The notes beneath the pieces were generated by a model, which saw only the letters and a list, made by a program, of their open reading frames with translations, was not told the origin of the DNA and did not search any database. Below, in pieces: positions 1 to 21,663 of a stretch of DNA of 21,663 nucleotides (within the stretch, counting starts at the first letter, position 1; every line of letters begins with the position of its first letter). Made by a program: the position numbers and the translations under genes. This DNA is from Candidatus Latescibacterota bacterium (GTDB taxonomy: Bacteria; Latescibacterota; UBA2968): assembly GCA_038279365.1 (NCBI GenBank), contig JAYODI010000094.1:1-21663 (forward strand). Reading direction: 5' to 3'.

Positions 1-987
1 TCGGTTGCTGCAAGATCGATTCAGGAAAATCCTGCGCCTGTGTTGCGAAAGGGATCGCTCGCTGAAGCGGGCATCACTGCGACACATTTGAAAAATTTGG
101 AAGAGAAGTTGGATGCTTGGTATGATGAAGCGCAAGAGCCCACGGGCATTGTGGTTGCACGTAACGGTGTGATTGTTTTTGAAAAAGGATATGGCACATT
201 AGATGATGAACCTGTGACAGTGGATACACCGATGTTGCTTCATTCGGCGATGAAACCACTGATGGGTATTCAACTTGCGACATTTGTAGATCGTGGCTAC
301 GTGAAGCTGGATGAGCCGATGGGCAAGTATTTGGCAGATTTTAAGGGAGAAGCAGATCAGCGTTTGACGTTTCGTGCTGGACACGTGCACGCCACTGGGA
401 TTCATTTTCCTTGGTCGCTTGCTTTTTCGCGGTTGTTTTATTTTCACACATGGCATGAGAGTTTGATTGCACATTGTCAAAGAGAGTGGGCACCGGGTGC
501 AAAACATAGATATGGCGTTGTGGGCATTATTTTGGCGGTTCGGGCGATAGAATTGATGCGTGGGTTGAATTATTGGGATGCCATGGAACGGGATGTGTTT
601 GAGCCTTTGGGTATCAAAAATATATGGCCTGGGGGGACGGGATTTTCGGCGGAGAATTTGGCACGGATTGGTGTGTTGTTGGATAATCGGGGTCAGTATG
701 GCGATTGGGAACTGTTTTCTGAGGCGACCTATAAAGCGATTATACCCACGCCTTTAACGCCCTACTTTCCTAACATAGAGAAAACGTATGGCATTGGTTT
801 GCAAAGTTATGATGAGCGGTTGCGTGCGGGTAGTTATGGGCATATGGGTGGGTGTGGTACACACCTGATTGTTGATCCTGAAAAACATTTGGTTTTTGCG
901 ATGGTCAGAAATGGGCAGGGAGAAGATTATAAAAAACACTTGGCCGAGGTGATGACGATTTTACGGGATTGGGGGAATGATGAATAA
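1..987 (+). CDS. Serine hydrolase, beta-lactamase/PBP-like (AmpC-type) family; 5'-truncated by window edge
   Basis: Frame is open from base 1. SxxK motif (HSAMK), WAPGAKHRYG (the PG...Y segment), GSYGHMGG (HxG), and DPEKHLVFAMVRN C-terminal pattern. Confidence 0.85.
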   Translation, partial: SVAARSIQENPAPVLRKGSLAEAGITATHLKNLEEKLDAWYDEAQEPTGIVVARNGVIVFEKGYGTLDDEPVTVDTPMLLHSAMKPLMGIQLATFVDRGYVKLDEPMGKYLADFKGEADQRLTFRAGHVHATGIHFPWSLAFSRLFYFHTWHESLIAHCQREWAPGAKHRYGVVGIILAVRAIELMRGLNYWDAMERDVFEPLGIKNIWPGGTGFSAENLARIGVLLDNRGQYGDWELFSEATYKAIIPTPLTPYFPNIEKTYGIGLQSYDERLRAGSYGHMGGCGTHLIVDPEKHLVFAMVRNGQGEDYKKHLAEVMTILRDWGNDE

Positions 988-1016
988 CATGTGTAACAAA
1001 TATGGGGTAGGATGAT

Positions 1017-2333
1017 ATGCAAAAAGAAGACAGACCTAATATTCTCTTCATTATGACCGATCAGCAACATGCAGGTATGATGAGTTGTACGGGCAATCCA
1101 TGGTTGAAGACACCTGCGATGGACAGTTTGGCACTTGAGGGGATGCGTTTTGAGCGGGCGTATTGCACCAACCCTGTTTGTGTGCCCAGCCGAACAAGCA
1201 TGGCAACGGGTATGATGCCGGGGCGTGTTGGGGCATCAAATAATGGACCGGGTATGAAGATTGATGCGTTACCTGAAGATGTGGACAACCACTCGATGGG
1301 TAAGGTGATGAAACGTGCAGGCTATGATACGTTTTATGGTGGCAAGGTTCACATGTGTGATCCATTGAAACCTCTCCAGGCTGGGTATGATGTTTATGAT
1401 AAGGATGAGCGGGAAGGTTTGCCCGATGCGTGTCTTAAGTTTATGACACAAGATCGGGAAAAGCCTTTTTTTGCTGTGGCATCGTTTATTAACCCACATG
1501 ACATCTGTTTTGCGCATGTTGCACATTTGGGCAAGGATACACACAATGTGTTGTCGCTGTATCAAGAAGCATCGGCACTGCCTTTGGATCAGCTGCCACC
1601 ATTGCCAGAGAATTATGCGATTCCTGAAGGTGAGCCTGCCGATATTGAAGCGCATTTAGACCCCAATGCAATCACGCCCGCCATTACGATGCGCCAAGAA
1701 TATGATGAACGGTTGTGGCGGATGTATCGCTGGATTTATTGTCGGTTAACCGAGCAAGTGGATCAACATATTGGTCAGATTTTGGATGGGCTTAAAACAC
1801 ATGGCCTTGAAGACAATACGCTCATTATTTTTGTCAGTGATCATGGCAATATGGATGCCAGTCATCGGTTGTCTTCAAAAGGACTTTTGTATGAAGAGTC
1901 TGTGGGTGTGCCATTTATTATGAAATATAAGGGTGTTATTTTACCAATAAAAACAGATGCATCACACTTGATTTCTACTGGGCTTGATATTTTGCCAACA
2001 CTGTGCGATTATGCAGGTGTTGATGTGCCAGCGCATTTGTTGGGTAAGAGTGTTCGGGCATTGGCAGAGGGTAAGTCTGTTGATAATTGGCGGACGTATG
2101 TGGTCGCCGAGAATCATTGGAGCCGGATGATTTTGAGTGAACAATTTAAATATTGTGTTTATGGATTGGGTGAAGATCAAGCGTCTTTGGTTGATTTAGA
2201 AAACGATCCTGGTGAAATGCAAAATCTGATTCACGATGCACAATATCAAGATGTGTTGATGGCGCATCGCAAGCTTTTGGCAGAGTGGGTAGCATTGTCT
2301 GGTGATTTGGATGGGGCGCAATATCTACAGTGA
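1017..2333 (+). CDS. Formylglycine-dependent sulfatase (choline-sulfatase-like), cytoplasmic
   Basis: PNILFIMTDQ, CVPSR (CxPxR), GKVH, SDHG and DPGEMQNL motifs. No signal peptide seen. Confidence 0.93.
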   Translation: MQKEDRPNILFIMTDQQHAGMMSCTGNPWLKTPAMDSLALEGMRFERAYCTNPVCVPSRTSMATGMMPGRVGASNNGPGMKIDALPEDVDNHSMGKVMKRAGYDTFYGGKVHMCDPLKPLQAGYDVYDKDEREGLPDACLKFMTQDREKPFFAVASFINPHDICFAHVAHLGKDTHNVLSLYQEASALPLDQLPPLPENYAIPEGEPADIEAHLDPNAITPAITMRQEYDERLWRMYRWIYCRLTEQVDQHIGQILDGLKTHGLEDNTLIIFVSDHGNMDASHRLSSKGLLYEESVGVPFIMKYKGVILPIKTDASHLISTGLDILPTLCDYAGVDVPAHLLGKSVRALAEGKSVDNWRTYVVAENHWSRMILSEQFKYCVYGLGEDQASLVDLENDPGEMQNLIHDAQYQDVLMAHRKLLAEWVALSGDLDGAQYLQ

Positions 2334-2416
2334 GTGTATAAATAGGATTAGATCTTCGACGCATAACATATCGTGTTGAGAATATGAATGGTGTTTTAAC
2401 ATGCTTAGGAGGAATT

Positions 2417-3433
2417 ATGAAAGCCAAACAATTGTTTGTTGTTGAGCCAGGGCGCATTGAACTTCAGGATGTGGATGTTGATGAAACACTCAAACCGAAT
2501 GAGGCGTTGGTGAAGGCCGAATATTCGGTGGTGAGTGCTGGCACAGAAGGCGCGGGGTTTACGGGGTTGGTGAAGGAGATGCCTTTTGGTGATCAGGGGC
2601 AATATCCACGCACAACGGGTTATGGGCATTTGGGCGAAGTGTTGGCGGTGGGTGATGGGGTGACAATGTGCAAACCGGGTGACAGGGTGTTGAGTTTTTC
2701 GCGCCATGGGTCGGTGATTAAGGCCGATGCTGGGCGCATGGCTTTGCCTGTTTCTAAAGAGGCGGATGGCAAGCATTTGGTGTTTGCACGTATGGCAGGT
2801 GTGAGTATCAGTGCCTTGCGTTCCTCATCGGTGCAAGCAGGTGATACGGTGTTGGTGATTGGCATGGGGTTGGTGGGCAATTTTGCGGCGCAGTTGTTTC
2901 AAATGGCTGGGGCCGATGTGATGGCGGTGGATTTGTCGGATTTGCGTTTGGAAAAAGCAAAAGCGTGTGGCATTGAAAGAACGGTGAATCCCAACACTGA
3001 AGATTTGGAAAAAGCAGTGATGGATTGGACGGATGGCAAGGGTGTGCATGTGGCGGTGGAGGCGATTGGGATCAGTGAGGTGATCAATCAGGCGGTGATG
3101 TTGACACGGCGATATGGCGAAGTGATCTTGTTGGGCAGCCCACGGGCAAAAGCGACGTTTGATGTGACGCCGATGTTGTTGCGCATTCATTTGGAGGCCA
3201 TTCGCATGATTGGTTCTTTGGAATGGCGATGGCCCCAACACGAGGTGGATCGGGTGCGTGATATTACGACCAATTATCGCCAAATTGCCCATTGGATTGC
3301 TGAGGGGCGTTTGGTGGTTGACCCATTGTTGACACACTTGGCTTCACCTGCTGATTGTCAGGAGATTTATGAAGGGTTGACACAAAAGCAGGAGACATAT
3401 ATGTCGGCGGTGTTTGATTGGCGCCTTGTTTAA
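2417..3433 (+). CDS. Medium-chain dehydrogenase/reductase (alcohol dehydrogenase-like, SxGTE/GY type)
   Basis: AGGAGG SD before ATG 2417. GroES-like N-terminus (VSAGTE, TGYG, PGDRV) and Rossmann GMGLVG. Confidence 0.88.
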   Translation: MKAKQLFVVEPGRIELQDVDVDETLKPNEALVKAEYSVVSAGTEGAGFTGLVKEMPFGDQGQYPRTTGYGHLGEVLAVGDGVTMCKPGDRVLSFSRHGSVIKADAGRMALPVSKEADGKHLVFARMAGVSISALRSSSVQAGDTVLVIGMGLVGNFAAQLFQMAGADVMAVDLSDLRLEKAKACGIERTVNPNTEDLEKAVMDWTDGKGVHVAVEAIGISEVINQAVMLTRRYGEVILLGSPRAKATFDVTPMLLRIHLEAIRMIGSLEWRWPQHEVDRVRDITTNYRQIAHWIAEGRLVVDPLLTHLASPADCQEIYEGLTQKQETYMSAVFDWRLV

Positions 3434-3507
3434 TCGTTTGGGTTGATAATAGATGGTGTGTAGATGAATGACTCAGACAGTTTTAAATGATGTAAAGGAG
3501 TAAGAAC

Positions 3508-5751
3508 ATGCGGTTGTGTGGGTTCATTATTGTGTTTTTGGGTTTTTGTGTTGGGGCGAGTGCTGATCAGCCTGATGCGACCTTGCTTTTAAATGTTGGA
3601 TTTGAAGATTCGGCACAAATTGAAGCGGAATGGAGTTGGTGGTCACGAACAGATCAAGGGCGTGCTCAACGCGTTAAGGACGTGGTGCAAGGTGGCAAGC
3701 AGAGTATTTACATTGTGCATGACGGCGAGCGCGATTGGGCATTTTCCAATGGGGATCGATTTTCTGTGACACCTGGTGAAGGATTGCGTGTGTCGGCTTG
3801 GGTAAAAGTGCGTGAAGGGCATGTGATGTTGGCGCTTGTAGGGTTAAAGGAAGGCAAGACAAGATGGTGGGATATAGGATCTGCACGGCAAAATGCAAAT
3901 GATAAGTGGGAGAAGATAGAGGCCATTGTTGAGGTGCCCAGAGGGTGTGATGAAGTATATGCGCGTTTTGTGGGATTCGGTACGACGCTGGCATGGGTGG
4001 ATGATTTACAACTTGAGCACCATCAGATAGAACGAGGTGAACCCAAACCCAAGGTTGAGGGATTTGCACAGGTGCGTGTTCAGGAAAAATTAGATCGTGC
4101 TGTTGTTGCACGGCCTACGGATAATGGGATTTATGTGGGGTGGCGTTTGTTGCCGAGTGATTTGGCGGATGTTGGCTTTGATGTTTATCGGCAAATTGAA
4201 GGTGAGGCATATAAAAAGATTAATAATGCACCTGTTGTCAAAACGACGGATTTTTTGGATACAACGGCACCCAAGCACGGGCGAGTGGCCTATCGGGTTC
4301 AGACTGTTGGTGATAAGGCATTGGGTCGTTCTGTAGAGGTAGATAGTTTGGATTATATTCGTATTCCTTTACAAGGGACTTATGCGTTTCAGAAAATTGG
4401 TATTGCCGATTTGAATGGTGATGCGCAGTATGATTATGTGATCAAACAGCCTGGTGGCAATGTTGATCCATACTTCAGATATTGGAAACCAAGCCCTGAG
4501 ACATTTAAATTGGAAGCTTATCAGAGTACGGGTGACTTGATGTGGCAGAAAGATTTGGGGTGGGCGATTGAGCGTGGGATATGGTATTCGCCTTATGTGG
4601 TGTATGATTTTGATGGCGATGGTAAGGCTGAAGTCGCTGTGAAGATGGGAGAGGGTGATCCGCGCGATGCAGATGGTCGTGTGCAATCGGGGCCAGAGTA
4701 TTTGGCCATTTTGGATGGCGAGACGGGTAAGTTGGTGACGCGGATTGATTGGCCTTCACGCAGTTTGTTTGAGCATACATCGAGTCCTTATAATTACGCT
4801 TCGCGCAATCAGTTGGGTGTGGCCTATTTGGATGGCAAAACGCCACATTTGATTGTGGAACGCGGCACATATAATGTGATTGTGGTGGTGGCGTATGAAT
4901 ATCATAAGGGCGTATTGCGTGAGGTTTGGCGTTGGGACAATCGCACAATGCCTCGTCAGTATTCTGGGCAAGGTGCCCACTTTATGCATGCAGCCGATTT
5001 GGATGGCGATGGGCGCGATGAGGTGACGATTGGGTCGGTTGCTCTTGATGACAACGGTGAGAGTTTGTGGTCTCTTGGTTTGGGGCATCCCGATCATCAC
5101 TATGTGGGAGATATTGATCCAACGCGCCCGGGTCTTGAAATCTATTATGGCATTGAGACGCGCCAAGATGAGCGCAATGGCATGTGTTTGGTAGATGCAG
5201 CAACGGGTGAATTTTTGTGGGGGCATGAAGGATCAACACGCCATGTGCACAGTGTGGGCATGTGCAGTGATATTGATGCACGATATGTTGGGGCCGAGTG
5301 TTATTCGGCAGATACCGATGCACAAAAGAAGGCAGAACGCGCTTTTTTGCGAACGGCTTCAGGAGAGGTGATCAGCACAGAGTTGCGATGGCGTTTTGGA
5401 CCACAAACGGTGTATTGGGATGCTGACCCTCAGCGCGAGATTTTGTGGCGCCGACAGATATCTGATTTTGAGGGTGAGGTACACAAGGTTCACGTGGAAG
5501 GCCGTGTGATATTGGTGGCTGATATTTTGGGTGATTGGCGAGAAGAGGTTGTCACGTCTGTTAATGGTGAGTTGCGGGTTTATACCACGACCATTCCTGC
5601 AGAGGATCGCAGACCCTGTTTGATGACGGATCCTATTTATCGCATTGATGTGGCGCATGCGTCAATGGGATATACTCAGGTTCCGATGTTGAGTTATGAT
5701 ATGGCCAGTCAGGTGATACACAAGGGTGCCAAGAAGGTGGTCAATGATTGA
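3508..5751 (+). CDS. Secreted rhamnogalacturonan lyase-like protein (PL11, YesW/YesX-like) with N-terminal CBM-like domain
   Basis: AAGGAG SD and a Sec signal peptide (..GASA). EKLDRAVVA, VGWRLLPSD, GFDVYR, repeated DxDGDG Ca-binding loops, GQGAH, DILGDWREEV and CLMTDPIYR match PL11. The N-terminal NVGFE..VSAWVK..WVDD segment resembles a CBM4/9-type jelly roll. Confidence 0.85.
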   Translation: MRLCGFIIVFLGFCVGASADQPDATLLLNVGFEDSAQIEAEWSWWSRTDQGRAQRVKDVVQGGKQSIYIVHDGERDWAFSNGDRFSVTPGEGLRVSAWVKVREGHVMLALVGLKEGKTRWWDIGSARQNANDKWEKIEAIVEVPRGCDEVYARFVGFGTTLAWVDDLQLEHHQIERGEPKPKVEGFAQVRVQEKLDRAVVARPTDNGIYVGWRLLPSDLADVGFDVYRQIEGEAYKKINNAPVVKTTDFLDTTAPKHGRVAYRVQTVGDKALGRSVEVDSLDYIRIPLQGTYAFQKIGIADLNGDAQYDYVIKQPGGNVDPYFRYWKPSPETFKLEAYQSTGDLMWQKDLGWAIERGIWYSPYVVYDFDGDGKAEVAVKMGEGDPRDADGRVQSGPEYLAILDGETGKLVTRIDWPSRSLFEHTSSPYNYASRNQLGVAYLDGKTPHLIVERGTYNVIVVVAYEYHKGVLREVWRWDNRTMPRQYSGQGAHFMHAADLDGDGRDEVTIGSVALDDNGESLWSLGLGHPDHHYVGDIDPTRPGLEIYYGIETRQDERNGMCLVDAATGEFLWGHEGSTRHVHSVGMCSDIDARYVGAECYSADTDAQKKAERAFLRTASGEVISTELRWRFGPQTVYWDADPQREILWRRQISDFEGEVHKVHVEGRVILVADILGDWREEVVTSVNGELRVYTTTIPAEDRRPCLMTDPIYRIDVAHASMGYTQVPMLSYDMASQVIHKGAKKVVND

Positions 5752-5813
5752 GCGGTTGTGTGGTTCAATGGTAGTAGAAGCTAAAAAATAAAATAATGTA
5801 ACGGGAGTTGATT

Positions 5814-5860
5814 ATAGGGCCAATTTGGATATCATGATACCAAGGGCCCTATTTTTTTAT
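5814..5860 (+). terminator. Probable intrinsic terminator
   Basis: ATAGGGCC (5814-5821) pairs with GGCCCTAT (5845-5852), with inner TTGG/CCAA pairing, followed by a T run. Confidence 0.65.
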
Positions 5861-5883
5861 TCCTTTTTGGAGTCAATAAACGC

Positions 5884-6750
5884 ATGACCAAACCAGATTT
5901 TTATGCACTGATAACCTTGCCCATCATTGTGTTGATGGGGTTGGGTGTTGCTTTTGCTGGGGGCCAAAATGGGTTTTCTGTTTTTGGCGTTTCGGTGTTT
6001 GTTTTTTGTGTTGGTTTGGTTTTTGTGATTCAGTGGGTTGCTTTTATACCGGCTTACCTGACACAGAGTGAGCGCTTTTTCGATTTGGTTGGCGGTTTTA
6101 CTTATATTTTGGTGATTGCTCTGTCTGTATTTTTGAGTGCTGTAATGGATGGTCGCTCTTTGTTGCTTTTGACGTTGGTGGTTGTTTGGGCAGGGCGGTT
6201 GGGTTTGTTTTTGTTTCGACGCATTCATAAAGCGGGAAGGGATGATCGTTTTGATGAGATTAAAGTGTCTTTTGTTCGATTCTTGAATGCTTGGACTTTG
6301 CAAGGATTGTGGGTGGCCTTTACATTGGCTGCAGCATTGGGAGCTGTGACCACAACGATGCGAAAAGAATTGGATGGATTAGCGGTTGTTGGTTTTTTGA
6401 TTTGGTTGTTTGGGTTTGTGATTGAGGTGGTGGCAGATGATCAGAAGAGTCGATTTCGAGAAGACCCAAAAAATAAGGGTAAATTTATACAATCGGGTTT
6501 GTGGTCGAAGTCGCGTCATCCCAATTATTTTGGCGAGATTGTGTTGTGGATTGGTGTGGCGGTGATTGCATTGCCGGTATTGCAGGGGTGGCAATGGGTC
6601 ACACTGATTTCACCTGTTTTTGTAGCGGTGTTGATTACAAAAGTGAGTGGTATTCCGATGTTGGAAAAAAAGGCGGATAAAAAATGGGGTGGACAAAGTG
6701 ATTATGAGGCCTATAAAGCGAAAACACCTATATTGATTTTGTGGCCTTAG
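5884..6750 (+). CDS. DUF1295 family membrane protein (steroid 5-alpha-reductase-like)
   Basis: Multiple TM segments; DDRF, ADDQK, GLWSKSRHPNYFGE and SGIPMLE motifs; GGAG SD. Confidence 0.9.
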   Translation: MTKPDFYALITLPIIVLMGLGVAFAGGQNGFSVFGVSVFVFCVGLVFVIQWVAFIPAYLTQSERFFDLVGGFTYILVIALSVFLSAVMDGRSLLLLTLVVVWAGRLGLFLFRRIHKAGRDDRFDEIKVSFVRFLNAWTLQGLWVAFTLAAALGAVTTTMRKELDGLAVVGFLIWLFGFVIEVVADDQKSRFREDPKNKGKFIQSGLWSKSRHPNYFGEIVLWIGVAVIALPVLQGWQWVTLISPVFVAVLITKVSGIPMLEKKADKKWGGQSDYEAYKAKTPILILWP

Positions 6751-6827
6751 ATGTTGTGTGTAAAGACGTTTTGTTTTTAAAGGGTTTTGACGTTTTGTTG
6801 TGTTGGCATGATACGTTGGTCAAATAT

Positions 6828-6869
6828 AAAGGGGTGAGCATCTGAGAGTGCTTGCCCTTTTTTTCTTTT
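6828..6869 (+). terminator. Probable intrinsic terminator
   Basis: AAAGGGGTGAGCA pairs with TGCTTGCCCTTT (includes G-U pairs), followed by TTTTCTTTT. Confidence 0.7.
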
Positions 6870-6936
6870 GGCAGTAAAATGACACCCACAATACGGTTAT
6901 TTCGATTTAAGTATCAAATAATGTGAGAGGTTGACT

Positions 6937-8217
6937 ATGAGTGATGTAAAAATACGTGATGTAAAAGCTATTTTGACCCAGCCCCCTCGTGGCGGGCGGT
7001 TTACGGTTGTGAAGATTGAAACCACGGAGCCTGGGTTGTATGGTTTGGGCGATGCATCTTATCGGACGCGTCCTTTGGCGGTGAAGTCTGCGATTGTGGA
7101 TTATTTGCGCCCGTTTTTGATTGGCAAATCTGTTAAAAATATTGAAGATATTTGGCAGTCGGCATATGTGTCTTCTTATTGGCGCAACGGGCCTGTACTC
7201 AACAATGCTTTAGGTGGTGTGGATGAAGCCTTGTGGGATATTAAGGGCAAAATGGCGGGGATGCCTGTTTATGATTTGCTTGGCGGGAAGGCACGAGAAG
7301 CGGCGGCACTTTATGCCCATGCCAGTGGGAGCAGTTTACAAGAAACAGAAGAGAAAGCGTTTGAATTGTTGGAACGCGGTTTTCATTATATTCGGTTGCA
7401 AACGGCCACACCAGGTTTTGCGACGTATGGTTCGCGCAGTGGGGGAGATCGTGACCCAAATGATGGGCCAAAGTGGATTGCGACCAATGTGGACCCGGCA
7501 GATCAAGAACATGCGTGGGCACAACAAGCGGGCATTTTTGAACCGATGCCTTATATGCGTTCTGCCATTGAGATGATGGCGCATATGCGCAATAAGATGG
7601 GGTGGAAGGTTGAATTTTTGCACGATGCCCATGAGCGTTTGCCTGCCATTCAGGCTGTGCAGTTTGCCAAAGAGATGGAACCGTTTAAGTTGTTCTTTTT
7701 GGAAGATTTGTTCACACCTGGGCAGGTCGATTGGTTTAAACGTGTGCGTGAGCAGTGTGCCACACCGCTGTCTATGGGTGAGATTATCAACAACCCGCTT
7801 GAGATTGTGCCTCTGGTGGATCAACGGTTGATTGATTTTATTCGGTTGCGTGTGGCGCATATTGGAGGTATTACACCTGCACGAAAGTATGCGGCACACG
7901 GGGAGATGTATGGTGTGCGCACGGCTTTTCAGGGACCGGGCAATATTTCGCCAGTGGGTGTGGCGGCACACTTGCATTTGGATTTGGCCATTTCTAACTT
8001 TGGTATTCAGGAGTCATCGGAGCATCCCGAAAGTTTGGCGGAGATTTTTCCGGGCATGCCCACGGTTCGAGATGGGTATATGTGGGCCAATGACAAACCT
8101 GGGTTGGGAATCGATATAGATGAAGAAGCGGCTTTAAAATTCCCTCATGATCCAACACCAAAAAGTGGTGCATTTGACAATGTAAGACGGGCAGATGGTA
8201 CGGTGGTAACACCTTAA
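6937..8217 (+). CDS. Enolase-superfamily acid-sugar dehydratase, RspA/ManD-like
   Basis: GAGAGG SD. YWRNGPV, ALWDIKGK..GMPVY, HDAHER, FFLED, MGE (metal ligands D/E/E), PGLGIDIDE and RRADGT motifs. Confidence 0.9.
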   Translation: MSDVKIRDVKAILTQPPRGGRFTVVKIETTEPGLYGLGDASYRTRPLAVKSAIVDYLRPFLIGKSVKNIEDIWQSAYVSSYWRNGPVLNNALGGVDEALWDIKGKMAGMPVYDLLGGKAREAAALYAHASGSSLQETEEKAFELLERGFHYIRLQTATPGFATYGSRSGGDRDPNDGPKWIATNVDPADQEHAWAQQAGIFEPMPYMRSAIEMMAHMRNKMGWKVEFLHDAHERLPAIQAVQFAKEMEPFKLFFLEDLFTPGQVDWFKRVREQCATPLSMGEIINNPLEIVPLVDQRLIDFIRLRVAHIGGITPARKYAAHGEMYGVRTAFQGPGNISPVGVAAHLHLDLAISNFGIQESSEHPESLAEIFPGMPTVRDGYMWANDKPGLGIDIDEEAALKFPHDPTPKSGAFDNVRRADGTVVTP

Positions 8218-8255
8218 CGGGTATTTTAGAATTAACATTTAAGGAGAGCAGATTG

Positions 8256-9341
8256 ATGACGCCATGGATGGAACCGATTCGGGATGCCAGTGTGTGGACG
8301 GGTGACGATTTGGAAAAGGATCGGTCTTGGGAATTTGTTTTGGATGAACAGCACAAGGCAGAGTTGGCACAGGCATTGACACAAGTGAATAAAGATGGTT
8401 TGTCATTGGTTGAAATAACAAAAGAAAATTTCCCATTGTCGGTATTGGGTGATGTGCTTCAACGGCTTCAGGAAGAACTGATCAAAGGCAAAGGTTTTGC
8501 TTTGCTTCGTGGAGTGCCCACAGAAGGGTATGATCTGAAAGATTTAGAAAAAATATATTGGGGATTATGCACCTACTTGGGCACGGGTGTGACACAAAAT
8601 AGTGAAGCGGGTTTGATCCATTATGTAACCGATGGCAAATTGCGCCCACAACAAGGAACGCGTGGTGTGGGCAACCCTGGCCCTGTGGGGTTGCATGTGG
8701 ATTTAACAGATTGTGTGGCTCTTTTTTGTGTGCGTCAGGCACCCGATGATCCACACAGTTTGGTTGCCAGTTCGATGACGCTATATAATGAAATTCTTAA
8801 GCAACACCCTGAGTGGTTACCTCGATTGTATGAGGGTTTTATATGGAATCGGGCAAATGAAGAAGGGCAAGGTGAGACGCCTGTGTCAAATTATAAGGTG
8901 CCTGCATTTAGCGAAGTGGATGGTGTGGTGACTTGTCGTTTTAATGGGCATTGGATTAAGGCAGGTTTGGAGCGCATGGGTGAGACCCTTACAGAAGAAG
9001 AAGCTGAGATTTTTGATTTTATCAGCAAAACAGCGGCAGAAAATAGTTTTGCTTTTCCTTTGCACAAAGGAGAGATTGCTTTTTGCAACAATTACACGGT
9101 TTTTCATGGCCGAGAGGGGCACGCGCCTATTGAAGATGAAGAACAAAAAAGGGTGCTGTTGCGCATTTGGATGGATTTGCCCAATGTGCGCCCATTTGCA
9201 GATGAAGGGCGTATTCGGTATGGCGTTGTGCGCCATGGTAACTTGGGGTGGACCGCCAAAGATTTGCTGATGGGTAAAAACAGTATGCCGCACCGTCGTC
9301 GTATGGATGGTGTGCCAGAAGTCAATGAACCCATTATGTAA
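8256..9341 (+). CDS. TauD/TfdA family Fe(II)/2-oxoglutarate dioxygenase
   Basis: AAGGAG SD (start is TTG 8253 or ATG 8256). GKGFALLRG, HVD (HxD), NNYTVFHGR and RVLLRIW motifs. Confidence 0.88.
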   Translation: MTPWMEPIRDASVWTGDDLEKDRSWEFVLDEQHKAELAQALTQVNKDGLSLVEITKENFPLSVLGDVLQRLQEELIKGKGFALLRGVPTEGYDLKDLEKIYWGLCTYLGTGVTQNSEAGLIHYVTDGKLRPQQGTRGVGNPGPVGLHVDLTDCVALFCVRQAPDDPHSLVASSMTLYNEILKQHPEWLPRLYEGFIWNRANEEGQGETPVSNYKVPAFSEVDGVVTCRFNGHWIKAGLERMGETLTEEEAEIFDFISKTAAENSFAFPLHKGEIAFCNNYTVFHGREGHAPIEDEEQKRVLLRIWMDLPNVRPFADEGRIRYGVVRHGNLGWTAKDLLMGKNSMPHRRRMDGVPEVNEPIM

Positions 9342-9369
9342 TCCTTTTTATGTTTTTTTATGAGACAAG

Positions 9370-9417
9370 AGTAAAAATCCACAGAAAGGGTCATTTTGTC
9401 TTCTGTGGATTTTTACT
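9370..9417. terminator. Perfect 17-bp inverted repeat (terminator or regulatory hairpin)
   Basis: AGTAAAAATCCACAGAA (9370-9386) and TTCTGTGGATTTTTACT (9401-9417), with a 14-nt loop. Confidence 0.7.
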
Positions 9418-9437
9418 ATTTATCTTTGAGGTTATGG

Positions 9438-11663
9438 ATGAAGCGTGAACGCTATTTGCAGGCGATAGAAACTTTATATAGAGAGCGTGGGACAGACGAT
9501 TCTCGGCTTCCAGGATGGACATCTCCGGCTGAGATTTTGTTGTATCAACAAACTGGAGAACGGGTATATCTCGATTCTGTATATCAACTTTTAAAAGTTA
9601 TTTTGGAAGATTATCAAAAAATAGGAGTGGTGCAACCCAAGTTGCGATTGACGGGTTTTAAGATTCCGTATCGAATTGTTTTGATGGCGCGTTTGTGTTT
9701 GGGGGAAGGTTTGCTTGAGGATGAGGAGGTGGCATTGCTCAAGCAATTTTTTACTGATTTGCTGTTGGAGGCCGAATATGAACGCGGTTCTATGAATCGG
9801 GCATTTGGGTTTTTGGCGGCGATTCATCCTGTTTTGGAATGGGTGCCAAACCATCCACGCAAAAAAGAACTGTTGGAAATTGAACAGATTGTTTTGGGTG
9901 ATTTGAAAAAGCATTACGAGGCCGATGAAGACAGTTATGGATATGGCGCATTAACGATGGTGAATTTGATCACTTGGTTGGAAGAATCGGAATTGGAAGA
10001 TTTGTATCGACACCCTAAAATGCGCCAATGTTTTGAGAACATTTTGGATATGTGGAGCGGTATTGGGCGGGCGTCTGTTTATGGCGATTGGCGGCCTACA
10101 GAACCGGCTTGGGGGTGGTATATTTGTGCTTTGGAAAAAGCGGCAACCGTGTATCAAGACGGTCGTTTTAAATGGATGGCGGGTGTTATTTTTGAAAATT
10201 ATCAAAAGACATTGCAGGAAACCCCCGATTGGTTTCACCCTCATGATTTGTATGGATTAACGCTTGCTTTTCAATGTGCCGACGACTCGGTTGTACCGGT
10301 GATGCCCAACAGCCATTCAAAGTTGATTTATCGCAACAATGGCCATGTGGAGCGTGCCATGTTGCGAGCGGGTTGGCAAGCAGGCGATTTGCTGGCAATG
10401 GTGAGTTTGGCTTCGGGCAATGAGCATGGGCACAGTGACCCTTTGGCAATTAATGGTTTGATTGGTGAAGGTGTGATTTTGGAAGACAATGGGCGTGCAG
10501 GTGTGGAACCCGCTTTTCACAATGTGCTACAGGTGACCGATGAGATCGAAGACTTTCCATTGCCACAGACCAGGGTACCAGATGGTCAATGGCAAACATT
10601 ACGGGCGTCTTTTGACAGTCAACGCAATTATGGTCGTTTTCGCCCAGAGGCTTCTTTCCCTTTTGATTATACGCACCAAGTTGGCAACGATATGCCACGT
10701 GCATTTGCATATGATCCAAAACGAGAGTGGGTATTTATTATTGGTTTGAAGGTTTATGACCAAGCCTATACGTTTGATTTGGGTGCTGTGACACTTATTG
10801 GCGATCGTTCACAACGGGTGATTACAGATTTTCAAAATCAGACATGGGTGGGGTTGTCTTCTGTAATAGATAAGGGTGAAGGACGGTCTATTGGTCGGTT
10901 TGAGGTGCATAAGACGGTTTCAGACAATCCTGCTAAAGAGGCGAGTGACTGGGCCACTACGGTTTATATTGGTGTCAAGTTTTCTGAGCCGTTTAGCATT
11001 GCTGCTGATGGTTTTCATTCTTTTGAAATGGATTATAAATTTTCGGGCACCACACCTGAAGATACCATTCATTTATTGTGTATGGGTGAAGCAGGCGGGT
11101 ATCCACGCAAGTGGATGTTTAATGAACTGCCGCATTATCCTGTGCAGGTGAAAACCTTTCAGGACAATCTTGATTTTACGCATGGTGTTTTTGATTATAC
11201 CGAAAAAAGTCTTTCTGGGCGCACCATTCACCGAAGCAGATCTCTTTTTTTTACCAAGCATTATAAGCACAACTTTTTGTGGGTTCGGGATCGGGTGTTT
11301 GTAGAAGATTTAGATACCTATATGGCTGCACCCTTGTGGCATGTGATGCATCCTGTTGATTTGGGTGATGGGTGGTTTGAAGTGCGTTATGAGGGGCGGG
11401 CACTCATTTGGTTGTTGCCCAAACCCAACAGCCATATCGTGACCAAAGCGTGGAAGGGGCTTGATGCTTTTCAGCGCGACCCTTATAATAGCCATGTGAT
11501 CTATTGTGGTAAGGTTTGTGATGGGGGCGAGGAAGAATGGTTCGAAACGCTTATTATTCCATTGGGGAATGAGGAAGATGGGAAAAAGGTGAAAGAGATG
11601 GTTCGGTTGACACCCGATAAACGGGTGTTGATGATTGGTTCAGAGAGACACGATTTGATGTGA
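9438..11663 (+). CDS. Hypothetical protein, heparinase II/III-like architecture
   Basis: GAGG SD before ATG 9438. Helical N-terminal half with YGD; LRAGW, GNEHGHSD and FHNVL resemble heparinase II/III C-terminal domain motifs; late HRSRSLFF..WVRDRV strand. No signal peptide. Confidence 0.55.
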   Translation: MKRERYLQAIETLYRERGTDDSRLPGWTSPAEILLYQQTGERVYLDSVYQLLKVILEDYQKIGVVQPKLRLTGFKIPYRIVLMARLCLGEGLLEDEEVALLKQFFTDLLLEAEYERGSMNRAFGFLAAIHPVLEWVPNHPRKKELLEIEQIVLGDLKKHYEADEDSYGYGALTMVNLITWLEESELEDLYRHPKMRQCFENILDMWSGIGRASVYGDWRPTEPAWGWYICALEKAATVYQDGRFKWMAGVIFENYQKTLQETPDWFHPHDLYGLTLAFQCADDSVVPVMPNSHSKLIYRNNGHVERAMLRAGWQAGDLLAMVSLASGNEHGHSDPLAINGLIGEGVILEDNGRAGVEPAFHNVLQVTDEIEDFPLPQTRVPDGQWQTLRASFDSQRNYGRFRPEASFPFDYTHQVGNDMPRAFAYDPKREWVFIIGLKVYDQAYTFDLGAVTLIGDRSQRVITDFQNQTWVGLSSVIDKGEGRSIGRFEVHKTVSDNPAKEASDWATTVYIGVKFSEPFSIAADGFHSFEMDYKFSGTTPEDTIHLLCMGEAGGYPRKWMFNELPHYPVQVKTFQDNLDFTHGVFDYTEKSLSGRTIHRSRSLFFTKHYKHNFLWVRDRVFVEDLDTYMAAPLWHVMHPVDLGDGWFEVRYEGRALIWLLPKPNSHIVTKAWKGLDAFQRDPYNSHVIYCGKVCDGGEEEWFETLIIPLGNEEDGKKVKEMVRLTPDKRVLMIGSERHDLM

Positions 11664-11739
11664 TTTGGAGATATAGATTTGAGTGGCCAGGCTGTTTATG
11701 GTTATTGAAGTCTTTTCATATGTGGGTATTGATATTGAG

Positions 11740-12957
11740 ATGGATATAGCAATTATAGGTGGGGGGGCGGCGGGTTTTTTTTCGGCCATTGCGGCAAAGG
11801 AAAATTACCCAGATGCACAGGTGGTGATTTTTGAAAAGTCAAACAAACTCTTGGTGAAAGTCAAGGTGTCTGGTGGTGGGCGATGTAATGTGACCAATGG
11901 GTGCACCTCTCTCAAAGAACTGTCGGAGGCATATCCCAGAGGTGGGAAACAGTTAAAAAAGGCATTTCGCATTTTTAACACCCAACATGCTCGGCAATGG
12001 TTTGAAGCGCGTGGGGTGCCTTTGTATGTGCAAGATGATCAGCGCGTTTTTCCTGTATCGCAAAGTTCGCAAAGTGTGGTGGATTGCTTTTTGGGAGAAG
12101 CTAAAAGGTTGGGCATTGGTATTGAAGTAGAGATGGGGATCAAATCTGTTCGATCCATAGGTGATCGGTTGGCATTGGATTTTGTCGCAGAAGACTTAGA
12201 TACCCGTCTTTTTGATAAGGTAATTGTTGCTACGGGTGGATCTGCAAAAAGGGTGGGCTTTGAATGGCTTGAAAAGTTACATCATAAAATAGAAGACCCT
12301 GTGCCTTCTTTGTTTACGTTTAATATGCCTACAGAATCGGTAAAAGCATTAATGGGTGTTGCTGTGGAAAAAACATGGGTGAGTATTCAGGGCACAAAGT
12401 TGAAGTCGGAAGGACCTTTGTTGATTACACATTGGGGCATGAGTGGACCGGCTATTTTGAAATTGTCGGCATTTGGTGCACGTTTGTTAAGTGACATGGG
12501 ATATGAATTTAAGATTCAAGTGAATTGGGTACAGGTTCAAAACCAAGATGTGGTCATGGATGATTTGCAAGACATTGTTTATGCGTATGCGGGCAAGCGA
12601 TTGATCAACAGAAGGCCATATTCATTGCCCGAAAGGCTGTGGGGTTATTTGCTTGAGAAATGTGATTTGTCTGTTGATAAAAAATGGGGTGAACTTGGTA
12701 AGAGCGGGATGAACAAGCTGGTGAATGTGTTAACGCACGATGTTTACAGTGTGCAGGGCAAAACTACATTTAAAGAAGAGTTTGTGACTTGTGGAGGGGT
12801 GAGTTTGGAGAGCATTGATTTTAAGACGATGCAAAGTAAGGTGTGTAAAAATTTGTATTTTGCGGGCGAAGTGATGGATGTTGATGGCATTACGGGTGGA
12901 TATAACTTTCAGGCGGCTTGGACAACGGGGTTTATTGCAGGACAGTTGATGGGATGA
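11740..12957 (+). CDS. HI0933/BaiN (YhiN-like) family flavoprotein
   Basis: IIGGGAAG, KVSGGGRCNVTN, VATGG, THWGMSGP, VTCGGV and GEVMDVDGITGGYNFQAAW motifs. The start codon is uncertain. Confidence 0.93.
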   Translation: MDIAIIGGGAAGFFSAIAAKENYPDAQVVIFEKSNKLLVKVKVSGGGRCNVTNGCTSLKELSEAYPRGGKQLKKAFRIFNTQHARQWFEARGVPLYVQDDQRVFPVSQSSQSVVDCFLGEAKRLGIGIEVEMGIKSVRSIGDRLALDFVAEDLDTRLFDKVIVATGGSAKRVGFEWLEKLHHKIEDPVPSLFTFNMPTESVKALMGVAVEKTWVSIQGTKLKSEGPLLITHWGMSGPAILKLSAFGARLLSDMGYEFKIQVNWVQVQNQDVVMDDLQDIVYAYAGKRLINRRPYSLPERLWGYLLEKCDLSVDKKWGELGKSGMNKLVNVLTHDVYSVQGKTTFKEEFVTCGGVSLESIDFKTMQSKVCKNLYFAGEVMDVDGITGGYNFQAAWTTGFIAGQLMG

Positions 12958-12987
12958 TTTTTCAATCGAATTTGAGAAAGTGAGTGT

Positions 12988-13920
12988 GTGATGATACAAG
13001 ATGTGGTGCGCAATCAAGCAGGTATTCCTGTGCGTAGGTTGGGGAAGACCGAGTTGGAGGTTTCGGTGATTGGGGTGGGTGGGGGACATTTGGTGCGCCC
13101 ATATATTGATGAGCAGATGTCTGTAAAAATAATTCAGACGGCCATTGATGCTGGTGTGACGTTTATGGACAATGCTTGGGAGTATCACCAGGGTGAATCA
13201 GAACGCAGAATGGGGTTGGCTCTAAAAGGACGTCGTGACCAAGTGACGTTGATGACCAAGGTGTGTGGGCGCGACCGTGAAACGGCTGAAGTCCAATTGC
13301 ACGACAGTTTGCGGCGGTTGCAAACGGATGTGATTGATGTGTGGCAGTTTCACGAGATTAATTATGACAATGATCCTGAATGGATTTTTAGAGTAGATGG
13401 TGCACTTGAGGCGGCCTTAAAAGCACGTGAAGCGGGTAAGGTGCGTTTTATTGGTTTTACAGGCCACAAGAGCCCTCATATTTTGCAAAACATGCTGGCC
13501 AAAGATTTTGACTGGGATACGTGCCAGATGCCGGTGAATGTGGTGGATGCGCATTATCGTAGTTTTCAAAATGAAATTTTACCCATATTAAACAAACGAG
13601 ATATTGGCGTGATTGGCATGAAAAGTTTGGGTGGGCGTGGCCAATTGGTGACTGATTTGGGGTTGACGGCAGAACAATGTCGGGGATATGCGCTTTCTTT
13701 GCCGATCAGTACGCTGGTGTGCGGTGTGGAGTCGTTGGAAAATTTGCAACAGGATGTGGATGTGGCGCGCAATTTTGTGCCGATGTCTGAGGTTGAACAA
13801 CAGGAGTTGGTGGATCGTGTTTATGAAGAAGCCACAGACGGGCGCTATGAATGGTTTAAGAGCACTCAGTTTTTTGATTCACAATATCATCGCGATCAAC
13901 ACGGGTTTCCCGCGGCATAA
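12988..13920 (+). CDS. Aldo/keto reductase
   Basis: RRLGKT..VSVIG, DNAWEY, MTKV, SLRRLQTDVID..QFH, GKVRFIGFTGH and GMKSLG motifs. Confidence 0.92.
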   Translation: MMIQDVVRNQAGIPVRRLGKTELEVSVIGVGGGHLVRPYIDEQMSVKIIQTAIDAGVTFMDNAWEYHQGESERRMGLALKGRRDQVTLMTKVCGRDRETAEVQLHDSLRRLQTDVIDVWQFHEINYDNDPEWIFRVDGALEAALKAREAGKVRFIGFTGHKSPHILQNMLAKDFDWDTCQMPVNVVDAHYRSFQNEILPILNKRDIGVIGMKSLGGRGQLVTDLGLTAEQCRGYALSLPISTLVCGVESLENLQQDVDVARNFVPMSEVEQQELVDRVYEEATDGRYEWFKSTQFFDSQYHRDQHGFPAA

Positions 13921-13935
13921 GGACAGTGATACGTT

Positions 13936-14166
13936 ATGAGTGAAGAACAACCCAATAACCCCATGCATGGGGTAACGCTTGAAAAGATATTGAACAGCTT
14001 GGTGGATTATTATGGCTGGGAGGAATTGGGCGAACGCATTCCGATTCGGTGTTTTAACTATGATCCGTCTATTAAATCGAGCCTTAAGTTTTTGAGAAAA
14101 ACGCCATGGGCAAGGAAAAAGGTGGAAGACTTATACCTTGTGATGCGAAAAATTACGGGAAAGTAA
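13936..14166 (+). CDS. DUF2132 / VF530-family small putative DNA-binding protein
   Basis: HGVTLE..LV..YGW..L...[25 protein letters not shown] signature; AAGGA SD. Confidence 0.9.
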
Positions 14167-14217
14167 TTTGGGGCAGGTCTTTGCTTTTGTGGTGTATTTT
14201 GCCGTGTGAAATGTACG

Positions 14218-15624
14218 TTAGATGTTGCTTGTGGACGTATGTTTTTCGCGGCGTTTTTGTAAGAGGTTTTGAATGCGTTGGTGGCGGGCATCGGTGAGTG
14301 GAAAAAAGATGAGGATGGTGCCTCCAATGAGGAAAAACAGGCCCACAACAGGGCCAAAGATCAGTGCGAGTTGAAAAGTAACCTCTGGCGATTGTAGGGT
14401 AGATGTTGGATCAAAACCAATGATATCGAGCAGGATGCCTGACAGAATGAGACCCAGTGCACGTGCGAGTTTGGTGGCCATTTTCCAAACGCCAAAGTAG
14501 AGGCCTTCGCGGTTTTGACGGGTTTTGAGCTCGTCGTGGTCAATGACATCGGGAATAAGGGCGTCGAGCAGGATAATGGCTCCTACAAAGAGCCCGCCAG
14601 GGATTGCGTAGAGCATGGGGTAGAGAATGTGCCCAGAGGGAAAAAGGGGATAGGCAAGGCTACCGCTGATGCCCAGTGCAAAAATGCCGCTGATGGCGGG
14701 CCATTTTTTGCCTTTTTTGCGAGAAAGGAATACCCAAAAAGGAATGGCGATGAGAAAGGCGATGAAAAAGGGAAAGAGGATTTTGCCAACGGTTTCTTGC
14801 TCTGTGAATAAGAGGCGATATTCGTAATAATAAAGGGCTGTGGACGCATTAAGTGTGCGGCCAATGGAGATGATGATAAAGGCCAATATAAGGGGGAGAA
14901 AATAAGGGTTTTTAAATGTAGTCCATTGTGCTTTGATGAGGTCACGCATGCGCGCGATGCGAATGGATTGGTCAGCGGGTTTGTCATGGCCGCGTGTGGC
15001 ACGTAGGGTGATGTATGCGGTGATGATGAGGGGAAGTGTGAGTACAAAACCGACCAAGTGGCGCGATTGGGCCACGTTTTCGGGGGTGTTGGTTTGCCCG
15101 ATGAGGCTGAGTATGATGGCAGGAAGCGTGAGGCCAAAGAGAGCACCTAAGGTGTCGAATCCGCGTTTGTAACCAAATATTTCGGTGCGTTCGTTGCGGT
15201 TGAAACTGAGTTCACCACCGAGTGCTGCGTGGGGAACGGAAATGACGGTTAGTGCGGTGTTGAGTAAGATATAGATGATGAGCAGATAAGCGAATTTGAA
15301 AAGATGGCTGTTTAAAAAGGGTGGGTTGAAGATGGCGGCTGTGAAAAATGCCAAGGCAATGGCACCGGGTAAAATGTAGGGCCGTCTTCTTCCTGCTTTG
15401 TGGCGTGTGCCATCGGAGATGCCGCCCATGATGGGGTCGCTGATGGCATCCCAAAAAATGGCAATGGCCAAGGCCAACCCTGTGTAGGCGGCTGGCATAC
15501 CCAAAACCACGTTGTAAAATTTGAGCAGATAGATTTGCAGCAAGGTTTCAACGGTGGCCAAACCGAGGTCGGTGGCGCTGTAGCCTGCTTTGACGCGCCA
15601 AGATAGGCGATGGGGTTGTGACAT
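14218..15624 (-). CDS. MFS transporter, GPH (MelB/glycoside-pentoside-hexuronide) family
   Basis: About 12 TM segments; WDAISDPIMGGISD, GRRRPYI, ERT and PDVIDHDELKT..REGLYFG motifs. Confidence 0.92.
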   Translation of the reverse strand: MSQPHRLSWRVKAGYSATDLGLATVETLLQIYLLKFYNVVLGMPAAYTGLALAIAIFWDAISDPIMGGISDGTRHKAGRRRPYILPGAIALAFFTAAIFNPPFLNSHLFKFAYLLIIYILLNTALTVISVPHAALGGELSFNRNERTEIFGYKRGFDTLGALFGLTLPAIILSLIGQTNTPENVAQSRHLVGFVLTLPLIITAYITLRATRGHDKPADQSIRIARMRDLIKAQWTTFKNPYFLPLILAFIIISIGRTLNASTALYYYEYRLLFTEQETVGKILFPFFIAFLIAIPFWVFLSRKKGKKWPAISGIFALGISGSLAYPLFPSGHILYPMLYAIPGGLFVGAIILLDALIPDVIDHDELKTRQNREGLYFGVWKMATKLARALGLILSGILLDIIGFDPTSTLQSPEVTFQLALIFGPVVGLFFLIGGTILIFFPLTDARHQRIQNLLQKRREKHTSTSNI

Positions 15625-15737
15625 GTTGGCTTTCTTGAGAAATTAGGATATACTATGGGGTAAATGTACGGATGAAGTGGTGTCTGACAAGGTTTGTGAC
15701 AGAGTGAAGCGCGATATTCTATAAAGGGGATCAACTT

Positions 15738-16403
15738 GTGAATCGTTTTTGGGGTGTGTGTTTGGTGTTGTTTTTAGGCGTGTCGAATGCTTTTGCAGAA
15801 GACGCAGAGCCAGATTCTGCGCAGGTGGCACCTCCTACGTTTTCGATGACGCCTACGTGAGTGGGCTGACCTGGTGAAGGTGCACCGCTCCGGGGGAGCG
15901 GGATTCAGACAAAGTGGACGTTTTCAGGACGGTTTGTGAATACAGCATTGGATCGGCCACGTTGGCGGTCAACGGCCAATTATCGGCTTCATCAAAGGCT
16001 TCAGGTCGGTGTTGAATATAACCCGCAGGCCAAAGAGATTGGGCCGTTGTTTTCTTTGTTTTTGTTTACAGAGACAGAAAAACGACCAGCGCTCTTTTTG
16101 GGCACCAGCTCAGATCGCATTGGTTCGCCTGCGGGCAAACAGTCTTATTTTGCAACGGCGAGCAAATATGTACCTGCTTTACATGCGTCATTTTATGCGA
16201 GCTTAAATTACTCGGAATGGGATGATGCGTTTAATGTGCCGTTTGGGATGACGTTGGAACTGGGCAAGGGGTTTTCGGTTCGTCCGATGTACGATGGTGA
16301 TCGGGGGCATTTGATGGTGAACTATTATGCTACCCAATATGGTGTGAGTTTGATGTATGTTTGGTTTGAAACGGCGGGTGTGTCCTTTTCTTTTGGATTT
16401 TAA
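15738..16403 (+). CDS. Putative exported selenoprotein with UxxU motif and beta-barrel-like C-terminal domain (221 aa with two TGA read-throughs)
   Basis: AAGGGGA SD then GTG 15738, in frame with track ORF 15936..16403. Signal peptide MNRFWGVCLVLFLGVSNAFA. In-frame TGA at 15858-15860 and 15867-15869 (T-U-V-G-U-P), a hairpin just downstream, and a C-terminal GVSFSFGF. Confidence 0.75.
15870..15908 (+). promoter_or_regulatory. Candidate bacterial SECIS element
   Basis: CCGCTCC-GGG-GGAGCGG stem-loop (15885-15901) with a G-rich apical loop; possible lower stem TGAA (15875-15878) / TTCA (15904-15907). The loop starts 23 nt after the second TGA and 32 nt after the first. Confidence 0.6.
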
Positions 16404-16416
16404 TTTGGAGAATAGC

Positions 16417-17094
16417 ATGAGATATATGGGTTTTTTATTGGTGATATTATTCGTGACTTCTGTGGTGGCACAAGAAAACAAGATACCTGAAAAAGCGTTG
16501 TGTTCTGTTTGCTCATTAAAAGGCGCAGGGCATGGGCCTGAAAAGGTTCGGGCCCATTCTGTGCATGAAGGTCAGGCGTATTATTTTTGTTCGGAAGGGT
16601 GTAAAAAAGAATTTGATGCGGATCCTGTGGCTTATTTGCCTCCCGTTTTTCCACGCCCAGCACCGGCATTTGCTGTTGAGACACTCACGGGTGAGAATGT
16701 GTCTTTAAAAGATTATGAAGGCAAACTGGTATTGGTAGACTTTTGGGCAACGTGGTGCAAACCTTGTATTGAGATGATGCCCAATTTGCAAAAGGTCTAT
16801 GATGCGTATTCGGATAAAGGATTGGTGGTTTTGGGCGTGTCGATTGATGAGCCAAAAGATCGGATCAAGAAAGTTGAGAAGTTTGTCGAAAAAGTGGGTG
16901 TGTCTTATCCCATTTTGGTGGATGCCAAACCGGTGCCTGCATGGCATATGTTTAAGGTGAAAGCGATACCCGCTCTGTTTTTGATTGATGGTGGTGGGCA
17001 AGTGGTGGCGCAGTGGACGGGGGAAATAGATCACAAAGAGATTGAAGCTGAGGTTGTGAGCCGAATAGGAATAAAAGCAAACAGCGCGCATTAA
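16417..17094 (+). CDS. Exported YHS-domain + TlpA-like thioredoxin fusion
   Basis: GGAG SD before ATG 16417; signal peptide (..SVVA/QE). CSVC...YYFCSEGCKKEFDADP..Y matches YHS; PAPAF, VDFWATWCKPC and AIP match TlpA/redoxin. Confidence 0.9.
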   Translation: MRYMGFLLVILFVTSVVAQENKIPEKALCSVCSLKGAGHGPEKVRAHSVHEGQAYYFCSEGCKKEFDADPVAYLPPVFPRPAPAFAVETLTGENVSLKDYEGKLVLVDFWATWCKPCIEMMPNLQKVYDAYSDKGLVVLGVSIDEPKDRIKKVEKFVEKVGVSYPILVDAKPVPAWHMFKVKAIPALFLIDGGGQVVAQWTGEIDHKEIEAEVVSRIGIKANSAH

Positions 17095-17208
17095 GAATCG
17101 CATGTATGCCTCTTACATGGGTGAAGTGAGATTGTAAGGTGCGCAATACCGTTGTTGGTGGGGCGATGAATGTTCGGTGATTTGCCAAAATGATAGAAGG
17201 GATTTTAA

Positions 17209-18033
17209 GTGCATGAATTAATTTTGGGGTTGTCGCTTATGGTTGGCGCGTTATCTATGGTGGCTGGTGGACCCTCTGATCTTTCAGCTGAACCTACGAA
17301 TGCCGATGAGGCAGCGGCCGCAAAGGTCGCTGCTGAAGCAGAATTGGATGCAAAATATCAGGCTTGGGTTGCGACGCTGACACCTGAACAACAGGCGTGG
17401 GAGCTTGTTTTGCAGGAGAATTTGGGTGATTTTTATCTGCCTCTTCATAAGCAAAATAAGGTTGATGGCAAGTCTAATGCATGGGATTTTGTGACTGACA
17501 AATTGGGGTTGCCGCGTGTGTTACTCATTGGTGATTCGATTTCGCGTGGGTATACACAAGCCGTACGTCAGGCATTGGAAGGCAAAGCCAACGTGCATCG
17601 TGCACCGGCTAACTGTGGACCAACGGCTATGGGCATCAAAAAAATCGATATATGGCTTGGCGATGGCAAGTGGGATGTTATCCATTTTAACTTTGGTATT
17701 CATGACCGGCACACACCCATTGCAGATTATGCGCAACGCCTGGAGCAACTTATCATCCACATGCAAAAGACTGGGGCAAAGCTGATTTGGGCCAGTTCAA
17801 CGCCGATTCCAGATTTGCCTGAAGAGAAATATTTTGCCGCATCTATTGTGGAACGAAACCAAGTTGCTGAGGAACTGATGCAGAAATACGATATTGTTAT
17901 TGATGACTTGTTTGCAGCTGTTACGCCACATCTTGCTGTTTTACAAAACGCCAATGATGTACACTTCAAAGGCGAAGGGTATGACTTTCTTGGCAAGCAG
18001 GTGGCGGCCTCTATTGAGGCAACACTGGAATAG
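17209..18033 (+). CDS. Secreted SGNH/GDSL hydrolase
   Basis: N-terminal hydrophobic signal; LLIGDSIS, HFNFGIHD and DVH (DxH) blocks. Confidence 0.88.
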   Translation: MHELILGLSLMVGALSMVAGGPSDLSAEPTNADEAAAAKVAAEAELDAKYQAWVATLTPEQQAWELVLQENLGDFYLPLHKQNKVDGKSNAWDFVTDKLGLPRVLLIGDSISRGYTQAVRQALEGKANVHRAPANCGPTAMGIKKIDIWLGDGKWDVIHFNFGIHDRHTPIADYAQRLEQLIIHMQKTGAKLIWASSTPIPDLPEEKYFAASIVERNQVAEELMQKYDIVIDDLFAAVTPHLAVLQNANDVHFKGEGYDFLGKQVAASIEATLE

Positions 18034-18057
18034 GCTTTTTATTTGCAGAGATCTTTT

Positions 18058-18097
18058 GGCCCCTTTTTGTTTAGACAAGAAGGGGCCTATTTTATTT
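18058..18097 (+). terminator. Intrinsic terminator
   Basis: GGCCCCTTTTTGT-TTAG-ACAAGAAGGGGCC 13-bp stem (one G-U pair), followed by TATTTTATTT. Confidence 0.75.
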
Positions 18098-18248
18098 GTG
18101 GTGTTGGTGAAATGCTTCTTGAACTGGCGGCAGGTTTGGAGAGCATCAAATATACTCTGACAGACAATAGAATATTCACTATTTTAGATTTTCTATGAAT
18201 GCAGACTTTTTTTCTTCATGGCATGACGCATTTAAAGGAGCAAACTTG

Positions 18249-19112
18249 ATGGTGGTTGATTTGGTGGTGTTTTCGGACAAAATTTATGACATTGTGCCCC
18301 AACCGTGTCACATTGAGACGGTTGCATCGGGGTTTGAAAAAACGGAAGGCCCTGTTTGGGTGGCAGATGAGCAGGTATTCTTTTTTACCGATTTCTCAGC
18401 TGAGAAGATATATCAATGGCATGATGGGGATGGATTGCGTGTTTTTCGGGAAAAAAGCAACCGCGCAGTGGGAATGGCATTGGATAAAAAAGGATGTTTG
18501 ATTGCGTGTGAAGGCATCACGAGACGGGTGACAAGAACCGAGAAAAATGGTGACATCACACCAGTGGCGACGCATTATGAAGGAAAAAGATTAAACAGCC
18601 CGAACGATGTGGTTGTGAAATCGGATGGGGCCATTTATTTTACAGATCCGAGAAGCCGTTATTTAACGGACGAACAGGAACTGGATTTTAATGGCGTTTT
18701 CAAAATGGATCCCACCGATGGTCAGGTGCATTTGTTGACGTCTGAATTTCAGTGGCCCAATGGATTGTGTTTTTCGCCTGATGAAATGCGTTTGTACATC
18801 AATGACTCAAGCCGCCAGCATATCAAAGTTTTTGAGGTGTTGGATGACGGCACTGTGGGACAGGGGCGTCTCTTTTGTGAGTTGGATAAGGCGTATGGCA
18901 AGGGGGCGCCCGATGGCATGAAGGTTGATGCGGAGGGGCGTGTTTATGTGACTGGGCCGGGTGGTGTGTGGGTGATTGATGTGACGGGAGAACCACTGGG
19001 GATCATCAAGATACCAGAAGGGGTTTTAAACATTGGTTTTGCTGGATCAACGCTCTATTTGACGGCACAATCGAAAGTTTTGCGTATCGGATTGCAGGTG
19101 TCGGGTATTTAG
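18249..19112 (+). CDS. SMP-30/gluconolactonase family protein
   Basis: AAGGAG SD. TEGPVW, LNSPNDVVVKSDGAIYFTDP, PNGLCFSPD and PDGMKVD motifs. Confidence 0.93.
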   Translation: MVVDLVVFSDKIYDIVPQPCHIETVASGFEKTEGPVWVADEQVFFFTDFSAEKIYQWHDGDGLRVFREKSNRAVGMALDKKGCLIACEGITRRVTRTEKNGDITPVATHYEGKRLNSPNDVVVKSDGAIYFTDPRSRYLTDEQELDFNGVFKMDPTDGQVHLLTSEFQWPNGLCFSPDEMRLYINDSSRQHIKVFEVLDDGTVGQGRLFCELDKAYGKGAPDGMKVDAEGRVYVTGPGGVWVIDVTGEPLGIIKIPEGVLNIGFAGSTLYLTAQSKVLRIGLQVSGI

Positions 19113-19141
19113 CGTACACCTAAAAACAGGAAGGATTGTAT

Positions 19142-20170
19142 ATGGAGTATTGTAGTTTGGGGCGATCTGGTTTAAAAGTGAGTCGGTTGTGTTTGGGCAC
19201 GGGAAATTTTGGCACGGGGGGTGCAGAAAAGGCAAATTGGGGAACGGTTGGCGAAAAAGAGGCTTTTGATATTATGGATGCCGCCCTTGATGCTGGGATT
19301 AATTTTTTTGATACGGCAAATGTTTATGGGGGTGTGGGGCACCGAGGGTATACGGAGGAGATCATTGGGCGGTGGTTTGCACAAGGCGGTGGGCGAAGAG
19401 AAAAGACGGTGTTGGCCACCAAGGTGGGGCGGGTGATGGAAGAAGATGAATACGATGGTCCAAATAAACCCGAAGGATTGTCTTTGTATAAAATTCGCCG
19501 CCATTTTGAAGGGTCTTTAAAACGTTTGCAAACCGATCATGTTGAGTTGCTTCAGATGCACAAAGTGGATCGCAGTGTGACGTGGGATGAATTGTGGGAA
19601 GCTTTTGAAGGATTGGTTCGGCAGGGGAAGTTGGATTATGTGGGTTCGAGCAATTCCTCTGCGTGGGATATTATGAAGGCACAGCATGCAGCAAAAGATC
19701 GCCATTTTATGGGGTTGGTTAGTGAACAGGCACGCTATGATTTGTTGGGTCGATTGGCTGAGTTAGAAATTATTCCTGCGGTGACTGATTTGGGGATTGG
19801 GTTGACCATCTTTAGTCCATTGGTGCGCGGTTTACTGGGTATTGATATGTTAAAACCTTTTGCGCGGCCGTTGTCGGATGTTGCACGCAAACAAATGGAT
19901 ATGTATAAAACGCAGTTGACGGCATTTTCACATTTGTGTCGAGACTTGGGTGAGGCAGAGGCCACTGTGGCATTGGCTTGGACGTTGTCAAATGCGGCTG
20001 TATCTTCGGTGATTATTGGCCCGTGTTCTGTTGATGATTTGCAGGCGTTGCTTCGATCTGTTGCATTGAAACTGGATGCATCAACTTTGGAAAAGTTAGA
20101 CGAGATTTTTCCTGGGCCGGGGCCTTATCATTCATCGACAAATCAAAGGGTTCGTTTTGCAAAAAAGTAA
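19142..20170 (+). CDS. Aldo/keto reductase (Tas-like / aryl-alcohol dehydrogenase-like)
   Basis: LGRSGLKVSRLCLGT, DTANVYG, LATKV, SLKRLQTDHVELLQMH and SPL..GLL motifs; AGGAAGGA SD. Confidence 0.92.
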   Translation: MEYCSLGRSGLKVSRLCLGTGNFGTGGAEKANWGTVGEKEAFDIMDAALDAGINFFDTANVYGGVGHRGYTEEIIGRWFAQGGGRREKTVLATKVGRVMEEDEYDGPNKPEGLSLYKIRRHFEGSLKRLQTDHVELLQMHKVDRSVTWDELWEAFEGLVRQGKLDYVGSSNSSAWDIMKAQHAAKDRHFMGLVSEQARYDLLGRLAELEIIPAVTDLGIGLTIFSPLVRGLLGIDMLKPFARPLSDVARKQMDMYKTQLTAFSHLCRDLGEAEATVALAWTLSNAAVSSVIIGPCSVDDLQALLRSVALKLDASTLEKLDEIFPGPGPYHSSTNQRVRFAKK

Positions 20171-20262
20171 AACAGATATCTTGTTGAGAACACGCCCCTT
20201 TTTTTCATTATCAACTTGCAACCCACAGATGGATTTCGTTTTATCCTGACAAGGAGTTTGTT

Positions 20263-21420
20263 ATGGCCAAATATCGCACTGCTGTTATTGCTTGTGGTAT
20301 CATTGCGCGTGTACACACACGCGGTTGGTTGGGTGTGGAAGGGCGGCCCACAGAGATTGCGGCCTTGGCCGATACGAACCCCGATGCCAGGGGTGATTTT
20401 GGCGACTTTTTTGGTGTGGGTGAAGCCCATCGTTACAGCGATTATCGTGAGATGCTTGACAAGGAACGACCCGATTTTGTGGATGTGTGTTCTTGGCATC
20501 AGCAACATGCCGAAATGGTGATTGCTGCCGCCGCGCGACAACCCAAAGCGATTTTGTGTCAAAAGCCGATGGCGGTTGATTTGCAACAAGCCGACGAGAT
20601 GCTAACGGCCTGTGCGAGAAACAATGTGAAGTTGATGATTGCGTATCAACGCCCGCATCATGCGGTGTGGCTCAAGGCACGTGATCTTATAAGAGATGGT
20701 GCGATTGGCAAGGTGTCACAAATTCAGGTGGTATGTGGAGGTAATTTGCTCAACACCAATTCACACAACATTCGTTTGGCGCTTTTTTTAATGGATGAAC
20801 CCAAGGTTCAGTGGGTGATGGGAGGGGTTGAACGGACGATGGATTTGGTGGAGCGTGGTTTGCCTGCCGAAGATGCGTGTATGGGGATTGCAGGGTGTGA
20901 CAATGGTGCATCTGTTTTGATTTTGGGCAATTTGATTGATGGTTTGGGGCAAGGGTGTCGGGTGATTGGCAGTGATGGGATCATGGAACTGAGCACGGCT
21001 CGATCACCTGACAGTGAGGTGCCCAGTGATGAACCCATGTATTCACCGGAAGGGCCTTCGGCACGTTATAATTGTGAATATGGAACAGGTCGATATATCA
21101 GCTCCTCTTTGCAGGGTTGGCAAGAGATTGAGGCGCCACGCCATGATTGTTGGGCGCATCAGTGTCAGGAGGCGATTGATTGGGTGGAAGGAAAAATTGA
21201 CAAGCCTATTAGTGGTGCAGACCGAGGGCGTGCGGTGCAAGAGGTGATGATGGCGTTGTTTGAATCGGCTCGGAAAAAACAACGTATCTATATGCCATTA
21301 AAAACAGGTGTGAACCCGCTGAGCTTGATGGTGGAAAAAGGTGACTTGCCTATTGAGTGGCCGGGGCGCAGAGAAGTGCGCTCACGGTTGATACGTGGTG
21401 AGGGCATGTCTTGGCATTAG
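20263..21420 (+). CDS. Gfo/Idh/MocA family oxidoreductase
   Basis: AAGGAG SD. N-terminal Rossmann ACGIIA, PDFVDVC, CQKPMA and GAIGKV motifs. Confidence 0.9.
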   Translation: MAKYRTAVIACGIIARVHTRGWLGVEGRPTEIAALADTNPDARGDFGDFFGVGEAHRYSDYREMLDKERPDFVDVCSWHQQHAEMVIAAAARQPKAILCQKPMAVDLQQADEMLTACARNNVKLMIAYQRPHHAVWLKARDLIRDGAIGKVSQIQVVCGGNLLNTNSHNIRLALFLMDEPKVQWVMGGVERTMDLVERGLPAEDACMGIAGCDNGASVLILGNLIDGLGQGCRVIGSDGIMELSTARSPDSEVPSDEPMYSPEGPSARYNCEYGTGRYISSSLQGWQEIEAPRHDCWAHQCQEAIDWVEGKIDKPISGADRGRAVQEVMMALFESARKKQRIYMPLKTGVNPLSLMVEKGDLPIEWPGRREVRSRLIRGEGMSWH

Positions 21421-21461
21421 CGTGAGGTGTTTGAAATATGGTTGCGGTAACCACATCACTA

Positions 21462-21663
21462 TCGCGCCGGAATAAATTCCAGCGCTAAGATAGGAAAGTC
21501 CTTCGGACTGAAGATCAGAAGCTTAATCAAATGATTGTCGATTGGTGTAACAATTTCGCGCCGGAATAAATTCCAGCGCTAAGATGGGGAAGTCCTTCGG
21601 ATTGAAGGTCAGAAGCTTAATCAAATGATTGTCGATTGGTGTAACAATTTCGCGCCGGAATAA
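21462..21663. repeat. 94-bp tandem repeat of REP-like double-hairpin units (2 full copies plus a partial third, running off the window)
   Basis: Units start at 21462, 21556 and 21650. Copies 1 and 2 differ by 4 transitions. Each unit carries the hairpins GCGCCGGAAT-AA-ATTCCAGCGC and AGTCC-TTC-GGACT. Confidence 0.9.

What the first reader, a model, noticed from the sequence alone, without database searches (positions are those of the whole stretch)
15738..16403. Hidden exported selenoprotein candidate with a UxxU (double Sec) motif on a beta-barrel-like protein
Seen in sequence: track ORF 15936..16403 has no signal peptide, yet it ends like an outer-membrane beta-barrel (alternating hydrophobic strands, terminal GVSFSFGF). 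Extending it in frame gives SD AAGGGGA + GTG 15738 and MNRFWGVCLVLFLGVSNAFA|EDAEPDSAQVAPPTFSMTPT-TGA-V-G-TGA-PGEGAPLRGSGIQTKWTFSGRF, which continues into the barrel. The only interruptions are two TGAs spaced exactly as CxxC (codons 41 and 44), and the mature protein has no Cys. Established: UGA plus a downstream hairpin encodes Sec in bacteria. UxxU is rare, best known from the thioredoxin-fold selenoprotein L, where it forms a diselenide. A terminal Phe is the BAM beta-signal. Inference: a non-thioredoxin, probably outer-membrane protein carrying a redox- or metal-active UxxU on a Pro-rich N-terminal arm, which gene callers would systematically truncate. I do not recognise it as a described selenoprotein family.
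Basis: partly seen in the sequence, partly recalled or inferred. Interest (0 to 1): 0.93.

Follow-up and report, generated by a model that had tools for sequence, protein, structure and literature searches.

The report
Hidden double-selenocysteine outer-membrane barrel protein
This gene most likely encodes an exported beta-barrel protein whose N-terminal arm carries two selenocysteines, written as two conserved in-frame TGA codons that make gene callers cut the protein short; it appears to be an undescribed selenoprotein family found in many uncultured bacterial phyla.

Summary
GTG 15738 to TAA 16403 is one open frame, interrupted only by TGA 15858-60 and TGA 15867-69. TGA is an ordinary stop for 4 of 17 other window genes.

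- **Conservation:** both TGAs are kept in 79 of 79 genomic relatives that reach the site, within PT-U-x-[G/A]-U-PGEGAPLRGSG. Record titles name about nine bacterial groups. All have signal-peptide-like N-termini.
- **RNA hairpin:** a 7-bp hairpin, 15885-15901, lies 15 nt after the second TGA and is kept by compensatory synonymous changes.
- **Cys relatives:** 11 distant relatives carry CxxC at the same two positions; 5 are fused to YHS domains.
- **The "Trp" homologues:** these are code-4 gene calls of TGA.
- **Fold:** AlphaFold2 gives a 12-strand barrel (pLDDT 82) that matches outer-membrane barrels.
- **Neighbour:** a YHS + TlpA-like thioredoxin gene follows directly in 49 of 80 loci.
- **Databases:** no Pfam or NCBIfam model matches.

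Verdict: a genuine selenoprotein family that I could not find described.

Not checked: selA/B/C/D in these genomes, selenium incorporation and function.

The parts
15626..15654 (+). Weak sigma-70-like promoter match in the divergent intergenic region between the MFS/GPH transporter gene (- strand) and the barrel gene.
   Evidence: 9 of 12 matches. The region holds 2 such sites against 2.5 +/- 1.6 in shuffles, so this is not above chance and is only a candidate.
15738..16403 (+). Full coding sequence of the selenoprotein candidate: 221 codons plus TAA, with GTG start (or TTG at 15735).
   Evidence: Full-length conservation in 79 loci.
15738..15797 (+). Signal peptide, residues 1-20, ending in AFA before EDA.
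   Evidence: Read from the sequence. An equivalent hydrophobic N-terminus was found in 78 of 79 loci examined; in L049 the start-codon heuristic picked a start that leaves none. AF2 models residues 3-21 as a helix. No SignalP-type tool was available.
15798..15914 (+). N-terminal arm, residues 21-59. It has a variable acidic and Pro-rich linker, then the conserved (R)P-x-[FS]-x-x-[AT]PT-U-x-[GA]-U-PGEGAPLRGSG.
   Evidence: P39, U41, U44, P45, G46, E47, G48, G53 and G55 are invariant in 47 sequences. AF2 pLDDT is 40 for residues 21-30 and 62-78 for residues 31-60.
15858..15860 (+). First in-frame TGA (codon 41), the proposed Sec codon.
   Evidence: TGA in 79 of 79 loci that reach the site. Aligned to Cys in 11 distant relatives.
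15867..15869 (+). Second in-frame TGA (codon 44), the proposed Sec codon. It is always followed by CC (Pro).
   Evidence: TGA in 79 of 79 loci. Aligned to the second Cys of CxxC in the same 11 relatives.
15885..15901 (+). Candidate bacterial SECIS hairpin: CCGCUCC-GGG-GGAGCGG, 7 bp with apical loop 15892-15894. It lies 15 nt after the second TGA and 24 nt after the first.
   Evidence: RNAalifold consensus. 98.5% of 546 cells are paired. 42 cells have changes on both sides, against 14.6 +/- 2.6 in shuffles (0 of 500 reach it). Slid controls give 30-69% paired. The isolated hairpin folds at -13.1 kcal/mol, z -2.93. The first loop base, G (alignment column 41), is invariant.
15915..16400 (+). 12-stranded beta-barrel domain, residues 60-221, ending in Phe.
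   Evidence: AF2 mean pLDDT 82.4 and pTM 0.73, with strands from residue 60 to 220. Foldseek hits to FapF, a designed transmembrane barrel, KdgM, NanC, OmpG and FadL. F221 is kept in 90% or more of 47 sequences.
16417..17094 (+). Co-transcribed partner gene, 13 nt downstream. It encodes a signal peptide, a YHS domain with four invariant Cys, and a TlpA/ResA-like thioredoxin fold (WCKPC).
   Evidence: Pfam YHS 7.3e-9 and AhpC-TSA 4.2e-26. NCBIfam ResA and TlpA matches fall below their cut-offs. The gene lies directly downstream in 49 of 80 loci. The invariant Cys are shown. No terminator-like site lies between the genes.

Best explanation
The gene at 15738-16403 encodes a real, exported selenoprotein.

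**Architecture.** It has a Sec-pathway signal peptide, then an N-terminal arm of about 40 residues carrying U-x-G-U (two selenocysteines, codons 41 and 44). A 12-stranded beta-barrel follows and ends in an aromatic residue.

**Localisation (inferred).** The barrel is inserted in the outer membrane by BAM. With an even strand number, the arm sits on the periplasmic side or reaches into the barrel lumen.

**Recoding (structure shown, mechanism inferred).** Both UGAs are recoded by the standard bacterial route, SelB with Sec-tRNA(Sec). They are directed by one short SECIS hairpin in the coding sequence that encodes PLRGSG. Its G-first apical loop starts 25 nt from the U of the second UGA and 34 nt from the U of the first.

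**Function (inferred).** The diselenol/diselenide replaces an ancestral CxxC. It works with the co-transcribed periplasmic YHS + TlpA-like thiol:disulfide oxidoreductase.
- My preferred reading, about 55% given that the protein is real, is soft-metal handling (Cu(I) or a similar thiophilic ion) at the outer membrane. The UxxU arm would bind the metal, the YHS domain would exchange it, and the thioredoxin domain would keep the selenols reduced.
- The second reading, about 30%, is a pure redox relay, with a diselenide recycled by the TlpA-like protein.
For: **Recoding is local.** TGA terminates 4 of 17 other window genes, so recoding is not genome-wide.

**Conserved TGAs.** Both TGAs are present in 79 of 79 loci that reach the site, out of 80 loci kept from 155 confirmed relatives. 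By record title these are:
- Latescibacterota: 17
- Poribacteria: 24
- Eisenbacteria: 11
- Acidobacteriota/Thermoanaerobaculia: 9
- Gemmatimonadota: 4
- Calditrichia, Krumholzibacteriia, Multivoradales and 'Deferribacteres': 1 each
- unnamed: 11

**The region between and after the TGAs is translated.** Codon positions 1 and 2 of P-G-E-G are invariant while third positions vary. Signal-peptide-like N-termini lie upstream in 78 of 79 loci; in L049 the start heuristic left none.

**Hairpin.** It is kept through synonymous compensatory changes. Pair 36:48 reads GC 49, GU 13, AU 11. Pair 39:45 reads CG 46, UA 27. L068 encodes different residues (PVGGAG) yet still folds a hairpin with a GUG loop at the same place. 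The first loop base is an invariant G. That agrees with the bacterial SECIS rule quoted in PMC13582414 (passages read).

**Sec/Cys pairs.** Eleven distant relatives have PTCAGCAG aligned to PT-U-x-G-U-PG: P0146, P0148, P0162, P0209, P0144, P0150, P0155, P0170, P0275, P0280 and P0287.

**Fold.** AF2 gives a barrel with pLDDT 82.4. Foldseek gives FapF at 2.7e-5 and KdgM with target TM-score 0.60-0.62.

**Functional link.**
- The YHS-TlpA gene lies directly downstream in 49 of 80 loci, always with WCxPC (47 of 47 motif hits).
- Intergenic gaps are mostly 1-31 nt or overlapping; three are longer, at 64, 91 and 236 nt.
- YHS domains are fused to the N-terminus of 5 of the 11 Cys-type relatives.

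**Sec use in these phyla.** PMC13582414 (passages read) reports Sec-type proteins in Poribacteria and Acidobacteriota MAGs. It also proposes that one SECIS serves both UGAs of a UXXU motif.
Against: **No direct evidence of Sec machinery.** There is no tRNA in the window, and no tRNA-Sec in the roughly 0.8 Mb of locus flanks.

**The hairpin is not a textbook SECIS.**
- No Rfam family matched it.
- It is short: 7 bp with a 3-nt loop.
- In a 71-nt single-sequence fold, its 5' arm pairs elsewhere, and the energy is no better than shuffles (z -0.59).
- L080's version is weak (z +0.46).

**Limits of the covariation test.** The shuffle control does not correct for relatedness. The slid controls, which do, support the hairpin.

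**No Cys variants among close relatives.** 0 of 79 close relatives has Cys at either site, which is unusual. The Cys forms are only 26-32% identical to the window protein.

**Selenium incorporation, localisation and function are untested.**
Confidence: 0.8

Rival explanations
1. The UGAs are recoded with help from the hairpin, but as cysteine. A tRNA(ReC)/SelC*-type tRNA would insert it, alone or mixed with Sec, so the mature protein carries CxxC or a mixed C/U pair in some or all lineages.
For: PMC13582414 (passages read) reports tRNA(ReC)-like tRNAs in about 56% of genomes with UXXU-type hydrogenases, against about 2.3% of other Sec-type genomes. Distant relatives use CxxC here. P0130 shows C-x-x-W, possibly C-x-x-TGA.
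Against: If Cys were the product, TGT or TGC should appear freely. None appears at either site in 79 of 79 loci. No tRNA gene of this kind was seen, but only flanks could be scanned.
Confidence: 0.08
2. There is no read-through. A short secreted peptide ends at the first TGA, and the barrel is made from an internal start such as GTG 15936, with the conserved hairpin acting as a translational coupling or attenuation element.
For: Gene callers annotate 130-166 aa products in 117 of 120 listed homologues. The window has no Sec machinery.
Against: - The residues between the TGAs and the internal starts (PGEGAPLRGSG...W.FS.R) are the most conserved in the protein and show third-position variation.
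- The called starts differ between homologues, giving proteins of 151 to 166 aa.
- The window's GTG 15936 is the Val67 codon at the end of predicted strand 1 (residues 60-67), so the short product would lack the first strand of the barrel and any signal peptide.
- Cys-type relatives are continuous across the site.
Confidence: 0.03
3. The UGAs are read by near-cognate or suppressor tRNA as Trp, or the host uses a TGA=Trp code, which would give W-x-x-W.
For: Predicted proteins P0005, P0037, P0121 and P0217 show W at both sites.
Against: For the two that could be traced, the W codons are TGA in the genome records and the proteins equal table-4 translations: P0121 201/201 to L054, and P0037 229/233 to L064. 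TGA terminates 4 of 17 window genes. No locus has TGG at either site (0 of 79). The relatives have Cys there, not Trp.
Confidence: 0.02
4. The gene is a pseudogene, or the two stops are sequencing or assembly errors.
For: Two stops within 12 nt of each other in one gene.
Against: The same two TGAs occur in 79 independent assemblies, including finished long-read chromosomes, with purifying selection on both sides.
Confidence: 0.01

Closest known systems
[quoted passage not shown]
   Same: Two UGA codons three codons apart replace a metal-binding CxxC. One downstream SECIS with a G-first apical loop is proposed to serve both. They were found by UGA read-through in MAGs, including Poribacteria and Acidobacteriota.
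   Different: That is a cytoplasmic Ni-binding enzyme subunit. This is a signal-peptide-bearing small beta-barrel with the motif on a flexible N-terminal arm. There is no sequence relation.
Selenoprotein L
   Same: A UxxU motif that can form a diselenide.
   Different: That is a thioredoxin/Prx-like fold with eukaryotic 3'-UTR SECIS. Here the fold is a 12-strand barrel and the hairpin is in the coding region.
[quoted passage not shown]
   Same: A double Sec in place of a redox or metal-binding CxxC.
   Different: No NCBIfam or Pfam model matches the window protein at E up to 0.1. The fold and cellular compartment also differ.
Outer-membrane barrel selenoproteins in the same table: GSU2204/MtrB-PioB family NF041027 and TonB-dependent receptor FCYXU type NF049945
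   Same: Selenocysteine in an outer-membrane beta-barrel protein.
   Different: Those are much larger barrels with one Sec each. Their models do not match this protein.
12-stranded outer-membrane channels KdgM/NanC and FapF (PDB 4fqe, 4pr7, 2wjq, 5o68)
   Same: Best structural matches: Foldseek E 2.7e-5 to 1e-2, and target TM-score 0.60-0.62 for KdgM. Similar strand number and size.
   Different: Sequence identity is 7-14%, there is no Pfam membership, and they have no CxxC or UxxU arm.
TlpA-type periplasmic reductases that service copper-site proteins such as ScoI and CoxB (recalled knowledge)
   Same: The conserved neighbour has a TlpA/ResA-like thioredoxin fold with WCxPC and a signal peptide. 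It plausibly reduces a dithiol or diselenol client.
   Different: The neighbour scores below the curated cut-offs for TlpA and ResA (64 bits against 230, and 110 against 170). It also carries an extra four-Cys YHS domain. The client here would be a barrel protein.

Membership tests
Bacterial SECIS-dependent selenoprotein (generic class) | In-frame UGA conserved among orthologues, with coding conservation on both sides. | tested here: met
   79 of 79 loci have both TGAs. Flanking residues are invariant and third codon positions vary.
Bacterial SECIS-dependent selenoprotein (generic class) | Homologues with Cys aligned to the Sec position. | tested here: met
   11 distant relatives have CAGC aligned to U-x-G-U. 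None occurs among the 79 close relatives.
Bacterial SECIS-dependent selenoprotein (generic class) | Stem-loop shortly downstream of the UGA with G in the first or second apical-loop position. | tested here: met
   The hairpin at 15885-15901 shows covariation and an invariant first loop G. bSECISearch was not available, and no Rfam family matched.
Bacterial SECIS-dependent selenoprotein (generic class) | selA, selB, selD and tRNA-Sec in the same genome. | not testable with these tools
   None in the window or the flanks. Only literature passages show Sec use in Poribacteria and Acidobacteriota (PMC13582414).
Bacterial SECIS-dependent selenoprotein (generic class) | Selenium in the protein. | not testable with these tools
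   Needs 75Se labelling or mass spectrometry.
Outer-membrane beta-barrel protein (BAM substrate) | N-terminal signal peptide, an even number of antiparallel strands forming a closed barrel, and a C-terminal aromatic residue. | tested here: met
   AF2 gives 12 long strands with pLDDT 82.4. The top Foldseek hits are outer-membrane or other transmembrane beta-barrels; two weak lower-ranked hits are not plain porins. F221 is kept in 90% or more of 47 sequences. The signal peptide was judged by eye only. Localisation was not shown.
Selenoprotein L / thioredoxin-fold UxxU proteins | Thioredoxin or Prx-like fold around the UxxU. | tested here: not met
   No thioredoxin-type Pfam or NCBIfam hit for the barrel protein. 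The predicted fold is an all-beta barrel.
KdgM/NanC oligogalacturonate porin family | Match to the family profile. | tested here: not met
   No Pfam family at E up to 0.1. There is structural resemblance only.
Curated selenoprotein families of NCBIfam release 20.0, including NF041115, NF041027 and NF049945 | Match to any curated model. | tested here: not met
   0 families for P0001 and 0 barrel-region families for 13 relatives.

The most novel reading that the evidence does not exclude
An obligate-Sec family: there are no Cys variants among 79 close members from about nine bacterial groups. A small outer-membrane channel carries a periplasmic diselenol arm. The arm acts as a soft-metal (Cu, Hg or Ag-type) gate or relay with a dedicated YHS-thioredoxin partner. 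Both UGAs are decoded from one minimal 7-bp SECIS hairpin. This would be the first selenium-based metal-trafficking device at the bacterial outer membrane. It would also be a natural test case for how SelB reloads within three codons.
Probability: 0.35. Interest if true: 0.85.

Novelty: new member of a known kind. Interest (0 to 1): 0.75.

Why it matters
**Annotation.** The gene is annotated as a 130-166 aa "hypothetical protein" in 117 of the 120 homologues listed, out of 838 database proteins with E up to 0.001. The signal peptide, the first barrel strand and the only candidate active site are missing from the public protein sets for whole phyla (Latescibacterota, Poribacteria, Eisenbacteria and others).

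**What recognising it adds.**
- It adds a selenoprotein family with no curated model.
- It implies Sec use in lineages where this is little documented.
- It links selenium to the cell envelope and, through the YHS and TlpA partner, probably to metal or redox homeostasis in marine and sponge-associated bacteria.
- It is a clean natural example of two UGAs, three codons apart, apparently served by one short SECIS.

Tried and rejected
- **Frameshift:** the other two frames around 15738-15940 are closed.
- **Genome-wide TGA reassignment:** rejected.
- **Rfam:** only chance-level hits in 15700-16100 and no SECIS family.
- **Single-sequence fold of 15855-15925:** not more stable than shuffles, and a different pairing was chosen. 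The hairpin emerges only from UGA2-anchored folds and the alignment.
- **Word-index search with the arm alone (residues 21-72):** found nothing, which is uninformative.
- **Other split genes in the window:** a scan for genes split by TGA found no convincing case. 11677-13917 is two adjacent genes in one frame.
- **tRNA-Sec in locus flanks:** none, with 2 tRNAs found in 80 loci.
- **Complex prediction of the barrel protein with its YHS-TlpA neighbour:** not run, because the tool does not take read-through proteins. Binding of the two is therefore untested.
- **ESM Atlas:** would not take the read-through protein. For the natural Cys-type relative P0146 it returned only unnamed or "putative outer membrane beta-barrel" clusters.
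- **Literature:** six searches found no description of this family.
  - Haft & Tolstoy 2025 (mSystems) is not held.
  - The groundwater-MAG selenoproteome study cited in PMC13188914 was not found.
  - No supplementary tables were opened.
  - A prior listing therefore cannot be excluded.
- **Collections not examined:** 75 of the 155 genomic relatives were not kept by the tool and were not examined.
Full report
**1. The observation**

The frame from GTG 15738 to TAA 16403 is open except for TGA 15858-60 (codon 41) and TGA 15867-69 (codon 44). The other two frames are closed, so a frameshift does not explain it. The N-terminus is a typical signal peptide ending in AFA. The mature protein has no Cys, and the protein ends in ...GVSFSFGF. 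TGA is a normal stop for 4 of 17 large ORFs of the window, so the organism does not read TGA as sense in general. The window has no tRNA gene.

**2. Homologues are systematically truncated**

A search of 5.8 billion proteins gave 838 hits. Of the 120 listed, 117 are 130-166 aa and cover only the C-terminal 59-75% of the read-through. They are annotated "hypothetical protein" where they are named at all.

Three longer proteins (P0005, P0037, P0121) continue through the site and show Trp at both positions. That would have refuted Sec. For the two that could be traced, however, the genome records show that both Trp codons are TGA:
- P0121 is 201/201 identical to the table-4 translation of locus L054.
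- P0037 is 229/233 identical to that of L064.

At least these two Trp proteins are therefore gene calls made under code 4 on short contigs.

**3. DNA of relatives**

One scan of 185,579 species genomes confirmed 155 relatives, and the best 80 were kept. In 79 of 80, both TGAs sit at the same two codons within PT-U-x-[G/A]-U-PGEGAPLRGSG. The 80th, L023, begins after the site at a contig end. No locus has TGG, TGT or TGC at either codon.

By record title the loci are Latescibacterota (17), Poribacteria (24), Eisenbacteria (11), Acidobacteriota/Thermoanaerobaculia (9) and Gemmatimonadota (4). Calditrichia, Krumholzibacteriia, Multivoradales and "Deferribacteres" have 1 each, and 11 are unnamed. 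The closest is a Latescibacterota MAG (L001, 79-81% identity, with the same transporter upstream), so the window is probably from that phylum.

A hydrophobic signal-peptide-like N-terminus lies upstream in 78 of 79 loci; in L049 the start-codon heuristic picked a start that leaves none. Just after the second TGA, the first and second codon positions of P-G-E-G are invariant while third positions vary freely. That is the signature of translation in this frame.

**4. A SECIS candidate**

The sequence 15885-15901 (CCGCUCC-GGG-GGAGCGG) is the RNAalifold consensus hairpin of the 80-sequence alignment.
- On 78 distinct rows, 98.5% of 546 cells pair.
- 42 cells carry changes on both sides, against 14.6 +/- 2.6 in shuffles (0 of 500 reach it).
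- Sliding the 3' arm by 1-3 columns drops pairing to 30-69%.
- The covarying positions are synonymous third positions. Pro-Ser gives GC 49, GU 13, AU 11. Leu-Gly gives CG 46, UA 27.
- L068 encodes PVGGAG instead of PLRGSG and still forms a hairpin with a GUG loop at this place. L080's version is weaker.
- The first loop base is an invariant G. This is the feature that PMC13582414 (passages read) cites as the bacterial SECIS consensus.
- The stem starts 15 nt after the second TGA and 24 nt after the first. I recall the accepted window as 16-37 nt from UGA to apical loop, and both codons fall inside it.

Weaknesses:
- No Rfam family matches.
- The stem is short.
- A 71-nt single-sequence fold prefers another pairing and is no better than shuffles.
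- Anchored at the second UGA, the hairpin is in the minimum-energy fold (-17.2 kcal/mol, z -1.53). Alone it folds at -13.1 kcal/mol (z -2.93).

**5. Sec/Cys pairs**

A profile of 47 full-length members was run over 1.84 billion representatives. It found 232 relatives, of which 150 were listed.

Of the 16 I fetched:
- 6 have PTCAGCAGEA- aligned exactly to PT-U-x-G-U-PGEG: P0146, P0148, P0162, P0209, P0144 and P0150.
- One is the W/W code-4 type (P0217).
- One reads C-x-x-W (P0130, unresolved).
- 8 are barrel-only relatives without the motif.

A further search from P0146 gave 26 proteins. Of the 16 I aligned, all 7 that reach the site have CAGC. The other 9 start just after it, for reasons I could not check.

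In total, 11 distinct proteins carry CxxC at the two Sec positions. This is the classical support for a true selenoprotein. In the Cys forms the following residues differ (AGEAR.. in place of PGEGAPLRGSG). That fits an RNA constraint present only in the Sec forms.

**6. Fold**

AlphaFold2 on the 47-sequence alignment gives mean pLDDT 82.4 and pTM 0.73. The model has a signal helix at 3-21, a disordered linker at 21-30, an arm of moderate confidence at 31-59, and twelve long strands from 60 to 220.

Foldseek against the PDB returns mainly outer-membrane or designed transmembrane barrels: FapF (E 2.7e-5), a designed 10-strand barrel, KdgM (target TM-score 0.60-0.62), NanC, OmpG, FadL and porins. 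The terminal Phe is kept in 90% or more of members.

No Pfam or NCBIfam model matches the protein or the barrel region of 13 relatives. The ESM Atlas labels clusters near the Cys-type relative "putative outer membrane protein with beta-barrel domain" or "hypothetical".

With 12 strands, both termini should be periplasmic. The UxxU arm is therefore periplasmic or lies in the lumen. This is inference.

**7. Context**

Thirteen nucleotides downstream (16417-17094) lies a gene for a signal peptide, a YHS domain and a TlpA/ResA-like thioredoxin fold (WCKPC).
- It is directly downstream in 49 of 80 loci (51 have it somewhere).
- It has WCxPC in 47 of 47 motif hits and is never Sec.
- Intergenic gaps are mostly 1-31 nt or overlapping; three are longer, at 64, 91 and 236 nt.
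- Four Cys of the YHS part are invariant.
- The 24 Poribacteria copies lack it.

Independently, 5 of the 11 Cys-type relatives carry one to three YHS domains fused to their own N-terminus. Neighbourhood and fusion thus both tie the CxxC/UxxU barrel to YHS. YHS is a domain I recall as metal-associated; the only support seen here is the weak co-hit names. Both lines also tie it to a periplasmic reductase.

A complex prediction could not be run, because the tool does not accept read-through proteins.

**8. Mechanism**

Shown:
- Both UGAs are conserved.
- The sequence on both sides is coding.
- A hairpin is conserved with covariation.
- Distant relatives have Cys at the same sites.
- The predicted fold is a barrel.
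- The partner gene is conserved.

Inferred:
- SelB-dependent insertion of Sec at both UGAs from one SECIS, as PMC13582414 proposes for UXXU hydrogenases.
- Export by the Sec pathway and insertion by BAM.
- A periplasmic diselenol that binds a thiophilic metal or cycles as a diselenide, serviced by the YHS-TlpA protein.

I favour metal handling (about 55%) over a pure redox relay (about 30%) because of the YHS fusions.

Rivals:
- SECIS-dependent Cys insertion by tRNA(ReC): 0.08.
- No read-through, with an internal start: 0.03.
- Trp read-through: 0.02.
- Pseudogene or assembly error: 0.01.

**9. Novelty**

UxxU selenoproteins and outer-membrane barrel selenoproteins are both on record. The table of PMC13188914, which I read, lists Prx-like, NF041115, FmdB, NF041027 and NF049945. 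Double-UGA motifs with one SECIS were discussed in 2026 (PMC13582414). The kind is therefore known.

This family matches none of the curated models. It is absent from the review table as far as domain labels allow me to tell. It is truncated in public annotation. Six literature searches found no description. One relevant paper was not held, and no supplements were opened.

I rate it a new member of a known kind, with interest 0.75.

**10. What remains open**

- Selenium in the protein.
- Localisation of the protein.
- The metal or redox substrate.
- Whether the arm plugs the barrel.
- Whether the truncated Cys-clade members and P0130 are further Sec forms.

Noticed in passing
window 16417-17094: The downstream gene fuses a YHS domain with four invariant Cys (CxxC...CSxxC) to a TlpA/ResA-like thioredoxin fold. 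It scores below the curated TlpA and ResA cut-offs, so it may be a distinct subfamily dedicated to the barrel protein.
   Followed up: partly
window 16357-17094: The longest ORF for the neighbour starts at ATG 16357, inside the 3' end of the barrel gene. Orthologues and the signal peptide point to ATG 16417 as the real start.
   Followed up: partly
protein P0130 (no locus): A distant relative reads P-A-C-V-G-W-PGEG: Cys at the first site and W at the second. It may be a CxxU form called under code 4.
   Followed up: no
proteins P0272-P0278, P0281, P0285, P0286 (no loci): In the Cys-type clade, labelled Fimbriimonadaceae/Armatimonadota where named, 9 of 16 aligned members begin just after the CxxC site. 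They may be further TGA-truncated Sec forms or merely fragments.
   Followed up: no
L026, L029-L031 and other Poribacteria loci (e.g. L026 5992-6657): All 24 Poribacteria copies lack the YHS-TlpA neighbour. They sit after a Gfo/Idh/MocA-like oxidoreductase gene and before a sigma-70-like gene on the other strand.
   Followed up: partly
L068 6118-6170 and L080 6085-6137: Two divergent members encode PVGG[AE]G instead of PLRGSG. Their hairpin is shifted by a few bases with a GUG loop. L080's hairpin is weak (z +0.46).
   Followed up: partly
window 11683-13920: The HI0933-like flavoprotein gene ends in TGA, and the aldo/keto reductase gene follows in the same frame 30 nt later. This mimics a read-through but looks like two ordinary genes.
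   Followed up: partly
window 1-21663: The surrounding genes include a sulfatase, an FG-GAP-repeat-like protein, enolase-superfamily and Gfo/Idh/MocA-type enzymes by eye, and a GPH symporter and SGNH hydrolase by Pfam/NCBIfam. They suggest a polysaccharide-degrading marine heterotroph. None is related to selenium metabolism.
   Followed up: no

Follow-up and report, generated by a model that had tools for sequence, protein, structure and literature searches.

Two adjacent genes on the plus strand of a Latescibacterota contig, designated here gene A and gene B, raise the question of whether a reading frame crossed by two TGA codons encodes a selenoprotein and, if so, which role such a protein may play next to an exported thioredoxin-like neighbour. 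The earlier note on this DNA had described gene A as a UxxU gene ending at position 16403, followed 13 nt later by gene B with its own Shine-Dalgarno sequence, and the pair as divergent from an MFS gene. This layout has been borne out in the window (the whole stretch of 21,663 nucleotides that was analysed) by a re-reading of the frame and by Pfam, which assigns the divergent gene to the MFS_2/GPH symporters (Table 1). The two in-frame TGAs passed by the frame of gene A are codons 41 and 44, and the product ends in ...FSFGF. The promoter region of the gene pair presumably lies between gene A and the symporter gene, where promoter-like hexamers on both strands number 3 against 2.4 expected from shuffles and therefore show no excess. 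The other neighbours in the window are polysaccharide-catabolism genes.

Table 1. Features of the gene pair and its upstream flank, in positions of the window.
Feature	Position	Strand	Details
MFS_2/GPH symporter gene, divergent from gene A	14218-15624	-	
Divergent intergenic region, MFS_2 symporter gene (minus strand) / gene A	15625..15737	.	
Gene A: predicted exported double-selenocysteine outer-membrane beta-barrel protein, 221 aa	15738..16403	+	GTG start at 15738; TAA stop at 16401-16403
Gene A signal peptide, residues 1-20, ends AFA	15738..15797	+	read from sequence; cleavage site inferred
U-x-x-U motif	15858..15869	+	TGA (15858-15860), GTG, GGC, TGA (15867-15869)
SECIS-like hairpin	15885..15901	+	7-bp stem, GGG loop; 15 nt past second TGA, 24 past first
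Predicted beta-barrel domain, residues 60-221, about 12 strands	15915..16400	+	AF2 model, Foldseek
Gene B Shine-Dalgarno GGAG	16407..16410	+	inside 13-nt intergenic gap
Gene B: predicted exported YHS/TRASH-TlpA/ResA fusion, 225 aa	16417..17094	+	ATG start
YHS/TRASH-type four-cysteine domain, residues 26-76	16492..16644	+	C29, C32, C58, C62
ResA/TlpA-type thioredoxin-fold reductase domain, residues 79-211	16651..17049	+	WCKPC 16753-16767, cis-Pro P185

In-frame TGA-x-x-TGA, embedded in the sequence PTUxGUPGEGAPLRGSG, is present in all 79 related loci that span the region; one further locus, L028, was left out of this count because a contig end cuts off the region. The UxxU loci come from MAGs labelled Latescibacterota, Gemmatimonadota, Poribacteria, Eisenbacteria, Acidobacteriota, Calditrichia, Planctomycetota, and Deferribacteres. 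Among 77 distinct sequences the TGA columns are invariant and the adjacent third codon positions variable, and a signal peptide is found upstream of the TGAs, in frame, in 77 of the 79 loci.

The SECIS-like hairpin that follows the motif is paired in 98.7% of the cells across loci, with a loop that reads GGG or GUG. Three of its pairs are changed on both sides (GC/AU 11, CG/UA 26), at synonymous sites. None of 500 shuffles matched the observed pairing, controls slid along the sequence were 30-69% paired, and RNAalifold recovers the same helix. The distance from UGA to loop accepted for bacterial SECIS elements is 16-37 nt, and the two distances in gene A are 22 and 31 nt. Rfam returned nothing or chance-level matches, whether searched at the gathering threshold or, in the surroundings of the TGAs, with E values of up to 10.

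Homologs with cysteine are also available: CxxC occupies the UxxU site in P0160, P0168, P0177, P0171, and P0164, and C-A-G-C is further found in P0197, P0193, P0206, P0161, P0175, and P0219. Gene A thus shows a UGA in a conserved frame, a stem-loop with an apical G, and Cys homologs, as expected of a selenoprotein. In addition, TGA terminates 4 of the 18 ORFs of the window, and 36 of the 77 barrel genes homologous to gene A end in it as well. Because the TGAs are conserved, the hairpin covaries, Cys homologs exist, and TGA serves elsewhere as an ordinary stop, both TGAs of gene A are, on this comparative evidence, selenocysteine codons, as had been proposed before. The additional claim that the thioredoxin neighbour independently supports this reading carries the least weight of all, given that the UxxU motif persists in Poribacteria, where no partner is nearby.

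It is very improbable that the TGAs are ordinary stops and that the true gene is a 155-residue frame starting at GTG 15936, with the motif left untranslated upstream. This would agree with 117 of the 120 listed database homologs, which are 130-166 aa long and start past the TGAs, and with the lack of Sec machinery in the window, as genes for SelA, SelB, SelD, and tRNA-Sec (selA, selB, selD) were not found within its 21.6 kb. However, without a signal peptide a barrel would have no route to the outer membrane, and the stop reading was rejected on the conservation of the upstream frame as protein, with its signal peptide in frame in nearly all loci, on the invariance of both TGAs despite variable neighbouring silent sites, on the covariation of the hairpin, and on the existence of full-length Cys homologs. 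A code-4-like reassignment of TGA to tryptophan, suggested by the W-x-x-W of three long database records (P0006, P0038, and P0122), is more improbable still and was rejected, because the N-termini of P0122 and P0038 equal the translations of L060 and L071 (75 residues compared) save for W at TGA, so that the W reflects the gene caller's choice of code, because TGA also serves as a stop, both in the window and within the barrel family, and because relatives carry Cys and not Trp at both sites.

The product of gene A was modelled with AF2 as a barrel (pLDDT 86.1, pTM 0.76), which agrees with the fold predicted in the earlier note. From residue 61 onwards the pLDDT is 86-95, while the N-terminal arm is modelled with moderate confidence (pLDDT 51-73), and neither regular secondary structure nor a thioredoxin-like fold is predicted around the U-x-x-U motif. 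The alignment reveals conserved polar residues in the barrel (R65, R77, E93, D126, R127, D186, and H191) and a nearly invariant C-terminal F221. A signal peptide, about 12 predicted strands, a C-terminal aromatic residue, and the Foldseek matches point together to an outer-membrane beta-barrel. These matches are FapF, KdgM, NanC, OEP21, FadL, and designed 10/12-stranded barrels; for the five natural proteins, E values range from 3.7e-5 to 1e-2 and TM-scores from 0.4 to 0.57, with 7-15% identity. Like gene A, each of these five is either a small barrel of 12 strands or one plugged by its N-terminal part, a likeness that holds only at the general barrel level.

Searches of gene A against Pfam (E up to 0.01) returned no family, those against NCBIfam no model, and those of the barrel against PDB sequences no profile match. 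In agreement with this, membership of the PcoB/CopB family was rejected for lack of a Pfam family and of a PDB sequence match, and the motif was rejected as a CxxC domain of the HMA/MerP type, with no Pfam match and no regular secondary structure around it. Homologs amount to 838 protein clusters at E up to 0.001 and to 175 genome loci. Only one longer homolog of the barrel of the window was found, P0273, which has no Pfam domain. For the Cys homolog P0168, a protein atlas gave only hypothetical clusters and clusters named 'putative outer membrane protein with beta-barrel domain', apart from a weak YjbH lead, in 14% of one cluster, which was not relied upon. No description of the barrel was found in literature searches, and an envelope system formed by this barrel and a reductase is apparently undescribed so far.

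Gene B encodes a protein with a signal peptide and the motifs CSVC (residues 29-32), YYFCSEGC (55-62), and WCKPC (113-117), and both Pfam and NCBIfam support its former description as an exported fusion of a YHS domain to a TlpA domain. The Pfam YHS model matches with 7.3e-9 and 35.9 bits (cut-off 30.3), accompanied by a weak zf-FCS match, and residues 81-211 match AhpC-TSA, Redoxin, and Thioredoxin. The top-ranked NCBIfam models are ResA and TlpA, both below their curated cut-offs (110 vs 170 bits for ResA, NF002854; 64 vs 230 bits for TlpA, NF047696). By its sequence, gene B is consequently a relative of TlpA and ResA and neither one proper. Its sequence matches the ResA structure 4nmu in the PDB at 5.6e-24, and its fold is ResA-like, with TM-scores of 0.84-0.90 and rmsd of 1.6-2.2 Å. 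Among 40 partner sequences, DFWATWCxPC and P185 are invariant, as are all four cysteines of the YHS domain, which makes six invariant cysteines overall. The reductase domain therefore combines the thioredoxin fold, WCxxC, cis-Pro, and export typical of the ResA/TlpA/CcmG reductases. Metal binding by the YHS/TRASH domain is putative, being suggested by a Pfam match above cut-off and by the conserved cysteines, and this four-cysteine domain could instead be a structural zinc site.

The earlier note had made its pairing of the two genes depend on whether homologs of the barrel are linked to YHS or thioredoxin genes, and this linkage is indeed observed, 53 of the 77 assessable loci having a partner gene next to the barrel gene. 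Fifty of these loci have it on the same strand, downstream of the barrel gene after an estimated gap of at most 66 nt, and three more have it within 2 kb. Most related loci likewise show GGAGG-type sites, with intergenic gaps of 1-37 nt, and genes A and B are not separated by any terminator-like site. The remaining 24 loci, which have no partner within 5 kb, comprise 22 labelled Poribacteria and the unlabelled L070 and L080, so that the barrel may function even where no partner gene adjoins it. Of the rows placed in the tree, the six that lack a partner or could not be assessed for one group together as a single nested clade. When all ORFs of at least 100 aa were clustered across loci, no third conserved gene emerged. 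Similarly, a Pfam scan of 50 of the 65 flank ORFs detected no recurrent metal, copper, Sec, or DsbD/CcdA gene; of the 15 dropped ORFs, 10 belonged to Poribacteria-type loci, three had invalid coordinates, and two lay at the edge of a contig. The comparison of these loci indicates that the barrel gene and its partner are a conserved two-gene module across several bacterial phyla.

CxxC homologs form a separate clade (support 100/99). In this Cys clade, 46 of 48 proteins of 226-720 aa, and 5 of 12 in a smaller sample, have YHS or TRASH domains ahead of the CxxC barrel on one chain. None of the fusions holds a thioredoxin domain, and the reductase is thus not universally required. Because the fused domain is YHS/TRASH in these 46 proteins, the conserved companion of the motif is the metal-type domain, and the functional link between barrel and partner is suggested both by gene linkage and by these fusions. 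A tblastn search of plasmids with a Cys homolog gave no match.

According to these data, the function that we propose as the most likely, and to which we assign slightly less than an even chance, is that of an envelope relay for a soft metal, probably copper, at the outer membrane, in which the reductase domain would keep the diselenide reduced. Genes A and B would form one operon building an envelope module. Gene A would provide a small channel-like outer-membrane barrel of about 12 strands with an N-terminal arm holding two selenocysteines (P-T-U-x-G-U-P-G-E), both probably inserted at UGA with the aid of the single downstream SECIS hairpin. Gene B would provide a periplasmic protein in which a putative four-cysteine YHS/TRASH metal-binding domain is joined to a ResA/TlpA-type reductase domain. 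In a first step, the WCxPC domain would hold the diselenide of the arm open as two selenolates; in a second one, the YHS/TRASH domain would swap a soft metal with the selenolate pair, Cu(I) being the most probable and Hg(II) or Ag(I) possible; finally, the barrel, with its conserved charged interior, would pass or hold the metal at the outer membrane, in either direction. We infer that the arm is located in the periplasm or in the barrel lumen and that electrons flow from gene B to it, and the binding of a metal, its identity, and its transport are likewise proposals.

Several precedents are consistent with such a relay. TlpA is described as maintaining the cysteines that bind Cu in CoxB and ScoI in their reduced state (PMC6669012), the YHS domain as a probable copper sensor (PMC4626032), and the disordered metal-binding N-terminal region of the outer-membrane barrel PcoB as required for copper efflux (PMC12509749), while the prokaryotic selenoproteins reported in PMC13188914 include metal-binding proteins in which the motif is UxxU or UxxC. 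Counting against the relay, no metal-resistance, copper, or DsbD/CcdA genes recur beside the module among the flank ORFs scanned, and its neighbours in the window are polysaccharide-catabolic. The loci devoid of a partner, the absence of a thioredoxin domain from the Cys-clade fusions, the possible zinc site, the moderate confidence of the modelled arm, and the lack of Sec genes in the window also weigh against it.

A catalytic role of selenocysteine is commoner than that of a plain metal ligand. The module may instead be a redox enzyme, an explanation that we consider unlikely, in which the U-x-x-U arm would be a catalytic diselenide/selenol centre at the outer membrane recycled by the reductase domain of gene B. 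The YHS/TRASH domain with its four cysteines would then bind zinc structurally or serve for docking. The substrate of the arm would be a periplasmic or external oxidant (peroxide, sulfenic acid, or a small disulfide), or the arm would take part in trans-envelope thiol exchange. The invariant active site of the partner's reductase and the absence of metal genes nearby speak for this role, the retention of Sec in every one of the 79 loci is consistent with a catalytic need, and UxxC/UxxU Sec pairs are placed mostly in thiol oxidoreductases by PMC2398784 and PMC13188914. Against it, the fusion partner of the Cys-clade barrels is nearly always YHS/TRASH and never a thioredoxin domain, the arm is predicted to lack a thioredoxin-like fold around the motif, and the conserved charged interior of the barrel would be unneeded in a plain anchor.

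A distinctly less probable proposal is chalcogen trafficking, in which the selenolate pair would ferry sulfur, selenium, or tellurium species through the barrel, for instance as Se-Se-Se or Se-S adducts, for selenium uptake or for export of elemental forms, and gene B would reset the arm. The host organisms use selenocysteine and so need selenium, and a diselenide arm by a channel-sized barrel with a reductase partner could carry out such chemistry; a porin-like outer-membrane protein of Geobacter has been implicated in the reduction of selenite and tellurite (PMC5877670). However, sulfur or selenium metabolism is not indicated anywhere in the loci, the Cys clade works without selenium in the motif, and transition metals are the association given for YHS/TRASH domains in PMC4626032.

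A broader formulation, put forward tentatively and judged rather doubtful, is that the diselenide/diselenolate arm on a channel-sized barrel is a movable carrier of soft metals or chalcogens, or a redox gate, which a periplasmic metal-site reductase would reset. Should the carrier or gate reading be true, selenium chemistry would serve transport at the cell surface and not catalysis within a thioredoxin-like fold. Were the reading of the module as a whole correct, a new widespread family with double selenocysteine would join the prokaryotic selenoproteome, its diselenide-forming motif would sit on an outer-membrane barrel and not on a soluble thioredoxin-like protein, and YHS/TRASH domains and orphan TlpA-like reductases of uncultured marine and sponge-associated phyla, both of them still little understood, would gain a testable role. 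Public gene calls almost always truncate the homologs of gene A, as the short database entries mentioned above illustrate. The natural fusions of the Cys clade offer an easy entry for expression in laboratory hosts.

Among known systems, the YHS/TRASH-CxxC-barrel fusions of Armatimonadota hold a barrel homologous to gene A (about 26-28% identity) and, at the site of its P-T-U-x-G-U-P-G-E, the sequence P-T-C-A-G-C-A-G-E. Like the gene A module, they are exported and associated with YHS/TRASH domains, but they carry Cys for Sec, their YHS domain is on the same chain and not in a separate protein, and they have no thioredoxin domain. They are annotated as 'YHS domain-containing protein' or hypothetical. 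Sec in an outer-membrane beta-barrel, as in gene A, is also described for the MtrB/PioB-family GSU2204 protein and for an FCYXU-type TonB-dependent receptor (PMC13188914); in contrast to gene A, to which they show no sequence match, these are much larger barrels with one Sec each. The UxxU/UxxC soft-metal selenoproteins described in PMC13188914 and PMC9312934 have a Sec pair or a Sec/Cys pair in place of CxxC, but differ from gene A in fold and location, none of those described there being an outer-membrane barrel.

PcoB/CopB combine an outer-membrane barrel, a flexible N-terminal region with metal ligands that is needed for function, and a periplasmic partner encoded adjacently (PMC12509749). 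The ligands of PcoB are His/Met-rich, in contrast to the U-x-x-U of gene A, and its partner is a multicopper oxidase; PcoB is not among the Foldseek matches listed for gene A (ranks up to 50, with gaps). Finally, TlpA from Bradyrhizobium diazoefficiens, a periplasmic CxPC reductase described as holding the metal-binding Cys pair of its partner reduced before copper loading (PMC6669012), belongs to the same ResA/TlpA/CcmG superfamily as the reductase domain of gene B. Contrary to TlpA, this domain is fused to a YHS/TRASH domain, and whereas TlpA acts on ScoI and CoxB, the presumed target of gene B is the Sec pair of the outer-membrane barrel.

The two genes considered here encode an exported outer-membrane β-barrel (protein A), which bears a pair of selenocysteines (Sec, U) in the N-terminal segment of the mature protein (the arm), and an exported fusion of a four-Cys YHS/TRASH domain with a ResA/TlpA-type domain (protein B, the partner). 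They lie in an operon-like arrangement, with 13 bases between the stop codon of gene A and the ATG of gene B. Protein A finishes in F-S-F-G-F, and protein B has a signal peptide as well as CSVC, YYFCSEGC and WCKPC motifs. In Pfam, protein B scores 35.9 bits for YHS (cut-off 30.3) and matches thioredoxin-fold families over residues 81-211, and in NCBIfam ResA and TlpA are top-ranked, each under its curated cut-off. The frames, TGAs, Shine-Dalgarno site, motifs, domains and divergent MFS gene that the earlier note had described from the sequence were all confirmed. The remaining genes of the window code for polysaccharide-catabolism enzymes, and neither tRNAs nor Rfam families at the gathering threshold were found in it. 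Two further ORFs were recorded; the smaller one lies immediately 3' of the gene for an aldo-keto reductase, points towards the end of the MFS gene and has no evident tie to the gene pair.

Features of the gene pair and of its surroundings in the window
Feature	Position	Strand	Description
755-residue ORF	9396-11663	+	amid polysaccharide-catabolism genes; without a Pfam family match (E up to 1e-5)
Small ORF	13936-14166	+	VF530 DNA-binding protein family match, 3.3e-36
MFS_2/GPH symporter gene	14218-15624	divergent from gene A	Pfam
Gene A	15738-16403	+	GTG start, TAA stop; 221 residues with TGA read as a residue
Gene A signal peptide	N-terminal, ends AFA	+	read in translation
Gene A TGA codons	15858-15860 and 15867-15869	+	inside F-S-M-T-P-T-U-V-G-U-P-G-E-G-A-P-L-R-G-S-G
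GGAG ahead of gene B ATG	16407-16410	+	sequence
Gene B	16417-17094	+	ATG start, 225-residue frame

When the read-through product of gene A was used as a protein query, 838 of 985 candidates had an E up to 0.001. In public gene calls the family is nearly always shortened, with a start codon chosen after the TGAs, as 117 of the 120 homologs listed (P0003-P0122) are 130-166 aa long and begin 3' of these codons. The three longer records (P0006, P0038 and P0122) show W at both TGA positions. The printed N-terminal stretches (75 residues) of loci L060 and L071 are identical to P0122 and P0038, bar W for TGA, indicating that this W comes from the other code used by the gene caller; by this comparison, the three records come from short contigs whose genes were called with TGA=Trp. 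Moreover, TGA terminates 4 of the 18 window ORFs and 36 of 77 homologous barrel genes, and is thus still a stop codon in these organisms. The reading of TGA as Trp was rejected on these grounds.

Scanning one genome per species revealed 175 relatives, and the best 80 of these 175 loci were fetched. TGA-x-x-TGA is in frame within P-T-U-x-G-U-P-G-E-G-A-P-L-R-G-S-G in all 79 loci spanning the region (in L028 it is cut off by the contig end), and in 77 of the 79 a start and a signal peptide are also in frame. The exceptions are L023 (5070-5150 and upstream), with a TAA within the signal peptide, hairpin mismatches and altered residues after the hairpin, and L056, in which the start codon is missing before a signal-peptide-like stretch (upstream of 5103). 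Both look damaged and could be pseudogenes or assembly errors. Across 77 aligned distinct sequences neither TGA ever changes, whereas the third codon positions next to them do.

Starting 15 nt 3' of the second TGA is a 7-bp hairpin whose loop is GGG or GUG, and its pairing is kept in 98.7% of the cells of the 77-sequence alignment. In three of its pairs both bases have changed (G-C to A-U in 11 sequences, C-G to U-A in 26), at silent positions of Pro, Leu, Gly and Ser codons, which is the pattern expected of selection on RNA structure within a coding region. None of 500 shuffles came up to the observed values, slid controls pair in 30-69%, and RNAalifold independently predicts the same helix. 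The hairpin sequence of L075 (5112-5192) is divergent, with A-P-V-G-G-A-G as the residues after the motif; six of its seven positions still pair, three of them through both-side changes.

The exhaustive search of cluster representatives (177 proteins at E up to 0.001) found full-length homologs with C-A-G-C at both Sec positions. In a 47-row tree, Sec barrels form one group (support 94/87), Cys barrels a separate one (100/99), and motif-less barrels fall outside both. TGA invariance, the covarying hairpin, the Cys homologs and the use of TGA as a stop codon all back the Sec reading made in the earlier note, and it is concluded from these sequence comparisons that both TGAs most probably encode Sec, with one putative SECIS element serving both. 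Precedents exist, as other bacterial UxxU proteins appear in the tables of reviews (PMC13188914, PMC9312934).

The distant homolog P0137 reads P-A-C-V-G-W-P-G-E-G, where the W may once more stand for a TGA translated with a different code, giving a CxxU motif. In P0269, a 3544-residue representative, 7 separate stretches match barrel residues 58-105 (E 1.8e-6), so it may be a repeat protein of barrel-hairpin-like units. The barrel tree disagrees with the phyla assigned to the MAGs, since rows labelled Latescibacterota, Gemmatimonadota, Calditrichota and Planctomycetota are intermixed, with short distances between them (L003/L025, L007/L020, L010 and L027 among them); this would mean transfer of the module between lineages or, alternatively, mislabelled bins.

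Protein A was modelled with AlphaFold2 from an alignment of 49 sequences, Cys standing in for Sec. The model shows about 12 strands between residues 60 and 220 (mean pLDDT 86.1, pTM 0.76) and an arm (residues 21-59) with pLDDT of only 51-73. Among the Foldseek matches listed, almost all are transmembrane barrels (FapF, designed 10- and 12-stranded barrels, KdgM, NanC, OEP21 and FadL), with TM-scores of 0.4-0.57. Fifteen positions are invariant across the Sec and Cys clades (C/U41, R65, R77, G91, E93, P103, G122, D126, R127, T140, P168, G170, D186, G187 and H191); the polar ones map mostly near one barrel end in the modelled strands and would be predicted to face the lumen. The protein B model (pLDDT 90.8, pTM 0.82) places its C-terminal domain on ResA structures with TM-scores of 0.84-0.90 and an rmsd of 1.6-2.2 Å, and ResA is also matched by sequence (5.6e-24). 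In 40 partner sequences, C29, C32, C58, C62, D-F-W-A-T-W-C-x-P-C and the cis-proline are all invariant.

The earlier note had proposed looking for YHS/TlpA genes beside barrel homologs, and this linkage was found in 53 of the 77 assessable loci (L002, L060 and L071 were set aside from the 80, having <150 bases downstream); tblastn gives the same count. In 50 of them the partner is just downstream on the same strand, with an estimated gap of up to 66 nt, in L018 it is 235 nt downstream, and in L077 immediately upstream. The pair is not always contiguous, since in L006 a PhoX alkaline phosphatase gene (5808-7172) intervenes and the partner lies 1.8 kb downstream. In the other 24 loci no partner lies within 5 kb; 22 of these are labelled Poribacteria, and the remaining two are L070 and L080. 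Six of the tree rows, taken from loci that lack the partner or were not assessable (L034, L041, L048, L060, L070 and L071), form one well-supported clade (98/96) nested in the Sec clade, whereas the partner-less L080 groups elsewhere, beside L078. This is consistent with one event of separation or loss in the Poribacteria-type lineage. No third recurrent gene was found around the pair among the surveyed loci. By ORF reading, L034 is flanked by Gfo/Idh/MocA-type oxidoreductase and sigma-factor-like genes.

An independent link between barrel and YHS/TRASH is provided by the Cys clade. When proteins of 226-720 aa were searched with the barrel portion of P0171, 48 were hit, 46 of which hold YHS, often plus TRASH, N-terminal to the C-A-G-C barrel, and none a thioredoxin domain. 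In both clades the (U/C)-x-x-(U/C) barrel is thus consistently accompanied by a YHS/TRASH domain, fused to the barrel in the Cys clade and carried in the Sec clade by a neighbouring protein that also bears the reductase domain.

Relatives of the barrel are named 'hypothetical protein' in databases. Protein A matched no Pfam or NCBIfam family, and the barrel family profile matched no PDB sequence. Searches of the literature on bacterial selenoproteins, YHS and TlpA proteins, outer-membrane β-barrels and these phyla revealed neither an outer-membrane barrel with UxxU nor its pairing with a YHS-TlpA protein; selenoprotein surveys (PMC13188914, PMC9312934, PMC2398784) may have listed the barrel earlier under an uninformative name. 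Most families named in the consulted parts of these surveys have an NCBIfam or Pfam model, none of which matched protein A; some have a CDD identifier only.

Regarding function, a metal relay is tentatively favoured, in which the reductase domain of protein B would hold the Sec pair reduced, the YHS/TRASH domain would swap a soft metal with the selenolates, and the barrel would hold or pass the metal at the outer membrane. This reading is weakened by the lack of metal genes near the pair, by the Poribacteria without an adjacent partner and by the Cys-clade fusions without a reductase domain. A purely redox role for the pair is rather unlikely, and chalcogen trafficking is improbable. If diselenides resist reduction more strongly than disulfides do, the presence of a dedicated reductase in the Sec clade would be understandable.

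Each step of the putative metal relay has a parallel in known systems. TlpA maintains the copper-ligand cysteines of ScoI and CoxB in reduced form (PMC6669012), whereas the target here would be a Sec pair. For the YHS/TRASH domain, the parallel is a YHS domain that probably senses copper (PMC4626032). Finally, PcoB has a disordered metal-binding N-terminal region required for copper efflux (PMC12509749), so that protein A, if its arm does bind metal, would resemble it as an outer-membrane barrel with a metal-binding N-terminal region.
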